Made by a program: the position numbers and the translations under genes
Notes under the pieces: generated by a model
What the model saw: only the letters and a program-made list of their open reading frames with translations
The model's database searches: none
Told to the model about the DNA's origin: nothing
Part shown: positions 1 through 64,000 of the stretch, in pieces
How the letters are laid out: the number at the start of each line of letters is the position of its first letter
Numbering within the stretch: position 1 is the stretch's first letter
Source of the DNA: a virus
Taxonomy: Duplodnaviria; Caudoviricetes
IMG/VR virus record: IMGVR_UViG_3300005841_000939
Direction: 5' to 3' (one strand)
Length of the DNA stretch: 64,000 nucleotides

Positions 1-1686
1 AAATTGGATAAATCCCTTTCCATTTATACCATAATTTATCAAATCAGTTCCAGAAATACCTTGTATATATTGGAAAGAATTCAAATAACCATATTCAAGA
101 CGAGGTCCACCAATAGTATTTTGGAATGAACGGAATGCAAAAGATTTTTGAACGTTTGTGATAGATCCAGGTTTAACGTCTCTTGGATATACACGATCCA
201 AATAATTGAAATCCATTTTTACACCAGTGATTGTTAAATCACCAGCAAATAAGAAATTACTTCCGCTAGTTTGTGAGACAACAGTAAATGTTCCACCAGA
301 AACGATAGATGCTGAAATACTTAATGCATTTATTTCAGGATATTCAAAATCAATACCACTAAATGCTTGATCATATGTTTGGAATCTGTGAATACCAGAT
401 GCGAAATCTAAAACAGTAAAGTCAGGAAAATCTGGATCACGACTATATTCTAAACGTGCTTCAGTAAATGCATGCGAATCATCAAAAATGTTATCAACTG
501 CAAATGGATCTGCAAATAACAATCCATGAGTAATTTGTTCCCAAATTGGAGGTTCAATCCAACATCCACCAGAAACTATTGCTGGCAATGTTGAATATTC
601 TGGACCTTGTTTCTTTTCAAAGAAAACTTCTGCGATACGTGAATCTCTACATGACCAATCAGCAAAGGTTGCAGATGGTGCATAACTGGTATTATCAACA
701 TATGAAAATTTAAATGGTGCCAATGAATCATGCAATCCACCCCAAAAAATTGAGTGAACATCATCACCAACACCAGTATGCCAGTAAACAGATTCCAACA
801 GGTTTTGTTGACGAATCCATGTTGATCCATCAAACTTATAAACCAAATCAAGAATTCTAGTCTTCACCAAATCATTAATATTAGTTGTAGTTGGAATATC
901 AATTTGATAACCTTGAGAATATTTTTGTAAAAGGTTAATTTCAACATCTGAGATTGAAACTCTTTCACTTCTTCCACCAGTTGATAAACCATGGTCGCCA
1001 GTTCCAACGAAACGAATACCATGAGCAGCAACAGGATATGTAGCCAATGCATCAACCGTTGCATAATTAATAGCAACATTTTCACTATCATTACCATCAG
1101 AATTTTTGCAATTTGGACATTCAGTATCACCAAGGTATTCAACCTTAACGTTTACATATCCATTATTGTCTTTTAAATTGACATCATCAAAAATTAAACG
1201 TAATATACTATTAGGTTGATCAACACAAAATTCATATGTCTTTGGATAAAAACTTGAATTAAAACTATCTTGTGCTTCAACTAATGTATTGTAATAACCG
1301 TTTACTAAAGCTTTCTTCGCAACTGGCACTTCATTAATGAAAACATAAAATCCAACGTGAAATAAATTTGGACCCAAATTTGAATTGTCTGATCCTGTTG
1401 GTGTATCTGTATTATCATCACAATTATTATTACCAAATTTTCCCAAACCAGGGACAGATGGAAGCCAGTGAACACAAGGAATAAGATCAAGAGCGCCAGG
1501 AATATCAATAAGTCCTGGAATTTTAATACCAACCAATGGAGTTAATAATCCACCTGAAAGAATATTAGCAACTTGACTACCGCCGCCCAAAAAACCAACT
1601 GTTTGATTAAATGCATCGGAAATGGCGCCACCAACACTACTAAAAATGTCGCTTATACCACCAAAAATTCCGCCCGATCCACCCAT
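1..1686 (-). CDS. Putative tail fibre/baseplate-associated protein with Kelch-like motifs; C-terminus runs off the window start
   Basis: Not in the ORF track because it has no stop in the window. Translated by hand from ATG at 1686 (MGGSGGIFGGISDIFSS...), open to position 1. Kelch-like segment YKFDGSTWIRQQNL...WHTGVGDDVHSIFWGG. Starts 8 nt after the stop of the preceding gene. Confidence 0.7.
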   Translation of the reverse strand, partial: MGGSGGIFGGISDIFSSVGGAISDAFNQTVGFLGGGSQVANILSGGLLTPLVGIKIPGLIDIPGALDLIPCVHWLPSVPGLGKFGNNNCDDNTDTPTGSDNSNLGPNLFHVGFYVFINEVPVAKKALVNGYYNTLVEAQDSFNSSFYPKTYEFCVDQPNSILRLIFDDVNLKDNNGYVNVKVEYLGDTECPNCKNSDGNDSENVAINYATVDALATYPVAAHGIRFVGTGDHGLSTGGRSERVSISDVEINLLQKYSQGYQIDIPTTTNINDLVKTRILDLVYKFDGSTWIRQQNLLESVYWHTGVGDDVHSIFWGGLHDSLAPFKFSYVDNTSYAPSATFADWSCRDSRIAEVFFEKKQGPEYSTLPAIVSGGCWIEPPIWEQITHGLLFADPFAVDNIFDDSHAFTEARLEYSRDPDFPDFTVLDFASGIHRFQTYDQAFSGIDFEYPEINALSISASIVSGGTFTVVSQTSGSNFLFAGDLTITGVKMDFNYLDRVYPRDVKPGSITNVQKSFAFRSFQNTIGGPRLEYGYLNSFQYIQGISGTDLINYGINGKGFIQF

Positions 1687-1694
1687 TTAATTCC

Positions 1695-3626
1695 TCACTT
1701 ATTAGCGTTGTTTCCTACTTGTCCTGCACCATTTATATATGTTATTCTATACTTTCCACATTTCTTTAAGTTTAATTGTGTACCTTTATCTTCTGCTGAA
1801 TTGATCGTCATAACATCAGCAATCACTTCAACTTTAGTAGTTGTATACAAATCAGTATCAGAAGTACCAACATCAACAAAAATTGTTTTTAATCTTTCAA
1901 ATGATTGCAATGAATCTGTGGTATCAATTGATGTTAAATAAGATTTTCCAGTTGATGAACCTGCATATATAATGCCATCAATTGACATAGTTGTGTAACG
2001 TTTTGCATTATCAGTTCCACTTTGATTTGCAACAAATTGTGCCAGTGTTTGTTCGCCATCTTTGCCAAGTGCATAATTACTTAGTGAACTTTGAACAGCA
2101 AACTTATCTTGGCGGTCAGAAACTGAAACAGTTAATGCACCAGCCGAATCTCCACGACTTGTATTCAAATTAAAATTATCTATTTTTCTGAAATAAGAGA
2201 AATTGTAATCAGCATTGCCAACATAAACTTCCATACTTGAAAGAACACCTGATTTTCCATATTCTTGATATTGGCGATAATCAGTTACGTTGAAATTTTT
2301 AAATCCGCCAACCATAACAGCAGCTTTATTACTATTTCCGCCTTGAAGATGGAATGAACGTTGAGTATTACCTTTTGGTTGACCATTACGTGAAAAACCT
2401 GAACCATTCCAAATTTCAATAGTATCAAGTATTGTTGGTTCATTTGTATCAGTTTTATTGATGCCACCAAAAACTAAACCACCTGCAATATCTCCATTTG
2501 CACCACCGAATGAACGATCAACGTTCAACATACCTAAACTATTACGATTAATTTCGGATTCAGTTGAACGCCAATTAATAGGATCAATTGTTCCCAACAA
2601 ACTTTGTTTGTTAGGATCATAATCAACATTTATTGATACTTGACCAGCAATTGCATGACTTATTTCTGTATCAGCAGGAGTTGAAGTTTGTGGTTCAGTA
2701 CATGTATCAACAACATAATTACCAACTTCACCAACTGTTTGTAAATTTGCAGTACTTGTCAAACCGCCAATCCAATTACTAATCAATGTATCAGTATAAA
2801 CTGATGAATTTTGTCCTGTTCTACCTTTTGATACGTCAAATACAACATCACTGGTCAAATCTTTAATTCTGATTGCCATTGCTGAATCAAGAGTATAAAA
2901 TTGACCAAAATAACGTCCTGGTTCAAATGTATAATTGACATCAAGCAAAATTTGAGCGATTTTTAACTTTTCAAATGGCTTTGTTGATAATTTCAAATCA
3001 GGAACAGTTACCCATCCACCTACTGTAAAATCAGTATCTGTAAAAAATCCACTATATTGCAATGGATTTGCAGAATATTTTTTAAATTCATCGTTTATAT
3101 ATTTGTCTATTGAAAAGAATGACAAACTTTCTTGTGGAACTTCAACATCATAACCACTAATATTTGGAACCTTAACATTTGCAAATTTTGTGTTATCTTC
3201 CAAGAAATCTGTTGAAACTCTTGCCGACCACCAAACGTTGCCAAATTTTGCAAGACGTTGGTATACCATAAAAGTATCAACATCTTTTACGAATTCAGCT
3301 AAATCTATTTTTTCTACATCAATATCTTGGAATGACAAAATTTGGTTGAAATCATCCCATAAAATATTTTTATCAGCATATTCAAATAAATCACGCAACA
3401 ATACTTCATTGATTTTTTCTGTAGACCCATCAACCAAAAAAGATTGCGATGTAAATTCATCCTGAAATCCCATTTCAGTTGCTGACATGCTAGGAACAAA
3501 TTGATGAAATAAATTCTTATAATTAGGAACGAAAATCTTGCAGTTAGCACTTTTTACAGTGAACTTGACGCCAGTGAATGCTTGATAAAATCCATTCCAG
3601 TTAATAGGTTGATCATTCAGATTCAT
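1695..3626 (-). CDS. Putative tail fibre/baseplate protein with Kelch-like repeats (643 aa)
   Basis: Long ORF in the baseplate cluster. Motifs LVFGG...IEIWNGSGF...RSFHLQGG...VMVGG resemble Kelch blades. Confidence 0.6.
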   Translation of the reverse strand: MNLNDQPINWNGFYQAFTGVKFTVKSANCKIFVPNYKNLFHQFVPSMSATEMGFQDEFTSQSFLVDGSTEKINEVLLRDLFEYADKNILWDDFNQILSFQDIDVEKIDLAEFVKDVDTFMVYQRLAKFGNVWWSARVSTDFLEDNTKFANVKVPNISGYDVEVPQESLSFFSIDKYINDEFKKYSANPLQYSGFFTDTDFTVGGWVTVPDLKLSTKPFEKLKIAQILLDVNYTFEPGRYFGQFYTLDSAMAIRIKDLTSDVVFDVSKGRTGQNSSVYTDTLISNWIGGLTSTANLQTVGEVGNYVVDTCTEPQTSTPADTEISHAIAGQVSINVDYDPNKQSLLGTIDPINWRSTESEINRNSLGMLNVDRSFGGANGDIAGGLVFGGINKTDTNEPTILDTIEIWNGSGFSRNGQPKGNTQRSFHLQGGNSNKAAVMVGGFKNFNVTDYRQYQEYGKSGVLSSMEVYVGNADYNFSYFRKIDNFNLNTSRGDSAGALTVSVSDRQDKFAVQSSLSNYALGKDGEQTLAQFVANQSGTDNAKRYTTMSIDGIIYAGSSTGKSYLTSIDTTDSLQSFERLKTIFVDVGTSDTDLYTTTKVEVIADVMTINSAEDKGTQLNLKKCGKYRITYINGAGQVGNNANK

Positions 3627-3674
3627 TCCAAGTTCCTACACGTATGTTTATAATAAATTCTATCCAAAATGCGT

Positions 3675-5357
3675 TTAGCATTCTGTCTGACCTACAAACA
3701 AGTTAGGATATACACCAGAATTTGGAATATCATCAGTTGGATTTGCAAAACCAGTCTTTGCACCAGCAATCATGAAGTTTCCTGGGAAAGTATCTAAAGT
3801 TGATTCGCCATCACGACTAATTGAGAAATAAGCGATTGCTCCACGACTATTTTGTAAATCTTGATAGAAATCGCCATAAATTTCAAAATATGCCATCTTA
3901 CCTGTCAATGTATAAGCTGGAATTGGTACCAAATATGAGAATGTCTTATAAAGCAAGTCACTAGGATTGCCAAATTCGCCAGTATTTACAATTGCAACTT
4001 TAATATCAAATTTAATATGACTGCAAATGCGTTGTGGATCGGTACCACTTATTCCACATGTAACTGTATCAGAGAAAGCATTTTGATTAACAAAATAACT
4101 AATTCCCAAGAAACATAAACCAGGAGATGGACCATCAACACGCATATTGTAATGCATGAAACGTGTAAAGTGTGGATCAAATTCAAAAACATTGGTCTTT
4201 GGCAAATAACCGGTTGGAGCGCCAGTTGCAGCACTAAATTCTAATTCAGTATGGCGAGGTCCAGACAACTGATCCCAATCAAATTCTTCAATAGTTCTAT
4301 TGAATTGAATTGCACAATTTATTTGTTCTCTTGTCAAAAGATTAGGAAGTTTTGCTCTTCCGCAACTACCAGCAGAAAAACGACCATCAACAGTTGTAAC
4401 ATTACTTTTGGTTATTCCAAGATTGAAATTATAGAATGAATTGATGTCTAAATTTTCAAATTCATAATCATCATAAGGAATAGCCAAATTTCCTAAGAAC
4501 ATTTGACTGATTGCCAATGCGCCATCATTTCTTGTTCTACGAATTCTGATTTTTACAGATTCAGTATTGAAACCAGCTCGGAATACAATGTAAACTGTGC
4601 GATACTCTGGCTTCCATTGTTGAAAATCATTTGCATACAATTCAAACATTGGCCAAGGGCCAACAGTTCTTATATCTTGGATAGTTACGCCAGTTCCAAT
4701 TACTTCCAATCCAATATCTTCATAACGGGCATAACAACCCGTTGAAAGATCGGGAACACAAGTCCCTGATGCAGGACTAGATGATGTTGATGGTGAACAT
4801 CCAGGAGTACCTACTCCACTAATATTAGGAACTTCAGAATCATTGCAATATGGAATTTCATAATCAAATGGTACTTCTTGATCAAGCAATGTGTTGACGC
4901 CAGTACCCTTTATTGCAAAAACAAATTGTGAACCACGAACTAATGGTGGGATATAAAATTCACGCTCTAACCAAATTCCATGCTCGCCATTCACATCTGT
5001 AAACGACTTACCACCCTTATATACCAATAATTGTTTAGCACCATCACCTTGAATGTCAGAATCATTTGAAACTAAACCATTGTTGATAGCAGTCCAAGCA
5101 TTTTTCTTTTCAAAGCAATCAAAATTTCCGCCATTACTGAAAATCTTATTACCTCTAGCATCATAATCTAAAAGATTACCATAAAGTTGTGATAAGAAAG
5201 ACGGTGAATTAGCAGCAGCTACAGAAACAAGTTTTGCAAGAACATTGATATTTTGTTGAAGTTCTTGGAGGGGAATATTTACATTCTCATCGGTAACGTT
5301 GGCGTTAGGATTAAGAAGTGATATTTCGTTAATGAAATCTTCTCTATTTTGAGCCAT
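3675..5357 (-). CDS. Putative tail fibre/baseplate appendage protein (560 aa)
   Basis: Baseplate context. N-terminal D-x-VN-x-PLQEL-x-x-N resembles fibre attachment motifs. FSNGGNF...W resembles the start of a carbohydrate-binding module. Confidence 0.5.
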   Translation of the reverse strand: MAQNREDFINEISLLNPNANVTDENVNIPLQELQQNINVLAKLVSVAAANSPSFLSQLYGNLLDYDARGNKIFSNGGNFDCFEKKNAWTAINNGLVSNDSDIQGDGAKQLLVYKGGKSFTDVNGEHGIWLEREFYIPPLVRGSQFVFAIKGTGVNTLLDQEVPFDYEIPYCNDSEVPNISGVGTPGCSPSTSSSPASGTCVPDLSTGCYARYEDIGLEVIGTGVTIQDIRTVGPWPMFELYANDFQQWKPEYRTVYIVFRAGFNTESVKIRIRRTRNDGALAISQMFLGNLAIPYDDYEFENLDINSFYNFNLGITKSNVTTVDGRFSAGSCGRAKLPNLLTREQINCAIQFNRTIEEFDWDQLSGPRHTELEFSAATGAPTGYLPKTNVFEFDPHFTRFMHYNMRVDGPSPGLCFLGISYFVNQNAFSDTVTCGISGTDPQRICSHIKFDIKVAIVNTGEFGNPSDLLYKTFSYLVPIPAYTLTGKMAYFEIYGDFYQDLQNSRGAIAYFSISRDGESTLDTFPGNFMIAGAKTGFANPTDDIPNSGVYPNLFVGQTEC

Positions 5358-5372
5358 TGTCCGTTCTCATCC

Positions 5373-8300
5373 TTAGATTATCTCGTTCCACCACTCAACA
5401 CCATTCTTGACAACAAGCCAATGAACGACACATGGAGCAGGTGAACTTGTTTTAATTCTAAATCCATCCGACGATTTTTCAGTCCAGTACATATTTATAT
5501 TTTCATTACTGGAAAGTATGACGGAATAGCCAGGATCAGTTGGATCAATAGTCATAGATCCTGGATCACCTTGAACACCAATTTCCGGTTTTATCCATAA
5601 TTCGCTATTATACCAGTTATCCAAGTTAGGAGTTGTTGGTGATTCTCCATCAGGAGTTTCAATATATCCTTGTAAGGTTCTACTTCCACAGAAAATAGTA
5701 TCAGGAGTATAAACACCACCAAAAATATCACGATGGAAAGCCATCCAAGAAACTTCTTTTTGTAAAAAGTGACTTGCAGTAATATTGAAACGATTTGGGC
5801 AAAGCTGATTGAAATAAATCTTTTGATTTACAGGACTTGAGAAGAATACAAAGTAATCAGTATTTTTGAAAGGTGAATCAAACGTAATTGTGTCTGATTT
5901 CAATTTTCCATTAACTTTATAGACGCCGGCTTTGAAAACTGTTGTATCTAATGGTCTTGAAACAATCCAATCAACACTTTCACTATATCCATTAAATGAT
6001 GTAAGTATATTAAACTTAACATCTTCTGTACGTTCATAATATGTATTTACGTTTTGATTTGGGGTGAGAGCCACCAAGCCAGCAACGCGCTTATTTTGTG
6101 TTTCGGCCATGTTTCCTCCTCCAACTTCAAATATATCTATACCAAGTTTATTTATTGTGTGAATTTCTGTATAGCTTGGTTTAAAAATGCGTGTTGCATC
6201 TCTAATAAACTGTTCAAATCCATCTTTTTTAGCAGCATCAAACAATAATGATTCTTCTTTAGGAACTTCAAGCTCCAAATCAAAATAGTGAGACTTATAA
6301 ATTTTTGCCAATCCAAACATGTATTCTTTGTCAATTTGTGACAAACGAATTTCATTTGTATCAGTTTTTTCATAAATCCATGGCTCACCAGCATTAAGAA
6401 CCTTACCAGAAACGAATGCAGCACGGGTATCATCAATGATAGTATCAAAGTGCCATGCACCAAATGTTGTATTTGAATACAAATTCTTTCTCAAGTAATT
6501 GTAATCTTCAAATATAGTTCTAACTTTGGTATTTGCCAAATTACCATAGAACAGATACAATGATCCGCCCTTAGTTTGAGTAAAGTCTTTGACATCAACC
6601 CAAATAACTGCAAAGTCATGATCCCAATCAATTTTTGACAACTTAAATGATAATGGCTTTGTCATATCGCTATCTTTATACAAGCGCATAGAGAAATCAC
6701 GGATACCTATATGAGAGAAATTAAATGCTTCTTTAACTGCCAAATTAGATGTTGGGGAAATATTTCCATCAATCTTATAACCATTACCATAAAGAATAAT
6801 AGGAATAACAATTTTTGAACCAATTAATTCGTCGCCAGTTCTTTCAGGCAAACCACTTATTTCAATTTTACGATACCATTTAAATTCAGCTTGTTGTTCA
6901 CGATACTGTGGATTTACATCATATTCTTTTGAAATGTTCCAACTAATTTTGTTCAAAACGATTGGATGGAAATTCTTAACATGATATTGTACATTGAAGT
7001 TATCAGCGTTTCCAACTTCAAGGTAATTCAATCGTGAATTAAAATATTGATCAGGATTGAAAATGAAATATGAAATATTTCTTATATCTTTTGCATATGT
7101 CAAAATATCAATAACAGGTTCTACATTACCTTTAAAATATATTTTGTAATTGACTAATTTTAATTCTGTTCCAGTTGTTGTAGCACTTGCTTTAATAGTA
7201 AATGGTTGATAAACATCAGGTTCAATTACCCAATCTAAATCAAGGATATTAATTTGTGTGTAATCTTTTCCAACAGGTGATGCCGTTGTTGGCGATGTAG
7301 TTGTACTATTTTGGCCGTCTAAATGATCATAAATTTTGTATTGTTGATTGCCATCTCTATCATAATAGATTGCTTTCCACAAATTACGTTTGAAATTGTA
7401 TTGAACGGTGAAGAATGATGTTTGTTCAACTTCATCTGGAAGTGTTGAGAATAAGGTAATCCATTGATCACGATAAACTCTATCTTTCCATTCAATAGGA
7501 TATGAAAGACTACTTGATGAATTCAAGTCAATAATGTTTTGTTGAAATTGTGGTCGTGGATAAACTTCTGATCCAACAATATTTGAAATTTGACCTACAA
7601 GTGAATATGTTGAAAGTTTATGATCATAAATCTTGTCATCATTTTCAATAGCAAATGATGTTGTTATATAAACATTTTTCAACTGTGAATTAGTTGTAGG
7701 TAATTCATATGTCCAATAATTTGTACCTATTTTGAATTCTCTGTGATGAAATGAATTCAAATCAACATAACGAGTACCATCAAGCAAATATTTTATTTCT
7801 CTTGGGGAATATGTGTCGCCACTGACCTTTTCATGTGTTGACAACAACAAACGTAAATCAAAACTCTTTGTATTGTTGAAAGAAGTTGTGATTACCTCTG
7901 TTGGAATATTCTTTGGAAATAAACGTTGTGCAAATACTTCAATCCCTGGTTGTTGATTATGTTTGAATGTGGTATTCTTTTTAGAATCAATAATATCCTT
8001 CTCAAATACATAAAGAATTTCATTTCTAGAAATATTTACATCAATCAAGTTTTTCAAATTTTTACTAACAGTGTCTTGACCAAACATAACAAATAAATCT
8101 TCAAATTGCTCAACGTTAATTAATGAGAATTCATTTCTTAACAATTTGGAATCAATTACGTTATAGTTTTCAATACGACGATTTGCATAACCTTCTAAAA
8201 TATTATCAAATACACTGCCAGTCCAAATGGTCATATCCAAAATATGTACAAATACTTCATCAATTTCTGTTTGCTCACCAATGAATTGATAATCACACTT

Positions 8301-9356
8301 ATTAATTACATTCAATAAATTTCTCTTCCAGAAGAAATAAAAATGTGAAGGATCATAAAAAGATTTCTTAGTATCAATAAGATCATCGGATACCAGAATA
8401 ACATCGGTATATAATGGTTTTTCAAAATTCAAGAAAACGTTTATGTATTTGTTTTTTCTTACATCAGAATTAGGTTCAACAACTAAGAATGCATAATTTT
8501 TAGTCAATGAATTAGTTGGAGCAGTCCAATAAAAAACAATTAGTTTATCTTTATTTGTGTAAATGTTAATCGGATTAAATGTAGTAATATCAACTTCTTT
8601 TGGAATTATTTCGCGCATAGAAACGCGAGTATTTTTACCAAATGGAATTGTCCAATCATACCAATTTGAAAGACTGATACGCCCTTCGTTCTTAACATAG
8701 TTTGTCAATAACGAAGTTGAATTTGTTGAATCATACTCATTGATTGTTAATGTAAAGCCTTCAGTAATTTGTTGATCTGGCATTGTAGCTTTAGTAACAA
8801 TAACTTTTCTACGTAACCAAATTTTTAAAGCACAATCAAATGGAATATCTGTTGGCAAATCATTTACATCCAATGTCTTTTTGAAAACCATGCCAGATAA
8901 TTTGCCAGTTGAATCATATTCATCATCCAAATAGATTGATGGATTTTCAGCTTTACCAACCAATACAGGAATGGGTCTACTAACTTCACGAATTGTGTAA
9001 ATTCCTTCAACTGCAATATCAACATCACCAACTTGGATACCATAAATCGGATCTAAAACCATTTCGGCAACAATTGTATCTAAAACTACAGATTCAACAC
9101 CATAATTGGCAATGAAAACTGCACGATAATTGATTAAGTTGTCAATTACATCTGATGGAACGATTGGATCAAAAATATCAATGTTTCCATCAAGCAATTC
9201 AGGATAAACTACATTTGAATTTGCAATAATTTCTTTTCTAAAAATCTTTCCACCAATAGATTGTCCAAAAATGACCTTATCAGCAGACATACCAACTTGA
9301 TTTGAATATGGATTACCACGGGTCAAGTTAAACGCTATATTTTTATTGACTGTCAT
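5373..9356 (-). CDS. Large baseplate protein with DUF2341-like domain and C-terminal beta-repeat module (1327 aa)
   Basis: WYRKIEI...PLSFKLSKIDWDHDFAVIWVDV...LYLFYGN matches the DUF2341 pattern. FKPSYTEI resembles the KPAHT C-terminal motif of P2 gpI-type wedge proteins. C-terminal repeats are similar to the gp6 insert. Confidence 0.6.
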   Translation of the reverse strand: MTVNKNIAFNLTRGNPYSNQVGMSADKVIFGQSIGGKIFRKEIIANSNVVYPELLDGNIDIFDPIVPSDVIDNLINYRAVFIANYGVESVVLDTIVAEMVLDPIYGIQVGDVDIAVEGIYTIREVSRPIPVLVGKAENPSIYLDDEYDSTGKLSGMVFKKTLDVNDLPTDIPFDCALKIWLRRKVIVTKATMPDQQITEGFTLTINEYDSTNSTSLLTNYVKNEGRISLSNWYDWTIPFGKNTRVSMREIIPKEVDITTFNPINIYTNKDKLIVFYWTAPTNSLTKNYAFLVVEPNSDVRKNKYINVFLNFEKPLYTDVILVSDDLIDTKKSFYDPSHFYFFWKRNLLNVINKCDYQFIGEQTEIDEVFVHILDMTIWTGSVFDNILEGYANRRIENYNVIDSKLLRNEFSLINVEQFEDLFVMFGQDTVSKNLKNLIDVNISRNEILYVFEKDIIDSKKNTTFKHNQQPGIEVFAQRLFPKNIPTEVITTSFNNTKSFDLRLLLSTHEKVSGDTYSPREIKYLLDGTRYVDLNSFHHREFKIGTNYWTYELPTTNSQLKNVYITTSFAIENDDKIYDHKLSTYSLVGQISNIVGSEVYPRPQFQQNIIDLNSSSSLSYPIEWKDRVYRDQWITLFSTLPDEVEQTSFFTVQYNFKRNLWKAIYYDRDGNQQYKIYDHLDGQNSTTTSPTTASPVGKDYTQINILDLDWVIEPDVYQPFTIKASATTTGTELKLVNYKIYFKGNVEPVIDILTYAKDIRNISYFIFNPDQYFNSRLNYLEVGNADNFNVQYHVKNFHPIVLNKISWNISKEYDVNPQYREQQAEFKWYRKIEISGLPERTGDELIGSKIVIPIILYGNGYKIDGNISPTSNLAVKEAFNFSHIGIRDFSMRLYKDSDMTKPLSFKLSKIDWDHDFAVIWVDVKDFTQTKGGSLYLFYGNLANTKVRTIFEDYNYLRKNLYSNTTFGAWHFDTIIDDTRAAFVSGKVLNAGEPWIYEKTDTNEIRLSQIDKEYMFGLAKIYKSHYFDLELEVPKEESLLFDAAKKDGFEQFIRDATRIFKPSYTEIHTINKLGIDIFEVGGGNMAETQNKRVAGLVALTPNQNVNTYYERTEDVKFNILTSFNGYSESVDWIVSRPLDTTVFKAGVYKVNGKLKSDTITFDSPFKNTDYFVFFSSPVNQKIYFNQLCPNRFNITASHFLQKEVSWMAFHRDIFGGVYTPDTIFCGSRTLQGYIETPDGESPTTPNLDNWYNSELWIKPEIGVQGDPGSMTIDPTDPGYSVILSSNENINMYWTEKSSDGFRIKTSSPAPCVVHWLVVKNGVEWWNEII

Positions 9357-11092
9357 TAGTAATCCTTGAAGATAATATGTAGTCTATTATCATTTATCAC
9401 TACTTGATTTATAATCTTATGTGAGAAATCCATATATGATTTTAAATTATCGTTATAAAAAGTCTTATCTTTGATCAAAACTGGATATTCAGCAGAGAAA
9501 CCTTCTTGATAAACACGCACAAATCGTTCATAACGTCCAAAAGTTCCACTTAATGGGAACATAGAAGTCTTTCCATCTTCAATTATGATTTCTATGACAT
9601 CATCTATTAAAATAATTGGATCTAAACCACCAGATGTTGATGGAAACGATGCAATTTCAGTTCCGTCTCTGGTTATTGTCATCTTTTCCAAATGTGGAAC
9701 TTGTAAAGCGAAGTCTGATAGTGTCTTAATACCAGTTGTGTTTGATGAATATGACCAAACCATTGCATTTGAACCAGAAATTGATACCAAACCATTTAAA
9801 CAATCTCTAGGTACTACCTTTTCAACAACAATTGTCTTATCTCCAGAAACTTCAAACTGTTCAATTGATTTATCATACTTAACAGGAGTATTTTTGTCAA
9901 ATTGATAGAACAAACTATCATCAATTTGAATTAATGTATAAAGATTCAATGTTTTACGAACTTTAACAACATCACCAACGATTGCAAAGTCTTCTTTTAT
10001 TGAAGTAATCAAATCATCTTGCGAAGATGAATCATATGCCGCACCAAATGTATAAATTTTGTTCTCTTGAACACCATATTTTACATTTGCAACATATGTT
10101 TGATCATTTGAAAGTCTAAAACCAGAATAGAAACCATTTACTGGTAATGTTGATGCAAATTCTTCTTTAAAATTCTTAAAAGTAAAATCTGAACTAACAG
10201 TATTACCTAAACTACTTGGATATGTGATTCCCAAATCCTCTAAACCAATTATCAATGCTTGAAGGTTTTCAAATTCACCCTTCAAATATCTATCTGTGAT
10301 CTTTTCATTGCGTTTATCAATATTATATGAAAGAATCAATTGGGGATCTTCTTCCTCTTCATTGAAAAATATTTTTATATATGTTGGTGAAACTTGAGCT
10401 TTAAGCACATACCAAACATCAGCTTTAATGTTGCGTACATTGAAATCACCCCATGATGCTAAGAATGTTTCTTTAACTTCACCAGTTTCAACATCAATTG
10501 ACCGCATCCCTAAACCAACATCAAAATTATAAACACCTGGACCAACGAAATAATAATCAGTAATACCAAAATTGTTATTTTGAGTTGAAAAATGTTCTTC
10601 GCCCTTAAGAATCAATTCAAATTTCTTCAATAAATCACCATCAATAATTGACTTATCAAAAATAAATTTTACTTCAATTTCAAATACTGATGATGACACA
10701 TCTGTCAAATACATAAATGGAGCAGCACCATGATTGTCACCAATACCAACAGTTTTATCAGTTGTTGTGCTTCCACTAAATGCGTTTGCATTGACAAATT
10801 CAAATTTATCAGTGTATTTTAATACATTTTCATTTTTATATGAGTCAAGGATATATGGTAATGATATACCTGTATATTTTAATTGAGTATCAGATTTACG
10901 AACAACAGTTTTCCATACATCATCTTGTTCAACTCTTACATTCCAATTCAATTGACGATTATTTCCAAAATTATCAATAAATACCTGCTTTGTATTAGAG
11001 AACAATTTGTCAGGATAAAAACTCGCAACCATTTCAGCATTAGCAAAACGTGAAAAATCAAAAGTCTGATTGTTTAAAATCAAATTACTCAT
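9356..11092 (-). CDS. Baseplate-associated protein with ConA/LamG-like beta-sandwich (578 aa)
   Basis: Overlaps both neighbours. FEIEVKF...DYYFVG...WYVLKAQVSPTYIKIFFN is a lectin-fold pattern. Confidence 0.5.
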   Translation of the reverse strand: MSNLILNNQTFDFSRFANAEMVASFYPDKLFSNTKQVFIDNFGNNRQLNWNVRVEQDDVWKTVVRKSDTQLKYTGISLPYILDSYKNENVLKYTDKFEFVNANAFSGSTTTDKTVGIGDNHGAAPFMYLTDVSSSVFEIEVKFIFDKSIIDGDLLKKFELILKGEEHFSTQNNNFGITDYYFVGPGVYNFDVGLGMRSIDVETGEVKETFLASWGDFNVRNIKADVWYVLKAQVSPTYIKIFFNEEEEDPQLILSYNIDKRNEKITDRYLKGEFENLQALIIGLEDLGITYPSSLGNTVSSDFTFKNFKEEFASTLPVNGFYSGFRLSNDQTYVANVKYGVQENKIYTFGAAYDSSSQDDLITSIKEDFAIVGDVVKVRKTLNLYTLIQIDDSLFYQFDKNTPVKYDKSIEQFEVSGDKTIVVEKVVPRDCLNGLVSISGSNAMVWSYSSNTTGIKTLSDFALQVPHLEKMTITRDGTEIASFPSTSGGLDPIILIDDVIEIIIEDGKTSMFPLSGTFGRYERFVRVYQEGFSAEYPVLIKDKTFYNDNLKSYMDFSHKIINQVVINDNRLHIIFKDY

Positions 11093-14000
11093 TGGTCACG
11101 TTTCCTCTTACATAGTAATAGTCTGATGGTATTTCCCATCCATCTGCATATGTTTTTATACCACTATTGTACCATGCAGTGTACTTTTCATATAAAGCAG
11201 GAATTGCCCAAATGAAATTGTATCCATCTGAAACACCAAATACCTTACGGTCAGTTGTATTGATGCATTCTGTCTTATCTTTATCTATGGTAATATACAA
11301 TACCGAACCAAATGGTGGAATTTCAGTTGTATATGTCAAATATTTGTTAACTTTGATATTTTTTGTATCAGGTTTCCAATAAACGTAATTTATTTTGAAA
11401 CATTTAGTAAATTCGTCGTTCCAATCACTGACATCCCAACCTGCTTTTTCTCTTTCTTGAATTGATCCAAGATTTGAATGTGTTAAATACCAGTTATATA
11501 AACCGTATGGTGACGTTGTTCTTTCTCCAGTTTCTTTATTCAAGAAGAATGTTAAATCAAGAACCTTATCACCGGAAATATCAACAACATCAATCGGCAT
11601 ATTGATATGCATGTAGAAACTAGTTGGAATTAACTTTTCACCACTAATTGAAGCACCAGTTGAAAATCCAATTTTTTCATATGCAGATACATCAAATACA
11701 CCTACACCATAAGAATTATTATTTGTTGCCCATTCTTCGTCAACAGATACTGAACTGATGCACCAAGTAATATCAGCATTGTATAATGCTTGATTATAGT
11801 CATTATCTTTAATCAAGTGTACAAACTCTGCTGACGGAGCATTTGTTCCAGTAAACAAATTTATACCATCATTTGGTGGAAGAACTGTATTAAATGTTTC
11901 CTTTATGTAAAATTCGCTATTGATCCACCAATTGTAATCGTCAGTGAATGTTGCATATCCTTCCAACACACCAACTAACGATTGTACTTTTTCTGGCAAA
12001 TACCAAACATTATTGATTGTGCAAGTTTCTCTTGTCTTCCATGGTTGTGATGCTTTTACAGGACATATATTGAAATCACAACCATAAGTTGAACCAAATG
12101 GCTTTTCAACCGAATACGCCAAATCAGCATTCAAATCCAAGAAATAACGTGATGTTATTCTACCGTTTAATTGGATGTCCCATTTATTTTGTTCAAGAAT
12201 TTGTAATGTACGATTTTCTGTGAATTGGAAACCTTCAAATGAGTGTGGCGCATAAACACCCAACAAATTTATTTTAACTTGTGGGTTTCTCAAGATTTCC
12301 AGCGATGGTAAACAATAAACGCTACCTTCTTCTAATTTTCCGATTGGAATGAAATAACGCAAAGTGGTTGTTTCTTCTGGTTCCCAATACCAATCCTTAT
12401 TATAATTTTTTACAGCATAAGATGGTAATGTAACATCAAACAATCCAAAAATCATAGTATCAACGCAATATCTGCAAATCAAATCTTTGATTACATCATT
12501 ACTCTTGAATTTTACACCAATTGCTTCTTCTTGTGTCGTCTTATCTCTGTAAATAATAGAAAGAACTTCGTTTGATCCTGTTGCAACTCCAGTTGAACCA
12601 TTAAACGACCAAACATCTTGGTTTGATTGTGGGCAAATTTCTTCCCATACACCAATCAAATGAACATTACCATCTGAATTTAATAATTGACTACATACAT
12701 TATTAGGATATAACATATCCTTTACACGGATCATTTCTGAGAAACTGATTTGTGTTGATCCGCTTAATGCAACAGTATGTGGCAAAATTCTTGCGTCTGA
12801 TGCAATCACACGATTTAATGATGCGTGATTTGTAATGTCATATGAAGTACTTGAATCAACTGGAATCCAATTGATAAATGGTTCATAAACATGCCCCAAC
12901 GGTATGAGAACTTTTGAAATTAAATCTGCATCATCTTTGAATGTGTTTGCAACAAATTGATCATCCAACCAAATATTAAATCTAGTTGAAATTGAATCAG
13001 TTGATACCTTATTGAAAAATACTTTTTCAATTGAATTGTCGTCAATATTTTCAAATTGACTGATGTCATATGAAGTTTGTCCATTATAACTTGGAGTTAT
13101 TTCGTAATCAAAGGTGTTCTTTGTTGTTGGATCATTTTCATCATATGAATTGAATTTCAATAATGTGCTATCTCTTGAATCAAGATAATGTGCCTTAATT
13201 GTTTTCCATTTCTCTTCTGTACGTACTAATGTAATATCAGTATGATCTTTAGGTTCAACAATATATGAAATTAAGCGAACGATTGATGTCTTAACACCAA
13301 ATCCATAAAAACCTTCTTCAATAATTGGAATGTAATTTTCTGCAACATTAACTACATTCCCATCCAATCCATATATTTGCGTGTCATTATTAGTCTGATC
13401 TAATTTAACATTTGTAAATACATCAATGTAATCTTGTGCATCAGTATAATCAACAACAGCAATTGCACCAGGAATATCATTTTTCAACTTAGTCCAAGCA
13501 ACATTTTTTCTGAATTTTACAGAAACCAAATTATCAACAACAGAAACGATAACATCGTAATAACTGTTTTCATCAAATTTAAATGTATGACCAAATTCAT
13601 CAATTATAGTTGTTTCATATACTTGTTTATCCTTTTCATTGAGAAGCGGATTTAAATTTAAGTAACGATAGTAATATGCATAATTTTCTTTTGAATATGT
13701 TACGTTTACTAATTTTATTGTTGATTTATTTCCATCAACAACAACTGCATAATAATCATCAACAGTAGAATATACATCCTTGTTTCTATAAACAGCGCGG
13801 AAAACAATTTCAATACTCTTTGATGGAATTATTGTGTTTTCAGCATAATCACTTGGTTTTGCATATGCCCAGCGAACAGTAATATCCAAATTTTTCCATT
13901 GTACATCACTACTCAAAATACCTGATACACCATTTTTATCTAAGTTTGATTCTTTGTAAACGACAGATAATGTATCTGAACCTTCTAGAAGAGTATTTGG

Positions 14001-16097
14001 AACTATTAAAATTCCTTTTCCTTCTGTATCAGCGATTGTACTTTCAGTATCATTTAATGTGATATACGAATTGGATGGAATGGTTGATTTATTGATGAAT
14101 TTATTGAAATAAATTGTTGATTCAGTTTCTTGAATTTCAAATGCTTCCCAAAGAAGATTCAACTTCTTAAAGAAATTACTACTATAGGTTGATTTTATTT
14201 CAAATGCGTAATTTCCAGGTACTAAGTGATATGTTCCACTTTCAGTTGCACCTTCACCTTGACGAATTTCTATAACACCATATTCACCTGCTTTGGAATA
14301 CAAATTAAATGTTCCAGTGGCAGTTGTTCCAACGGTAATTGTTACATCAGTATTATCACGAATGAATGTAATATCATCAAGACTATCAATATATTTTAAA
14401 TCATTATCTGTATATGGTGTGGTATGCTTGAGACTGAATAAACCAACCGATTCACTTGATGAAATAGTTCCAGTGTTACCAATATCGTATGTAAAGACAT
14501 AATAACCTTCTTTAATTACTCTGATGAACCCACGGGCAACAATGAAGAAATCATTTGTTGTCTTCATTGGGAAATCTGCAACTTGAATCAAATTTCCATT
14601 GGTTATTGATGTTGTATAGTTAACAAAAGGAAGATTATCAACAACAGTTGGACGATTTAATCCCTTAACACCAATAATTTGTGGTGGAACAGTTACACCA
14701 GTTTTCCAATCTGCCCACAAATAATCATCACTGGTATCGCCATTGCCAGAACCTTCGTCAATTTCATCAACGCCATTTGGCAAATAACCAAAAATATTAA
14801 TAACTTGTTGAACATAGCCAGTCGGGGCGCCATAAAACTTATACAAAATTCCATCAATTTCGTTTGAAGCGCCATCCCAACTTGGATTTTTTATGACAGA
14901 AACTCCTGTTTCTGTGCAAGTACCACTTGTACCTGTAGTTCCAGTTGTACAAACTGATTCAACAGTATTTGAACCACAATCTTCCTTATCAGTAATATCT
15001 CTACCATCTGCACGAAGAATCTTGTCTATTTTTGGAATAAAATCATTTACAAAAAATTGCGTGTAGCAAGTATCACTTGCATCTGTTGCATCAGCAGGAT
15101 ATACCAAATGTGAAACATAGTGGTAATTATCAATGACCAATTCATTAATAGTCTTTTCTAAATGACCTAAACTATTATCCCACCCACCAACATTGATTCC
15201 ATTATATTTAAATTTACTTTCAGTATCCTCTATACGAGAAATAAACAAGAATTCATCAACAATTGCTTTTGGAAATTCAACACCAAAATTTTTAGTCCAC
15301 AATTCCTTTAGTGAAATAGTGAAATCATATAATTTGAAAAAAGATTCAATTGCTTCTTGTGAACCATTTTTCTTAAAAAGAATAGCAGTATCAAGAAGGA
15401 ATTGTCTGAAATATTTTACTTCGTCATCTGTTACAGTACCAGCTTCAACACGATCAAAGAAATTATAATCTAAGAAACCTTGAGCAGTTTGTTCAGAATA
15501 ACCAATACGTTGAGCATAGAAACGTTGATGGTTTAATGTATCTGACCAGTATTGCAAAAATTCAGATGGAATCTTATTGAAATCAACTAAATTTACAATG
15601 TCATGTATATCTTTGTAAATTCTATCAAAAAACTGTGCTGAGGTGTAAACAAGTTCTTGGAAACCAACATTATTTTCAACGCTTTCTTTTTGTGGCGCAA
15701 TCATGTGTTGCAAAAACCATGCATAAGTTGTCAAACCAATATTGACAGTCTTTTGAATTGTATTCTTTACTCTATATGTTTTTGAAGAAGTGAAATCAAA
15801 AAATTCTTGTGAATAGATATTCAACGTTACATCATAATCACCAGATAATTCATATGTTTTATCAGGAGAAGGATCAGTTGACAATGTTCCGTCACCAAAT
15901 TTCCATTCATATGTTGAAATAATTGTTTGTAAGGTTGTAATATCTACCGTTAAATTGAGAACATTTCCCAAATTATCAACTAAAACGGTATAACCATCAT
16001 CAACTGGATTACCTGCAACAGATAGATTTTTAAAACCTATTTTTACAGGAGCATAATTGATAGTTGGTTCAAAAGAAAAATCGGCTTTAAAATACAT
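11085..16097 (-). CDS. Baseplate wedge protein (gp7/P2 gpI-like) with PKD, PA14-like and lectin-like domains (1670 aa)
   Basis: YEWKFGDG...TYELSGDYDVTL is a PKD signature. FLQYWSDTLN...FRQFLLDTAILFKKNGSQEAIE is gpI-like. FIVARGFIRVIKEGYYVFT...HLVPGNYAFEI...LNLLW is PA14-like. Lies directly after gp6. Confidence 0.65.
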   Translation of the reverse strand: MYFKADFSFEPTINYAPVKIGFKNLSVAGNPVDDGYTVLVDNLGNVLNLTVDITTLQTIISTYEWKFGDGTLSTDPSPDKTYELSGDYDVTLNIYSQEFFDFTSSKTYRVKNTIQKTVNIGLTTYAWFLQHMIAPQKESVENNVGFQELVYTSAQFFDRIYKDIHDIVNLVDFNKIPSEFLQYWSDTLNHQRFYAQRIGYSEQTAQGFLDYNFFDRVEAGTVTDDEVKYFRQFLLDTAILFKKNGSQEAIESFFKLYDFTISLKELWTKNFGVEFPKAIVDEFLFISRIEDTESKFKYNGINVGGWDNSLGHLEKTINELVIDNYHYVSHLVYPADATDASDTCYTQFFVNDFIPKIDKILRADGRDITDKEDCGSNTVESVCTTGTTGTSGTCTETGVSVIKNPSWDGASNEIDGILYKFYGAPTGYVQQVINIFGYLPNGVDEIDEGSGNGDTSDDYLWADWKTGVTVPPQIIGVKGLNRPTVVDNLPFVNYTTSITNGNLIQVADFPMKTTNDFFIVARGFIRVIKEGYYVFTYDIGNTGTISSSESVGLFSLKHTTPYTDNDLKYIDSLDDITFIRDNTDVTITVGTTATGTFNLYSKAGEYGVIEIRQGEGATESGTYHLVPGNYAFEIKSTYSSNFFKKLNLLWEAFEIQETESTIYFNKFINKSTIPSNSYITLNDTESTIADTEGKGILIVPNTLLEGSDTLSVVYKESNLDKNGVSGILSSDVQWKNLDITVRWAYAKPSDYAENTIIPSKSIEIVFRAVYRNKDVYSTVDDYYAVVVDGNKSTIKLVNVTYSKENYAYYYRYLNLNPLLNEKDKQVYETTIIDEFGHTFKFDENSYYDVIVSVVDNLVSVKFRKNVAWTKLKNDIPGAIAVVDYTDAQDYIDVFTNVKLDQTNNDTQIYGLDGNVVNVAENYIPIIEEGFYGFGVKTSIVRLISYIVEPKDHTDITLVRTEEKWKTIKAHYLDSRDSTLLKFNSYDENDPTTKNTFDYEITPSYNGQTSYDISQFENIDDNSIEKVFFNKVSTDSISTRFNIWLDDQFVANTFKDDADLISKVLIPLGHVYEPFINWIPVDSSTSYDITNHASLNRVIASDARILPHTVALSGSTQISFSEMIRVKDMLYPNNVCSQLLNSDGNVHLIGVWEEICPQSNQDVWSFNGSTGVATGSNEVLSIIYRDKTTQEEAIGVKFKSNDVIKDLICRYCVDTMIFGLFDVTLPSYAVKNYNKDWYWEPEETTTLRYFIPIGKLEEGSVYCLPSLEILRNPQVKINLLGVYAPHSFEGFQFTENRTLQILEQNKWDIQLNGRITSRYFLDLNADLAYSVEKPFGSTYGCDFNICPVKASQPWKTRETCTINNVWYLPEKVQSLVGVLEGYATFTDDYNWWINSEFYIKETFNTVLPPNDGINLFTGTNAPSAEFVHLIKDNDYNQALYNADITWCISSVSVDEEWATNNNSYGVGVFDVSAYEKIGFSTGASISGEKLIPTSFYMHINMPIDVVDISGDKVLDLTFFLNKETGERTTSPYGLYNWYLTHSNLGSIQEREKAGWDVSDWNDEFTKCFKINYVYWKPDTKNIKVNKYLTYTTEIPPFGSVLYITIDKDKTECINTTDRKVFGVSDGYNFIWAIPALYEKYTAWYNSGIKTYADGWEIPSDYYYVRGNVTNE

Positions 16098-16104
16098 AAT
16101 CCGT

Positions 16105-19100
16105 TTATGCCTCTAATTCTATAATGATATTACCTTTTGTTGGGAACTCAAAACGACTCAAAACAATATCGCCTGTAAATTGGAATTCTTTAACATTGGT
16201 TGTTGGATTTCTAATATCAAATAATGGTTCAATGATAGTAAACAATGATGGATCCTTAGCAAGTAATTCAAGAACTTTCTTGCGCTTTACTTGTTGAACG
16301 GTTTCAACACCAGTTACAACAGCATCAGTAACATAATCGGATGTTGATAATCCAATATTTCTATTCATTGCAATTTGAGCAGTTTGAACACCAGCAAGAT
16401 TTAAAATTGTTTTTTCCAATTCACCATAATGTAGTGTTTCACCCAATTCATGAGAATCCGCAAGGAAATAATCATTGATCGCTTTATTTATTGCAGTCTT
16501 GATAGATTCTCCACTTGCGTTTTTCAATTTCTTGAAACGAACACGAACGTCAATAGGAACATATTTTGCTGTGAAAATTTGATGTTCAACTGTTGCCATT
16601 GCCTTGAAATTATTATTCAATGTATCTAACATCCAATCAGTTTGTTGCTTTGTTAAATAATTTCCATAACGTGGCAATCCTATAATGAAAATATAATTGA
16701 AGAAATACTTTGTCAACTCATCAGCAGAAATAAATCCACTCTCAGCAATTTCCTTATATGATAATACTTGAGTTTTTATCAAATAATCTGAAAACATTTG
16801 ATTACAGAAAGATGCATAATCATCAAGAGAAACCACACGGTCTTGACGAAGATTTGCACTACCAGCATTTGCACGCAATTCTTCAACTGTTTCAATGTTT
16901 GCACCACTAAATGCATTTGTTGGTTGTTGAATTGAAAGAATCTCTTCTGTTATTTGTGTTCCTTCACTATCGTAAATTGTACCAACTTGGATTTGCGCAC
17001 CTGAAGCAAAATATGCATCCTTTTTCAATCCAACTAATTGAATAAATTGATCTTCAAAATTAATGGTAATGTCATCATCACCAAGAATATTTTCTGAAAT
17101 GACGATTGTATCGGATAAAGTATTTGGAGGAATATTTCCATCAATTCCAACAGTTCTCAAACCAAAAATAATTATTTCTTTTCCAACTGGATCAGTACCA
17201 TATGTTACGCCATCACCAAACCAAATTTCAATTTTCTTATATTCATTTACACGAACGAAGAATACCTTAGATCCTGGTTTTGTATCAATAGTTGCCGCAA
17301 GATTACTTGCATTATCCCATTCTTCCCAATCACCATCAGGATCCTTCAAGAAAATTCTCAAATCAGAATAAGAAACATCATCTAAATCAAGATAGAATTT
17401 TATTTCGTTGATAGATGTTCTATCAGCAGTAAATGCAGCACTTAAATAATTATTTGCTACATCAATAGCACCATTTTGATTAATATATGACAACTTAATG
17501 TCACCTTGTCTCAATGAATCTATTGAAAATGTTTCTGGAACATTTGAATAACGAATACCGGGCAATGTACCATCGTTACTGATTTGACCTGCAAAATTAA
17601 TTGTTCCGTGCTTTTGATAAATGTATTCAGATGAAAAATCGGCGAACCAATCTGCTACAACTTGTCCTTCAAAACCAGTTTCTATATTCAATGTAAAACC
17701 AGTATTTGTTTTATCAGTGTACCATGAATTGATATTTTGATTTGTTACAATATGTAAACCATAATTAGCATCTTGGAAAGCAGTATCAAAAGTAATTTGT
17801 CTAGTAACGACATCACCTGAAAGAGTAACAGTACCCTTCTTTTGTGTTGATGTTGTTGCTTCATCTTGTACCGCTTGATCACCAGAAAACACGAAAGTTG
17901 AATATGAAACTGTTCCTGTGAATGAACGCTCAGTATTTACTTTGAAACCTTTACTTGTTTTATCTGTATACCAAACACGAACATTGTCAGATGGAGTCAA
18001 GAAAACAGTATAATCAACTGGTTCGCCTGCAATTTCTGGAATTTCTGTATCAAAAGAAACATCAAATGTTCTTACAGCATCTTCTTTAAAACGAGTTGCA
18101 ATCCAATTGACATTACCATCAAAACCTGTGTTTGCTTCAACATTGATTGTGAAACCTTTTTCACTCTTTGAAGAAAACCATATTTGAACATTTTGGTCGG
18201 GAGTTAATTCTAAAATATATTCAATAACTTCATTTGGTGCTGATGTTGTGAACGGAGTATCAAAAGAAACATAAACACTATTGATACCATCAACGAATTT
18301 AACGTAACCACTTTTTTGTTCAGTTGTTGTGTAATCTATTTTTGGAATTACTTGGAAATTACCAAAACGTTGACCTGGATCTTTTGATAAAGCTTTAATA
18401 TCTGTATCAGGATCAACATAATTAGGATAAATTTTTGCAATTGTTACTTCGTTATATCCAGGTTCTTTTGATGTAACATTCAAAACAGCATCATAATTGG
18501 TACCAGGAGAATCTGGTGTTACAATTTGTAAATTGATGTTGAAAACTGGTTGTGTAACATCCCATGTGTTTACATCAAATACTTGTGATGAAACTTCACC
18601 GGAATAGAAAGAATAAACTTGACCTTCTACAAGAGCATTAAAAGGTGGTTTATCACCATCTTGATTAATTATCAAGTGAATTTGTTTTATACCATTTGCA
18701 GTTGATTCCAACTTATCATATGAAAATTGAACACTGTCCAAATTTTCCATACCAAGAACACCAACATAAAATCTTCCTAAACTATTATTTTGAACTTCTT
18801 CAAGAACATAAAAATCACCTGAAGAATCTGTTGGCTTCAATTGTAAAGTTGTAATAATATCATCTTGACGTTGTTGTGCTGAATCGGGATCAGCAATGAC
18901 ACTTAATGATGGCTTGCTTGTTTGCTTATCATAATTAAATAATACAAAGTAATTTGTACTTGGAACTACAGAAAATGAAACTGGATTTGTTGTAATTGTT
19001 CTATTAAATGGTTGACCAACAGAAGAAGCGTCAGAAGGATCAAACATCGGAACATTGTTAGTATCAAATCCTTTAAAGTTTGTTGGATCTAAACGATCCA

Positions 19101-19713
19101 AAACAGATAATGGTTTTGTATCAGACAATGTTAAAGAAATTTTCTGTGGATCAAAAGTTGGTGTTGCACTTGCACCGGATGTTCCACTTGTCCAAAAAGA
19201 AACTGGTTTTGTTAATGGCAATTGATTTCCATCGTAAGCAAAATCATTTTGTGTAACAGTACGTGTTCCATAACCTTTAATCAAATAAAGGATTTGATTT
19301 GTGTTGGTGAAAACAAAGTTTTGGTTTGATGGTGTTGCTTTTTGTGATGGAAATTGAGAATATGCAGGAATTTCAAAGAAAGCGTTTTCTTTACCAAAGC
19401 AATATTCGGGAGATAATGAACCAACCGCGGAAAGAGTTGCAGCAACATCACCTCTAGGATTGTATGCCAAAAGACGTGCAATTCTATTCAAATTTTTCCA
19501 ACGCTTTGCACTTGGCAAGAAGACTTCATTTGCAACTGAATTTGCATAATAACCAAATAGAGAACCTAAATAGGCTTCAAGGTCTACCCAATTACTGATA
19601 TTTGATTGAGCAAAGTCTACATCTTTATAAGTTTTGGTTTCTCTAAGATATTGAATCAATTCATTACGAAGCGCATCATAATCAATTGCAGTGTAATTAA
19701 TATTGATGGGCAT
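16105..19713 (-). CDS. gp6: Baseplate wedge subunit gp6-like with large insertions (1202 aa)
   Basis: N-terminus DYDALRNELIQYL...DFAQSN...LEAYLG...YANSVANEVFLPSA...ARLLAYNPR. Also IWFGDGVTYG, GGxxxE-type SGANIETVEELR and QDRVVSLDDY motifs. Confidence 0.9.
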   Translation of the reverse strand: MPININYTAIDYDALRNELIQYLRETKTYKDVDFAQSNISNWVDLEAYLGSLFGYYANSVANEVFLPSAKRWKNLNRIARLLAYNPRGDVAATLSAVGSLSPEYCFGKENAFFEIPAYSQFPSQKATPSNQNFVFTNTNQILYLIKGYGTRTVTQNDFAYDGNQLPLTKPVSFWTSGTSGASATPTFDPQKISLTLSDTKPLSVLDRLDPTNFKGFDTNNVPMFDPSDASSVGQPFNRTITTNPVSFSVVPSTNYFVLFNYDKQTSKPSLSVIADPDSAQQRQDDIITTLQLKPTDSSGDFYVLEEVQNNSLGRFYVGVLGMENLDSVQFSYDKLESTANGIKQIHLIINQDGDKPPFNALVEGQVYSFYSGEVSSQVFDVNTWDVTQPVFNINLQIVTPDSPGTNYDAVLNVTSKEPGYNEVTIAKIYPNYVDPDTDIKALSKDPGQRFGNFQVIPKIDYTTTEQKSGYVKFVDGINSVYVSFDTPFTTSAPNEVIEYILELTPDQNVQIWFSSKSEKGFTINVEANTGFDGNVNWIATRFKEDAVRTFDVSFDTEIPEIAGEPVDYTVFLTPSDNVRVWYTDKTSKGFKVNTERSFTGTVSYSTFVFSGDQAVQDEATTSTQKKGTVTLSGDVVTRQITFDTAFQDANYGLHIVTNQNINSWYTDKTNTGFTLNIETGFEGQVVADWFADFSSEYIYQKHGTINFAGQISNDGTLPGIRYSNVPETFSIDSLRQGDIKLSYINQNGAIDVANNYLSAAFTADRTSINEIKFYLDLDDVSYSDLRIFLKDPDGDWEEWDNASNLAATIDTKPGSKVFFVRVNEYKKIEIWFGDGVTYGTDPVGKEIIIFGLRTVGIDGNIPPNTLSDTIVISENILGDDDITINFEDQFIQLVGLKKDAYFASGAQIQVGTIYDSEGTQITEEILSIQQPTNAFSGANIETVEELRANAGSANLRQDRVVSLDDYASFCNQMFSDYLIKTQVLSYKEIAESGFISADELTKYFFNYIFIIGLPRYGNYLTKQQTDWMLDTLNNNFKAMATVEHQIFTAKYVPIDVRVRFKKLKNASGESIKTAINKAINDYFLADSHELGETLHYGELEKTILNLAGVQTAQIAMNRNIGLSTSDYVTDAVVTGVETVQQVKRKKVLELLAKDPSLFTIIEPLFDIRNPTTNVKEFQFTGDIVLSRFEFPTKGNIIIELEA

Positions 19714-19714
19714 C

Positions 19715-20098
19715 TTATAATTTCTCCAAAGAAACGCTTACTGAATCAACTTGTTGTGTATTGGCTATTTGATAGATTACTTGAACGTCATAAGATGTAG
19801 AATCTGAATCCATAACAACATTTATACTGATAATTGTTATTCTAGTTTCCCAATTCTTCAAACTTTCTTCTGCATCTGTTCCTATACGTGTAGCAGTGGT
19901 TTCATCAAATGGTTCAAAGAGGAATGTTTTAATTTTTGATCCATAATCAGGCATGAAGATTCTTGTTCCCTTAGGAGTATTCAAAATCATATAAATGGAT
20001 TGTTTGATACTATCTATGTTTTGGATAGAACTCAAATCGCCAGATGAGTTTACATCAGGATTTATAGGTAAGTCTTGATAATAAATCTGCGTAGCCAT
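19715..20098 (-). CDS. gp25: Baseplate wedge subunit gp25 (GPW/gp25 family)
   Basis: SIKQSIYMILNTPKGTRIFMPDYGS...LFEP...LKNWETRITI; sits between gp5 and gp6. Confidence 0.93.
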   Translation of the reverse strand: MATQIYYQDLPINPDVNSSGDLSSIQNIDSIKQSIYMILNTPKGTRIFMPDYGSKIKTFLFEPFDETTATRIGTDAEESLKNWETRITIISINVVMDSDSTSYDVQVIYQIANTQQVDSVSVSLEKL

Positions 20099-20104
20099 AA
20101 CGCA

Positions 20105-20112
20105 TATTTATA
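20105..20112 (-). promoter_or_regulatory. T4-type late promoter TATAAATA upstream of gp25
   Basis: Exact motif on the minus strand, ending 6 nt before the ATG. Confidence 0.75.
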
Positions 20113-20131
20113 TGTTTTTGCATCAAATATA

Positions 20132-21745
20132 TTACTTTGTTGGTATTGTTGGTAATTTTGTATTACCCGGGATCTTCAATTCAGTCTTTGTTAAGTTTGG
20201 AATATCAACATTCTTTACAGTTGGTTTGGCTGGCGTTGGTGCAGCACCCGCAGTTGCTGTTTTTGCTGGACGACCGGTACCAGTTGCAACTCCAGGAAGA
20301 ACAATTAATCCATGCGCCGTTAATGGCGCACCCAAATCTGCTGGGCCTCTATTTCTTATAAATCCACCACAATCAATACCAAGTACGGCATAACTTATTT
20401 GCGAAACAATACAATTTCCAGTAATATTCATATCACCACGAACATAAGCAGCACCAACAACGCTTAAATCACCATTTATTTTTACATTTCCAGTCACGTC
20501 AATCTCAGATGCTGCCATTTTAACTTTTCCAGCGGCAATCAAATTAACATCTTTGCCAGCATTAACACTTACGTCACCTACAGCGTTAACATCAGTTGAG
20601 CCTTTAACAGTTGCTGCAAGATTTCCATCAACCATTAATGAAACATTTTTTGTAACTTTAGCATTCATGTTTCCATGGCAATTAACATTAACATTTTGTT
20701 GAATTTCTGCATTTAATGCACCCTTTTCAACAATTACATCAACATCACCCTCACGTACAACAATTCCAACATTTTTCTTGGCATCAATTTGAACATTACT
20801 ATCACATTGAATGAAAATATCACCTATAGGATATAATTTATATTTACCTGCGATATAGATTTCATAATCACCTTCTATACCTACTTCTTGATTTGTTCCA
20901 GTTGATCCATTTTTACCATTAAATTCTTTTTTATTTCCAGCTTCATCAATAAAATCAATGTGATTTTTATGAATGACATAAATTCGTTCTTTACCATTTC
21001 TATTATCAATGACTACAGTTGTACCTTGAGCACTTGTTGTAGTTGTAATATCTCTATTACTATCACTTTGCGTAATTTCTGGAATGTTTATGACAGGTTT
21101 ATCAATTCTAGGATTTACAACCGCTGAACTTGCCCAAGAATCGGGAAGAGGTATTGCTACATCTCTAGGATTAAACTCCGTTCTAAACTTTTTGATCGCT
21201 TGGATTTTCTCTTCAATGATGACTGTTCTCTGTGATTTAGTTGTAGACCAGTCGCGTTCCATTGGTGCCATAGCAAAATAATATGGCTCCATGTGGTTGC
21301 CACCATCAAAGAATAAGAAAACCCAATTACCACGCTTTGGAACAACAAATTGGCCGCCAGTACCACATGCATTTCCAAACGGATCAATGCTTTCAGCAGC
21401 AAATTTTGTAGGATCAATTGTTGGATATTTTGATGCTGTGAAATCTGTACCAGCAACAGTACTACTGCTTCCAGGATCATATCTATCACCAGGGACATCT
21501 GGTGTTGAATTTATGTGATCAATATTGTTGTTGTTATAACCACCGGACCAAGATAATCCTAAAGCAGGTTTAGCCCATGGCAATTGTATTACGGGTGTTT
21601 TACTTCCATTTGTATCATGCACACCAAAAACTCTAACTTGAACTCTACCAGCATCTAATGGATCAGCATTGTTTTCAACAATACCACGATAAATCCCATC
21701 AAGAGAATAAGAAGGTTTTTCAAAATTATTTGGATTAATCGGCAT
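20132..21745 (-). CDS. gp5: Baseplate hub/central spike gp5-like: OB-fold plus beta-helix, no lysozyme domain evident
   Basis: YRGIVENNADPLDAGRVQVRVFGVH...LPWA...VPKRGNWVFLFF is the gp5 OB-fold; followed by V-x-G-N/D octamer repeats. Confidence 0.9.
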   Translation of the reverse strand: MPINPNNFEKPSYSLDGIYRGIVENNADPLDAGRVQVRVFGVHDTNGSKTPVIQLPWAKPALGLSWSGGYNNNNIDHINSTPDVPGDRYDPGSSSTVAGTDFTASKYPTIDPTKFAAESIDPFGNACGTGGQFVVPKRGNWVFLFFDGGNHMEPYYFAMAPMERDWSTTKSQRTVIIEEKIQAIKKFRTEFNPRDVAIPLPDSWASSAVVNPRIDKPVINIPEITQSDSNRDITTTTSAQGTTVVIDNRNGKERIYVIHKNHIDFIDEAGNKKEFNGKNGSTGTNQEVGIEGDYEIYIAGKYKLYPIGDIFIQCDSNVQIDAKKNVGIVVREGDVDVIVEKGALNAEIQQNVNVNCHGNMNAKVTKNVSLMVDGNLAATVKGSTDVNAVGDVSVNAGKDVNLIAAGKVKMAASEIDVTGNVKINGDLSVVGAAYVRGDMNITGNCIVSQISYAVLGIDCGGFIRNRGPADLGAPLTAHGLIVLPGVATGTGRPAKTATAGAAPTPAKPTVKNVDIPNLTKTELKIPGNTKLPTIPTK

Positions 21746-21752
21746 ATTATTT

Positions 21753-21760
21753 CATTTATA
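21753..21760 (-). promoter_or_regulatory. Late promoter variant TATAAATG upstream of gp5
   Basis: One mismatch to TATAAATA, at the same distance from the ATG as the gp25 and gp14 promoters. Confidence 0.5.
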
Positions 21761-22379
21761 TACAATCAAAAAGTTGAAATGATTCTATTTCTAAATCTTT
21801 TATAGTTCCATTGTCCAATTTTTCTAATAAATTTAAAAATGCGCTAAACTTTTTGAAACCTTTATTTATAGACGACTTTGGCAAATATGGTTTACGTTCA
21901 ATATGATTAAAACGTACAATTCCAACTAAGAAAAGATTAATTAATCTTGTTTCTAATTTACGTCTTGAAATTTCATTTTTTGTATTGAGATATACCTTAT
22001 TGTATTTCAATATCATTTTAATTGTTTTTGGAACTTCAACTTTAGGATCCCAAGTCCAATCATATTCACTTTTAAAAACATGCATTGCCAACTCATCGCT
22101 GGTGCAAATTTTATCTACATCAATTTCAAAAAGAGGTTCAGATGTTCCATCAGCGTAAATTACAGTATCAGCTTCAGGTAAATCTTGGAACCACCATTTC
22201 ATTTCATCTTTTGTAGGTAAATCCTTAATACTGTAACCATTTTCATCTATGTATTCGTGGATTTCAATCCATTCATCTACAAGACCTTCAAGATTTTTTT
22301 CAAGAACCTCTCTCTTGACTTTATCTTGATATTTTTTCTTAATTAATAAGGCTATTTGTTCTCTATCTTCAAATTTCAT
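21756..22379 (-). CDS. Hypothetical protein (207 aa)
   Basis: Long ORF filling the gap between a terminator and gp5; no recognisable motif. Confidence 0.7.
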   Translation of the reverse strand: MKFEDREQIALLIKKKYQDKVKREVLEKNLEGLVDEWIEIHEYIDENGYSIKDLPTKDEMKWWFQDLPEADTVIYADGTSEPLFEIDVDKICTSDELAMHVFKSEYDWTWDPKVEVPKTIKMILKYNKVYLNTKNEISRRKLETRLINLFLVGIVRFNHIERKPYLPKSSINKGFKKFSAFLNLLEKLDNGTIKDLEIESFQLFDCI

Positions 22380-22380
22380 G

Positions 22381-22428
22381 AAAAGAAAATCCCTGTAAAG
22401 CCATTATAGCCATACAGGGATTATTCTT
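22381..22428 (-). terminator. Rho-independent terminator after the AAA/VWA module
   Basis: Minus strand AATCCCTGTA-(15 nt)-TACAGGGATT followed by TTCTTTT. Confidence 0.65.
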
Positions 22429-22443
22429 CAAAACGAAGAGAAC

Positions 22444-23430
22444 TTAACCGATAAACTTGTATGCGTTCAGTACCGTCAAGAACTTTTTGACCTTGGAGTA
22501 GTTGTTGATTATGTCATCAATTGATACCTTCTTGAACGTACCTTTTGTTGCACTATCAATTTCAATAGCAGTAGTCACATTCATTTTCTTTTTCAAGAAC
22601 TGCATGTAATCGTGAGTCAGAATTGCGCCAACTAGATAGCGAACAACACCAATCTCTTGCCCGATGAGATTTAAATCCTGTGGATCATGGTAGATGCATG
22701 CTTCAGATGTCAATTCAACGTGGGTATTTTCTTCTTGCTGTTTGCGCAGTTTGAAAGAAGTCAAGAACTTGAATTGTGGAATGATGTCAACAGAACCGTT
22801 CAAGAAATCATTGTCTCCCGAAATCAGGATAAACGCATTCTTGCCTGATGGCGTCGTATATGGAACAACCCAACGAACAAACTCATTTGATTTTTCACCA
22901 AATTCAGTGATCGCACCTCTTTCACGCAAATATTCAACATCACTGGTGCTACATACCGAAGTATCAATAAGATTTTTGGTCTTTCTATCACCCTTGCTAT
23001 TCCAAAGCTTCTTTGAACCTAGAATAGCACAGATAGTTGGACTATCCCATTTGCGAATGATTTGATGTGCTGCATAGAAATATTCTACACGATGTTGAGT
23101 ATCTGATTGCAGCAACTTGGCAGCGTCAACGTTACCTTCAAATGCAACTGGTTTGGGTACTTCAGTCCAACGATTCAAATTAAACCACATTGGAGGAATT
23201 GAATCTGCCAAAGAATCATTTGCACACAGCTTCAATATTTGTGGAAACAAATCACTGACCTTACTGTACAAGGTTTCTAGTGACAATTCTTGTTGTTGAA
23301 TAGTGATTTCATCCGAATTACTCGCACGTTGAACAACATTTCCACCCTTTGCAGAAGCGTTGATTACGCCGATGAGAACATCCTTTGATGTTCCAAGAAA
23401 GTCTATGACAGCTTTTTGTTGAGGATTCAT
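22444..23430 (-). CDS. Hypothetical protein co-transcribed with MoxR ATPase (about 328 aa)
   Basis: The track starts this ORF at TTG 23451. ATG at 23430, preceded by AAGG, is more likely because it removes the overlap with the ATPase. No family recognised. Confidence 0.7.
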   Translation of the reverse strand: MNPQQKAVIDFLGTSKDVLIGVINASAKGGNVVQRASNSDEITIQQQELSLETLYSKVSDLFPQILKLCANDSLADSIPPMWFNLNRWTEVPKPVAFEGNVDAAKLLQSDTQHRVEYFYAAHQIIRKWDSPTICAILGSKKLWNSKGDRKTKNLIDTSVCSTSDVEYLRERGAITEFGEKSNEFVRWVVPYTTPSGKNAFILISGDNDFLNGSVDIIPQFKFLTSFKLRKQQEENTHVELTSEACIYHDPQDLNLIGQEIGVVRYLVGAILTHDYMQFLKKKMNVTTAIEIDSATKGTFKKVSIDDIINNYSKVKKFLTVLNAYKFIG

Positions 23431-23438
23431 TTTAAACC

Positions 23439-24704
23439 TTATTTCTCGCAAATTGCGTATTGGTCGTTGAAGCGGTCTTCGCCCTTAAAGATTCCTGAGT
23501 CAAAGAATTCTTCGCAGAGCGATGGATATTCCCATAAATTAATACGGGTGATGAATGCAACCATTATATCCTTTGGTATGAATTGCATTTTGAAGAAGTC
23601 AATAAGCCATGTCACTGTACTTACACCATCCTTATATTCTTCTCGTATCCAATCAATCATAGTGTCAATAGCAGCGTCAAGGAGATCCATACGAACGCTT
23701 TCAACACCACCATCAATATACGTTACCAGACGATGTTTGATCTTCTCTTCCTTGCTCTTGCAAGATTTCAATTCGTCAAGAGTGAAATATTCATCAGAAC
23801 GGAACTTTTCATTCCACCAAATATTTAAGAAAGAACCACCAAGATAAGTACCAATAACTGCACGTCCGTTTTCACGAATCCAATTGCGATCCTTATCTTT
23901 AAGATGTTGCATGATGTTGACCAAGCTACGACGCGATGGCTCAACTCGGAAGTTCAAATCAAATTCAGCAAGATTGACAAAGTTTGAATGCTTCTGAACA
24001 ACCTTCATAGTTGTTTCATCAAAATATTCAGAAGCGTATGCGTAAAACTCTTCCTTGGTTGGTTCCACGATGATATGACCGCACCGGTCTTTCAAAGCTT
24101 CATCCATGCTGAATGCATCGTTTACCTGATATTTTCCATTTGATGGATTGCAGGCCGCTACGATAAAATCTTTTGGACCTATTTGATGTTCATGCATTTT
24201 ACCTTCGTTTAAGAAAGGCAACATACACGCCATAACGAATTTGTTTGCGCGATTCATTTCATCGAGGAAGTAGCATGTTGGGTTATCAACATCATTGGTC
24301 AACCAATTAGGACGAGTCCAAACCGTCTTTTGCTTGCCAGAAGATGATGCTGACATTGTCCGAACCCATTCATATTCACTTGAAGTGAGATCCTTGTTTT
24401 TGTTGACCTTTTCAAGAAGTCTGTTCATGTATACTTGATCCTCATCATCAAGTGAACGAGACATCAAGCCAACAAGGTCTTCAACACCTTGCGATGCAAG
24501 ATGGAGAACAACAATTCTATAATTGTTATCTTCACAATATTTTTTGATGATGCTGGTTTTACCTACAGCCTTCACACCCCAAAGAACAAGAGGATTTCTT
24601 GTCTCAGCAGAGAATGCAATTGCCTTGAGAACTTCGCTAATTGGAAATCTCATGCAATCGGAACGAGTTGATTGCTGTACAGCTAAATTTTCAGTGGTTG
24701 TCAT
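23439..24704 (-). CDS. MoxR/dynein-related AAA+ ATPase (AAA_5)
   Basis: Walker A GVKAVGKT, Walker B YFLDEMNRA, IVAACNP sensor-1, MDEALKDR arginine finger. Confidence 0.9.
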   Translation of the reverse strand: MTTTENLAVQQSTRSDCMRFPISEVLKAIAFSAETRNPLVLWGVKAVGKTSIIKKYCEDNNYRIVVLHLASQGVEDLVGLMSRSLDDEDQVYMNRLLEKVNKNKDLTSSEYEWVRTMSASSSGKQKTVWTRPNWLTNDVDNPTCYFLDEMNRANKFVMACMLPFLNEGKMHEHQIGPKDFIVAACNPSNGKYQVNDAFSMDEALKDRCGHIIVEPTKEEFYAYASEYFDETTMKVVQKHSNFVNLAEFDLNFRVEPSRRSLVNIMQHLKDKDRNWIRENGRAVIGTYLGGSFLNIWWNEKFRSDEYFTLDELKSCKSKEEKIKHRLVTYIDGGVESVRMDLLDAAIDTMIDWIREEYKDGVSTVTWLIDFFKMQFIPKDIMVAFITRINLWEYPSLCEEFFDSGIFKGEDRFNDQYAICEK

Positions 24705-24736
24705 GGTTTCGGATTCTACATGTTAAATGTGGACAA

Positions 24737-26425
24737 TCAATGCATTTTAGAGAACCAATCGTTATTACCACCTTGATGGATAACGATAAATCCTCTTTCT
24801 CTTAGGGATTCTGCTTGTGAATCTGAACAAGAAGATGTAGCGAAAATGAGAATTTGGAAAGAAAAGTCTGCCTGTTTATATCCATCCTCAATATATCCGT
24901 CAGTAAAGCAAAGAACTGGTTTTCCATTTCCTTCTTTAGCTAACATGGTAAGGACTGGAAGGAATGCAGTTCCACCTGTCGCAGAAATTGGGACTTCAGG
25001 AATACTTTTAACAGAGACATAATGATCACCAACAACACCGTCCGAAAATTCTATAAATCGGACCATATCATCATGAACCGTCTGTGAAATTTTTTCAGTT
25101 TCAGCAGCAAATGCATTGTAATCAGCCTTGCTTACTGATCCACTTCGGTCCATAGCATATACTGCATCATAGCCAATCTCCATGCTTCTGCCAGGAAACT
25201 GACCTTCTATTTTTCTTGATTCCTTCTTATATGTGTATTCATAATCATTGAAATTCGTCCACCGCATAATGAAGAACTGATAAATTGTTTCCCAAGAAAT
25301 TTTTGAAGGGGATATAATTGCTTTGACGTATTTTTTGACAAAATCTGGAATCTGATGACTATCAAAGAAATCATCCAATGATGTTCTATTTTGAGATTTG
25401 GCATTTCTATCTGCTTGGCGCAGATCATTATCAGTAACACGTTTTTCTTCGTCAGTTAAATCATTGAATTCGTTGAATTGTTCAACGCCCTTTCCAGCCC
25501 AAACTCCACATTCATTTCCATGGCCAGTTAGGTCTTCAATTGAATATTCTTTTCCTGACAAACTACCAATCGCAACACCTAATTTAGCTAATGATTGTTC
25601 ACCTTGTGGAGTTTGGCCACCCTTTTTCAACAAATCAATATAATATTCACTGGTCTGATTCATGAACCGATCATGATCAAAATATTTTATATTGATATTT
25701 TCTTCGGTTATCTCTGAAAAAGATAGTTCGCGATCAGCACCTCTTGATTGAAATAATGTTTCATCGCTCATCAAAAAAGTAAACAACAATGTTTTGTTGT
25801 ATCTTGTCATGAAAGATTTTGCGATTTCTTCCGAACCAAAATTGAGAGATTGATTGATGGCAAAATCCATGCCAATATTTTCAATTTGAGCGAGAGTTTT
25901 GCGCTTTTCCTTATTTGTCTCTATAATGCTTTCTGATCTATGAATCGTTAAATGATTCATAATGATGTGACAAATTTCGTGTGTCGTTACAGCCTTGATA
26001 AAATGGTGTAAATCTGCACGAATGAATTTTTCTTTTTGATGAAGATCAGTCCAATCCTTGAATGCTTCTTCTGAAATCCAATGTCCCCGTTGCATTGATT
26101 TGGTCAAAATGTCATCGTAATAATTGATAACACTTTCATCCATAAACTTTTTGCACTCTTCACGATAAACAACGTCCCAAATTATATAAGGGTTGTATGT
26201 GATTCGGTGCTTTCTTGAAGTTGGGATGAATGATGCCATGCCAATTGCAGGACATGAGAAATCATCACGAACATACAAGCGATTATAGAATGCTCTTAAA
26301 AAATCACCTATATCATAATTGGGATTTTTTGTGTAGAACAGAAACCGAGTCGTATTCCATTTCTGAATCTCGGATGGAAGAATTTTTGGCGCTTCAGTTT
26401 TTTCAGGTTCTGCTGTTGAATTCAT
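24737..26425 (-). CDS. DUF2201-type HEXXH metallopeptidase plus C-terminal VWA domain
   Basis: HEICHIIMNH, NIGMDFAIN, MIDAS DRSGS, GGTAF and FTDG; adjacent to a MoxR ATPase. Confidence 0.88.
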   Translation of the reverse strand: MNSTAEPEKTEAPKILPSEIQKWNTTRFLFYTKNPNYDIGDFLRAFYNRLYVRDDFSCPAIGMASFIPTSRKHRITYNPYIIWDVVYREECKKFMDESVINYYDDILTKSMQRGHWISEEAFKDWTDLHQKEKFIRADLHHFIKAVTTHEICHIIMNHLTIHRSESIIETNKEKRKTLAQIENIGMDFAINQSLNFGSEEIAKSFMTRYNKTLLFTFLMSDETLFQSRGADRELSFSEITEENINIKYFDHDRFMNQTSEYYIDLLKKGGQTPQGEQSLAKLGVAIGSLSGKEYSIEDLTGHGNECGVWAGKGVEQFNEFNDLTDEEKRVTDNDLRQADRNAKSQNRTSLDDFFDSHQIPDFVKKYVKAIISPSKISWETIYQFFIMRWTNFNDYEYTYKKESRKIEGQFPGRSMEIGYDAVYAMDRSGSVSKADYNAFAAETEKISQTVHDDMVRFIEFSDGVVGDHYVSVKSIPEVPISATGGTAFLPVLTMLAKEGNGKPVLCFTDGYIEDGYKQADFSFQILIFATSSCSDSQAESLRERGFIVIHQGGNNDWFSKMH

Positions 26426-26966
26426 TTTGTGTTGATTGAGGGTCTTGATCGTTTACTCCCGACGATCCAAAACCCTTTTCTCCTCTTTCTGTATGAGTAG
26501 AAATATCATCAACTTCAACAAAATCAACATCAAAAACAGGACATAACACCAATTGTGCTAATTTATCACCTGGAGTTACATTAAACGGATATTTACCATG
26601 ATTTATTACCACTAGGATTAATTCTCCACGATAATCAGAATCTATTGTGCTTGGAGAATTTAGAATGGTTAAACCTTTATTTAAAGCTAAACCAGAACGA
26701 GGTCTTATTTGTATTTCCCAACCAAGAGGGATTTCAACCTGAACACCAGTTTTAATTGCTTTCCATTCACCAGCATTTATCAATTTATGCTCGCAGGAAG
26801 AAATATCATATCCTGAATCAGTTTTATGAGCCTTCTTTGGAATTCTAGCAAATTCGTGTATCAATTTATATTTAAAAATTGGCTTTTCAGAATGGAAAGC
26901 ATCAGGAATAAATAGGATTTTTGGAGTTGGTTTGAAAAAGTTGAGGATCTTAGTTATAAAAGACAT
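26403..26966 (-). CDS. dut: Trimeric dUTPase
   Basis: All five motifs present: SGYDI, IRPRSG, TIDSDYRGE, KLAQLV, RGEKGFGSSG. Confidence 0.97.
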   Translation of the reverse strand: MSFITKILNFFKPTPKILFIPDAFHSEKPIFKYKLIHEFARIPKKAHKTDSGYDISSCEHKLINAGEWKAIKTGVQVEIPLGWEIQIRPRSGLALNKGLTILNSPSTIDSDYRGELILVVINHGKYPFNVTPGDKLAQLVLCPVFDVDFVEVDDISTHTERGEKGFGSSGVNDQDPQSTQNEFNSRT

Positions 26967-27191
26967 TTAAGGTGCTCTTTGTGTACAGGCCCAACAGTGG
27001 TTTCCGTCGGTTATCTTCTTATTAAGAAGTGTACAGTTGAAGCTACAACTTACAACAATATCCTTAGCGATGCAACATGCTGTCGCAGGTTCATGCTTTG
27101 TCTTTATATCAAGAGGACCACGATATTTACAAGGTATTGCTCCTTGAATTTGATCATAAGTGACTTGTTGATGTGGAACCTTGTCACCCAT
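26967..27191 (-). CDS. Small Cys-rich hypothetical protein (74 aa)
   Basis: Abuts dut and overlaps the upstream gene; 7 Cys including CHWAC. Confidence 0.6.
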   Translation of the reverse strand: MGDKVPHQQVTYDQIQGAIPCKYRGPLDIKTKHEPATACCIAKDIVVSCSFNCTLLNKKITDGNHCWACTQRAP

Positions 27192-27531
27192 TTTTATATG
27201 TCCTACAACCTTGGCAATATGAGCCCTTCACTTGGCCATAAATCTTACAAAAAACTTTTTTTGTTTCCGTTGAAGGGCCATCTTCCCACACTTCAACAGT
27301 TTCTGCTACCTGCTGTTTAACCATGGTTGTCTGTCCTGCATTTTTATTTTTACAGGAACATCCACCTTGTTTAACTGGCACATCTATAGTCTTATAAACC
27401 TGATTGCCATTTTCATCTTTTTTTGGAACTAATTTACGAACTTTCCCTACAGGAGTATTTGATTCGGCCACAATTTCTTTTATCTTAAAATTGCAAGGGC
27501 TTGCTTGAAGATCAGCGTCTGTTCTTGACAT
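27184..27531 (-). CDS. Small Cys-rich hypothetical protein (115 aa)
   Basis: Tightly packed after gp3; GCSC, FC...YCQGC. Confidence 0.65.
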   Translation of the reverse strand: MSRTDADLQASPCNFKIKEIVAESNTPVGKVRKLVPKKDENGNQVYKTIDVPVKQGGCSCKNKNAGQTTMVKQQVAETVEVWEDGPSTETKKVFCKIYGQVKGSYCQGCRTYKNG

Positions 27532-27532
27532 A

Positions 27533-28186
27533 TTAGATGTACCTCAAAACATAGTTGTTTGTTGGAACCATACCAGAATGAGCGAATGTACAACTAATTC
27601 TCATGGTATCAGCATTGCGATATGTAAATGATAACGGATTTAATCCAATTGGGAATGCATCAATAAATTTGTATTCTGAAACCTTATCTCTATGATTATT
27701 TGTGACGATCAAATAAATGTCTGTAAAATATTCCTCAACCATACGACGACCAGAAATTTTATTATATTCTTCTGGATTATGAAGACCGTACATCCAATAT
27801 AAAAGAGCATTATAATTAATAAGATTTTCTGAAACGATCATTTCTAATTCAAGTTCACCAAAATGAATCTTACTTGCTCTTGAAATATCAGCAAATTGTG
27901 TACCTAATGTTACTTTATCAATATTTACTGATGGAAGATTTGCATCAGCCAAATAAAGACGAAAATTGGTCATATCTAAATTTGTTTCACGTCTCAACTG
28001 TGCATTTGTTGGTTGATAACAATCAGCAGATAAACTAGGTGTAATTATTCCTGGATGTGTTTTATCTCTGAAAGCTGAACTTATATATTGTAAAGTAGGT
28101 ATTTTGGGGATAACGAGATAAAAGTTATCCGCATTACTATTATTCAACTCAAGAATACCGTTTGGCTCTGAGTAATTTTCAACCAT
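27533..28186 (-). CDS. gp3: Tail tube terminator/completion protein gp3-like
   Basis: NFYLVIP...ANLPSV...FGELELEMIVSENLINYNALLYWM...FIDAFPIGL, matching the gp3/tube-fold pattern. Confidence 0.8.
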   Translation of the reverse strand: MVENYSEPNGILELNNSNADNFYLVIPKIPTLQYISSAFRDKTHPGIITPSLSADCYQPTNAQLRRETNLDMTNFRLYLADANLPSVNIDKVTLGTQFADISRASKIHFGELELEMIVSENLINYNALLYWMYGLHNPEEYNKISGRRMVEEYFTDIYLIVTNNHRDKVSEYKFIDAFPIGLNPLSFTYRNADTMRISCTFAHSGMVPTNNYVLRYI

Positions 28187-28536
28187 TATACAATCCCATC
28201 ATCAAGTAATTCAAAATCTTGTACCGCTCTATTAGTATATTCAATACCATCAATTTTAGTAAGTGATGTAAAAATGGCAGTATAGATTCCAGAAGACATA
28301 TTAGGATGAGTTTGGTATCTATGGAAATACCAACCAGGGCGATTTGGAACGCGAGTCATATCAACCGCGTAAACTAGTCTTTCTTTTGTTGAGGAATCAT
28401 ATATCGCCAAAGTGACACAAATTGCATCACGATATTCATTTGTACATGGCGGTAAACTCAAATCAACATAAGGTTTATGCTTAAATATAAATGTAATAGC
28501 ATCGCCTCGTCTATATGCTGAATCGTATGTTTCCAT
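28186..28536 (-). CDS. Hypothetical Ig-like virion protein (116 aa)
   Basis: YRRGDAITF...TLAIYD...GWYF...GIYTAIF, a beta-sandwich pattern; stop overlaps the gp3 start. Confidence 0.55.
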   Translation of the reverse strand: METYDSAYRRGDAITFIFKHKPYVDLSLPPCTNEYRDAICVTLAIYDSSTKERLVYAVDMTRVPNRPGWYFHRYQTHPNMSSGIYTAIFTSLTKIDGIEYTNRAVQDFELLDDGIV

Positions 28537-28614
28537 TGTTGCCTCGTATCTTATTTATGTTTTTCTTGACTTTTTAAAATTGTGATGGAAAATTCTTTTG
28601 CAGTCTCAGCAAAA

Positions 28615-28740
28615 TTAGAATAACAATTCCGCTTGTGAATCTTTCAATATAGAAATTTCAATGCATGCAGTTGGTTGAATTTCAAACTCATTTCCATTTA
28701 TAGGATTGATGGAAATCTCACTACAGTTATTATCACTCAT
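28615..28740 (-). CDS. Small hypothetical protein (41 aa)
   Basis: Hand-translated MSDNNCSEISINPINGNEFEIQPTACIEISILKDSQAELLF. ATG overlaps the upstream TGA (ATGA). Below the ORF-track cutoff. Confidence 0.4.
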   Translation of the reverse strand: MSDNNCSEISINPINGNEFEIQPTACIEISILKDSQAELLF

Positions 28741-30137
28741 TTAAATATTCCTGTTACTTCTGGAAGAATTGGTTTCTTGTTTTGAGCAGATGGCTCATAG
28801 ATATTGAAGAACGAATCCTTAATTATTACCATCTTACGCATTCCATGTCCATCAATTGATTGATCAGTTATTTCTTCAACCAACCAAGCACCAGACATTT
28901 GTTCATCAATAGGATGTGATTGCATCTTATCAATTTCTGCCATACCTGACAAGAAAGTGATATAAATCTTATCGCCAATTTGAACAGTCTCATCAATAAA
29001 TGTCAAAATTTCACAACGCAATTGATATTGATGCTCTGTTAACTTATTTGATAGATAATCTTTAGCTTCTACTTTATTTCTTTTTTCACCCAAAAAATAT
29101 TGACGAGCTTGATCATTATCAATTTGTGTACTCCATAACGCAAAGTTATAGAAACTCTTATTTGTTTTGATATTTTCTGAATATCTATTTAAATGTGTTA
29201 CATATTGTGATTTTGTATAATCATAACTTAAAAGATATGCGCCACTTGATCCACTTGGAATGGCAGTTATGTCATATGTCAAAAACTTATAATTTAAAAT
29301 CATATTTGGTGTTCTTGAACCAAATGCAATATTACTTCCAGTTTTTTCAACAGATGAAACATCAATCATTGTGAATACTGTTGTCTTCGCATTTTCAAAC
29401 ATTGCATTCATGCTTTTCAAATTGATGCGAATTGATCCAGAATCCAAATCTGATGTTGTAAAAAATTTAACACATCCATTATTTTTTGTTGATTTTGCAA
29501 AATCTAACAAATAAGAAAACATTTTTTGGGTTTTCCATGAAGGACAGTAGAAATATGGTGATGTTCTCAAAACTTCAAAATCTAAAGTAAATAGACTCTT
29601 TTCATTTATTTTTAAATCTTCTTCTATGTGTTGGCGAAAAATTTGATCTATAGCGACACCCTTAATATCTGATCCAGTATCATTTCCCCAAGCTCTTTGC
29701 CATTGAACATCATTATATTTAAGGAAAAATGGTGCTTCAACTAAGTGAAATTTTAAAGCTTTTCTTGAAAAACGAGTTGAATCGTTTCCATCAATCATTG
29801 CTTCTTCCATATCAAAAATATTGAAATGGATAAAGACAGGTTTAGCTGTTGTAATTGATCCTCTTGTCGCGTTATTGTACGCAATCGTAATAATTTCGTT
29901 TCCAGTAATAGGAAGAGATTCACGAATGCCATACTTATCTTCTACAGTCAACGAGCCATAGCGATACATTCCATTTAACGAAGTATGTACTTCAAATGAG
30001 TGTGGGATACCAAACTTATTTTTAATTAAATCCCCAGCTTTTAAACCATCCATGTATGGGCCGCGAGTTATCCAGCAGAATGATGACACCGTGTCAAATT
30101 CTGGTTTACCTTCAAGATTTGGATATGTTTCAGGCAT
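28737..30137 (-). CDS. Baseplate hub protein gp27-like
   Basis: GSLTVEDKYGIRESLPITGNEIITI and C-terminal IGDKIYI...SGAWLVEEI are hub/late-control-D patterns; follows gp53. Confidence 0.7.
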   Translation of the reverse strand: MPETYPNLEGKPEFDTVSSFCWITRGPYMDGLKAGDLIKNKFGIPHSFEVHTSLNGMYRYGSLTVEDKYGIRESLPITGNEIITIAYNNATRGSITTAKPVFIHFNIFDMEEAMIDGNDSTRFSRKALKFHLVEAPFFLKYNDVQWQRAWGNDTGSDIKGVAIDQIFRQHIEEDLKINEKSLFTLDFEVLRTSPYFYCPSWKTQKMFSYLLDFAKSTKNNGCVKFFTTSDLDSGSIRINLKSMNAMFENAKTTVFTMIDVSSVEKTGSNIAFGSRTPNMILNYKFLTYDITAIPSGSSGAYLLSYDYTKSQYVTHLNRYSENIKTNKSFYNFALWSTQIDNDQARQYFLGEKRNKVEAKDYLSNKLTEHQYQLRCEILTFIDETVQIGDKIYITFLSGMAEIDKMQSHPIDEQMSGAWLVEEITDQSIDGHGMRKMVIIKDSFFNIYEPSAQNKKPILPEVTGIFK

Positions 30138-30553
30138 TAGTTGGTATCACCTATACGGTCATTTGAAATCTTTGCTTGTCTTGCTTGTAGCAATAATTGA
30201 TCAACATATTGTTTATCAAGGATTTTTAAATCACTGACTTCATCAGTAAAGATTGTTTGGTCCATAACGATAAAAGGATTCTCAATATCATTAAACATTG
30301 GAATTAACCACCAAAGGCGCTGATCATCATAATATGTGTTTGCAAGACTAACCCAGGTATCTCCTTGCTTAACATTATACAAGAAAAAGTAGCGAAGTTT
30401 ATCTTTATAAAACGGTGAAATAACATACGCATCCCATATATCCAACATTTGATTTGGATTTTCTGCTTTATCGTATGTTATAGCTCTAAACAAGTTCATG
30501 AAACTTGTTGTTGGAAAGTTTAAATTAGAAGCCATTTGCTCTTGATACTCCAT
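30137..30553 (-). CDS. gp53: Baseplate wedge protein gp53-like (LysM-like)
   Basis: YNVKQGDTWVSLANTYYDDQRLWWLIPMFNDIENPF. Confidence 0.85.
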   Translation of the reverse strand: MEYQEQMASNLNFPTTSFMNLFRAITYDKAENPNQMLDIWDAYVISPFYKDKLRYFFLYNVKQGDTWVSLANTYYDDQRLWWLIPMFNDIENPFIVMDQTIFTDEVSDLKILDKQYVDQLLLQARQAKISNDRIGDTN

Positions 30554-33500
30554 TTGCCAAGTTTAAGTTACTTGCAAATCCAGCTTGTTTTTCAGAAACA
30601 GTAACAAGACCGTTTCCAGGATTTGGTCCACCACCAGCATAAAATGATTCTAAGAAATCATCTCTAAACATTGGTAGAGCATTACTTACTGTTATTGAAA
30701 TTTTTGCCCAAGAAGGATACGCATATGGAAGACTATACTTATTGTAATAAGCAGTGTCATTTTTAAATGTTTTTGATGCTCTATCAGTCAAACTACCTGG
30801 ATTCATTGGATTAATAAACGTTGTTTGTGGATTATTTGTTTTACTTTTTGATGTGCCAGCATTTTCAAACGCATTTTTAAATGCATCTGAAATAGAATCT
30901 AAGAAACCTTTACTTGCTGCTGCCGCTGCAACACTGTTTCTTACTGTATTTTCCAATTCACCATTTGGTGAAAGTGGATCACCATTGAAGTTGTACCATG
31001 GACCTTGGAATGAGTAATCAACGCTATCAATATAAGCTAACGGGAATGTAAACAATCCCGATGCGTGACGAATGGACATATATTCTGGACGACGAGAAAC
31101 ATAATAACGATAAGGACCAATACCACCATAACGAGAAAATTTATTTTCCAAGTTATCTAACAATTTTCCTGCTTCTTCTGCTTTGACACCAGACGCCAAC
31201 AACAAACTTCTAATACTATCAGGTGTTCCAGCGTTCAATGCTGCTTTTTGAGTTGCTTTACTTGCAGCTTGACCAATATTTGCAAAATTACCACTTGTTG
31301 TTCTCTTTGGATAAGACAATGATGTCAAAAACATAATTGGTCTGAATACATCTCTAATGAAATCATTTTTTGTGAAAAGAACGAAATCAATTGTGATTGA
31401 TTGTTTAGCAGTACCTGAATATGTTGAAATACTTTCAATACGTCGTTGAACAATTGAATTTACACCTTGTTCTTGACCTCTTTGTGAACTACCAAGAACC
31501 GTTGCACCTAATGAAAGCAATGTATCTGCTGTATTAACAGTTCCCAAAACTTGATTAATTGATGATGCAACACGATCTTCATCATTATATGTGTGTTTGT
31601 GAGAGAAATTAAGATAATCACTATTTGTAGGATAAATAGTAAATACACCTAATGTATTGCTCTTTGCTGCGTCAACGTCATTGACAACTAAACCAGCAGA
31701 ATCTGTTGTTGCTTTTGGTGCTGGTGGTGTAATTTCAAAAATATTGAAGTGGACAGCATCACGCGCAACATCCAATGCCCCACGCTTGCCATATGGTGAA
31801 ATACCATTTGCTAATTTGAAATCACCAAGTGAATTCAATGTTGGCATTTGTAAATAAAATGGTGCTCCATTATTAATACCTTCAAATCCAGTATCAGGTC
31901 TTATATTTGAACTTTCTAGTTGTGATGTAACTTGTGTACTACTAAAATTAGCATCAGATACATTACCTGTAATAGTATTATTTCCAAAAACGATATTGCT
32001 TGCAGCATTTGTACCATTTGCATTTAATCTAGCATCTAACTTTTGACTATTTACGCCTGCACCAGCTATTGCTTGTCTTCCGGCTTCAGTTGATGACATT
32101 AATTCTAATTGTGCAGCAGCATCTTTTTGTGTTGCAGCAGCATCATTTGATTTATTAATTGCAGCTTGCACTTTATCCTTATCAGCTTGTGACCAATTCG
32201 CAGATAATGTAGGATCTTGACCTGGATTATTTGTTCTAGCATTATTTTCAGCTATTTTTAATTGTTTTGACAATTCAATTTGTGATTGATCTTGGGCAGC
32301 AACTGAATTATCAAAATCATTTACAACTTTTCTAGCACTTTCTGGTGTTGCTGGAGGTATTGCAGTGTTGTTTAATTGAGCCTGTCCACTTTCAATATTA
32401 TTGATGTCAGATGCATAAACATTTGATGCTTTAGTTATATTATTGCTTGCAGTTTCAGTATTTGCAGAATATGTGTCCAATGCTGCTTGACGATCTATTT
32501 GAACTTGTTGTAATTGTATATCTAATGCTTTTTGTTTTTCTGGATCAGTTTGTTGAGCCTTTTGATTTTGTAAATCTGTCGCTTTAGCATTTAAGTCATC
32601 CAAAGTTTCATTTCTAGCTAATGTTGCGCTATCAATTATTCCTTGATTTCTCTTCAATTCAATGTCATATTCTTGTTGAGCTTGAATTTTCTTTTGATCC
32701 GAAAGACTTTTAATTAACTCATCTTTATTTGGATCAGTTGCATCTACATATCTACCAGCCGCAGAATAATTTCCATTATTTTTATTAACAACAGCACCAG
32801 TAACAAGATCAACTGATTGATCGTTTCTTGGTGAATTGTTTGGCATGTTTCTTTGACGAGTTATTTCATTTGTTTCTGCATCAGCATTCGCAACATTATA
32901 AGAAACGCCAGTATTATTTGGAATAGGTGCGATTTCAGTTGTTGTGAATGAACCAAAATATGAGGTTGATGGAATTTTGCTATCTTGAAAACCATTCAAT
33001 AAATCATTGAGGATAAGTTTTTGCTTATTCTTTTGATCAAGCATAGCATTCAAAATTGCCAATTGAGTTGGATCAGTTGTTACAGAAATCTGCGTTTGTA
33101 ATGTTATTATTTCATCATTTACTTCTGTCAATTGTGTTGAAAGATTTAAATAACGAGCAGGATCATATGGTAATGATGATCGTGTAATTGGGACATCCGG
33201 GCCTGATGCCTGTAAAGCTAATTCTAAACGACGTTCAGCTAAAGCTTTTTCATCTGGTGTTTTTGCAGTGTAAAATGCATCCAAAACTTTTTTACGCATA
33301 ACAACAGTTGACTCTACATCTAATTGGTTTTTGTAACCAACCTTATGAGTAACATTATCAGTAATTGATTGACGAATTGATGTATCAGTTGGCGATAAAC
33401 TTGGAGTATTATCAGTTGGTGTCAATATAGAATTTTTTGCATTTTCAATTTCTTTATTATGCGCTTCAATTGCTGCTGCGAGAGCTTCACTTTGATCTAG

Positions 33501-33980
33501 GTCAAGATTTGCATCATTCAACAAAACAGTTTTTGTTGAATCATTAGGGCCAGTTTGAGTTATTTGATCAACCTTCGCTTGCTTTGTTTGAATATCTGTA
33601 TTGACTTGACCCAACAAAAGATTATTAATACCTTGAATTGCGGTAAATTCAGGAATTGTACCTGTTGGAAGAGTTGCTAAGTAATATTTAACAGTATTTG
33701 GAATTTCAGCTTCATTTTCCCATGGAGTATAAACATTGAGATTTACATCAAAAAGATTTGTTGAATAAAGAAGAGGCTTTGTCAAATTTGCATTTAGGTA
33801 CTTATTAGCAGAATCAACATCTTTTTGAACTAAACGAATTTGATTCTTCAATCCATTACGAATTACTTTACCAGAATCGTTGAAATCATTGTAAGTTGCA
33901 TATTGCTTCTCTAGGTTATATCTTTCTATAACTTTATTAACTGCAAGAATTTGCGCATCTTGTATTGTTAAAAACGCCAT
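30525..33980 (-). CDS. Tail tube initiator/cap (gp48/gp54-like C-terminal domain) with long N-terminal coiled-coil extension (1151 aa)
   Basis: KQSITIDFVLF...IMFLTSLSYP...LAYIDSVDYSF resembles the gp48 fold. First about 700 aa are Q/N/A/D-rich and helical. Confidence 0.6.
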   Translation of the reverse strand: MAFLTIQDAQILAVNKVIERYNLEKQYATYNDFNDSGKVIRNGLKNQIRLVQKDVDSANKYLNANLTKPLLYSTNLFDVNLNVYTPWENEAEIPNTVKYYLATLPTGTIPEFTAIQGINNLLLGQVNTDIQTKQAKVDQITQTGPNDSTKTVLLNDANLDLDQSEALAAAIEAHNKEIENAKNSILTPTDNTPSLSPTDTSIRQSITDNVTHKVGYKNQLDVESTVVMRKKVLDAFYTAKTPDEKALAERRLELALQASGPDVPITRSSLPYDPARYLNLSTQLTEVNDEIITLQTQISVTTDPTQLAILNAMLDQKNKQKLILNDLLNGFQDSKIPSTSYFGSFTTTEIAPIPNNTGVSYNVANADAETNEITRQRNMPNNSPRNDQSVDLVTGAVVNKNNGNYSAAGRYVDATDPNKDELIKSLSDQKKIQAQQEYDIELKRNQGIIDSATLARNETLDDLNAKATDLQNQKAQQTDPEKQKALDIQLQQVQIDRQAALDTYSANTETASNNITKASNVYASDINNIESGQAQLNNTAIPPATPESARKVVNDFDNSVAAQDQSQIELSKQLKIAENNARTNNPGQDPTLSANWSQADKDKVQAAINKSNDAAATQKDAAAQLELMSSTEAGRQAIAGAGVNSQKLDARLNANGTNAASNIVFGNNTITGNVSDANFSSTQVTSQLESSNIRPDTGFEGINNGAPFYLQMPTLNSLGDFKLANGISPYGKRGALDVARDAVHFNIFEITPPAPKATTDSAGLVVNDVDAAKSNTLGVFTIYPTNSDYLNFSHKHTYNDEDRVASSINQVLGTVNTADTLLSLGATVLGSSQRGQEQGVNSIVQRRIESISTYSGTAKQSITIDFVLFTKNDFIRDVFRPIMFLTSLSYPKRTTSGNFANIGQAASKATQKAALNAGTPDSIRSLLLASGVKAEEAGKLLDNLENKFSRYGGIGPYRYYVSRRPEYMSIRHASGLFTFPLAYIDSVDYSFQGPWYNFNGDPLSPNGELENTVRNSVAAAAASKGFLDSISDAFKNAFENAGTSKSKTNNPQTTFINPMNPGSLTDRASKTFKNDTAYYNKYSLPYAYPSWAKISITVSNALPMFRDDFLESFYAGGGPNPGNGLVTVSEKQAGFASNLNLANGVSRANGF

Positions 33981-36709
33981 TACGTAGCTCCTAAAGTACC
34001 ACGCGACAAGTGGTGTAAAGTATATATCTCATATGATTCGGAATAAACATTCTCTTCTATTATATTAGTGATTGATCTTGGCTCTTTTTTATTTGATGCT
34101 TCTAATGCAGTTTGATTTTGTTTTGTAATTGCATCTACGTGCATTCTAATAAATTCTTTACCTTGAACATCTAACGGAAGAATTTTACTTAAATCTTTTG
34201 GAAGAATACCACCAGTTGCCATTTTTTTAGTTTTGTTCATTGATGCTGCACTATTCAATAATTGATCAATAGAATTTGTCAAACGAACGCGAAGATTTTC
34301 ATCATTTATGTTTGTTGTAATTAAGTGATCATAATCAGCATCAATGTATTTCTTTCCAACCAACTTATGACGTTGATCATCGTCTTCAACATATGGAACT
34401 TGAAGCAAATCGGCCAAATCTCGTCTAACTTGTGATTTTACTTGTGCATTACCTGGGAAATTACCATATTCATCAAAATATTGATGCATCATATTACCAA
34501 TTAAATCATCGGTCTTTAATTTACCACCAGGTCCAGAAATTGATGAGAGATTACCTTGATTTAATGTAGATGTTATTCCAGCATTATTTGAAAACTGACC
34601 AGAATCATACACATTACCTAAAGTTTCTTGACCAACAGCAGAAACAGCAGTTAACGCAGCGCCATATGTTATTTTTCTAAGAACACCAATTGGCAAAACA
34701 CGCATCGCAGCTACACCTAAACCACTTATATTTGAAGATAGCTTAGCCAAGCCAATTGCTGTTCTACTATTTGCATCTAAAGGATCAGCATCAAGAAAAT
34801 CTCTGTAAGATGGTGACAATTTCATTTTATCAAGTTCATTTGAAACTGATGCAAGTTGATCAATTGTTGAATCTGAATAATCTTTATCAAATACATATCC
34901 TGCATTTTTTAAACGTGATGCTGTTTCGGTATTGTCTATTACTTTAATATAATCTAATGTACTTTTTATACGGTTTGAAGTCTCATCATTGTATTCAACG
35001 ATTCCACTATTAATTGCACTTAATTGCTCTGTTAACGTTTGAATTGAACTAATACGTTTATTGAATACATCATCACCAACTAAACCTTTTCGTCCAGAAA
35101 TAACATCTGATGCGCCAGAATAAGCTTGCATCTTTGATTCTGATATTGCTTCGCTTGAAATTTTGCCAAAAATAGTTTGTTGCAATTTAGGAAGAATAGT
35201 TTCATCAACTGTTTTCGCAATTGACTCCTTTGACATTCCTTGTTGTTGCATAGAAACGATTTCTCTCTCTAATGCTGCTGTCAATACTTTTTGTTTTTCT
35301 AATTCTAATGTTTTTGAAACCGCATCACCTTGTCCATACATTACAAATCCATATTTTCTCTTCAACGTATTGACAGAGTTTTTCAAAAATGGAAATAAGG
35401 ATGTTGCAGTTACTTCATATCCTAAAAATGAAATTTTAAAGTTTTCTAATTTATTGACAAGCTTTGCTGCTAATGTTTTACCTGGCATTTCTTTTACATA
35501 TTTGACAATAGATGAAAAGACTGAAGCTGAACTATCATACCATTTATCAAATACATCCTTTGTCCATGTATACGCAGACTTTACCCATTTAATGGTGTCA
35601 CCAAGCAATGTACTTGGACCAAACCATTGCGAAAGCATTACTTTCACACGATCAGAAAAATCTGAAAGATATTCTTTTATATTATTTTTTCCAATGTGGA
35701 CATTAATAATCCAATTAAACCCTTCTTTTACACCAGCCCACAACCATTCTGTGAAATCTGCTAACTTATCTGTTGCTTTGTTAAACAAATTTTTCATTGT
35801 TTGATAAATTGGACCCGAAACTAAATCAAATGCTGTTTCAAAAACACGAAACATCGCATACGTTATTCCAACGAAAATTGGAATATTTATAATCCACATT
35901 GAAGGACTAAACAATGTAGTGAAAAGATTTTTGAAATACCATCCAAAGAACGCTTTAGTACCTTTAAGAACCCATGTTCCAGTTGTCTTTAAAGCATCAT
36001 ATGGGAATGAAAGTAATGCTTTTATACCATCGCCAATTAAACTAATAGCTTGCCATCCAGTACCAATTACCCATTTTGCAATTTTTCCAATAGAACCTAC
36101 TGCATTTTTAACAGCAGTCCATGCTGGACCCAAAGAAAAATACATTAATTTATCAGCAATTTTAAATCCAGCTTTAAATGGTCCAAGTAAGAATTTACCC
36201 AAGCATGATGCAATATCAATTATACCTGTCATCAACGATTGTAAACGTGTTGTTGCATAAGATCCAACAGACGAAACAACGCCAGAAATTTTATTTGTAA
36301 ATGAAGAAGCTCTATCAGTTATTGCTTTCCATTTTTCAAGAGATTGTTTTTCTTTTATACCTAATCCAGAAATAGTAAATGGATTGATGGAATCAACTTG
36401 TTTCTTGAGCTTATCAATTAATGTCTTTTTCTTTTTTGGTTTAGGTTTTTCAACTTCTTTTTTCAATTCATCAACATTTTTCAAATTCATTGTTGTGCCT
36501 TGAATAGCCATAAACGTACGAGCCATCAAACCAATTAAATTTTCTTGGAATGCTGATGTTTGTGCATCATCATCAATTTCTTCTTTTAATTCTCTCTCAC
36601 GGATTTTAACATCCGCAATAGTCTTGAGGTCTTTTGTTTTATCAGCGACCATTTTCTTAAACAATAATTTGTTATCTCTATTAGATGATGGAAGATCAAT
36701 GGATGCCAT
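33980..36709 (-). CDS. Tape-measure-like protein B (909 aa)
   Basis: Amphipathic W/F-studded helical repeats, C-terminal MATGGI motif, position after the tail chaperones. Confidence 0.65.
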   Translation of the reverse strand: MASIDLPSSNRDNKLLFKKMVADKTKDLKTIADVKIRERELKEEIDDDAQTSAFQENLIGLMARTFMAIQGTTMNLKNVDELKKEVEKPKPKKKKTLIDKLKKQVDSINPFTISGLGIKEKQSLEKWKAITDRASSFTNKISGVVSSVGSYATTRLQSLMTGIIDIASCLGKFLLGPFKAGFKIADKLMYFSLGPAWTAVKNAVGSIGKIAKWVIGTGWQAISLIGDGIKALLSFPYDALKTTGTWVLKGTKAFFGWYFKNLFTTLFSPSMWIINIPIFVGITYAMFRVFETAFDLVSGPIYQTMKNLFNKATDKLADFTEWLWAGVKEGFNWIINVHIGKNNIKEYLSDFSDRVKVMLSQWFGPSTLLGDTIKWVKSAYTWTKDVFDKWYDSSASVFSSIVKYVKEMPGKTLAAKLVNKLENFKISFLGYEVTATSLFPFLKNSVNTLKRKYGFVMYGQGDAVSKTLELEKQKVLTAALEREIVSMQQQGMSKESIAKTVDETILPKLQQTIFGKISSEAISESKMQAYSGASDVISGRKGLVGDDVFNKRISSIQTLTEQLSAINSGIVEYNDETSNRIKSTLDYIKVIDNTETASRLKNAGYVFDKDYSDSTIDQLASVSNELDKMKLSPSYRDFLDADPLDANSRTAIGLAKLSSNISGLGVAAMRVLPIGVLRKITYGAALTAVSAVGQETLGNVYDSGQFSNNAGITSTLNQGNLSSISGPGGKLKTDDLIGNMMHQYFDEYGNFPGNAQVKSQVRRDLADLLQVPYVEDDDQRHKLVGKKYIDADYDHLITTNINDENLRVRLTNSIDQLLNSAASMNKTKKMATGGILPKDLSKILPLDVQGKEFIRMHVDAITKQNQTALEASNKKEPRSITNIIEENVYSESYEIYTLHHLSRGTLGAT

Positions 36710-36710
36710 G

Positions 36711-39155
36711 TTAGATTAAACCTAATGACCCTTCTGAAAGATTTTTCATATCATACACTGTAATATCTGCTTTTTGTGCATTTCTTCTAAACATTCTAAT
36801 AATTGGTTCAGTCTTTGATTTTTTATTATCTTTTTCTTCTTCCATTTTTGGCATAGTAGAATTAATAAACTTTATACCTTCCATGTTTAATGGAATTACC
36901 ATTTCTGGAAACCCTGCTTCTGCAATTTGAATATCAACTGGCTTAACTGCAACTAAACCATATTGTGCTTTTGATTTACTTAGTAAGTCATAACTTTTTA
37001 GATTATTAAAATCTACATAATTAGATTTTTTACCATATTGATTCAAAATATTTTTTAAATATTGCGCAGCTTCATCTTCAGAAATTTGTTTATTCAAACC
37101 AGATTTTTCCAAGAAATCTCTGTAAGCTCTTACAAATTCTCCTGGTGTCATAGTTTCAATATTTTTTGCCAATTCATTAATACCATCATTTATTGAATAT
37201 GTTTTACTTATCATCGCTGAAATGATGGCCTCATATTTACCATTAACTTGCATTGCTTTATTTGTAGCTATATTCATTATGTCAGTTTGTGCATCAAATT
37301 GTTTCTTAGCCAATTCTTCAAAACCCTTTTTGGTTGAAGTGAATGATAGGTCACGTAATGCTTTTTGTTGATCTAGGAATGCACTAACACGAACGTCAAA
37401 TCTATTTTTCTTAAATGCATCATCCAATTCAGATGCCAATGCTGATGATGCTTCAATAGTTTGTAAATTTCTATCATTTGCAATACGTTGTAAATCTTCT
37501 AGTTCAACTGAACTCTTCAATAATCGTGTTTTATTTGTTGATAGGTAGTTTTCAACTTCTCCCATACGTAAATGAAGAATTTCATTAACAAGACTATCGG
37601 TATTTACATTGATGTTTGATTTTAAGAATCCTTGTAAATCTGCATCATTTGTAAACGAATCTATGTTTTTCATAAACACATTTTCAATAAACTTATTTGC
37701 AGTTGTTTTCAAATTTACTGAAATATTTTCTTGGTTTGGATTTCCACCATAAACATTGAAAAAATCCTCTGTTAATTTGTTTTTCAAGACTGCTTCAAGC
37801 TGATCATTCATCGCATTTTTTAAACCAATACGAATACGACGCTGAGAATCCTCAAATGAATTCTCTTTTACAACTGTATCCTCACTCAACACCATTGTAC
37901 GAATTATATTGTATGTTAGACTCAATTCTTTGATGATGTCCAAATCTTTTAACTGTTGGAAGAAATCAACCATTTTTTTCCAACTTTTTACAATAAATGT
38001 TTTTACATTTGAAAATAAATTCATTAAATCTTTTGAATCCAATCCAGTCCATTTTCCTATAGTGTCATCATAATAACGTTTTATCTTTGCACCAGTAAAG
38101 AAAGAACCAAAAATTGATTTAATTTTGTCTGTAATAAATTCTACTTTATCTGCTAGGTAGGAATAAAATTTTGTTTGTTTAATACTCTTCACAAAATCAT
38201 CAAATTTTTCTTTTACCCACTTCCATCCAGTTGAGAACACTTTACCAAAGAATGGTTGTATTTTTGGCCACAAATAAATATAAGCCACAGTAGCGCCACC
38301 AGCAAGTAAGAACAAACCAGTTGGACTAGTTAAAAAGAATTTGAATGCATCCCCCATGAATCCCACAACAGTTTTCAATGGAGTAACAACAATATAATTT
38401 AATAAGGTTGATGCAACTTTCCAGCCAAACTTTCCTAAACGCATGAGTTTATCAGCAGCATATTCAACAACGCCAATTACAGCATCCTTAACCCATTTTG
38501 CAATTTCCCAAATACTTCCAACTTTTGAAAGTAATGACCAAACTGTTACACCAGGACCATTTAACCAATTGAAAAATCTACTTCCAGTTTTTTCCCAAAA
38601 AGCACAGAATGAACTGTTAGAAATTGATCTTTTTATTTTTCCAAGGGACACTTCTACAGAAGAACCAAATTTTGTCATCAATGAAAACATATATGTTGTT
38701 TTCTTGATAAGAGTATCAGTTGTTTTTTGAGTTATATTTTTGAATGACTTTGTTGTATCAATTGTCTTAGAAATAATTGACTTAGATATTTCTTTTGTCT
38801 TTGTAGAAATAACTTTAGTTGATTTATTTTGTTCATCAATCTTTTTTGTCAAAGCTTGAGATACATAATTAGCATCAGATTGCATTTTCTGTGAATTTTT
38901 ATCTTCAGCAGCTTTTGCATCACGAATCTTTTTAATAAGGTTTTCGGCCCAAGTATCCATATCATCGCGCTGTTTGACGATAATTTCGGTAGTCTTTACA
39001 GCCTCTGCAAAGTCTTTTTGATCCTTCTTTATTTTATCCCAATTTTTTTGAATAGTATTTTCTGATTCGTATTTTTGACGATACAATGATTCCACTATGG
39101 AAAATGCACCTGAAGTTCCACCAGGTAAAGCTAGTTTGTTATAGGAATCAGCCAT
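36711..39155 (-). CDS. Tape-measure-like protein A (814 aa)
   Basis: Amphipathic W/F helical repeats, C-terminal IAEAGFPEMVIPL (GEAGPE-VIPL-type motif), directly after the gp51-like gene. Confidence 0.65.
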   Translation of the reverse strand: MADSYNKLALPGGTSGAFSIVESLYRQKYESENTIQKNWDKIKKDQKDFAEAVKTTEIIVKQRDDMDTWAENLIKKIRDAKAAEDKNSQKMQSDANYVSQALTKKIDEQNKSTKVISTKTKEISKSIISKTIDTTKSFKNITQKTTDTLIKKTTYMFSLMTKFGSSVEVSLGKIKRSISNSSFCAFWEKTGSRFFNWLNGPGVTVWSLLSKVGSIWEIAKWVKDAVIGVVEYAADKLMRLGKFGWKVASTLLNYIVVTPLKTVVGFMGDAFKFFLTSPTGLFLLAGGATVAYIYLWPKIQPFFGKVFSTGWKWVKEKFDDFVKSIKQTKFYSYLADKVEFITDKIKSIFGSFFTGAKIKRYYDDTIGKWTGLDSKDLMNLFSNVKTFIVKSWKKMVDFFQQLKDLDIIKELSLTYNIIRTMVLSEDTVVKENSFEDSQRRIRIGLKNAMNDQLEAVLKNKLTEDFFNVYGGNPNQENISVNLKTTANKFIENVFMKNIDSFTNDADLQGFLKSNINVNTDSLVNEILHLRMGEVENYLSTNKTRLLKSSVELEDLQRIANDRNLQTIEASSALASELDDAFKKNRFDVRVSAFLDQQKALRDLSFTSTKKGFEELAKKQFDAQTDIMNIATNKAMQVNGKYEAIISAMISKTYSINDGINELAKNIETMTPGEFVRAYRDFLEKSGLNKQISEDEAAQYLKNILNQYGKKSNYVDFNNLKSYDLLSKSKAQYGLVAVKPVDIQIAEAGFPEMVIPLNMEGIKFINSTMPKMEEEKDNKKSKTEPIIRMFRRNAQKADITVYDMKNLSEGSLGLI

Positions 39156-39163
39156 ACTTAGGC

Positions 39164-39171
39164 TATTTATA
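39164..39171 (-). promoter_or_regulatory. T4-type late promoter TATAAATA upstream of tape-measure-like A
   Basis: Exact motif 8 nt before the ATG. Confidence 0.75.
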
Positions 39172-39183
39172 TGTTTTTAGTGG

Positions 39184-39438
39184 TTATTTGTGACCACCCA
39201 AATTGCGTAAAGACTTGATTAATGTTTCTAAACCTTTACTTGCAAATTCCATGACAGTCTTGATAAATTCTTGTCTTACACGAATCTTTTCATCGTAATG
39301 TTTACGTAAAGTTGAAAGAATAAAGGGTAATTCATCCGACGACACATCCATTACATCACCATATGTCATGGCACCTTCTGAATAAATTGCGACTTCAAGA
39401 GACTGATTTATGAGTGTTGCAAAATGGTCAGTCGCCAT
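39184..39438 (-). CDS. gp51-like tail/hub assembly chaperone (probable -1 frameshift extension of gp26)
   Basis: MTYGDVMDVSSDELPFILSTLRKHYDE resembles the gp51/TAC C-terminal helix; TAATG overlap with gp26. Confidence 0.65.
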   Translation of the reverse strand: MATDHFATLINQSLEVAIYSEGAMTYGDVMDVSSDELPFILSTLRKHYDEKIRVRQEFIKTVMEFASKGLETLIKSLRNLGGHK

Positions 39439-39469
39439 TACATGATAAAAAAACTGACTACATCTCCCT
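39401..39469 (-). promoter_or_regulatory. Predicted programmed -1 ribosomal frameshift signal
   Basis: AGGGAG (39469-39464), 10 nt, in-phase T TTT TTT (39453-39447), 7 nt, then a predicted H-type pseudoknot (39439-39401). Confidence 0.7.
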
Positions 39470-40232
39470 CTTCTTCATCATTCTGATAAACATCAGATTT
39501 GAATGGGAAGCGAATACGAACACCAAAGTCTAATTCTTCTTTGATATATGTGTCAATTGTTTTTATATCATCTTGAGTAAATGAGTTATTTACGAATTCT
39601 AGCTTTTGCAAGAAATCCATTGGAACTTCTTCCCATTCCTTCGTCTCTTCATTCATCAAGAAACCTTGGCGAATAAGGCCAGCATAAATTCCGTATTTTC
39701 TATCTAAGAATGAAAAGTCTTTTCCTTGAGTTTTCATCCATTTTTCCATGGCCTTTTCATCTTTACGAGTAAACGGTCCATAAACAAATTTAACATTTTC
39801 ACTAACTTTAATTTCACGAATAATTGAATCACCTTTATAATAATCAACTTTCAAGGTATCCAAATCAATTTCAATATCTGAAATAACTTTGTGAGAAATT
39901 GGACATTCGTGACTTATTTTAGCTATTGGTCCGGCAGTTAATTTACGAACTTCCAACAACAAAAATCCACGATCTTGTTGACATAAATCATCAACATCAA
40001 AAGGTTTATCATCAACTTTAATAACAGAATTTTGAAGAATTGTATCAAATGCCTCATTAATTAAATATTCGTCACTCTTTTGTAATGCTTTCAACAAATC
40101 TTTATGATCACGAACCTTCATTGGGATAATTAATGCTTTTGCTCCATTTGACGGTAAAGAACAACTTTTTTGAGGAACGTTTGAATTCTTTTCAATTGTA
40201 AGTTTCTTTTTTAAATCTTGAAATGTTGGCAT
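39438..40232 (-). CDS. gp26: Baseplate hub assembly chaperone gp26-like
   Basis: SLPSNG...PMKVRDHKDLL...DRGFLLLEVRKLTAG...SHECP...IEIDLDTLKV. Confidence 0.8.
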   Translation of the reverse strand: MPTFQDLKKKLTIEKNSNVPQKSCSLPSNGAKALIIPMKVRDHKDLLKALQKSDEYLINEAFDTILQNSVIKVDDKPFDVDDLCQQDRGFLLLEVRKLTAGPIAKISHECPISHKVISDIEIDLDTLKVDYYKGDSIIREIKVSENVKFVYGPFTRKDEKAMEKWMKTQGKDFSFLDRKYGIYAGLIRQGFLMNEETKEWEEVPMDFLQKLEFVNNSFTQDDIKTIDTYIKEELDFGVRIRFPFKSDVYQNDEEEGDVVSFFIM

Positions 40233-40246
40233 TTAGGATATCCGTA

Positions 40247-40284
40247 AATAAAAAGTGGATGGGAGCAATTATACTCCCACCCAC
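40247..40284 (-). terminator. Rho-independent terminator after the sheath-tube operon
   Basis: Minus strand GTGGGTGGGAG-TATAATTG-CTCCCATCCAC (11-bp stem with one G:U) followed by TTTTATTT. Confidence 0.8.
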
Positions 40285-40285
40285 C

Positions 40286-40293
40286 CATTTATA
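40286..40293 (-). promoter_or_regulatory. Late promoter variant TATAAATG abutting the terminator, likely driving gp26
   Basis: One mismatch to consensus, preceded by ACACA, similar to the AAACA seen at other late promoters here. Confidence 0.5.
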
Positions 40294-40306
40294 TGTGTTA
40301 AACCAA

Positions 40307-40942
40307 TTATTGTGGTTTAAATGGAGTCTGCCAATTGCCACCTGGGGGTGGAACACCACGATCAATTTTAACTGATTGTGTACTACGCACGAACGAATCT
40401 TGTGTAGTTTGTGTACCCATTTGATCAACAAGAACCCAATAATCATAAGCAAATGCAACTTCAAAAGTTTCAACGTTGCCGGTTTGATCATGACCTACTG
40501 AAATATTTCCAACAGTTTTTGGATACATACCAACGAAACCATATTTAGCAACGCGTTCGCCGTTACGTGCCAATTGTGAAACACCAATATTATCACTCTT
40601 ATATGATTGGGAATGCCCAAGCAACATAGTGCCTGCGTCATATGCAATACTTTGCCATTTGAAGAAAAGTCTGCGTAATTCATGCGCTTCATCGCATAAG
40701 AATGTTACTGACCAATCACCATAAGTTGGTGGAGTTGCCAACTTGATATTCATACCTTGGAAAGCAACTGGTACTTCACCCAATGTATAAGGTGGAAGTT
40801 CAGTTGAACGCGCAATTGCGGTCATGGTTGTATCTTGCCCAATTTCTGGAATATGAACTAAGAAAAGATACGGACGTGCTGGATCACCGATAACTTGGCG
40901 AAAGTTATACAAGTTGAATCCATCATTTTTATCTATTGGCAT
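40307..40942 (-). CDS. gp19: Tail tube protein
   Basis: DPARPYLFLV...STELP...FQGMNIKL...YGDWSVTF...YPKTVG...VETFEVAFAYDYW. Confidence 0.93.
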   Translation of the reverse strand: MPIDKNDGFNLYNFRQVIGDPARPYLFLVHIPEIGQDTTMTAIARSTELPPYTLGEVPVAFQGMNIKLATPPTYGDWSVTFLCDEAHELRRLFFKWQSIAYDAGTMLLGHSQSYKSDNIGVSQLARNGERVAKYGFVGMYPKTVGNISVGHDQTGNVETFEVAFAYDYWVLVDQMGTQTTQDSFVRSTQSVKIDRGVPPPGGNWQTPFKPQ

Positions 40943-40962
40943 TTGGTTGGTCCTCTAAAGTA

Positions 40963-40970
40963 TGTTTATA
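40963..40970 (-). promoter_or_regulatory. Possible late promoter variant TATAAACA upstream of the tube gene
   Basis: One mismatch to consensus, intergenic. Confidence 0.35.
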
Positions 40971-40990
40971 TTTGTTGATCACTTTTTTCA

Positions 40991-42952
40991 TTATCCACGA
41001 ATAACAACTTCTGAGAAGTCAGTACCAGTCGCAACGTTAGTGAATGTCAACTTGATGAATTCAGCAACCTTAGTTGGTTTGACCAAGATTTCTGCATACA
41101 ATTCATTTGAATCAATTGCTTCTGGTGAGTTATTAGTTTCATCACAAACAACCAAATAGTCATAGACGCCACGGCGAGCTTTGATATCTGCCAAGAATGG
41201 TGTTACGATTCCACGGAAACGTGTTCTTGTGAAATCATCGTTGAACTCAAACAACATATAGCGAGCCATTTTGTTGATTGATTTTTCCAAGTGCAAGAAT
41301 AAGCGACGTACGTTGATACGATCAAATGCTGATGCTTTTGCTTGAAGAGTCTTTTGACCGAAGATAACAATTCCTTCACCTTGGAATTTAACGATTGGAT
41401 TGATTCTATTGTAGTAAAGAACATCGCGTTGTGCTTTGTTTGGATTTACTGCAACGTCAACAACGTTACTGATGATACCACGGTTCAAACCTGCTGGTGC
41501 AAACCATTGTGCATCATTGAAATCAGTGAATGCCATAACAGCAGCACAATAGCCTGATGCTGGAACCCAACGATAAACTTCAGCAAATCTGTCAAAAATC
41601 TTGAAGTAGTTGCCGTAGATTGCTGAATAAGATGAATTGATGTTCAAGATATTTGAAACATAATTCTTCATACTCAAGAATGATTGTGCAACTGGACGAT
41701 AATTTGCAGGATTTAAAATGTATTGCAATGGAACGTTCAAAATAGCGAAGCAGTCACGACGAACTGTACTTGCCAATTGATCAATATATTGTTTAACAAC
41801 ATCATTGTAATCAGGGTCAAGTAACAAATCAACTTCAACATCTTCTGTTGATGAGAATTGAGTTTCCCATTGTGTGAGAATTTCACCAGTCAAATCGTTG
41901 AGACTTGAACCTGGAACATCACCAGTAAGGGGATCTGCACCACCAAGATAGGTCTTGCGTGTTGAAACGAGTGTTACGCCTGATGCGCCTTCTTCATCTC
42001 CACCAATGAAGAAATAGATGTATTGATCATTATCATTGACCAATTTTGGTCCAAAGATCATGTTTCCAATAGCATCGCGCTTTTCTGGATCATTTGAGAA
42101 CACATATTGATTTGTAACGTTATCAAATTCATCAAAAACAATCAATGCAGCTTCATCAGGAGTATCAGGACCATGTTCAAATGCAGTGACAATGTTCAAC
42201 ATTTCACGATTAACAAACCATGCAGTTGAAGGAGCAACTGGTGGTGTCAAAACTTCGTACTTGATCAATGAGTTTGAAAGATAATCAACTGCACTTGTTG
42301 CAGTTGTTCCTGGGGTACCATTGTAATATTTGTCAGCGATAATGTTGACAGCTTGTTGAGTGGTTGCACCAGCCAATTCTGCCTTCATTTCTTGAAGGAG
42401 TGCAAAGTCTTCACTATTTACGACGAGAACTGAAATATCATCATAATATGGGCCTGGACCAACACCATAGAAGTGATACAAATCTTCGGTATACAAATTG
42501 TTTGCTGGGTTATCCAATTCACCAGCACCAGTTCCTGGAGGAAGAGTGTAATCCTTCTTTGCTTCGTGTGATTTGATGTCATCGTATGACAATGGGAACA
42601 ATTCAGTTGGCTTTGTAGTTACATCATCCAAAACGATGTTACCGAGTCCACTTGCACTAATACCGATTGTTACGCCAGCAACTTTCTTTGTTTTGTCTTC
42701 AACGCGAACAGCGTACAATTGATTAGATTGCTTTAAAAACGCTTCGGCAGTAAACCAGTGAGTGTAATTTGTGTTGTTTGGTCTGCCAAGGATAGTTTCC
42801 AAATCACTTGGATTGGTGAGCAAGATACGCTTGTTCACTGGACCTTTGACCGAATGCATGACGATGGCACCAACAGCACTTGTGACAGATGGGATAACTT
42901 GTTGGGTATCGCGCTCTGTAAAAGTTACGGCAGGAGAAAGATTTGTAGGCAT
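40991..42952 (-). CDS. gp18: Tail sheath protein
   Basis: LSPAVTFTERD...KGPVN...WFAPAGLNRG...RDVLYYNRINPI...FDRINVRRLF...FEFNDDFTR. Confidence 0.97.
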   Translation of the reverse strand: MPTNLSPAVTFTERDTQQVIPSVTSAVGAIVMHSVKGPVNKRILLTNPSDLETILGRPNNTNYTHWFTAEAFLKQSNQLYAVRVEDKTKKVAGVTIGISASGLGNIVLDDVTTKPTELFPLSYDDIKSHEAKKDYTLPPGTGAGELDNPANNLYTEDLYHFYGVGPGPYYDDISVLVVNSEDFALLQEMKAELAGATTQQAVNIIADKYYNGTPGTTATSAVDYLSNSLIKYEVLTPPVAPSTAWFVNREMLNIVTAFEHGPDTPDEAALIVFDEFDNVTNQYVFSNDPEKRDAIGNMIFGPKLVNDNDQYIYFFIGGDEEGASGVTLVSTRKTYLGGADPLTGDVPGSSLNDLTGEILTQWETQFSSTEDVEVDLLLDPDYNDVVKQYIDQLASTVRRDCFAILNVPLQYILNPANYRPVAQSFLSMKNYVSNILNINSSYSAIYGNYFKIFDRFAEVYRWVPASGYCAAVMAFTDFNDAQWFAPAGLNRGIISNVVDVAVNPNKAQRDVLYYNRINPIVKFQGEGIVIFGQKTLQAKASAFDRINVRRLFLHLEKSINKMARYMLFEFNDDFTRTRFRGIVTPFLADIKARRGVYDYLVVCDETNNSPEAIDSNELYAEILVKPTKVAEFIKLTFTNVATGTDFSEVVIRG

Positions 42953-42995
42953 CTTGATTAGTTCCTTCTCTAATTGAAAGCAAAGTTGCTATTCT

Positions 42996-43003
42996 TATTT
43001 ATA
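42996..43003 (-). promoter_or_regulatory. T4-type late promoter TATAAATA upstream of gp18
   Basis: Exact intergenic motif. Confidence 0.75.
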
Positions 43004-43031
43004 AGGAAAATAACCAATGATACCCTAACTG

Positions 43032-44639
43032 TTAATATCGCAGATTATTCCATTCATCTTGCTCAAGCCAATTCTCAGGATTTGATTTTCTATCAGCTTC
43101 AAAGAACCCCTCAATAGCGTCAGCAGCTTCAGAATTACTCAATTCTCCACTTTCAAGAACATCATGAACATTATTTAGATCGCCAAACTTCCAAGTACTA
43201 CGTTCATCTGCATAATAAGTTGATGCCATGAAATACGCTGCCCACATGCAAGTTATTACACAGTCATCGTGTAAGTTCTTACCAGTTTTAGCTTTAAATA
43301 CTCCAGGAGAAACTTCTTCAAAGATACCAATTTCATCAATTGTCAAACTATCTTTCAATATGATAGTTCCACCTTCTAATTGTTCTTTAAACTTCAATGC
43401 AGCAATTGGTTTTGATTTTTTGGTAGAAAATACACCATATGCCCCATCATTTTCCATGTCCATGAAGATATTTTCATATTCAAAATCATTGAAAAGACGA
43501 CTTATAACTTCATTTGAAAGTCCGTTTACTTCACCAATAACATAAGCATTGTTCCAATATTCGCATGTCTCATGAACAACAGCAGCAAATTCATTGGGAG
43601 GAGTTCTGTTATTGACCCATATAGCAACTTGAACTGCATTACCTTCAGTTATATCAAAAATATTCATAACTGAGTTATCTGAACCAACTCCACCAGAAGT
43701 ATCTATGGCTACAAGATATTTTCTTCCAGGAATAGACTTTACCCAAATCTTTGTTGAATCATCGGGTTGAAATTCTGGTTCAACATATTTCAACTTATTA
43801 ATTATAAAGTCAGCATCAATCAACGTAACAGTAGATCCTTGGAATTGATTGCCATATTCTTGAGCAAATTTAATCTTTCCAATATTTCTAATTGTTTCTT
43901 CTTTCCATGCTTCATCGCGTCCTGGAACTTCATGCCAGTCAACTTTAACAGGATAAAAAGTATTTCTCTTATCAATTGCATCTTTCCAAATCTTGTAATA
44001 TAAGTTACCTGTACCATTTGGTGTAGAAACGATGATAGCACGTCCACCAGTTGAAAGAGTTGGATAATTTGATGTCCAGAAAGGATCAGCAATATTTGAT
44101 GGAACGAATGCAAATTCGTCAGAAAGCAATAATGAGATAGACTCGCCACGAAGCGCATCAGTACTTGTAGCTTTAGCAAAAATCTTCGTACCATTATCAA
44201 AAGTAATTGAGAAAGCATTGTATTCAACAACTCCAGGCTTCATGTAGGCAGGCATTTGCTCATATGCAAATTTTATATCTGCTAAAATACTCTTTGCAGT
44301 ATCGGCTTTGTTAGCGAGAATTGCTAAAGTTTTGTCCTTATTGAACATAGCAAACCATAAAAAGTAAATACAACAAATAGTTGTTTTACCAATTTGACGC
44401 GCAGAGAGAACAACACAGAAACGATTTTCTTCAAAAGCTTTCAACATTCTTTTTTGATAATCGCGCAAATCAATAAGCTGTGCACCTGTAACTGGATTGA
44501 CAATATAGAAAAAGTTTTGAGCAAAAAACATGATGTCTCTTGCAGCTTGAGCAAAATTCATTACCATTGTTTGATCAAACTGGATTGTTTGATTAGGTCG
44601 TTTTACTGAACTATTTTTATCGTCATATTTAATTGTCAT
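43032..44639 (-). CDS. gp17: Terminase large subunit
   Basis: YQ adenine motif, Walker A ARQIGKT, Walker B LLSDEFAF, STPNG, nuclease AIDTSGG...D and HDDCV. Confidence 0.96.
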   Translation of the reverse strand: MTIKYDDKNSSVKRPNQTIQFDQTMVMNFAQAARDIMFFAQNFFYIVNPVTGAQLIDLRDYQKRMLKAFEENRFCVVLSARQIGKTTICCIYFLWFAMFNKDKTLAILANKADTAKSILADIKFAYEQMPAYMKPGVVEYNAFSITFDNGTKIFAKATSTDALRGESISLLLSDEFAFVPSNIADPFWTSNYPTLSTGGRAIIVSTPNGTGNLYYKIWKDAIDKRNTFYPVKVDWHEVPGRDEAWKEETIRNIGKIKFAQEYGNQFQGSTVTLIDADFIINKLKYVEPEFQPDDSTKIWVKSIPGRKYLVAIDTSGGVGSDNSVMNIFDITEGNAVQVAIWVNNRTPPNEFAAVVHETCEYWNNAYVIGEVNGLSNEVISRLFNDFEYENIFMDMENDGAYGVFSTKKSKPIAALKFKEQLEGGTIILKDSLTIDEIGIFEEVSPGVFKAKTGKNLHDDCVITCMWAAYFMASTYYADERSTWKFGDLNNVHDVLESGELSNSEAADAIEGFFEADRKSNPENWLEQDEWNNLRY

Positions 44640-45295
44640 GATTTATCCGAATCAGATGGAACAAATAAAACTGGTGTTAATAACAACTGCCCATCAATTG
44701 CTTTTTTAAAATATTCTCTGAAAATATCATTTCTTTTACTTGATGAATTTATATGTATTTGAAAAGCATTTGATGCATATACTGGAGGATATATTGACAT
44801 AAAAAAATCATTCATCATTGTTTTTTCACCATAACTAAAATCATCAGAAACTAATAAACTCACTGATATTCCTCTACAAACATTTGATGTAGTTCGTGAA
44901 AAAACAATAACACTACCTGTTCCTTCAAAAACAATTTTTCCCTTATTACATATGACGAGAGGTGGCTTTAACCATTCTGGTATTGATTCATATGCATTTT
45001 TAATTATTTCAAAGTTTTCGGATATAGTGTATTCTTTAGGAGATACCATAAAAACAACTTTATTTTCATGAAATAATGCGTACCATAATGAAAAAATACA
45101 GGTAATTAGAGTTATTCCACATGGTTTTAAAGTATCAATGATACAACTATTTCTATTTTGAAAATCCAACAGCATTTCTTTTTGTTCATTTGTCAAAACA
45201 ATAGGTGAAGACATATATGATAAACGAAAGAAATTTTCTGCAAAAAATATCACATCAGTAGATGCATTTTTGTAGTATTCTTCACGTTCCATCAT
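44636..45295 (-). CDS. Degenerate terminase-ATPase-domain paralog (219 aa)
   Basis: Colinear with the gp17 N-terminal domain (FFAENFF, WYALF, AYESIPEWLKP, RGISVSLLVSDDF) but Walker A reads KPCGIT. Confidence 0.8.
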   Translation of the reverse strand: MMEREEYYKNASTDVIFFAENFFRLSYMSSPIVLTNEQKEMLLDFQNRNSCIIDTLKPCGITLITCIFSLWYALFHENKVVFMVSPKEYTISENFEIIKNAYESIPEWLKPPLVICNKGKIVFEGTGSVIVFSRTTSNVCRGISVSLLVSDDFSYGEKTMMNDFFMSIYPPVYASNAFQIHINSSSKRNDIFREYFKKAIDGQLLLTPVLFVPSDSDKS

Positions 45296-45900
45296 GGATC
45301 CTTTTTATCTTTATCGTCTGGATCTTCACGTATAACAACATCTTGTGCTTGTTCTTCTCTTCTCGCATTGCCACCAATAATATCCTTCTTCATCAACAAT
45401 TCCATCAAATCATTCGTTGATCCAACCATTAAAATATTATTATTTCCATGCATAACTGGCTGACCAGCAGACATTTCCAATGCTTGTTTTTTCAAGTCAA
45501 TCTTTTCACGCTCAAAACCAATTTTAGCATTATAAACCTTAATTTGATTCATATTTGAAATTAAACTATTGATTGCTGAAATCATACTTGCAGCAGTTTC
45601 AACATCTCGGCCTCTTGGTGATCCTTCAATTTCTAATTGCAATGCATTTAACATTGACATACCTTGACCAACCATTTGCTTGATTACAGTATTCATATAA
45701 TCATCTGTTGTTGGTAAGTCATCTAATTGTTTTAATTTTTCTTTAAATGCTTTTACTTGTGCTTGACGTTCTTCAATTAAACGCAATTCGCGTTCTGCCT
45801 CTTGATCATCAAACGCAGTTGAAGAATCAATATTTAAAATATCTTCTAATTTCTTGAAAGATTTACTTTGTTTCTTCTTTTCATCATCTTCATTTGACAT
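45292..45900 (-). CDS. gp16: Terminase small subunit
   Basis: Helical; PRGRDVETAASMI and NNNILMVGSTNDLMELL; located between gp15 and gp17. Confidence 0.75.
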   Translation of the reverse strand: MSNEDDEKKKQSKSFKKLEDILNIDSSTAFDDQEAERELRLIEERQAQVKAFKEKLKQLDDLPTTDDYMNTVIKQMVGQGMSMLNALQLEIEGSPRGRDVETAASMISAINSLISNMNQIKVYNAKIGFEREKIDLKKQALEMSAGQPVMHGNNNILMVGSTNDLMELLMKKDIIGGNARREEQAQDVVIREDPDDKDKKDP

Positions 45901-45906
45901 AAACCC

Positions 45907-47022
45907 TCAATCTGGATATGATTCGTTCGGTATCAATTGAACTGAACCAATCGGTAAACCGTCTCCAGTAAAATGTTGTAATAAACTAATTATAGACACA
46001 ATATTGTTTTCATTCATAAACTCTTGCCAATAATGTGAAATTATCTTTGTTTCTTGATCAACAATAACGCGTGGATTTTTCAACACTGGACCTTGACAAG
46101 ATGAAATCCCTGGAGTAGTTGAATCATAAACTGGCTCTGGTGGTGTTACATCACCACAACTATTATCAACACATTGCTGATAGCCAGGAACCATTGCTTC
46201 GTTTGCTTCTTTCCAAAACTTGATCATTTGGTTGTAACCATCTACATCATCAAAATCAAAACCTTTTATTTTTGGTAAAACTGCAAACTCATTAGAAACG
46301 ACATCAGATTCTGGCTCATATATTATTAATTTTGAACCTTCAAATGGAACTTTTCTACATGGAACATTATTGATAGTAATACGTGAACATAAAATATCTG
46401 GTGTCAATTCCATTGGCTTGAACATTGTAGCTTCAACAATAAAAGTAAAATTCCATTGTAATATTCTGCGTTCATTTTCGCCATATTCGTAAAAATGGTT
46501 TTGATTTACGCCTTGCATCGTTACTTTAGCTTTGTGTTCTAATCCAAAATTTCTTTCTTTATATGAAATAAAAACTTGCGGTGCAAAGAATGGAAGAATA
46601 TTTTCAACTATTTGATAACCATCTTCTGCATATTTTGCCCAAACAGAAACTTCAAAAGTCAAATCATATGGAATAGGATTTAAGTCTGTTTGTTTTACTC
46701 TCTTACCTTTATCTGTTTCGTATTCAACATTTAAAAGTCTTTTATCATATTTACCAGCTTGACGATCAGGTGCCCAATTTATTCCACTATTAACAATTGA
46801 AATGCGAGGTAAATAATTATCAACTTGTGGATCAACATCATTTACTGAGCCTTTTTGTAAAATTGCAGCTATTTTTTCTTTTGGTTGCAATCCACATGCC
46901 ACTGGTTTTGCTCCTACTATTTCTCCATCTTTAGAATAAACACGGGTTGACATTCCAGTAAACATTTCACTGAAAGCGGCAACAACCGTGTATATTGAAC
47001 GTGGATAAAAGTAAGATTTCAT
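45907..47022 (-). CDS. gp15: Tail sheath stabiliser/terminator
   Basis: YFY...VAAFSEMF...LPRISI...PIPYDLTFEVSVWAKYAEDGYQIVENILPFF. Confidence 0.92.
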   Translation of the reverse strand: MKSYFYPRSIYTVVAAFSEMFTGMSTRVYSKDGEIVGAKPVACGLQPKEKIAAILQKGSVNDVDPQVDNYLPRISIVNSGINWAPDRQAGKYDKRLLNVEYETDKGKRVKQTDLNPIPYDLTFEVSVWAKYAEDGYQIVENILPFFAPQVFISYKERNFGLEHKAKVTMQGVNQNHFYEYGENERRILQWNFTFIVEATMFKPMELTPDILCSRITINNVPCRKVPFEGSKLIIYEPESDVVSNEFAVLPKIKGFDFDDVDGYNQMIKFWKEANEAMVPGYQQCVDNSCGDVTPPEPVYDSTTPGISSCQGPVLKNPRVIVDQETKIISHYWQEFMNENNIVSIISLLQHFTGDGLPIGSVQLIPNESYPD

Positions 47023-47025
47023 GAA

Positions 47026-47406
47026 TTATTCTGGAACAACTTCCTGATCAGCAGTTCCATCCTTATTTGCTTGTGTTTTGTAATAATCAAAAAGTGCTTT
47101 ACGCTTATCTGCTGGCAATCCACCATTTAACTCAATCATATCAGGTGTGAAAATATCAATTTTCTTTCCATGTTGATCAAAAACGTTCAATTCTTCTTCG
47201 TCCTTTTCAACAACAACTTTATAAACATTTCCATCTGAACCGGTGTAGATGAATTCGGATGTGTCTTCTTCCTCTTCTGTAATTGGGGGCGGAGCAACTT
47301 GAGTATCTGTTGTGATTGGTGCTGGTTCATTTGCTGGAGCCGCCAAGGTAAATGGGTTTGTATTCTCAAAGATTTTTTTCATTTCTCTACGTAATTCGTC
47401 TAACAT
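47026..47406 (-). CDS. Acidic hypothetical protein (126 aa)
   Basis: ORF between gp14 and gp15; no family recognised. Confidence 0.7.
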   Translation of the reverse strand: MLDELRREMKKIFENTNPFTLAAPANEPAPITTDTQVAPPPITEEEEDTSEFIYTGSDGNVYKVVVEKDEEELNVFDQHGKKIDIFTPDMIELNGGLPADKRKALFDYYKTQANKDGTADQEVVPE

Positions 47407-47422
47407 GTTTTTCCTTTAATGT

Positions 47423-48421
47423 TTACCAATCGCCCCACAGGGAACGTTTATCTGGTATGGTTCTTCCGTTTGGTCCATATTTTTCATGCGCTGGTGATCC
47501 CTCAGGTGTTACGATACTGGTTTGTGGATCAACAACTTCTTTATCAACAATGTCAACCTTTTGATTATCCGCAGTTTTACTGCCATCTTTAGTATCTGGA
47601 ACGATGTATTTACTATTAACTCTACCATCACCTAAAAGAATATCTGGTGGGATAGATCCATCACTTGGTCCTGGTGGACTTGCAGTTGTGAAGAATTCTG
47701 TTGCTGCTGCGCCAGTTATTCCTGGTGTTCCAGCGAATAAAGGATCATCATTTTGCATCAACTCTTCTGATGTTGGAGTTGGAAGAATGAATTGTGGATT
47801 ACCTTTATATTTTTCATCAATATCTTTATCAGGAATTGCACCATATTGCTCACCAGTACCAACGCCGGCATCTGAAACAATACGAACTTTTCCAGTAACC
47901 TTATACCAAAACTTATAACCAAATTGTTGAGCTTTCGCATCTAAGAAGTGCAATCCACCCTCAGTTACCTCATACACCAATCCGTTGTGCGGAGTCATCA
48001 ATAAGTCATTTGCAACTGGACCGAAGCCACCTCTACGATTTGAATTATTTGGTTCAGGTGTCTTCAACGAACGATTACCAACCGCTTTATCAAAAGTTCC
48101 ACGATGGAAATATAAAGTTATTTCATCTTCGCTTTGGCGACCAAACGCAGTGTAAAGTAAAACTTCTGGTGTCCATGTATCAAGCATGGCTTTCATAATG
48201 AAACGACGATCCCATTTAGGTTTACTATTATCACCTAAGATTACATCTTGATTATCTGCATAATCATCAATGTTTAAGGTATAATATTCAACTGGAATAC
48301 CTTTAATCGCGGCCAATTCAGCCATCATACGATCATAGGTTTCTTTTTCACGACTACAAGGATCGGAACTAAATTGTGTCCAATACTTGTCGTAACTAAA
48401 TGGATCAGACAAACCAGCCAT
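47423..48421 (-). CDS. gp14: Neck protein (head closure)
   Basis: GIPVEYY...QDVILGD...FGRQSEDEITL...NDLLMTP...YEV; follows gp13. Confidence 0.8.
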   Translation of the reverse strand: MAGLSDPFSYDKYWTQFSSDPCSREKETYDRMMAELAAIKGIPVEYYTLNIDDYADNQDVILGDNSKPKWDRRFIMKAMLDTWTPEVLLYTAFGRQSEDEITLYFHRGTFDKAVGNRSLKTPEPNNSNRRGGFGPVANDLLMTPHNGLVYEVTEGGLHFLDAKAQQFGYKFWYKVTGKVRIVSDAGVGTGEQYGAIPDKDIDEKYKGNPQFILPTPTSEELMQNDDPLFAGTPGITGAAATEFFTTASPPGPSDGSIPPDILLGDGRVNSKYIVPDTKDGSKTADNQKVDIVDKEVVDPQTSIVTPEGSPAHEKYGPNGRTIPDKRSLWGDW

Positions 48422-48427
48422 AATCCA

Positions 48428-48435
48428 TATTTATA
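48428..48435 (-). promoter_or_regulatory. T4-type late promoter TATAAATA upstream of gp14
   Basis: Exact motif 6 nt before the ATG. Confidence 0.75.
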
Positions 48436-48441
48436 TGTTTA

Positions 48442-49701
48442 TCAGCCCGTAAAGAAGTCTGGTGGTTCAGAATACATATGATCATCAACAATTTGCTTCT
48501 CAATTTTCTCTCTCAAAGCATCACCACGATTCAAATACAACTCACCATTAAATGAACTTCCATCAGGGAAAGTCATGTTTTGATATTTTGAACCATTCAT
48601 ACCAACTTGGATCATTGCATGTGCATATGCCAATTCACGCACTGCTTGATGATTATACATTTTTTCATCAGCAACACGACGATAGCACGACATAGCCATA
48701 ACACCTTTTGATGATGGTGGAGGACTAATGCGAACTGTATGGTCAAGAGGACTGAAATAAGCCATCATTTTTGTTGTGAACAATGTACGATACATTTCCA
48801 ATGTTTGCATGCCCATAAACCAAGAAACGATGTCTACGGAACCAATACCGCCCCCAATCCATGAACCCCAACGATTATCAAATGATGTTGATGAATTCAT
48901 AAATCCATAACTTCCGCCAGCTTGGAATAAACCACCTAATGGAGCAAAAAGCACATTATCTTCATTATTACCATAACCACCAAACATACCTTTGTATAAG
49001 GTATCAGTGATTGCTATGACATCTGTTGGAACTGTGTAAATTGTTTTGAAAACATAACCATTTTGTTGAGGTTTTACTGATGTGTCACCTTCTGTCCAGA
49101 AAGGTCCAATTGCTTGCGGATCATATTTCATCTTATCAGTAAAGCAGTGATCAGCAGGAATGTTATCACCGCACCAACTTGGACCAGGATCTGTTTCACA
49201 TGGGCAAAGATTGCCGGCAGCATCCAAATATGGATAAGTATGACCATCTGAATGTGCAGTGTCATAAGGTAATGTACATGTTGAAAGCATTGATGGATTA
49301 AAATCAGTGGAACATTTATTATCATTCCCACCCATACCATCAACAACAATTGTTGGACCATTAAACCCAGGAAGTGGTCTGGACATTGGCGTTCCTGTCA
49401 TACCAGGAGTACCAGTTGTTCCTGTAGTTCCAGAAGTACCTGGAGTTACGTGACGCCATTTTCCACCAGTTGGTCCTGGTTGACAAACTTTTCCAGTGCC
49501 ATCGTAATAAAGCAATTCTGGACAAATTGCGATCATTGATTCAACATTACCAATTCCACCGGCATGTTCGCCGAAGAAATCGCATGCATGATCAATACAG
49601 TCATCAATTTGTGTTGTATCAATTAAAACGTCAATGACGGGTTGGCCAAGTCTACGACGGATCCAATTAGCAAGTTCACGTTTTTTCTGATATGGACGCA
49701 T
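48442..49701 (-). CDS. gp13: Neck protein (head-tail adaptor) with Cys/Gly/Thr-rich insertion
   Basis: WIRRRLGQPVIDV...QIDDCIDHACDFF and C-terminal QVGMNGSKY..FPDGSSFNGE. Confidence 0.9.
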   Translation of the reverse strand: MRPYQKKRELANWIRRRLGQPVIDVLIDTTQIDDCIDHACDFFGEHAGGIGNVESMIAICPELLYYDGTGKVCQPGPTGGKWRHVTPGTSGTTGTTGTPGMTGTPMSRPLPGFNGPTIVVDGMGGNDNKCSTDFNPSMLSTCTLPYDTAHSDGHTYPYLDAAGNLCPCETDPGPSWCGDNIPADHCFTDKMKYDPQAIGPFWTEGDTSVKPQQNGYVFKTIYTVPTDVIAITDTLYKGMFGGYGNNEDNVLFAPLGGLFQAGGSYGFMNSSTSFDNRWGSWIGGGIGSVDIVSWFMGMQTLEMYRTLFTTKMMAYFSPLDHTVRISPPPSSKGVMAMSCYRRVADEKMYNHQAVRELAYAHAMIQVGMNGSKYQNMTFPDGSSFNGELYLNRGDALREKIEKQIVDDHMYSEPPDFFTG

Positions 49702-49729
49702 CTATTAGCCCTCTGAATCATATTTATCT

Positions 49730-50278
49730 TTATTTTTCAACACCCAAAGCTTTTTTAACAAGTTTGATTAATTCCCACTTTTGAGTTTTAGCATTCATAC
49801 TCTCAACATTTGCTGGAACTTGAATTTTCAATATCTTTACTGATTGTTTTAATTCTTCCATTGTTATTTTGACCCAATTAACAGTTGCTAGATCAAATGG
49901 CAATTCACCAGAAGAAATTGCTGGAGGAGCAGATGGATTTTCTTCTTTTACAGTTGGTTCTTTATAAATCTCATCAATTTGATCAGCAACATTATGAGGA
50001 TCACTTTGTGAAATTATTTTAAACTCATGTTTATTGGTATCTTCAAGTCTAATATCTTGGAATTGAAAATTATTATTTTGTGTCATGCTTGGAATACGAT
50101 GAAAATCAAATGCAACAGGTCTTAAAAACTCAAAAGTTATAAGCATGTGATGTGGACCTTCAATCGTTCCACCTGGAAGAATTTGAACTGGTGGCGATCC
50201 TTTTTCCCAAATTTTTCTCAAATTGACACTATAATCCATAATATTATAAAATGTTGCATAATCATTTTTGTCGGACAT
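49730..50278 (-). CDS. Hypothetical protein with C-terminal helix-extension-helix (HeH/Rho-N-like) segment
   Basis: TMEELKQSVKILKI...KWELIKLV; otherwise unrecognised. Confidence 0.55.
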   Translation of the reverse strand: MSDKNDYATFYNIMDYSVNLRKIWEKGSPPVQILPGGTIEGPHHMLITFEFLRPVAFDFHRIPSMTQNNNFQFQDIRLEDTNKHEFKIISQSDPHNVADQIDEIYKEPTVKEENPSAPPAISSGELPFDLATVNWVKITMEELKQSVKILKIQVPANVESMNAKTQKWELIKLVKKALGVEK

Positions 50279-50317
50279 ACAAAATTCTCCAAAAATACAA
50301 TTATATAGAATAAAATA

Positions 50318-50325
50318 GATAAATA
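50318..50325 (+). promoter_or_regulatory. Possible late promoter variant GATAAATA for the inverted 104-aa gene
   Basis: One mismatch to consensus, intergenic, 19 nt before the ATG. Confidence 0.4.
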
Positions 50326-50344
50326 AGATAATTGGGGTCTTAAT

Positions 50345-50659
50345 ATGGCAAGATATGAAAAAACTATTGCAACTAAGGATTTTGTTGTTTCTATTCTTTT
50401 AACTTCAACCCCAACTTCTGTAAGAGACTTATTGCCATCAAGTATTCAAGAACAAATAAATAACCTTATATCATCATCAGACATTCTTGATGGATATATA
50501 GTTGGACCAAATGGTTTTGATGTTACTCGCGATCATCCTGATGCAGCAATAGAAACAATACCTGCCAACGAAAGATATTTATGTCCAATGGAAAATTGGA
50601 TTGATCACGTAATAGTTAGTGGTGCAGGATCTGCTGTTGTACGTATTCTATACAATTAA
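50345..50659 (+). CDS. Hypothetical protein (104 aa), inverted relative to the cluster
   Basis: Fills the only gap between minus-strand genes; its stop overlaps the convergent stop (TTAA). Confidence 0.7.
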   Translation: MARYEKTIATKDFVVSILLTSTPTSVRDLLPSSIQEQINNLISSSDILDGYIVGPNGFDVTRDHPDAAIETIPANERYLCPMENWIDHVIVSGAGSAVVRILYN

Positions 50660-51201
50660 CAATTTCGTAAACAAATAATAAAGTGTGAATTATTACCAAG
50701 ATCGGATAAACTAAATCCATCAACTGGAAATAATTCACTTTCTTTTTCATCTTTCCAATTATTTGTTAAATTGCTGACATATGTTTTACCTGGATACTTA
50801 TCACCCAATCTTTTCCACAACTTAAAACTATGCGGTGATAGATGAGTATCTGATCCTAATTTTCCATATCTATTTAATAATTGCTCATAAATTTGTTGAG
50901 CTATACCTTGACCACGATATGCATCAATAACGCCAGAAAAATTAATTAAAGGTATACCTTTTGGCTCATACTGGTAAGATACTCTAGCGACAGCTTGACT
51001 AGTTTCTTTATCAACAGCAAATGTAATAAAAAGTCCCATTTGAGCCTGATAGGTTGGAAAATAAAATTTATCGTTTTGATCTAAAGATATTGGCTTTTTT
51101 GCAGAAACTATATTAAATCTTTTTTGAACATCATTTGGATTGACGCTATCACCATCATCATTTGACATTGATGGCATTTCATAAAATACTTTAAAACTCA
51201 T
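50656..51201 (-). CDS. GNAT-fold-like protein, possibly packaged in the head
   Basis: VIDAYRGQGIAQQIYE (acetyl-CoA motif A) and SDTHLSPHSFKLWKRL; N-terminus MSFKVFYE. Confidence 0.6.
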   Translation of the reverse strand: MSFKVFYEMPSMSNDDGDSVNPNDVQKRFNIVSAKKPISLDQNDKFYFPTYQAQMGLFITFAVDKETSQAVARVSYQYEPKGIPLINFSGVIDAYRGQGIAQQIYEQLLNRYGKLGSDTHLSPHSFKLWKRLGDKYPGKTYVSNLTNNWKDEKESELFPVDGFSLSDLGNNSHFIICLRNC

Positions 51202-52106
51202 TCAACTACACCTTTTAAAATTTCAGCACTTGGCGCATCAACTTTTTGAATCAACGGATAAATCGCTCTTACTTCTTCTGGTTTCATTGGTCCAGTATTA
51301 GAAGCATTTCTTATACCTTGATTTATACCATATTTTGCAAATGCGTTTGGCATAAGCACACCGTATAATTTTTCTCTTCCTTCTGTTTTTCTTGTAAAAA
51401 CGTAGAAAGGATATCCGCCATACATATTAACATATTGTTGAGGGTCATCAGTTACGCAAAAACGATCCCCTCCATCTTTATTTTTCCAACAAGGCGCCAT
51501 TGCTTGTTCATTAGTTGATACTTTATAAACTTTAAAATTATCATCCTGAGCAACTAAATTTTGTTTTGTTGTGTCTCTATGTTCACCTGTATCAACAAAT
51601 GCTCTTAATAACTTTTGATGATCAAAAATATAACTTATTACTTCAGCGGCATCACCAGTTTGTGGATTATAGTTTTTTATGAAATCGTATTCTGGACCTT
51701 CAGCATGTTTTCCGTCTTTATATTTGTCTAATGCTTGTGACATCAAAGAAAATGCTTTTACATAATCCTTATTTTCACCATATTGATATTTTAAACTTTT
51801 AATAATGTCATATATTTGGGCAGGAAGTGTATCCTTTATTTCTTCTTTAGAATATCCTTCACTTTTTGCATATGACAAATATTCTCCAACTTGAGTATTT
51901 ACTGTTTTAACTATTTCTTTTGCAATTGGAATAAGAAAATAATGTTTAGGATCATATGTCAAACTTCCAGCAGCTTCTTTTGCTTGCTGAAAAATTAATC
52001 TCTTAAAATGTTCAAGTTCAGGATCCCATGAATATTCATCCCAAGTTGAATTGAGTTGATTTAAAAATGGAGATTCTTTTAGGTAAAATTTCTGAAAAGA
52101 TTCCAT
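51198..52106 (-). CDS. Hypothetical head-associated/internal protein (302 aa)
   Basis: Follows gp23 with its own late promoter; N-terminus MESFQKFYLKE. Confidence 0.6.
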   Translation of the reverse strand: MESFQKFYLKESPFLNQLNSTWDEYSWDPELEHFKRLIFQQAKEAAGSLTYDPKHYFLIPIAKEIVKTVNTQVGEYLSYAKSEGYSKEEIKDTLPAQIYDIIKSLKYQYGENKDYVKAFSLMSQALDKYKDGKHAEGPEYDFIKNYNPQTGDAAEVISYIFDHQKLLRAFVDTGEHRDTTKQNLVAQDDNFKVYKVSTNEQAMAPCWKNKDGGDRFCVTDDPQQYVNMYGGYPFYVFTRKTEGREKLYGVLMPNAFAKYGINQGIRNASNTGPMKPEEVRAIYPLIQKVDAPSAEILKGVVE

Positions 52107-52112
52107 AGAAGT

Positions 52113-52120
52113 TATTTATA
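52113..52120 (-). promoter_or_regulatory. T4-type late promoter TATAAATA
   Basis: Exact motif 6 nt before ATG 52106, downstream of the gp23 terminator. Confidence 0.75.
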
Positions 52121-52130
52121 TTTTATCATT

Positions 52131-52172
52131 TAAAACAAAAAACCCACCAGTCCAGAAGACTGATGGGTTTCT
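52131..52172 (-). terminator. Rho-independent terminator after the major capsid gene
   Basis: Minus strand AAACCCATCAGTC-TTCTG-GACTGGTGGGTTT followed by a T run. Confidence 0.85.
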
Positions 52173-52194
52173 TTCTGCTTATAGCAGCGATTGA

Positions 52195-53547
52195 TTAGCG
52201 TGAGCCAGCCAATGCACTGTTACTCAAGTTTACAACCTTGATGAAGCGATAGTAGTTTTCTGAACCCCAAAGTGAATCAAGAATACCGTAACGAGTCATG
52301 ACACCGATTACTGGTTGGAATGATTCAACTTGTGTGGTACGTGAGAACATAACTGGAACGTATGGGCAGTAGATGATACCTGCGTCATTTTCCTTTGGAC
52401 CCTTGTAGCCAACGACTGCGTAGTCTTGTGCTGCGAATGAGTCGCGATACAATGTAAAGCGACCAATTGTACCAACCTTTGCGACACCTGAAACTTCAGT
52501 ATTCAATGAAGAACTGATTGGTGAGAGCAAGAAGTTTTCCAATGATTCCAATGCTGCAACGACACCTGGGGAAGCGATGACGAAGTTACCTGCACCACGA
52601 CGTGTTGCGACAGCGATTTCGTTTGAAGCCTTCAAGAGAACTGTGTACAATGTACGGAACTTCTCTTGTTCCCAGCGACCATCAGCAGTACCGTTAGCAT
52701 TACCAACAGTGCCGTAGTCCCATGTCAATACGCCACCTTGGATAGCGCGATAGATGATACGATTCTTGATTTCCAAGTCGATTTCAGCAGCGATTTCATA
52801 AGCAAGCAAGTCAGTCAATTCTTCTTCAACGTCAACATTGTGCATGTTTGCCAAGTCTTGTTGAGCTTCAAGTGTCCAACGTGCTTTCAACTTACGTGTT
52901 GAAGCTGTGATTTCTTTCTTTTCAATGGTCAAGCCCATTTCACGGATGTTGCCTGATTCTGCATCGCAAACCTTACCATCTGTGTCAAGACGTTCACCGA
53001 AACCAGTCAAGTAGCCTTGTGAACCACCTGAGAGACCTGATGCTGTAATGTCTGCAATCTTGCCGCCAGTGCCTACGCCTGGTTGGTTGCCGTATTGTGC
53101 AATTGCTGCGTTACCGGTGATACCAGTTCCACTTTGTGAACCTGAGAATTGTGGGTAAACAGTATTGTAGCCAGCTTCAACACCAGTTTGTGGGCCTGAT
53201 TGGTAGCGATAGCGCAATGCGTATGCCAAACCAACTGGTGTGAACATTGGTTGAACGCCAACGAGGTCGTTGGTGATCAATTCAGGGAAAACACGCGCAA
53301 CGAGTGGCATTGCGATTCCCATGTACTTAGCAACACCTTGGTTGCCGATGATTGCTGGATTGATGGTGCCGTCTGCACAGCCTGCACCAACTTCAGTTGA
53401 TGTACCACCGTTTTCGTTCAAGATTTCCTTATGGAACCACTTCTCTTCGTTTTCCAAGAGTTGTGCTGTAAGGACTTGTTTCTTTTCTGACTTGATGTGG
53501 GAAATCATTGGTTCCCATTTTTCAAGTAACATTTCGATATTTTTCAT
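52195..53547 (-). CDS. gp23: Major capsid protein
   Basis: LVARVFPELITNDLVGVQPM..PVGL.YALR..Y, RKLKARWTLEAQQDL, EIAAEIDLEI, GIIYCPYVP, MTRYG. Confidence 0.98.
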   Translation of the reverse strand: MKNIEMLLEKWEPMISHIKSEKKQVLTAQLLENEEKWFHKEILNENGGTSTEVGAGCADGTINPAIIGNQGVAKYMGIAMPLVARVFPELITNDLVGVQPMFTPVGLAYALRYRYQSGPQTGVEAGYNTVYPQFSGSQSGTGITGNAAIAQYGNQPGVGTGGKIADITASGLSGGSQGYLTGFGERLDTDGKVCDAESGNIREMGLTIEKKEITASTRKLKARWTLEAQQDLANMHNVDVEEELTDLLAYEIAAEIDLEIKNRIIYRAIQGGVLTWDYGTVGNANGTADGRWEQEKFRTLYTVLLKASNEIAVATRRGAGNFVIASPGVVAALESLENFLLSPISSSLNTEVSGVAKVGTIGRFTLYRDSFAAQDYAVVGYKGPKENDAGIIYCPYVPVMFSRTTQVESFQPVIGVMTRYGILDSLWGSENYYRFIKVVNLSNSALAGSR

Positions 53548-53574
53548 GATTGTCTTTCTTTGTAGAAGGGGTTA

Positions 53575-54642
53575 TTATTTTGTGTATTTTGGTTGTACAC
53601 GTCCGGCCCAATTGTTCATTGGGGTTGCTTCCTTCTTAGGGGAAGTCTTTGTTGAAGCATCGGATTTATCACTCTCGTTCAAAATCTTTTTCTTTTGGAA
53701 TTCAATAGCAGTTGAATCAGCGATTGGTTTGGCTGGGGTTTGTACAACTGTTTTGACTTCTGGTTTCGCAGATTCTTCAATCTTTTGAACCACTTTTTGT
53801 TCTGGTTTAGTTGAAACTTCGGTTACAATATCACGAATTGATTCGTAATGTGTTTCCAACTTTTCAATTTCAACATCTTCAAGAAGCTTGACAGCCTTTT
53901 CACGTTGAGCAGATGTAAGACCTTCAGTCAAACTCTTAATCTTCGAGTGGCGTTCTACTTCTCTCTTCTCTTTCTTGAGGACTACTATGTCCTTCATTGA
54001 TTTTTGAACTTCTGTTTCAAGACGAGCGATTTCTTCTTTTGCTTCCTTAATTAGCTTGTAACCAGTAGTGTCCAATTTGATGAAATTACCAGAAAATGAC
54101 TTCATGATACCTTCAACCAATGGTTCCAATACTTGAATACGGGCCGCAGACTCCATAATCTCCGCTGGAATAGCTTCTGACAATTTGGCTTCCAAGTATT
54201 CGGAAACTTTGTCAATCAATCCAACTTTGAATTTTTTAACCTCTTCTACAAGAGCGGCATTTTGATTTGCTTTATATTCTTGTGCTTCTTCCAACAAAAT
54301 CTTGTTGGCTTCTGCCTTAAATTTTTCTTTTTCTTCTTCAACTTTTTGCTTCAAAACTTTAGCTTCTTCTAATACTGTAGCTTCAAGTTCTGACTTGTAT
54401 TTCTCTGCTTCTTCAACTAGAATCTTTTCATTCTCTGCTGCTTCTGAAAGAAGTGCAGCTTTTGTGGTTTCTAGTTCTTTTTCCTTAGTTGCGTATGCTT
54501 CACTAAGAAGTTTTTCCTTAGCAGAAACACGCGCTTCCACGGTTTCGTTAATAAGGGTACTAATTGATGATTTTGTTGATTCATCTAATTGGCCAGCTTG
54601 GATGCCTTCCAATAATGTTTCAAGTGCGGTCTTGTCAGACAT
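53575..54642 (-). CDS. gp22: Prohead core scaffolding protein
   Basis: Coiled-coil, E/K-rich; KVSEYLE, EGLTSAQREK; lies between gp21 and gp23. Confidence 0.88.
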   Translation of the reverse strand: MSDKTALETLLEGIQAGQLDESTKSSISTLINETVEARVSAKEKLLSEAYATKEKELETTKAALLSEAAENEKILVEEAEKYKSELEATVLEEAKVLKQKVEEEKEKFKAEANKILLEEAQEYKANQNAALVEEVKKFKVGLIDKVSEYLEAKLSEAIPAEIMESAARIQVLEPLVEGIMKSFSGNFIKLDTTGYKLIKEAKEEIARLETEVQKSMKDIVVLKKEKREVERHSKIKSLTEGLTSAQREKAVKLLEDVEIEKLETHYESIRDIVTEVSTKPEQKVVQKIEESAKPEVKTVVQTPAKPIADSTAIEFQKKKILNESDKSDASTKTSPKKEATPMNNWAGRVQPKYTK

Positions 54643-54669
54643 TTCAATAGTCTCCTATTTCTGAAAATT

Positions 54670-54677
54670 TATTTATA
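54670..54677 (-). promoter_or_regulatory. T4-type late promoter TATAAATA upstream of gp22-gp23
   Basis: Exact intergenic motif. Confidence 0.75.
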
Positions 54678-54687
54678 TATAATCCGA

Positions 54688-55383
54688 TTAGATATTTCTG
54701 AGAAATTTTTGTAACTCATTAAGAAATAACTTATTTCGTAATTCCGAGTCTTTTGGAAGTGATTCCAAACTACGTTCTAAACCATTGTAGCATTCAGTGA
54801 TAAGTCCATTATCACCAATGATATATGCTTTATTTTCCAAGATACCTTGGACGAAACCTTGTGGGGCGGATGGATCAGCAACAATATCACTTGCAATCAA
54901 ATCGCATTGTTGAACTGTCTTTGATCCATCTTTATTTGCTTGTTCAGCAAGAACACCTAAACAACGTGTTGAAGATCCAATGCGCAATCCTTCTTCTAAG
55001 AAAGTTTGTGCAATTCTTCCTGATGGATTCTTACCAAGAATCTTTGCCTTACCCATGCAATCATTGCCGTTCCAATTAAGTTCGGTAATATAGTGTGAAA
55101 CTTTATCAAGATTAATTTCAACACCATCAGGGTGACCCAATTCACCAAATGAACGGAATCCAACTTTTGGATTCATTCTTTCAGTTATGTACTTTTGTAC
55201 AACTGGTTCCATTAATTGTTTTGGATACATACGTCCATTGCGATTTTTTACGTTCGCTTGAATGAATGGGCCGGTAATGTAATAGGTGCGTTCTTTTGTG
55301 CCGTCTTCATTCTCAATCGTTTCAATCAAACGTGTGAGTGGAACTGCATCAAAATCTTTAGCTTCAACAATTAGTTTTAGCAT
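54688..55383 (-). CDS. gp21: Prohead protease
   Basis: ITGPFIQANVKNRNGRMYP, GELGHP, GSSTR, DIVADPSAP. Confidence 0.96.
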   Translation of the reverse strand: MLKLIVEAKDFDAVPLTRLIETIENEDGTKERTYYITGPFIQANVKNRNGRMYPKQLMEPVVQKYITERMNPKVGFRSFGELGHPDGVEINLDKVSHYITELNWNGNDCMGKAKILGKNPSGRIAQTFLEEGLRIGSSTRCLGVLAEQANKDGSKTVQQCDLIASDIVADPSAPQGFVQGILENKAYIIGDNGLITECYNGLERSLESLPKDSELRNKLFLNELQKFLRNI

Positions 55384-55395
55384 GCGTGTTTCGCC

Positions 55396-55602
55396 TTATT
55401 TTTTGCTTTCATCTGCCAACTTACTTGCGTCGGATGCGATTTTCTCGGCATCTGCATTAAGTTTTTCAACTACTGCTGGTTTTCTATTATTTATAGCGTT
55501 TTGCAGTGCTCCACGTACAACAAGAGGAAATTGTTCATCGGCAGTGCGATAATCATTCTTTCCAAGTGCTGATAACCATTTCTTAATTGCTTCGTCAAAC
55601 AT
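55396..55602 (-). CDS. Small prohead core protein (gp67/gp68 position, about 68 aa)
   Basis: Helical. ATG 55602 preceded by AAGGA is preferred over the track start at 55632. Lies between portal and protease. Confidence 0.55.
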   Translation of the reverse strand: MFDEAIKKWLSALGKNDYRTADEQFPLVVRGALQNAINNRKPAVVEKLNADAEKIASDASKLADESKK

Positions 55603-55644
55603 TTTATTTCCTTGTGTTTTTATTATAATCAAACGTTATTTTAA

Positions 55645-56070
55645 TTAGCAGCAAATATACAATTCAGGTCTGTAAAGAAATCCATAATCAGTTTTATAAC
55701 CAATAAAAACATCATAAAGTGTATCTGGTTTCAAATTTACCATTCTTCCTGGAGAAACATCACTTAACCATAATTCGGCACCAATACCTCCAGGAATTCG
55801 CGAATCTATAAAACTTTGTTCTAATGGAATACGATATTCAAATGGACCTGGAGCAATGCGTAAATAAAATGAATCAGGAGTTGGAAAACTCCAAATAACA
55901 CCTTGAACATTTTGTTTCTGCCCATCTATGGCTTGGGCTAATTTATAGATATTATCTACATCTAAGTAAATAATATCTCCAATATTAAATGTTTGTTCAG
56001 CATTAGCCTGATACAATAATTTTGGATCAGTGTGTGAGTGACTTATTGTTAAATCTCTATAGGAAGTCAT
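55645..56070 (-). CDS. Hypothetical virion protein, possibly beta-tulip/cement-like (141 aa)
   Basis: FNIGDIIYL...YKLAQA...VQGVI...GAELWLSDVSPG...P...IG pattern. Confidence 0.5.
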   Translation of the reverse strand: MTSYRDLTISHSHTDPKLLYQANAEQTFNIGDIIYLDVDNIYKLAQAIDGQKQNVQGVIWSFPTPDSFYLRIAPGPFEYRIPLEQSFIDSRIPGGIGAELWLSDVSPGRMVNLKPDTLYDVFIGYKTDYGFLYRPELYICC

Positions 56071-56075
56071 TTACA

Positions 56076-57851
56076 TTAAGCGAAACTATCTAAGTTATCG
56101 CTTCCTCCTTTTTCATTTCCACTAGATTCTTCTCCACTTCCAGTTTCAGAAGAAGTTGATTCTTTATCATTTGATGAATCTTTTTCATTTCCTGATTTAG
56201 AACTATCTTTATCTAAATCAGCAAGATCATCTAAGCTATCTTTACTTCCCCCACCTTTACTGCTAGAACCTCCACTATCACTACTTCCTCCACCACCCGA
56301 ACCACCAGCGCCACTAGCTTCATATTCATTCTTATCTTTTTGAAGCCAGAAATCATTTTCAGCAATATCATCATCACTGAATTTCAAGAATTTGCGCATC
56401 AACCATTGCAATGAAAGAAGTGGTTTCTTACCACTGTCTTCATCACTTTCACTGTAACTTACGAAGCGTTCAAAGTTTTCTGAGCGGCGGGTAAGAATAT
56501 CTGTTTCAAGGGCTTCTTCAAACAAGTTGTTACCAATCATGTCAACACGATAATCAAATTCATTGATACCATATTCGTCAGCATAACCTTTTAGACGTAA
56601 ATGACTGATAAAAATTTGTGAGAAAATATCTTTAAAACGATCAACAAATTGTAGAACCATTTTATGGAAACGTACTTCTTCGCGTGTAATGTCTGATGTA
56701 TCGCCAAGACTAAATCCTGTATCAGATTTAACGCGACTCATTGGAATACGCATTGCGCGATACAGTTTATCTAAAAAGTATAGGACGTCATCAATTTGAC
56801 CAAGATTATCGCCGCCAGCTAATGTGTCTACCTTACTACCTTTTCCATTTTGTGATGGAAACCAGAAGTCTTCAATCATTGCTAATGTATCAATAGTTTG
56901 ACTTGTTTCGCCAGTTGTTGGATCAAAAGTTTTTCTTTGACGATATTTCTTCATCAAATTTTGTACATATTGTTCAGCTTTTGCTTTAGGGAGATTACCA
57001 ACTTCAATTGTAAAAATACGACGTTCAGGAGCATGCACCAAACGATAAATTACAAGGGCATCTTCCATTTGACGTAGCTTGCGATAATCAACCTTTGCAA
57101 CATCAAGATATGATCTTACAATCTTCTCATAACGATTAGGACGATCATAAATGCCAGAATTAGCATAAGCTACCATCTCTGTTGGCATTTGAATGATATT
57201 GGTTTCGTTCTTGTGTAAGAAGAATGCAATGTTGTCACTTTCACTTTCTTCCCACAAAGGGAAGGTATATTCTGGCAACAAATGTTTAACTCTAAGGATT
57301 CCACGTTCTTTAGCTGTGATTGGATCAACAACTTTTTCTAAGAATATTTCACCTTCAATCATGTATGCAGTGAACCATTCGTAAATATATTTACGAACAT
57401 TGATAACTTCATTCATCAAATAATCCCACTCCTTGTGGAGATTGGCCATTACATTTTTATTTTGTTGAAAAAGTGGATTAGTAATTGTTAATTGAATTAC
57501 TTGATCTTCTGATGAGAAATTTATTGCTTCATCTTGAATTTCACCCAATGCGAATGAAATTTCTGGAAATAATGCCATACCACGATAAAGTGCTAAGCGT
57601 TGTCCTTTTGGTTGTTCAGTGGCATGAAGAAATGTATTGAAATTTGCCGATTGATTTGCGAATTCGCCTGGTACTGCTGTAACAGTTACATCTTCCATTT
57701 CAGTCGCAGATGGAATGGTTTGGCGGCCATACTTATCACCTTGACGATCAAAAGTATTATAAATTCTTTTGTAGTGAAGTTGTTGCTGATCCTTAGTCCA
57801 ATTGTTTCTGCGGACGAATGGCGATAAAATTCTTGAGAAAAAGTCAGACAT
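56076..57851 (-). CDS. gp20: Portal protein
   Basis: LRQMEDALVIYRLVHAPERRIFTIEVGNLPKAKAEQY, EDFWFP, TLAGGDNLGQIDDVLYF; Gly/Ser/Asp-rich C-terminal tail. Confidence 0.98.
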   Translation of the reverse strand: MSDFFSRILSPFVRRNNWTKDQQQLHYKRIYNTFDRQGDKYGRQTIPSATEMEDVTVTAVPGEFANQSANFNTFLHATEQPKGQRLALYRGMALFPEISFALGEIQDEAINFSSEDQVIQLTITNPLFQQNKNVMANLHKEWDYLMNEVINVRKYIYEWFTAYMIEGEIFLEKVVDPITAKERGILRVKHLLPEYTFPLWEESESDNIAFFLHKNETNIIQMPTEMVAYANSGIYDRPNRYEKIVRSYLDVAKVDYRKLRQMEDALVIYRLVHAPERRIFTIEVGNLPKAKAEQYVQNLMKKYRQRKTFDPTTGETSQTIDTLAMIEDFWFPSQNGKGSKVDTLAGGDNLGQIDDVLYFLDKLYRAMRIPMSRVKSDTGFSLGDTSDITREEVRFHKMVLQFVDRFKDIFSQIFISHLRLKGYADEYGINEFDYRVDMIGNNLFEEALETDILTRRSENFERFVSYSESDEDSGKKPLLSLQWLMRKFLKFSDDDIAENDFWLQKDKNEYEASGAGGSGGGGSSDSGGSSSKGGGSKDSLDDLADLDKDSSKSGNEKDSSNDKESTSSETGSGEESSGNEKGGSDNLDSFA

Positions 57852-57911
57852 TTCGTTTCCTGTTAATTATTATAATACCCTGAGTTTAATTATAATGTTT
57901 ATACACCCCTA

Positions 57912-57919
57912 TATTTATA
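57912..57919 (-). promoter_or_regulatory. T4-type late promoter TATAAATA for the portal operon
   Basis: Exact intergenic motif. Confidence 0.7.
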
Positions 57920-57943
57920 CACTTTATTGACCATTGAACCCTG

Positions 57944-58002
57944 ATTTCATAAAGTTGTATTCCCTTATATAAATAATTATTGGGAATACAACTTTATGAA
58001 AT
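57944..58002 (+). repeat. Perfect 21-bp inverted repeat enclosing a late promoter and covering the HNH start codon
   Basis: ATTTCATAAAGTTGTATTCCC (57944-57964) and GGGAATACAACTTTATGAAAT (57982-58002), with a 17-nt loop. Confidence 0.95.
57968..57975 (+). promoter_or_regulatory. T4-type late promoter TATAAATA for HNH-gp4
   Basis: Exact motif in the hairpin loop. Confidence 0.8.
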
Positions 58003-58892
58003 GTAATGTATGTAATAAAATTTTTGATAATTTTAGAAAACTTTCTAAGCATATCAGGGATAATCATAAAGAATTTTCAATTCAAAAATATTACGATACT
58101 TTTGTAAAAAAGGAAAAAGAAGGTTTATGTCCAATATGCAACGCTCCAACAAATTTTGCATCTATATCTAAAGGATATCATTTAATTTGCTCATCGCGTA
58201 AATGTGCATGCACATTTAACAGAGACAAATTAAGAAAAAATCCAGAAAAATTTAATTTATTTAAAGAAAAAGTATCTAAAAATTTAAAAAACATGTGGAA
58301 ATTTAAAGATAATTCTTTAAGAGTATCAAAAACAACAAAAACTAGGAATAAATGGGTTGAAACTTTATCAGATGATGAACGATCTGAAATTTTTGGATGG
58401 TTAAATAAATTATCACCAGAAGAAAAATCAATAAAATGCAAAGAGTTATTAGATAAAACATTGTTTAAATGGTGGAAAAATGCATCAGATGAACAAAAGC
58501 AACAAACATATAAAAAAATTGTAGAAACAAAAATTAAAAACGGAACATGTCTACCCGAATCAGAAGAATATAATTATTTAAATTACAAAAAACAAGTTAG
58601 AAAACTATCTGAACAAAATTACAAAAAATATAAGGAATTTATAAACCCAAACAACTTAATACGTTCAAGAAAAATGCAACTTGATCATCGTGTTAGCATA
58701 TTTAATGGATTTATTTTAGGTATACCAAAAGAAATCATTGCAAGTCCATATAATTTAGAACTTTTAGATGGATATAAAAATAATCAAAAACACAAAAACA
58801 ATTCTATTTCAATTGAGGAATTATGTCAAAATTTCAAAAAAGTATATTCATCCCAACAAATCCAAAAAAATACAAAGGAAAAACTCCGGTAA
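57996..58892 (+). mobile_element. Free-standing HNH homing endonuclease gene with N-terminal C2H2 zinc finger
   Basis: C-x2-C-x12-H-x4-H at the N-terminus, CPIC...CSSRKC, and C-terminal LDHRVSI...NLELL...NNQKH; very A-rich coding sequence. Confidence 0.8.
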
Positions 58893-59266
58893 TAGCAAGA
58901 AGTTCCTGGGAAACTAAATTCATGCATTTCTTGGATTCCAACGCTAATGTATTGGAATGGTCAAGTGAAAGTTTGGCAATACCTTATATCAATCCTTTTA
59001 CAGGAAGATGGTCAAGATACTTCCCTGACTTTGTAATTAAATACAAAGATAATAAGGGTGTAGAAAAATTTGAAATAATTGAAGTGAAACCAATGAAGCA
59101 AACCATTGCTCCTACAGTTTCTAGAGGAAAATCTAAAAAGACTGTCCTAACAGAAAATAAAACTTGGATTGTTAATAATGCTAAATGGGCATCAACAGTA
59201 GAATTCTGTAAAAAGCATGGTTATGCATTCAGAATTATTACCGAGAATGATTTATTTTTTAAGTAA
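58823..59266 (+). CDS. gp4: Head completion protein (TnsA-like nuclease fold)
   Basis: PTNPKKYKG...RSSWETKFM..LD.N.NVLEWSSE...IPY...YFPDF...IEVKP...NNAKW. Confidence 0.95.
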   Translation: MSKFQKSIFIPTNPKKYKGKTPVIARSSWETKFMHFLDSNANVLEWSSESLAIPYINPFTGRWSRYFPDFVIKYKDNKGVEKFEIIEVKPMKQTIAPTVSRGKSKKTVLTENKTWIVNNAKWASTVEFCKKHGYAFRIITENDLFFK

Positions 59267-60203
59267 ATAATTCTTCAACATCATTAAGATTATTCATTAA
59301 CGAATTACCTGTAGTTTTATTAGTGGCAATACGCTGAATGATTTGATCCATATTAGACATGTTACGCAACAATTCTCTAAACTTATTTTTAGACAAATAA
59401 TGGAATATTTCTTTTCCAGATGGAAGAACATAATCCTTAAAATTATCTTTAAATTGTTTGATTAATGCCTGCGGAGTTCTATCTAGATCAATGAGAATTG
59501 TATTTCTCTTAAACCGTTCTTTATATTCTTCACCAAAAGTTACTATTGAACCATCAGCATTTGTATGAAATGGTGTCTTATCATCAAACATTTCTTGAAG
59601 CTTACCTTCATTCAAAATCTTTTCAGCAGTCTTATCACCAACACGTTCTTTAATTGAAGGTACGTTATCACCTGGATCACCAGTTAAAATTTTAATTTTA
59701 AGCTCTTTAATAGGATCATCACAAACTAAAAATTTTGCTTTAATTGGATCATAAATTTTAACATTTTTATATTTAAGTAATTGCAAATAATCTGTATCAG
59801 ATGTTACAATTATTTTTTCAAAATTTTGCCAATCTCTTGCAAAAACTCCTGCCAAGTCATCTGCTTCTAAGTACTTTTGCTGCAAGACGTAAAATGGAAA
59901 ATATTGCTTAACTTCTTCAGTAAATGCTCGGTAGTTATCAAAGAACGCAGTCCAATCAATATCTGTTTGTTTTGCCCTGGCCGCTTTTCTATTTTCTTTA
60001 TATTCTAGGTAATATTTTTTACGCCAGTTTTCTTTATCATCAACCAACAAAACAATTTCATCAGCGGCAAATTTGCGCGATGTATTGATGATTTGATTAA
60101 ACATCAAATGCTTGAAATAATTCCATCCAACGTCCTTAATATCTTTATTGGCTGCGTGAAGACAGCGGTAAGCGACGTGATTTAGGTCAAATAATACTAT
60201 CAT
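59259..60203 (-). CDS. rnh: T4-type RNase H / 5'-3' exonuclease
   Basis: LFDLNH, LEADDL, TSDTDYLQL, GDPGDNVP. Confidence 0.93.
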   Translation of the reverse strand: MIVLFDLNHVAYRCLHAANKDIKDVGWNYFKHLMFNQIINTSRKFAADEIVLLVDDKENWRKKYYLEYKENRKAARAKQTDIDWTAFFDNYRAFTEEVKQYFPFYVLQQKYLEADDLAGVFARDWQNFEKIIVTSDTDYLQLLKYKNVKIYDPIKAKFLVCDDPIKELKIKILTGDPGDNVPSIKERVGDKTAEKILNEGKLQEMFDDKTPFHTNADGSIVTFGEEYKERFKRNTILIDLDRTPQALIKQFKDNFKDYVLPSGKEIFHYLSKNKFRELLRNMSNMDQIIQRIATNKTTGNSLMNNLNDVEELFT

Positions 60204-60257
60204 TAGTTAGTTCTTTTAAAAAGTCTAACTATCTATGATATGAAGTTTTTTATGGAA

Positions 60258-61100
60258 TCAATTAGTTTTGCGCTTTACGCCGAGTTTTCCCATATACAGT
60301 GCAATATCATCAGTTGTTGTTCCTGGCATATTTGCCTGTGGAACTCCTGCTGGCGCACTCATTCCAACTGAACCTCCACCACCATTACTTACATCACCAT
60401 CTTCTTGAATTGGTGCTGTTTCTGGTTGAGGATTTGAAATGTTTATAACTGCTTGTGGATCAACTGTTGTGATATTGTTATGTTTGAGGAATTGATTGAC
60501 AGTATCCAAATTTAATGGCAATTCTAATGCTCTGAATAAATTTGCGATACTTGCAGGAGTTGAATCCTTCATAACATCTTCGTACAATTTTCTATTTTCT
60601 GGTTTAGCACCAAGTTTAGCATCAAAATTTGCAATTCCTGCAGTTGATGTTGCTGGACCTGATGTTGCAACTGGACCAGCACCTGCAGCACCACCAGCAT
60701 CCTCATCAAGAGCTTTTAGATTACTCTTCATTTCCAAACGAAGTTTTGCCAATTCATCTTTTAGACGGTAATCAGCAACATATTCGCCAACTTCTACTTC
60801 GCCTTGGTTTGGGTTTTGTTCTTTCTTTGGCTTGTCTTCTTCTGGTTTTGTGTCAGTAACAAAACCTTTATCTTCAACTGCTGATGGCAATGGTTCATTC
60901 TTTTCTACTTCTGTAGGATGAACCATCTTGTCTTCTTTTGGAGCTTCTTCAATTTTGTCTTCTTTTTCTTTACCGTAAATTACTTCTTCTTTAGGGACCT
61001 TAATTTTTGATCCATATTGAGATTCAAGAATTACAAAGTTTTTATCTTCTTTTGCAAGAGTATAAGGAAAACCTTTGTAGATAACATGTTTGGAAGCCAT
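60258..61100 (-). CDS. Hypothetical protein with an internally duplicated Gly/Ala-rich motif (280 aa)
   Basis: Two copies of (L/I)xE-D...T(S/T)T..IA...KLGxK. Confidence 0.7.
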   Translation of the reverse strand: MASKHVIYKGFPYTLAKEDKNFVILESQYGSKIKVPKEEVIYGKEKEDKIEEAPKEDKMVHPTEVEKNEPLPSAVEDKGFVTDTKPEEDKPKKEQNPNQGEVEVGEYVADYRLKDELAKLRLEMKSNLKALDEDAGGAAGAGPVATSGPATSTAGIANFDAKLGAKPENRKLYEDVMKDSTPASIANLFRALELPLNLDTVNQFLKHNNITTVDPQAVINISNPQPETAPIQEDGDVSNGGGGSVGMSAPAGVPQANMPGTTTDDIALYMGKLGVKRKTN

Positions 61101-61105
61101 ATATT

Positions 61106-61600
61106 TTATTCCTTAGACAATTGATTATTTATACATTCTTGCCACCCATAAGTGGCAATAGCTAATGCATCTGACATTCCGTCATGTGGCTTTTTGCTTC
61201 TTGGTGTAGCTAAAAGACTTACTTGAGGATATTTAGCTGTAATAAATGCAATTGTGTCTTCCTTTTCATGCTTTTCATCACCCATGAGAGTTTTTTGCCA
61301 TTTTCTAGGTCCAACTGTAACTATTTTGAATCCAAGTGCTTCCATAACGCCATGCAGCCCACCGGTACCCCAACCGAAACGAAACATGGATGTTACTCCT
61401 TGTCCTGGCATGGCATGAACTTGTTCAATGTAAATGATGTCTGGATTTAAATTTTTTAGCAATAATGCTACCGATCTAAAATCCAATTCATCTTTATCTT
61501 GTGAACTAGTTCTAATTGGCATTGGAGTTACAGATACTGTTGTATCATCAATATACGCTATTCCACCTTTTTGACCTGGATCTATACCTACAAGTTTCAT
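61106..61600 (-). CDS. RuvC-like Holliday junction resolvase
   Basis: VGIDPG, YIEQV, SMFRFG, DGMSDALAIA supply the D-E-D-D catalytic set. Confidence 0.88.
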   Translation of the reverse strand: MKLVGIDPGQKGGIAYIDDTTVSVTPMPIRTSSQDKDELDFRSVALLLKNLNPDIIYIEQVHAMPGQGVTSMFRFGWGTGGLHGVMEALGFKIVTVGPRKWQKTLMGDEKHEKEDTIAFITAKYPQVSLLATPRSKKPHDGMSDALAIATYGWQECINNQLSKE

Positions 61601-61986
61601 TATTCTACTTTCTTTATAGATTCAGATATTTTAGTTTTAATTTCTCTAGTTTGTTCTTCCGTAAAAAATCTATTTTTTACAATTTTCCCATCCTCAAAAA
61701 ACAATTTATGACGTTCATTCATGAAATCATTTGAATCTGAAATATTATAATATTTTAGGATTTCTTTGATTGCATCTTCGTATAAAACATATTTTTCTCT
61801 TTCCAAATTGATAAGTAATTTTTCTATTATTTTCAATAATGGTGCAACTTCTTTGTCTTTTTTACATAATTCTCTAAGAATAGTATGAACATCATCATCT
61901 TCTAACAAAGTATTTGATGCTTTCTTCTTAGCTATACGGATTTCTTCAAGTGTTTGCTCTAACTGATTTTTTATAATTGAATCCAT
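61600..61986 (-). CDS. Hypothetical protein (128 aa)
   Basis: TAATG overlap with the resolvase gene; no family recognised. Confidence 0.65.
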   Translation of the reverse strand: MDSIIKNQLEQTLEEIRIAKKKASNTLLEDDDVHTILRELCKKDKEVAPLLKIIEKLLINLEREKYVLYEDAIKEILKYYNISDSNDFMNERHKLFFEDGKIVKNRFFTEEQTREIKTKISESIKKVE

Positions 61987-62033
61987 AAGAATTCATTTTA
62001 TAATAAAGTGTAAAAATATAATCGGACCAATAT

Positions 62034-62528
62034 ATGCAAATTAATGTTGAACTATATGAAAATAAACAAAAAGTTGAAGATCATTCAAAGAAGTACAAAG
62101 ATTTGATGGAAGAGAAGATTAAAAAACTTACTGCGCTTCAAGAACAAGTCCTAAAAGATTTAAATGAAATAGATAGAAAAAACCTTGTTACTGAATCAAA
62201 TCACAATATTTCAAAATATCATCGTTACTTATCACTTTTGACAGAAGAGAGAATTACTTTTGCAAAAATGAAAACAAAGAAGGAATTATTTGATGGTGAA
62301 GTTAATGAGTACTATCGTTTCCATTGGGATAAAAGTACCAAGCTTACCGAATCTGCTATTGGAAAATATGTAGCAGCCCACCCTTTGATAACAAGTATTT
62401 CAAATCTTGTTAGAGTTGAAGAAGCTATTGTAGAGTATCTAGAAGGTGTAGTTCAAACCTTTGGAAACAGAAACTTTACGATTAAAAATATAATTGAAGC
62501 AAGCAAACTTGAACTTGGACTAACATGA
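62034..62528 (+). CDS. uvsY: Recombination mediator UvsY-like
   Basis: Helical; KYHRYL...EYYRF...FTIKNIIE..K; coupled to uvsW. Confidence 0.7.
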   Translation: MQINVELYENKQKVEDHSKKYKDLMEEKIKKLTALQEQVLKDLNEIDRKNLVTESNHNISKYHRYLSLLTEERITFAKMKTKKELFDGEVNEYYRFHWDKSTKLTESAIGKYVAAHPLITSISNLVRVEEAIVEYLEGVVQTFGNRNFTIKNIIEASKLELGLT

Positions 62529-63976
62529 ACGAAACTTGGCTAAAAATAACAAAAATTGACGAAAGTTATGGACACATAACTAGTAATCACCCATCTATAA
62601 TGGGTGACTTATATTCGTTTTTTTCCCATTTTGTTGATGGGTATTATTTTATGCCTAAATTCAAGGCTGGTGTTTGGGATGGAAAAGTCCATTTCATGGA
62701 GAGAAGTGGAAAAATTCCTATTGGATTAATTCATTTAGCTTGCAAATTTGTTAAACAAGATGGAATGAAAATATTTTTGGATCCATCATTTGTTGAAAAA
62801 TATGATGCATTACCAGATTTTGAAGATCATACAAACAAATGGTTGAGTGAAGTTTACACTCCTTATTCCTATCAGTTTGATGGTGCGCTTATTGCATTAA
62901 AGTATAACCGCTGCATTTTGGAACATGCAACTGGTGCTGGCAAGTCGCTTACCATGGCATTGATTATAATGTACAACTTGCAAAAAGCTAGAGCCAAGAA
63001 AATTCTTATATTGGTTCCTGGTATTTCTTTAGTACATCAACTTGCTTCAGATTTTATAGATTATGGAATTCCTCCGGAATGGATTGGTAAATATTACGCG
63101 GATCAAAAAGATACGAATGAGAAGATCATCATTTCTACATGGCAATCTTTAAAAAACAATGCTGATCTTGCTAGCGAATTTGACATGCTGATTGCTGATG
63201 AAGTTCACTCAATAAAAGGACACGAAATTAAGAAAGTTGTTGATAATTGCCGTAATGCAAAATATAGAATCGGATTGACTGGTACGATGCCTGATAAGAA
63301 GACCGATAATATGTCTGTTCTTGGTTCAATTGGACCTATATTGCATAAAATTAGTTCAAAAAATCTCATTGAAATGGGAACTACAAGCGACATTATTATT
63401 AAAATACCTTTCTTAGAATATGCTCCAGAAATAAAATCAAAAGTAAGAGGATTACCACTTCCTGATGAAAAAGAATGGTTAGAAAATTACGACCCAAGAA
63501 ACAATATAATTAAGAAAATAATTTCAAAGCATGTTGAAAAAGGTCATAATTGTTTGATTCTTGTTGATCACATTTCCCATGGTGAAAAATTATTTGAAAA
63601 AGTTTCGGAAATAGAAAATTGTAAACCATTTTTTATTCGCGGAGAAACTGCCGGTGAAGAAAGAGAAAGAATTAGAGGATATACAAATGAAAACGAAGGC
63701 GTTGTTATCGTTGCTACTTACGGTGTATTTTCAACTGGTGTCTCCATCAAGAGATTACATACGGTTTTATTTGCGTCGGCAGGAAAATCAAAGATACGCA
63801 CATTACAAAGTATAGGGCGTGGATTACGTCTCCATAAAGATAAAAAACATTTAATCCTGTATGATATTGGTGATAGTACAACATATGCCGAAAAGCACCT
63901 AGAAAATAGAATTCAAATCTATACCAAAGCACAATTTAATATAGATTGCTTTGAAATAAAAGTTAAAAATGGATAA
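62525..63976 (+). CDS. uvsW: SF2 RNA-DNA/DNA helicase UvsW
   Basis: ATGAGKS, DEVH, GLTGT, TYGVFSTG, QSIGRGLR. Confidence 0.95.
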   Translation: MNETWLKITKIDESYGHITSNHPSIMGDLYSFFSHFVDGYYFMPKFKAGVWDGKVHFMERSGKIPIGLIHLACKFVKQDGMKIFLDPSFVEKYDALPDFEDHTNKWLSEVYTPYSYQFDGALIALKYNRCILEHATGAGKSLTMALIIMYNLQKARAKKILILVPGISLVHQLASDFIDYGIPPEWIGKYYADQKDTNEKIIISTWQSLKNNADLASEFDMLIADEVHSIKGHEIKKVVDNCRNAKYRIGLTGTMPDKKTDNMSVLGSIGPILHKISSKNLIEMGTTSDIIIKIPFLEYAPEIKSKVRGLPLPDEKEWLENYDPRNNIIKKIISKHVEKGHNCLILVDHISHGEKLFEKVSEIENCKPFFIRGETAGEERERIRGYTNENEGVVIVATYGVFSTGVSIKRLHTVLFASAGKSKIRTLQSIGRGLRLHKDKKHLILYDIGDSTTYAEKHLENRIQIYTKAQFNIDCFEIKVKNG

Positions 63977-64000
63977 AATATGCCAATAATTCAAAATACT

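Follow-up and report, generated by a model that had tools for sequence, protein, structure and literature searches.

A candidate nested gene with a conserved start signal at the seam of two joined genes in the baseplate cluster of a large environmental phage

The DNA analyzed in this study is a stretch of 64,000 nucleotides (hereafter, the window) from IMG/VR virus record IMGVR_UViG_3300005841_000939, a member of the Caudoviricetes. On its minus strand, an open reading frame of 1327 aa (P0001, 5373..9356) carries a strong Shine-Dalgarno (SD) sequence and an in-frame ATG at the very point where, in related phages, one gene ends and the next begins. P0001 is almost certainly the fusion of two adjacent genes. 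The first corresponds to the N-part (residues 1-1082; 6111..9356, minus strand), which is colinear with a separate upstream gene of the split relatives, and the second to a C-terminal module of 245 aa (P0002), the candidate nested coding sequence (5373..6110, minus strand, stop codon included). On comparative sequence evidence, we put the chance at somewhat better than even that internal initiation at 6110 is still active and that the free module is made beside the fusion.

P0001 belongs to a myovirus-type baseplate cluster and is located downstream of a gp5-like hub gene (20132-21745), a gp25-like gene (19715-20098), and a gp6-like gene (16105-19713). The gp6-like gene is followed, in order, by genes of 1670, 578, 1327, 560, and 643 aa. 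Neither P0001 nor P0002 was assigned to a named family in Pfam or PHROGs, save for a weak DUF2341 match at residues 895-945 of P0001, and Pfam gave no family for P0002 at E <= 0.1. Because nothing but this weak match was found, the designation of P0001 as a baseplate gene comes from its position, not from homology. Megablast and tblastn searches of GenBank phages returned no match to P0001, and no PDB entry was matched by the whole-protein profile. A P2 gpI-type wedge protein was considered as a candidate and rejected, as a search of all 262 kb of the genome with Tail_P2_I (PF09684) gave no match with E <= 10.

The minus-strand sequence at the seam is gaa gtt GGA GGA GGA aac ATG gcc. The SD sequence GGAGGAGG occupies positions 6122-6115 in codons Gly1079-Gly1081, and the spacer AAAC (6114-6111) separates it from the ATG (6110-6108). 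The ATG is in frame with the open reading frame (9356-6110 = 3246 = 3 x 1082) and encodes M1083, from which 245 aa extend to the TAA at 5375-5373. GGAGGAGG is 4 nt from the ATG and its 5' GGAGG core is 7 nt away, a working distance for an SD. The first-pass annotation of the window had described an in-frame ATG at 6110 behind a strong SD, located just after the motif FKPSYTEI and just before the 245-aa module. The sequence and the reading frame agree with this description: the motif (6162..6185, minus strand) lies near the C-terminal end of the N-part, 18 residues upstream of M1083, and the module spans 5373-6110.

The strength of the signal was assessed over the whole genome (262,529 bp, 35.9% G+C) as the duplex energy with the 3' tail of 16S rRNA. 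At -12.1 kcal/mol, the seam SD is the strongest of the genome. Among the 338 putative starts, the median was -2.9 and the strongest -10.0 kcal/mol, which bears out the earlier impression that the seam SD exceeds those of real starts. All 987 internal in-frame ATGs genome-wide were weaker than the seam site by this measure. SDs are mostly weak in this phage; just 14% of its starts reach -6 kcal/mol or stronger. GGAGG is under-represented within the window (19 found vs 33.2 +/- 5.5 expected), and its depletion, together with the top-ranking duplex energy, argues that the site is more than chance. One alternative is a chance run of three GGA codons beside an ordinary internal Met. Gly-Gly-Gly does yield GGAG in 56% of synonymous resamplings, and GGA makes up 34% of the Gly codons of the gene. 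This alternative is scarcely credible, however, since the site ranks first among the internal ATGs, is conserved in homologues, and has its Met aligned with the start of separate genes in relatives.

Homologues were collected by searching full-length P0001 against 5.8 billion proteins and the module against 1.84 billion representatives. The full-length search returned 20 homologues of 1327-1393 aa with whole-query cover and 41-52% identity (clade A), all of which are fused. Three kinds of match were obtained with the module: more clade-A fusions, stand-alone proteins (219-280 aa, 33-40% identity), and long proteins of a second clade, clade B (976-1358 aa), with the module at the C-terminus and a BLAST identity of about 25-31%. 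The DNA of clade B was read from metagenome loci L018-L024; clade B had no match in the viral contig collection scanned, and no relative was found in the genome contig collection. Repeated scans of the viral contigs yielded none beyond the same five. Clade B proteins and the upstream proteins of the split pairs are likewise nameless in Pfam and PHROGs.

The two parts of P0001 are encoded separately in nine IMG/VR loci (L006-L014; contigs of 33-214 kb), eight of them distinct, as L008 and L009 read identically. In all of these loci, the module is an open reading frame of its own (251-286 aa) directly behind an N-part homologue (1017-1054 aa; 1674 aa in L012), and the upstream stop codon abuts or overlaps the module ATG. 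It had been suggested from the window that related phages should be checked for a separate gene equivalent to 5373-6110, and eight distinct loci carry one. The upstream protein matched residues 7-1082 of P0001 (BLASTP, E 1e-17 to 1e-32), with nearly the full N-part covered in L008 and one or two segments of it in the other split loci. The split pair is flanked by homologues of the 1670-, 578-, 560-, and 643-aa genes in the same order as in the window; the flanking 578-aa and 560-aa homologues were checked in five split loci, and the 578-aa gene had no match in L008. Matching segments and shared gene order thus make P0001 colinear with two adjacent genes of its relatives.

The alignment of the two forms is exact at the seam. 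The module ATG falls in the M1083 column in all nine split loci, and stand-alone modules begin at precisely this column with Met followed by A, G, S, or T. Split N-part proteins end in ..FKP[GDA][FY]M.I.., about 20 further residues and a stop codon, for example ..FKPGFMEI..KLETNNTGEN-stop. FKPSYTEI is conserved: fused and split forms alike have FKP[SGDA][YF][TM]E, and in clade B, also fused, the motif is WKPA.T. In L012, A-G-E-TAA-AAA-ATG lies in one frame and corresponds to the fused junction A-G-E-G-x-M plus a stop codon; similarly, the upstream gene of L006 ends in T-G-E-N-stop, where the fused L002 reads A-G-E-N-S-M. The SDs of the split modules (GGGGAG, GGAGG, AGGAG, GGGAG, AAGGAG, and AAGGA; -5.1 to -9.5 kcal/mol) are placed within the last codons of the upstream gene. 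The first-pass annotation had proposed, as one of two readings, that two genes were joined by loss of a stop codon, and the abutting N-part and module genes of the relatives, with their Met at M1083, support it on this point.

Each of the three groups fell on one side of a branch in a maximum-likelihood tree of the module: fused clade A with 23 rows (support 82), the split sequences with 16 (support 97), and fused clade B with 9 (support 100). The fusion had been taken to be recent, which does not hold: it is common to 23 proteins at only 41-52% identity, and this divergence together with the tree grouping indicates that the clade-A fusion is old. With a midpoint root on clade B, a placement that the tree itself does not determine, the sequences would be explained by one fission as well as, or better than, by two fusions. 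A working start at the seam fits either history. Fission by gain of a stop codon is viable only if the module can already be translated alone, which fits a working seam start; with two independent fusions, both fused clades would have retained the Met. Within clade A, the gene calls P0025, P0055, and P0056 are stand-alone (244-245 aa); they may be real secondary splits or gene-caller choices.

The seam Met is conserved in fused proteins. It is present in 17/21 aligned clade-A homologues, or 19/23 when P0027 and P0054 are included, and the partial close relative P0057 also carries it (LEVGGGKM). Positions -1, -2, +2, and +3 vary freely around it: the clade-A entropy is 0.86 bits at the Met and 2.8, 1.8, and 2.4 bits at -1, -2, and +2, respectively. 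The seam stretch was of low confidence in structure models (pLDDT <50 for module residues 1-9; about 60 in the longer model). The four Met-less clade-A proteins form one subclade (99% SH-aLRT) and read A-G-V three times and V-G-M once, thus with Val or Met at +2. L003 is the only Met-less member with DNA. Its +2 Val is encoded by GTG, a codon used for 3/78 Val in this gene (4%), and AAGGGGGT stands 6 nt upstream with an energy of -12.1 kcal/mol, the same as that of the window site. From this sequence context, the GTG of L003 looks like a relocated start.

These observations bear on a reading to which we give appreciable but clearly lower probability than to an active start. It accepts the seam as real and regards the start signals as a silent relic or by-product: a glycine-rich linker happens to read GGAG, the Met serves packing, and only the 1327-aa protein is made. 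A silent relic should decay at 41-52% identity, yet the Met is kept amid varying neighbors. Where the Met was lost, Ala took its place and not a hydrophobic substitute, and L003 offers a rare GTG two codons on behind an equally strong SD.

The SD itself gives evidence on both sides. DNA was read for six clade-A sequences, namely the window and L001-L005. GGAG occurs 4-9 nt ahead of the start codon in 6/6 of them, and the residues encoded at the SD differ (VGGGN, AGGGS, AGENS, AGEGG, SGEGN, and TAGGN). The first-pass annotation had held that SD codons unconserved in homologues would speak against a nested start; GGAG is kept in all six sequences. Seam SD energies range from -7.4 to -12.1 kcal/mol; of the 26-33 other internal ATGs scored at each locus, at most one matches or exceeds the seam. 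When codons were resampled synonymously with the codon usage of each gene, GGAG appeared with a probability of 0.34-0.71 per locus and a joint probability of ~0.011; this test was chosen after the fact and takes the six sequences to be independent. Stricter resampling by SD energy (at least as strong as observed) was not significant at any locus (p 0.10-0.76), which implies that the conserved E-A-G-E/G-G largely forces an SD-like sequence.

The result of the energy resampling favors silent signals. So do the (near) invariance of E1077 and G1079 as amino acids, the lack of local opening in the mRNA, whose structure at the seam is not consistently weak, and the weak SDs of clade B. The phage also generally uses weak SDs, and its initiation may depend on them to an uncertain extent. 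The conserved E-A-G-E/G-G residues could be retained as a glycine-rich linker, and from clade-A sequences alone, protein and mRNA cannot be told apart as the reason for keeping them. On the other side stand the split relatives. Their SDs are encoded by GE, GD, EE, KE, or KD, and the purine-rich RNA motif is kept. The amino acids change and the SD persists, which points to a constraint on RNA and not on protein. The avoidance of GGAGG elsewhere in the window also argues against a by-product.

The clade-B seam follows the pattern ..TL[IV]-M-[AS]xLL.DE.. and has its Met in 8/9 full-length proteins as well as two shorter fragments. In the remaining full-length case, L020, the seam carries TTG, a codon that makes up 30% of the Leu codons there. 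The seam SDs of clade B are weak (-2.4 to -5.7 kcal/mol). As its Met lies in the conserved hydrophobic stretch TL[IV]M, it could be structural, and clade B is weak backing for a kept start signal.

The module was modeled as a monomer from 29 aligned sequences (mean pLDDT 85.7, pTM 0.86). The model is all-beta, with two sandwich domains. Module residues 50-127 (5730..5963, minus strand) form a lectin-like "foot" jellyroll domain. In an all-against-representatives structure search, this domain superposed best on the C-terminal domain of the cyanophage Pam1 tailspike (7eea; Z 9.7, 1.9 A, 22% identity), followed by the fibre feet of R1 and R2 pyocins (6cxb and 6cu2; Z 8.2 and 7.7) and AP22 gp53 (4mtm; Z 7.8). 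The C-terminus of the LKA1 tailspike (4ru4), discoidin I (2w94), and Helix pomatia agglutinin (2ccv) had Z scores of 7.2, 7.2, and 7.1, respectively. Overall, these superpositions covered 66-77 residues with Z 7.1-9.7, an rmsd of 1.9-2.9 A, and 10-22% identity. The sequence profile of the module also had the Pam1 chain (7eea) as its best PDB match (E 0.035), and Foldseek with the module alone gave no match below E 0.001. The second beta-sandwich, of about 110 residues, follows the foot domain and was without a clear structural match. The module thus resembles the known feet in its superposable residues 50-127 and differs from them in its low identity and in the second beta-sandwich. The same structures were assigned to one lectin-type jellyroll fold, in a set that also includes the C-terminus of the phi297 tailspike, and the foot was described as a trimeric, polysaccharide-binding distal tip (Salazar et al., 2019; PMC6363177). 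On the basis of the model, the module is best read as a receptor-binding-type tip. A self-cleaving intramolecular chaperone of the Peptidase_S74 type was rejected, as the module had no Pfam match and its fold matches were lectin-like.

A further alternative gives the seam a role as a domain boundary, either a translational pause during which the N-part folds or proteolytic maturation that releases the tip. The stretch lies, as modeled, exactly between two folding units; the N-part was of low confidence in the junction-spanning model (pLDDT 36-67). The conserved [IV]-[LIFY]-E, with the invariant E1077, followed by A/V resembles the I/L-x-E sites of T4-type prohead proteases. Such proteases (T4 gp21) work within heads and not on baseplates, and split forms, which need no cleavage, conserve the Glu as well (..KLE[ST]N..); on these two grounds, prohead-type cleavage was rejected. 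No Pfam match to self-cleaving C-terminal chaperone families was found, and neither a pause nor cleavage explains the conserved Met and the relocated GTG. We therefore consider a boundary role of either kind quite unlikely.

The reading favored here is as follows. One of the two joined genes encodes a peripheral baseplate or fibre protein of ~1080 aa, and the other a protein of ~245 aa with the foot as its first domain. In a sister clade of large phages, they are separate, translationally coupled genes, with the second SD inside the end of the first gene. In the clade of this phage, the stop codon is absent, so that the tip is made covalently attached, and the SD and the start codon are retained within the open reading frame. 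Ribosomes probably still start at 6110 on the same late mRNA and would make the free 245-aa tip in addition to the 1327-aa fusion; in the split clade, the same signals would drive termination-coupled initiation. The fused clade would have to initiate de novo, and the strong SD is in keeping with this. The other reading of the first-pass annotation, a module made both fused and free, is thus plausible, and comparative support for it comes from the conserved Met, GGAG in all six DNA sequences, and the relocated rare GTG with its strong SD. A separate transcript was also considered, and no conserved T4-type late promoter TATAAATA was found upstream of the seam. It is also conceivable, though improbable, that the gene obligately yields two products and so resolves a symmetry mismatch. 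Feet of known fibres are trimers, and with one N-part in each baseplate wedge, a fused chain would contribute a single foot protomer; the internal start would supply two free ones to complete the trimer around the tethered copy. The split clade would build its trimers from free protomers only. Such a trimer, if real, would account for the record strength of the internal SD in this genome and for its survival of the fusion.

In-frame nested genes expressed by internal initiation include lambda C/Nu3, T7 gene 4A/4B, phiX174 A/A*, and E. coli infB and clpB. As in these genes, an SD and an in-frame start lie within a longer open reading frame, the short product would equal the C-terminal part of the long one, and both products would come from one mRNA. 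The present case differs in that the short product would be the receptor-binding-type tip of a baseplate protein, and in that its putative start goes back to that of a gene which once was, or in relatives is, separate. A nested start in a gene of a contractile injection machine has a counterpart in the Vibrio type VI secretion system, where two Fha isoforms are reported to arise by internal initiation (PMC13389060). N-terminal proteoforms in bacteria are an active topic and have been reviewed (PMC13515050).

That a nested gene can lie in frame at a fusion seam is well established; the present candidate adds a case from large environmental phages, in a protein family that has no name. Related phages may encode a fibre or adhesin in a single chain or divide it between two neighboring genes, the products of which come together, as with lambda stf vs orf401/orf314 and the T2/S16 gp37 fibre with its separate gp38 adhesin. 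The single Ltf of T5 and the LtfA/LtfB of DT57C are a fused and a split fibre of this kind (PMC4728585). P0001 shares this arrangement and has no sequence relationship with any of these proteins. Unlike in those systems, the fused clade here keeps the initiation signals of the downstream gene over a long divergence.

Should ribosomes indeed use the internal start, a single gene of this uncultured phage would provide a probable receptor-binding tip in two states, tethered and free, which would bear on the assembly and stoichiometry of the elaborate baseplates of large phages. With a start signal kept inside the fused open reading frame, a single stop-gain or stop-loss toggles between one gene and two, which shows a route by which function can survive both the fusion and the splitting of genes. 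In annotations, the 245-aa module can be recorded as a possible nested coding sequence, and the 1327-aa family can be described as baseplate or fibre proteins with a lectin-like tip. A distant paralogue of the module is located within the gp6-like gene at 17641-18234 (E 1e-7).

An exact match to the T4 late-promoter consensus, TATAAATA, lies on the minus strand inside the coding sequence of the module (window 5492-5499), the 245-aa C-terminal part of the fused 1327-aa baseplate gene; the module stop follows about 120 nt downstream. All six loci of clade A, the fused group, carry the motif at the corresponding position, and in the five loci other than the window (L001-L005) it lies 608-662 nt past the seam at which the N-terminal part meets the module. 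It may act as an embedded late promoter driving the downstream 560-aa gene. In the clade-A loci it also overlaps an invariant N-I-N-x-Y-W motif (AAT ATA AAT), and it may alternatively arise as a by-product of these conserved residues. Across the whole window, TATAAATA is enriched (13 observed versus 6.75 expected), and 12 of the 13 sites are on the coding minus strand. Examples are found at 20105-20112, 39164-39171, 48428-48435, 52113-52120, and 54670-54677. Several copies sit directly upstream of gene starts, an arrangement that suggests T4-type late promoters.

Neighboring baseplate genes in the window overlap by 1 nt at 9356 and by 8 nt at 11085-11092; given these overlaps, translational coupling seems to be the rule in this operon. 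Coupling likewise links the gene pair in the split relatives, in which the N-terminal homolog and the module are separate abutting genes. In three of these (L012, L008, and L009), both genes share one frame, and only a TAA stop and either one or four sense codons stand between them (L012:6980-7003, for example). Rare stop readthrough would re-form the fused protein in these loci.

Shine-Dalgarno (SD) use is generally weak across the whole phage genome (262,529 bp). The median duplex energy of 338 putative starts was -2.9 kcal/mol, with only 14% reaching -6 kcal/mol. GGAGG is rarer than expected in the window. SD pairing may matter little to the host.

A distant paralog of the module (22% identity, E 1e-7) was located on the minus strand at window 17641-18234, as an insert within the 1202-aa gp6-like wedge gene.

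Follow-up and report, generated by a model that had tools for sequence, protein, structure and literature searches.

Genes and signals at the locus

The stretch of DNA analysed here, 64,000 nucleotides that we call the window, belongs to a virus record of 262,529 bases that was judged 97% complete, and the sequence of this phage is present in rhizosphere metagenomes. The minus strand of the window carries a late module of the T4 type, which bears out the suggestion of an earlier sequence-only reading that this is a T4-like phage. Within the module a tail sheath gene, a tail tube gene, an ORF of 264 aa related to gp26, an ORF of 84 aa and a tape-measure-like gene of 814 aa follow one another in this order (Table 1). 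The order of sheath, tube, pair and tape-measure-like gene is repeated in seven relatives, i.e. those with genes called that far downstream. The 814-aa protein has no match among the Pfam and PHROG families, and its alignment with T4 gp29 is weak (E 0.069), though colinear and extending over 447 residues that include a hydrophobic segment. It is the likely client of the pair of ORFs upstream. The pair itself sits between the tube gene and this probable tape measure gene, the position of the G/GT chaperones in lambda.

The pair occupies positions 39,184-40,232 of the minus strand. The two ORFs overlap by the letters TAATG, and the downstream one lies in the -1 frame. At the end of the upstream ORF the zero frame reads AGT TTT TTT ATC ATG TAA, and the -1 frame is open for 89 codons counted from the heptamer. 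A slip of one base backwards is thus predicted to join the first 262 residues to Y-H-V and to the 84 residues of the second ORF, giving a product of 349 aa. We re-read the minus strand and found that every element of the cassette had been placed correctly, to the base, by the sequence-only reading, and that its frames and its arithmetic for the 349-aa fusion were right. The five other TAATG overlaps that it had listed as lacking a heptamer (9356, 28186, 30137, 33980 and 61600) indeed have none beside the stop.

Runs of seven T occur only four times on the minus strand of these 64 kb, and the site is unlikely to be due to chance. Counting the ORFs that are not embedded in a longer ORF of the same strand, the window holds two sites where an in-phase heptamer within the last 40 codons is accompanied by a long open -1 frame. 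The second of these belongs to a pair of ORFs on the plus strand (57996-58892 and 58823-59266).

Table 1. Features of the locus and of the neighbouring late genes, listed in the reading direction of the minus strand.
Feature	Position	Strand	Remarks
Further late-module members		minus	portal; major head protein; gp13/14-like connectors; gp15-like sheath stabiliser; large terminase; baseplate genes
Tail sheath gene (gp18-like), 653 aa	40991..42952	minus	phrog_23 tail sheath, E 1e-99; PF04984 and PF17482
Tail tube gene (gp19-like), 211 aa	40307..40942	minus	phrog_45 tail tube, E 1.7e-36
Short chaperone gene (TAC-N; gp26-like), 264 aa	39438..40232	minus	C-terminus ...VVSFFIM*
AGGGAG (Shine-Dalgarno-like)	39469-39464	minus	putative 5' stimulator, 10 nt 5' of the heptamer
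Spacer ATGTAGTCAG, 10 nt	39463-39454	minus	between AGGGAG and the heptamer
TTTTTTT slippery heptamer	39453-39447	minus	X XXY YYZ phase; two codons before the stop
Spacer ATCATGT, 7 nt	39446-39440	minus	3' of the heptamer
Proposed H-type pseudoknot (S1 AATGG/CCATT, S2 GACTGA/TCAGTC)	39401..39439	minus	complementarity real; candidate weak 3' stimulator
AATGG (S1 5' arm)	39439-39435	minus	
C (single nt between S1 and S2 5' arms)	39434	minus	
GACTGA (S2 5' arm)	39433-39428	minus	
CCATT (S1 3' arm)	39427-39423	minus	
Loop, 16 nt	39422-39407	minus	
TCAGTC (S2 3' arm)	39406-39401	minus	
-1 frame extension (C part of putative TAC-NC), 84 codons from ATG	39184..39438	minus	
Probable tape measure gene, 814 aa	36711..39155	minus	position, size, weak gp29 match

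Conservation of the slip site and its flanks

Thirteen further loci of this lineage were recovered from metagenomes (L002-L005, L007-L011 and L110-L113), which makes 14 with the window; the ten whose proteins were measured are 46-53% identical to those of the window. Scans of viral contigs with a single protein gave little and a query built from an alignment recovered more, while the metagenome scan added one usable locus, a duplicate of L011. A search of the phage collection at the DNA level with the locus returned nothing. All 14 loci have an in-phase heptamer, and the synonymous sites flanking it vary. The heptamer of L010 reads T TTT TTC, which is still slippery, and L113 carries eight T. 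Naturally, part of this conservation is a coding constraint, since S-F-F is invariant at the protein level. Most loci of the lineage also prefer TTT to TTC for Phe, and the joint chance, given codon usage, of finding TTT at the first Phe is 0.007 for the ten loci counted.

The nearest annotated relatives are the gp26 genes of cyanomyophages. In S-RIM8, gp26 ends in ...ASFFG*, coded AGT TTT TTC GGA TAG, and a 45-aa 'gp51' is annotated in the -1 frame; this frame is already open at the heptamer. The gp26 genes of the related cyanophage viral contigs have T TTT TTC one codon before the stop in 80 of 80 cases. The codon in front of TTT TTC is AGT (45), TCT (30), GCT (3) or AAT (2), i.e. always NNT, across Ser, Ala and Asn. 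Taking lineage and cyanophages together, the two Phe codons are preceded by T in all 94 loci (14 and 80, respectively), across four codons, and the run stands in X XXY YYZ phase in every one of them. The sequence-only reading had named conservation of the heptamer in relatives as a check on its proposal, a -1 programmed frameshift that fuses the gp26-like protein to the next ORF, and this conservation, complete in both groups, supports the proposal. Hence, we consider it very probable, from the sequence, that such a frameshift joins the two ORFs and that the locus encodes the short form (TAC-N) and the long form (TAC-NC) of the tail assembly chaperone of a 262-kb T4-like jumbo phage.

The region 5' of the heptamer is conserved as well. 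In the window, the duplex that AGGGAG can form with the anti-Shine-Dalgarno sequence has a computed energy of -8.5 kcal/mol and ranks among the top 0.3% of 20-nt windows there. In all 14 loci, a stretch able to pair with the anti-Shine-Dalgarno sequence ends 9-15 nt 5' of the heptamer, with energies of -5.8 to -13.2 kcal/mol that place it in the top 0-10% of the 20-nt windows of each locus (Fisher p 3e-13). The AGGGAG picked out by the sequence-only reading is thus one instance of a conserved Shine-Dalgarno-like element and putative stimulator. The element rests on GAG, which has a share of only 2-24% among Glu codons (ten loci counted; joint chance about 1e-10), and in L003, L005 and L110 it is shifted by 3 nt and falls on different residues. 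The use of rare codons and the shifts onto other residues argue for a constraint at the nucleotide level. At the equivalent position 50 of the 80 cyanophage loci have GAGGG and the other 30 GAAGG, which is an enrichment and no fixed feature. About half of the genes in the window have no Shine-Dalgarno-type motif upstream, so that the host ribosome may use such pairing well or poorly, which is a point against the reading. Judging from its conservation, the element is probably a 5' stimulator.

These observations also bear on whether it is the ribosome that slips. RNA polymerase might add an extra U while copying the run of seven T, and the two ORFs would then be joined in the mRNA itself. Homopolymer runs can indeed cause polymerase slippage, e.g. 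in Thermus dnaX and in some IS elements, but seven T, or six T followed by C as in the 80 cyanophage loci and L010, are short for efficient slippage of this kind. The X XXY YYZ phase kept in all 94 loci also speaks against it, and a conserved anti-Shine-Dalgarno element at a spacing like that of dnaX is understandable only if the ribosome slips. One point in favour of transcriptional slippage is the title of Vladimirov et al. 2022, but PMC10885494 explains that title as referring to separate short and long genes. Slippage of the polymerase is therefore an improbable account of the locus.

Downstream of the heptamer the sequence-only reading had proposed an H-type pseudoknot as one of three stimulators combined at the site, and had named the conservation of this structure in close relatives as another check. 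Each stem is weak when computed as a single hairpin (-2.1 kcal/mol for S1 and -4.3 kcal/mol for S2). S1 is paired in 97.5% of cases with no covariation, and its pairing is explained by coding, because the ATG start and the His codon CAT are reverse complements of each other. It is absent in L110 and L111, where neither codon is present, and weakened in L010, where His is coded CAC. S2 is paired in 70.8% of cases. Three of its pairs are changed on both sides and one clean compensatory change is found, in L002, but the middle pair is broken in five of eight sequences and the stem is not kept in half of the lineage. Hence, the structure is not conserved across the relatives. Over the lineage as a whole, the 50 nt that follow the heptamer have more structure than other windows of the same loci (Fisher p 1.4e-6). 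Yet, these structures differ from locus to locus, and the 50 nt of the window itself are ordinary (percentile 0.475). Some 3' structure is probably favoured in the lineage, and the specific pseudoknot is, at best, an unproven feature of the window, L008 and L002. Of the three elements proposed, then, the heptamer and the conserved Shine-Dalgarno-like element stand, and the pseudoknot is a weak and unproven candidate. We would go only tentatively as far as suggesting, from these comparisons, that the Shine-Dalgarno-like element might be the true 5' stimulator of a composite signal like that of dnaX, in which the 3' structure would be freely replaced between phages, with a pseudoknot here and hairpins elsewhere.

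The -1 extension and its route of translation

The -1 ORF is conserved in the 14 loci of the lineage, and an ATG stands at its head in 12 of them, the window included. One might thus see two separately translated genes, the 84-aa ORF being reached only by termination and reinitiation at TAATG. The run of T would then simply be the Ser-Phe-Phe codons of an AT-rich genome. TAATG overlaps are frequent in the window, and the invariance of S-F-F and the preference of most loci for TTT also count in favour of this possibility. But L110 and L111 have no ATG in the conserved -1 domain until residue 18 or 32, so that a start at the conserved position is excluded there. The simplest way for these two loci to translate the N-terminal part of the domain would be a -1 shift out of the preceding gene. 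Nor is there a conserved start in the cyanophage homologues. Their -1 frame is open for 61-70 codons in 78 of 78 untruncated loci and conservation of the peptide begins at the slip site, whereas its first Met is found anywhere from position 5 to position 35. In L007 and L010, 27 nt are inserted after the stop and before the ATG of the small ORF, and the -1 frame stays open through this insert; the two inserts differ by changes that are synonymous or conservative in that frame. In the window, 25 nt separate the Shine-Dalgarno-like element from the ATG of the small ORF, a distance too great for initiation there, and this ATG has no Shine-Dalgarno motif within 20 nt.

Reinitiation as the only route to the 84-aa ORF is therefore very improbable, more so than slippage of the polymerase. 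It may take place alongside the slip, and at the TAATG of the window it could also yield a free 84-aa protein, but it cannot explain the loci with no ATG, the T kept in the wobble position before the Phe codons or the Shine-Dalgarno-like element. As for an assembly or sequencing error that split a single ORF of 349 codons, homopolymers are error-prone and the source is a metagenome, but the chance is negligible: 13 independent metagenome loci share the two-frame layout, as do 80 cyanophage loci, with isolates among the latter; an independent contig (public run X1) has the same letters across the locus with no indel; and neither a hard-wired fusion nor a single-ORF version of the lineage was found among 1.84 billion representative proteins.

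As a protein, the 84-aa ORF is predicted to fold into three helices (pLDDT 81.7), and it matches no Pfam or PHROG family. The profile search of the 1.84 billion representatives gave only 16 relatives. The credible ones are all small stand-alone calls, several of them truncated at internal Met codons. Three long hits of the profile were considered as natural fusions and rejected, since their matches are broken into numerous short stretches and one of them, P0024, proves to be built of tandem repeats. That no hard-wired fusion of the lineage turned up in this set is a point against the frameshift reading. The predicted fold found no telling match in BFVD, where one weak match bears the name 'tape measure chaperone', from phage Moogle.

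The short form and its counterparts in T4

The 264-aa protein is a member of PF12322 (T4_baseplate), which it matches over residues 23-232 with 57.0 bits, against a gathering cut-off of 24.5 (E 2.8e-15). It also matches the baseplate hub family phrog_150 (E 7e-20). The 262.5-kb genome has a single PF12322 gene above the cut-off, and this fits a long form made by frameshifting. An AlphaFold (AF2) model of the protein, made with eight homologues, has a pLDDT of 87.8 and a pTM of 0.83. Its structural matches in BFVD number 73 at E <= 1e-3; of the first 50, most that bear a name are baseplate hub proteins, and they come from myoviruses of many kinds. When the model was compared with 48,161 solved chains by an exhaustive structural aligner, the best three were the HK97 tail assembly chaperone (2ob9, Z 7.0), YqbN (3klu, Z 6.8) and Rbstp2171 (3fgx, Z 6.6), with 91-94 residues aligned and residues 2-105 of the protein as the matching part, two of the three alignments falling within model residues 1-105; the fourth-ranked chain had a Z of 5.0. 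All three are called phage tail assembly chaperones in PMC9603447 (citing Pell et al. 2013). A Z of about 7 is middling on the aligner's own scale, yet three chaperones at the head of an unbiased list are hard to put down to chance, and the modelled N-domain thus appears to have the fold of a tail assembly chaperone. Foldseek gave no significant match between the same model and the PDB or the Swiss-Prot models, and sequence profiles provided no link to the lambda-type chaperone families.

PF12322 is matched end to end by two proteins of T4, gp26 (residues 1-206) and gp51 (residues 1-201), and gp51 has about 48 extra C-terminal residues beyond this domain. The -1 extension of the cyanophages is homologous to that tail (hhalign probability 96%, E 4.9e-9). 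The C-terminus of T4 gp26 reads ...EFFELL, with FF coded TTC TTT, which is not slippery, and genes 26 and 51 are transcribed divergently. The common family, the likeness of the gp51 tail to the cyanophage extension and the non-slippery codons of gene 26 together indicate, at the level of sequence, that T4 gp26 is the short form and gp51 a hard-wired long form. T4 gene 25 overlaps the end of gene 26 by one base and was considered as a frameshift partner, but gene 26 has no heptamer near its end and the idea was discarded.

The link between the extension of our lineage and gp51 is looser. The profile of the 84-aa ORF aligns with the cyanophage extension at E 0.016 and with the gp51 tail at E 0.13, in both cases with low probability and short of significance; an E-N-M-x-x-x-E motif lines up between the 84-aa ORF and the cyanophage extension. 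The sequence-only reading had called this ORF gp51-like. The name suits its position, which is that of the C-terminal tail of gp51, but the ORF is no counterpart of the whole gp51, matches no Pfam or PHROG family and resembles the tail to a degree that is not significant. The broader claim that gp26 and gp51 are the G/GT chaperones of this lineage is supported by position, fold and conservation.

A probable frameshifted chaperone pair among T4-like phages

If the -1 frameshift operates as we propose, most ribosomes would stop at the stop codon of the gp26-like gene and release the 264-aa TAC-N. A minority would slip back by one base, with two tRNA-Phe on the UUU UUU of the in-phase U UUU UUU, and would continue through Y-H-V and the 84-codon -1 ORF to produce the 349-aa TAC-NC. 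Pairing of the 16S rRNA tail to AGGGAG, 10 nt upstream, would probably aid the slip, as in E. coli dnaX, and the weak downstream structure may also aid it. By analogy with lambda G/GT, the N-domain common to the two forms would form a coat on the tape-measure protein, whose gene comes next, and the long form would make a second contact through its helical C-extension. T4 would make the equivalent pair from separate genes, with gp26 as the short protein and gp51 as the long one.

The resemblance to the TAC-N/TAC-NC pairs of T4-like phages lies in the common PF12322 family, in the combination of a short form and a C-extended long form, and in the poly-T run that ends the short gene. T4 itself differs in having two divergent genes with no slip site, and the cyanophages in having T TTT TTC where the window has T TTT TTT. 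The extension of the window is also longer, 84-89 against about 45-65 residues. In most loci of our lineage it has an ATG of its own, and no sequence similarity to the gp51 tail is detectable; the pair of the window stands directly between tube and tape-measure-like genes instead of in a hub-gene cluster.

With lambda G/GT the locus has in common its place between tube and tape-measure genes, the in-phase heptamer close to where the first ORF ends, and the -1 ORF that extends it; in the model, the N-domain has the chaperone fold of HK97 gp13. In contrast, it has no sequence similarity to the lambda-type chaperones, and its N protein is twice as long (264 aa), with an extra C-terminal domain. 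Lambda slips on G GGA AAG, a site that is not known to need a stimulator, whereas a conserved Shine-Dalgarno-like element is present at the site of the window's lineage. The locus can also be compared with E. coli dnaX, whose -1 signal is said to have been described by Larsen, Wills, Gesteland and Atkins in 1994. There, the ribosome slips on A AAA AAG, with AGGGAG 10 nt 5' and a strong, proven stem-loop. The window has the same layout of AGGGAG, 10 nt and an X XXY YYZ heptamer, with a candidate structure about 7 nt 3', but its stems are weak and not conserved. The outcome is also opposite, since the slip shortens the product in dnaX and lengthens it here.

The principle of frameshifting in tail chaperones is already published for lambda-like and for T4-like phages, and our locus adds another example. 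For gpG/gpGT of lambda and the conservation of the -1 frameshift in tail chaperones, Levin, Hendrix and Casjens 1993 and Xu, Hendrix and Duda 2004 are cited in PMC12859696. The T4-like case is credited to Vladimirov, Gautam and Davidson (Virology 2022, 566:9-15) by PMC10885494 and PMC12846349. According to the former, there are T4-like phages that do not frameshift but have a short gene and a second, longer one that is fused; according to the latter, T4-like TAC-N genes are known to use poly-T runs as -1 signals. The names gp26 and gp51 appear in neither summary, and a literature search on gp26, gp51 and frameshifting by those names found nothing. The assignment of gp26 and gp51 as TAC-N and TAC-NC is thus derived in this analysis, by sequence comparison. 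Our literature search returned no report of a conserved 5' stimulator for frameshifting in tail chaperones; Vladimirov et al. 2022 may describe one.

These results have consequences for annotation. The 84-aa 'hypothetical' ORFs of this phage and of its relatives should be joined to the gp26-like gene as its -1 frameshift product, and the pair should be named tail assembly chaperone, not 'baseplate hub subunit'. The conserved Shine-Dalgarno-like element provides a simple and testable handle on how the rate of slipping is set. Finally, the locus bridges two arrangements, since it combines a protein of a T4 family (PF12322) with a position of the lambda type and a slip site. This combination supports the published view of gp26 and gp51 as the G/GT of T4.

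Probable slip site and junction of the chaperone pair in relatives

The slippery heptamer near the stop of the gp26-like gene has C as its final base in all 80 of the cyanophage loci (L017-L096), even though no more than 27% of the Phe codons in these genes are TTC. The same 80 loci all carry GA(G/A)GG at exactly 9 nt upstream. In two metagenome loci of the window's own lineage, L007 and L010, a 27-nt insert separates the chaperone stop from the ATG of the small ORF, and the −1 frame remains open throughout it. The junction motif (TTTTATAATGTAATG) recurs in the L007 insert, which therefore resembles a duplicated overlap.

Features of the chaperone region and of the wider genome
Feature	Position	Strand	Observation
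27-nt insert, L007	3995-4022		between chaperone stop and small-ORF ATG
27-nt insert, L010	about 3786-3813		between chaperone stop and small-ORF ATG
Late-promoter consensus	about 39160-39175	−	TATAAATA
Two tandem genes	33980-39155	−	814 and 909 aa
Heptamer/−1 ORF pair	57996-59266	+	A AAA AAT and open −1 frame
PF12322-like stretch (locus L115)	G000:C1:96895-97020		outside the window

Promoter consensus and large genes after the chaperone pair

The T4 late-promoter consensus lies between the small ORF and the tape-measure-like gene, immediately 5' of the latter, and this position suggests that separate transcription of the pair and of the tape-measure gene may occur as an additional mode. The motif is also found 5' of several other late genes (starts at 20098, 21745, 48421 and 52106). 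Two large genes follow the chaperone pair in tandem, and neither has a family match.

Other candidate sites in the genome

On the plus strand, a heptamer occurs in phase 8 codons 5' of the stop of a 298-aa ORF (57996-58892), whose −1 frame is open for 133 codons and runs into an overlapping ORF (58823-59266) encoding a TnsA-like endonuclease N-domain (PF08722, E 3.8e-21). The pair may represent another candidate for frameshifting or a mobile-endonuclease gene split in two, or it may be due to chance. Elsewhere, a second stretch, within a 77-codon open frame, resembles PF12322, the family of gp26/gp51 (14.3 bits, E 0.0035). The match is sub-threshold and covers profile positions 140-182. The stretch is no full gp51-type gene; it may be a remnant, or chance.

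SD motifs at gene starts

Among the starts of 43 minus-strand genes in the window, only about half are preceded by an SD-type motif of at least four bases. Initiation in the phage or its host may depend little on SD pairing, a point that matters for the way in which an SD-like stimulator of frameshifting would work.

Follow-up and report, generated by a model that had tools for sequence, protein, structure and literature searches.

Why should a T4-like phage carry, between the genes for the small and large subunits of its terminase, a third reading frame that resembles the ATPase domain of the large subunit (TerL)? The locus in question lies in a 64,000-nucleotide stretch of DNA (the window) from an uncultured T4-like soil phage of 262 kb, and all the genes concerned are on the minus strand. 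Upstream lies a gene for a gp15-like tail sheath stabiliser (45907..47022, 371 aa; PF16724, 2.5e-31), followed at the gp16 position by a small-terminase-like gene (45292..45900, 202 aa) which has a weak match to phrog_445 (small terminase, E 1.4e-4) and orthologues in the same position in the two nearest relatives (L003 and L004). Next come the frame under study (44636..45295, 219 aa) and the TerL gene itself (43032..44639), the latter complete as originally supposed: its 535-residue product has both Terminase_6N and Terminase_6C domains in Pfam, includes a nuclease domain, and has kept RQIGKT, SDEF and STPNG intact. The downstream neighbour encodes a gp18-like tail sheath (40991..42952, 653 aa; PF04984 and PF17482).

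The 219-residue frame is free of internal stops, and its ATGA overlaps with both neighbours, claimed in the sequence-only reading, were confirmed when the junctions were read base by base. The stop TGA of the gp16-like gene (45294-45292) shares bases with the ATG of the paralog (45295-45293), and the stop TGA of the paralog (44638-44636) shares bases with the ATG of TerL (44639-44637). A Shine-Dalgarno-like AAGGA (45299..45303, minus strand) lies 3 nt 5' of the first ATG and 6 nt 5' of a second, the latter being the start chosen in public gene calls (218 aa, P0001; the 219 aa form is P0002). At the composition of the paralog 0.087 stops per codon are expected, giving a probability of about 2.5e-9 for 217 open codons; none of 20000 shuffled sequences stayed open, and each of the other five frames of the region contains 5-28 stops. 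Neutral decay simulated from the TerL sequence, with indels ignored, left no frame open in any of 400 runs by the time identity had fallen to 60%. Since neither chance nor neutral decay explains the open frame, the paralog is a real gene, with selection for an open frame. Its base composition (GC 27.7%, GC3 15%, both at the 5th percentile among the ORFs of the genome) is consistent with an accessory gene that is foreign or relaxed.

Homology to the ATPase domain of TerL is clear. In BLASTP the paralog is 31% identical to the TerL of the phage across 208 aligned columns (E 8e-32), with residues 8-209 aligned to TerL residues 29-231 and two small gaps only, while phmmer against PDB sequences aligns residues 4-208 with residues 106-310 of T4 gp17; the proposed colinearity therefore holds against both. 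Matches to PHROG profiles are to TerL families only (phrog_5989 at 2.6e-31), that search giving no similarity to gp16-type small terminases (TerS). The sole Pfam match, to Terminase_6N, scores 11.6 bits and is below the gathering cut-off of 22, and no matches were obtained in PADLOC or NCBIfam searches. The paralog ends at a point equivalent to approximately TerL residue 231 and has no match to Terminase_6C (PF17289), in agreement with the earlier view that a nuclease domain is lacking. Compared with T4 gp17 it shares the fold of the N-terminal ATPase (PF03237, Terminase_6N; PDB codes 2O0H, 2O0J, 3CPE and 3EZK), but lacks subdomain II past approximately residue 310, as well as the nuclease domain.

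This fold was assessed through structure prediction. AlphaFold2 run with an alignment modelled the paralog with pLDDT 94 and pTM 0.91; run from the single sequence it was uninformative (pLDDT 38), and the alignment-free model from the ESM Atlas has a pTM of 0.87. The top Foldseek matches of the model are the T4 gp17 ATPase structures 2O0J and 2O0H (TMq 0.88, E 1e-16, RMSD 2.3 Å), and the Avs3-terminase complex 8DGC is also among the matches. A complex predicted between the paralog and the full-length TerL of the phage, using alignments for both, scored 0.02 and is uninformative either way.

All the motif substitutions originally listed recur in the alignment with TerL, where DYQ becomes NEQ, RQIGKT becomes KPCGIT, SDEF becomes SDDF and VSTPNG becomes INSSSK. 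In the phmmer alignment, E37, Q38, K57, P58 and I61 of the paralog correspond to gp17 residues Y142, Q143, R162, Q163 and K166, respectively, and D151, D152 and N183-S185 to D255, E256 and T285-T287. The Walker A Lys, present in 126/126 live TerL N-domains compared (K166 being itself the criterion by which these were classed as live), is thus Ile61, and the catalytic Glu, found in 124 of the 126, is Asp152. Lys is also present in place of R162, which is conserved in 125 of them; the P-loop Arg-Gln and the C-motif are altered along with the two catalytic positions. Retained from the nucleotide pocket are Q38 (the adenine-binding Q143 of gp17), G60 (G165), T62 (T167) and the Walker B Asp (D151; D255 in gp17), as is the Arg-Gly loop that precedes Walker B (R141-G142). 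Going by these residues, the paralog cannot carry out terminase-type ATP hydrolysis. The open-frame statistics, the kept fold and purifying selection on analogous dead copies in another lineage together support its original description as an intact, retained, catalytically disabled copy, and not what is left of a disrupted gp17 gene. The roles first proposed for it, as motor regulator, as ring spacer or adaptor, or as Avs decoy, are hypotheses.

Orthologues of the paralog were sought widely. Among 1.84 billion representative proteins there were none, an exhaustive phmmer search at <1e-30 returning the paralog itself only, as did a word-index protein search; a pattern scan of IMG/VR found no orthologue, and tblastn against cultured phages retrieved real TerLs only, at around 30% identity. 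The closest TerL among the 1.84 billion representatives is no more than 38% identical. In the two nearest relatives, the TerLs of which are 74% and 58% identical to that of the window phage, the paralog is absent; because gp16 there adjoins gp17 directly, we consider the paralog an accessory gene, probably gained by this phage. A scan of JGI metagenomes through TerL gave no phage relative nearer than the 58% type. Loss in relatives had been named beforehand as a sign against a retained function, and this part stands to the extent that both closest relatives lack the gene and no orthologue was found. These same absences show that the motor of this lineage does not require the paralog, packaging here working without it.

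Comparable proteins do occur elsewhere. Approximately 28 short TerL N-domain proteins have neither the Walker A Lys nor the catalytic Glu, and such dead copies belong to the terminase operon of eight or more further phage lineages, mostly directly upstream of terL. The copy shares the strand of an intact terL, which it either directly precedes or overlaps, at L023, L035, L038, L041, L042, L046, L047, L048, L049 and L067. Gene order varies, being TerS, dead copy, TerL at L035-L037 and dead copy, TerS, TerL at L040; at L041, L046, L047 and L048 the dead copy overlaps TerL by 38 nt. A 368-kb phage contig (L042/L043) and L038/L039 provide further examples within the terminase operon, as do L023 and L067, two loci found without bias, through TerL. 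One dead copy belongs to the cultured Xanthomonas phage Xoo-sp13, where it is annotated 'terminase small subunit' (QDJ96428.1; locus tag Xoosp13_242), a label that is a mis-annotation. Matches in Stenotrophomonas phage RAS14 and Pseudomonas phage pf16 were rejected as ordinary TerL genes, and ORFs upstream of terL in XacN1 and Phosso as unrelated. Our literature search for dead terminase paralogs found no paper describing them, the only trace being a brief reference to tandem homologues of TerL in the Xanthomonas jumbo phages XaC1 and XbC2 (PMC11273794).

Like the window paralog, the other dead copies (for example QDJ96428.1 and the metagenomic P0076, P0104, P0145, P0031 and P0037) consist of the ATPase domain only, with a hydrophobic residue at the Walker A Lys and Asp or Asn at the catalytic Glu. 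In the 27 others the K166 position is occupied by Leu, Ile, Met or Val in 20, Asn and Ser also occurring, and the E256 position by Asn or Asp in 22. Q143, R162, G165 and S285 are kept in 26/27 and Q163 in 21/27; the arginine of the Arg-Gly loop is kept in 20 and replaced by Lys in four more. They lie on the terL strand just before terL, often overlapping it, and have long branches and fast evolution. Comparable DNA is available for one other lineage, in which the dead copies have omega values of 0.15-0.44 and the adjacent TerL of 0.02-0.04; the copies there evolve around ten times faster than TerL and are under purifying selection.

The window paralog nevertheless differs from these proteins in several respects. 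Its identity to them nowhere exceeds 34%, and it carries R162K and Q163P where they mostly keep both residues, and is some 15-35 residues shorter at the C-terminus. With a pI of 5.3 it is acidic, whereas the other dead copies (median pI 8.9), like TerL N-domains, are basic. Its place is within a T4-like core gene order, flanked by TerS and TerL, the others belonging to jumbo phages and having a Gp23-like gene as neighbour. By this comparison the window paralog is the most degenerate and the shortest of the dead copies. Its affiliation is hard to read: a profile test does not discriminate (159.8 bits with the dead-copy profile against 167.0 with that of live TerL). Quick trees group it, on a long branch, with the dead copies; in constrained trees a position beside its own TerL clade (lnL +26.6) and one within a nine-member dead clade (+25.3) are equally good. 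Forcing all 28 dead copies into one clade gave lnL -70 and p-AU 0.077.

The surroundings of the gene suggest when it would be expressed. A T4-type late-promoter-like TATAAATA on the minus strand at 48428..48435, upstream of a 332-aa ORF, is the only such motif ahead of the run of genes that ends with gp15, gp16, the paralog and TerL. The next TATAAATA (42996..43003, minus strand) is located between the TerL stop and the start of the sheath gene, and is the likely downstream limit of the paralog's transcription unit. Neither a late-promoter motif nor a terminator was found between 48435 and 43003, and there are no terminator-like sites on the minus strand from 42500 to 48500. In the window as a whole, 12 of the 13 matches to the motif are on the gene strand.

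The reading we prefer, with a probability of roughly 0.4, is that this real gene encodes a non-catalytic mimic of the TerL ATPase, made late and coupled to TerS and TerL, which binds terminase and tunes the holoenzyme. The product would be a single, free-standing RecA-like domain of the kind found in the T4 gp17 ATPase, probably expressed late from a transcript shared with the small and large terminase genes, its translation probably coupled to that of both neighbours. Mimicking the ATPase domain of TerL in structure, it would act by binding and not by catalysis, the likeliest partner being the terminase itself, in the form of TerL and/or TerS. Contact with TerL could be made through the ATPase-ATPase ring interface, where the paralog keeps the conserved Arg-Gly loop, and the outcome would be that assembly or activity of the holoenzyme is tuned by an optional regulatory subunit. 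The clamp-loader delta-prime protein is a non-catalytic subunit of a ring- or arc-shaped ATPase. Its logic is comparable, since a paralog unable to hydrolyse ATP itself has there kept the fold together with a candidate arginine that acts in trans. This is an analogy only, delta-prime having no sequence relation to the window paralog. For T4-type terminases the identity of the trans-acting arginine is without experimental confirmation (PMC5727402).

More tentatively, ATPase-only dead copies of TerL may form a recurrent and hitherto undescribed third component of the terminase cassette of T4-like and jumbo phages, serving as a non-catalytic TerL subunit or a mimic presented to host sensors of terminase, with the window gene a recently gained, strongly diverged member; in some phages the dead copy may then stand at the place expected of TerS. 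Viral packaging motors are usually treated as homomeric TerL rings under TerS regulation. If these proposals are true, a selected dead TerL domain in the terminase operon, one that has arisen or spread repeatedly in unrelated large phages, would be an unrecognised player in a textbook machine, and could serve as a pseudo-subunit with a regulatory task or as a decoy where immunity senses terminase. The label now given to dead copies is 'terminase large subunit', 'terminase small subunit' or else 'hypothetical', and can distort phylogenies built on terminase and the prediction of packaging strategies. Since Xoo-sp13 is a cultured phage, it offers a testable system.

Other explanations share much of this evidence. 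The paralog might copy the ATPase face of TerL, with which it would be co-made, in order to occupy or mislead STAND sensors of the Avs1-3 type, a counter-defence role that we regard as rather unlikely, even if the gene's orphan status, absence from the closest relatives and low GC are the typical profile of an arms-race accessory gene. Avs1-4 recognise terminase and portal folds by direct binding (PMC13581612), a complex of this kind (8DGC) being among the fold matches, and the tenfold excess of amino-acid change over TerL under purifying selection in the comparable lineage would also suit such a role, as would the fact that most dead copies keep the nucleotide pocket and lose only the two residues needed for catalysis. 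However, a faithful copy would be expected to trigger a sensor and not to block it, and the window paralog, lacking pocket residues (R162K, Q163P, Y142E) and the nuclease domain, is a poor likeness of the full TerL surface. The literature searched contains no known anti-Avs protein of this kind, and the strict placement in terminase operons across lineages is equally explained by a role in packaging. As to whether the paralog might bind ATP non-canonically or hydrolyse it slowly, as a second motor or a regulatory NTPase, the retention of Q38, G60, T62 and D151 speaks in favour, but the replacement of the Walker A Lys by Ile, of the P-loop Arg-Gln by Lys-Pro and of the catalytic Glu by Asp makes this extremely improbable. 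In T4 genetics, substitutions of K166 and even E256D abolish gp17 function.

Finally, the paralog could be a functionless by-product, a partial terL copy left by recombination, replacement or homing-endonuclease traffic and open only because this event, or the loss of function, is recent. In relatives, mobile elements do indeed concentrate in the 5' part of terL: at the Walker A GK|T, L004/L052 contain an intein-like insert that is itself interrupted by a free-standing ORF, the terL of L038 has an HNH gene inside it, L034 has a homing endonuclease after the dead copy, and 11 of the 150 top matches have intein junctions at the P-loop. The gene's absence from the nearest relatives and its degenerate, short form are in keeping with such an origin. 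Recent copying is nonetheless difficult to reconcile with identity so low to every TerL represented and with replacement of several invariant catalytic residues, and at this divergence a frame with no stop and two small gaps is unexpected, simulated decay closing it far earlier. The confident fold prediction, obtained even without an alignment, and the exact ATGA junctions at both ends likewise count against a by-product, which we judge improbable, and we return to a terminase-binding regulator as the preferred reading.

No RNA run is listed as containing the paralog locus. It is present in four rhizosphere DNA runs, where a variant-strain contig spans gp16 only, and the contigs from two of the runs are identical across the paralog.

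The 219-aa ORF (44636-45295, minus strand) is a homologue of the ATPase domain of the large terminase subunit (TerL) that fails TerL's defining catalytic and domain features. The colinearity with the gp17 ATPase domain proposed in the sequence-only reading is borne out by alignment with residues 29-231 of the phage's own TerL (31% identity, E 8e-32, two small gaps); phmmer aligns the ORF with T4 gp17 residues 106-310, the TerL PHROG family phrog_5989 matches it at 2.6e-31 and its Pfam score is under threshold. The ATPase-domain fold is predicted to be intact: AF2 with an alignment gives a pLDDT of 94, the top Foldseek matches of the predicted fold are gp17 ATPase structures (TMq 0.88) and the alignment-free ESM Atlas model has a pTM of 0.87. 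In T4 gp17 numbering, Q143, G165, T167 and D255 are retained. The substitutions described from the sequence are all present, Y142, R162, Q163, K166 and E256 being replaced by E, K, P, I and D, respectively, and the C-motif is changed as claimed, aligning as either NSS or SSS. K166, E256 and R162 are essential in T4 gp17. Among 126 live TerL N-domains, a class defined by the presence of K166, position 256 is Glu in 124 and position 162 is Arg in 125.

The minus strand around the ORF has a T4-like order of core genes, comprising a gp15-like sheath stabiliser (PF16724), a 202-aa gene at the gp16 position with a weak small-terminase PHROG match, the 535-aa TerL and, beyond it, a gp18-like sheath gene. 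As had been stated, this TerL is complete (Terminase_6N plus Terminase_6C), and both ATGA overlaps joining the paralog to its neighbours can be read directly from the sequence. Two tandem ATGs mark its start, with AAGGA 3 and 6 nt ahead of them. The T4 late-promoter consensus TATAAATA occurs 13 times in the window against 6.75 expected, 12 of the 13 on the gene strand and mostly directly upstream of ORF starts (for example 39164-39171); this excess and placement suggests T4-like late transcription. The nearest such motifs to the ORF are only those at 48428-48435 and 42996-43003, and no terminator-like site was found on the gene strand between them, a pattern pointing to probable late co-transcription with both terminase genes.

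Given the ORF's base composition (27.7% GC), a run of 217 open codons would arise by chance with a probability of about 2.5e-9, and the other five frames carry 5-28 stops. Neutral substitution was simulated starting with the colinear TerL codons; at 80% identity 382 of 400 runs had lost the open frame, and at 60% none of the 400 retained it. Since closure comes so early, selection kept the frame open during most of the divergence from TerL. All public copies are identical, on five contigs from rhizosphere metagenomes. GC and GC3 of the ORF lie at the 5th percentile among the genome's ORFs, which fits either foreign origin or relaxed constraint.

In the closest relative by TerL (L003, 74%), the end of gp16 overlaps the start of gp17 directly with no gene between, and gp16 is likewise joined to gp17 in the next closest (L004/L052, 58%). 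Searches of 5.8 billion clusters at 90% identity and 1.84 billion representatives at 50% identity found no orthologue. A single gain in the window's lineage is most parsimonious. By raw identity, the ORF's best matches (36-38%) are TerLs from the phage's own broad clade. In trees the ORF sits on a very long branch, and constrained trees fit it about equally well inside its own TerL's broader clade (lnL +26.6) or with a nine-member clade of dead copies (+25.3), that is, short TerL N-domain proteins without the Walker A Lys.

About 21 such proteins occur among the 150 best exhaustive matches, and a profile search added six; eleven other non-Lys matches were rejected as intein junctions in real TerLs. 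The genomic contexts put dead copies in terminase operons, with one exception. The order is TerS, dead copy, TerL at loci L035-L037 and dead copy, TerS, TerL at L040; the dead copy overlaps TerL at L041, L046, L047, L048 and L042, and precedes an HNH-split TerL at L038. Operons at L023 and L067 also contain one; these were fetched through the window's TerL, hence without bias towards paralogs, and are 2 of about 51 such loci. The exception, P0026 (L033:5001-5792; GIT, DDF), lies by itself on the opposite strand, surrounded by unknown genes and with no adjoining terL, so terminase linkage does not hold for all dead copies. In the cultured Xanthomonas phage Xoo-sp13 (MN047793.1), QDJ96428.1 (L049:2741-3436) is labelled 'terminase small subunit' and is a dead TerL N-domain paralog (phrog_5989 match 4e-28, Walker A RESGTS, 26% identity to dead copy P0076); the label was probably assigned from position, in error. 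A paper on Xanthomonas jumbo phages mentions, without analysis, a tandem pair of TerL homologues and the lack of a TerS (PMC11273794), and a literature search found no description of dead terminase paralogs. A single shared origin of all dead copies is doubtful, though the constraint was not rejected (constrained tree lnL -70, p-AU 0.077).

Across the 27 dead copies, K166 is replaced by L, I, M or V in 20 and E256 by N or D in 22; Q143, R162, G165 and S285 are retained in 26. The Arg-Gly loop preceding Walker B has Arg in 20 and Lys in four more. P74-26 R139 is a confirmed trans-acting finger, and T4 too has an arginine in the corresponding region (PMC5727402). By sequence position, the loop would be the counterpart of the R139 region, with a trans-acting role only a candidate in T4-type enzymes. 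In the one lineage with comparable DNA, dead copies are 70-73% identical where TerLs are 91-97% (omega 0.15-0.44 versus 0.02-0.04); they are constrained, yet evolve about ten times faster than TerL.

Compared with other dead copies, the window's has additionally lost R162 and Q163, ends 15-35 residues earlier and is acidic (pI 5.3, versus 8.8 for its own TerL N-domain and a basic median of 8.9). This acidity makes a DNA-gripping role unlikely. The observations are consistent with a protein acting through binding, as a look-alike of the TerL ATPase. We tentatively favour a terminase-associated regulatory role (probability about 0.4) because of the translational coupling, the invariant placement in the operon and an Arg-Gly loop that has been kept. 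Orphan status, patchy occurrence and fast evolution would also suit a mimic serving counter-defence, which we regard as possible, if unlikely. Mobile-element traffic at the terminase locus and the extra degeneration of the window's copy are what a recent non-functional remnant might show, but the frame is still open and we consider this reading less probable again. Residual ATPase activity is highly improbable.

In the jumbo-phage lineage, a gene of the Gp23-like major-head-protein family adjoins the dead copy (L041:2564-3877, L046:2665-3909, L047:350-1711, L048:1297-2682, L049:1519-2661). It evolves fast (55% identity where TerL is 97%; omega 0.28-0.43) and may represent a second case, at this locus, of a conserved structural protein with a diverging paralog.

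In the 58%-identical relative (L004:2132-5434, also L052), terL is broken exactly at Walker A GK/T by an intein-like element starting ...SGK/CQSF and ending ...VSHN/TTT. The element is itself divided by a free-standing 378-aa ORF (C2H2 zinc-finger matches sub-threshold), and resembles a split intein into which a gene, presumably for a homing endonuclease, has been inserted. Intein C-terminal junctions (HN, then T or S) lie at the P-loop of eleven long TerL homologues among the top 150 matches (P0062, P0079, P0086, P0087, P0105, P0110, P0121, P0136, P0142, P0143 and P0151), and T4-type terL seems to be invaded often by inteins at its Walker A codons.

The parent IMG/VR record measures 262,529 bp, with a completeness rating of 97%. 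Outside the window, at about 200-240 kb, some 40 kb have a GC of 43-47%, versus 32-38% in most of the remaining record, which may reflect acquisition of this stretch or a chimeric assembly; GC at 180-200 kb is 28-30%.
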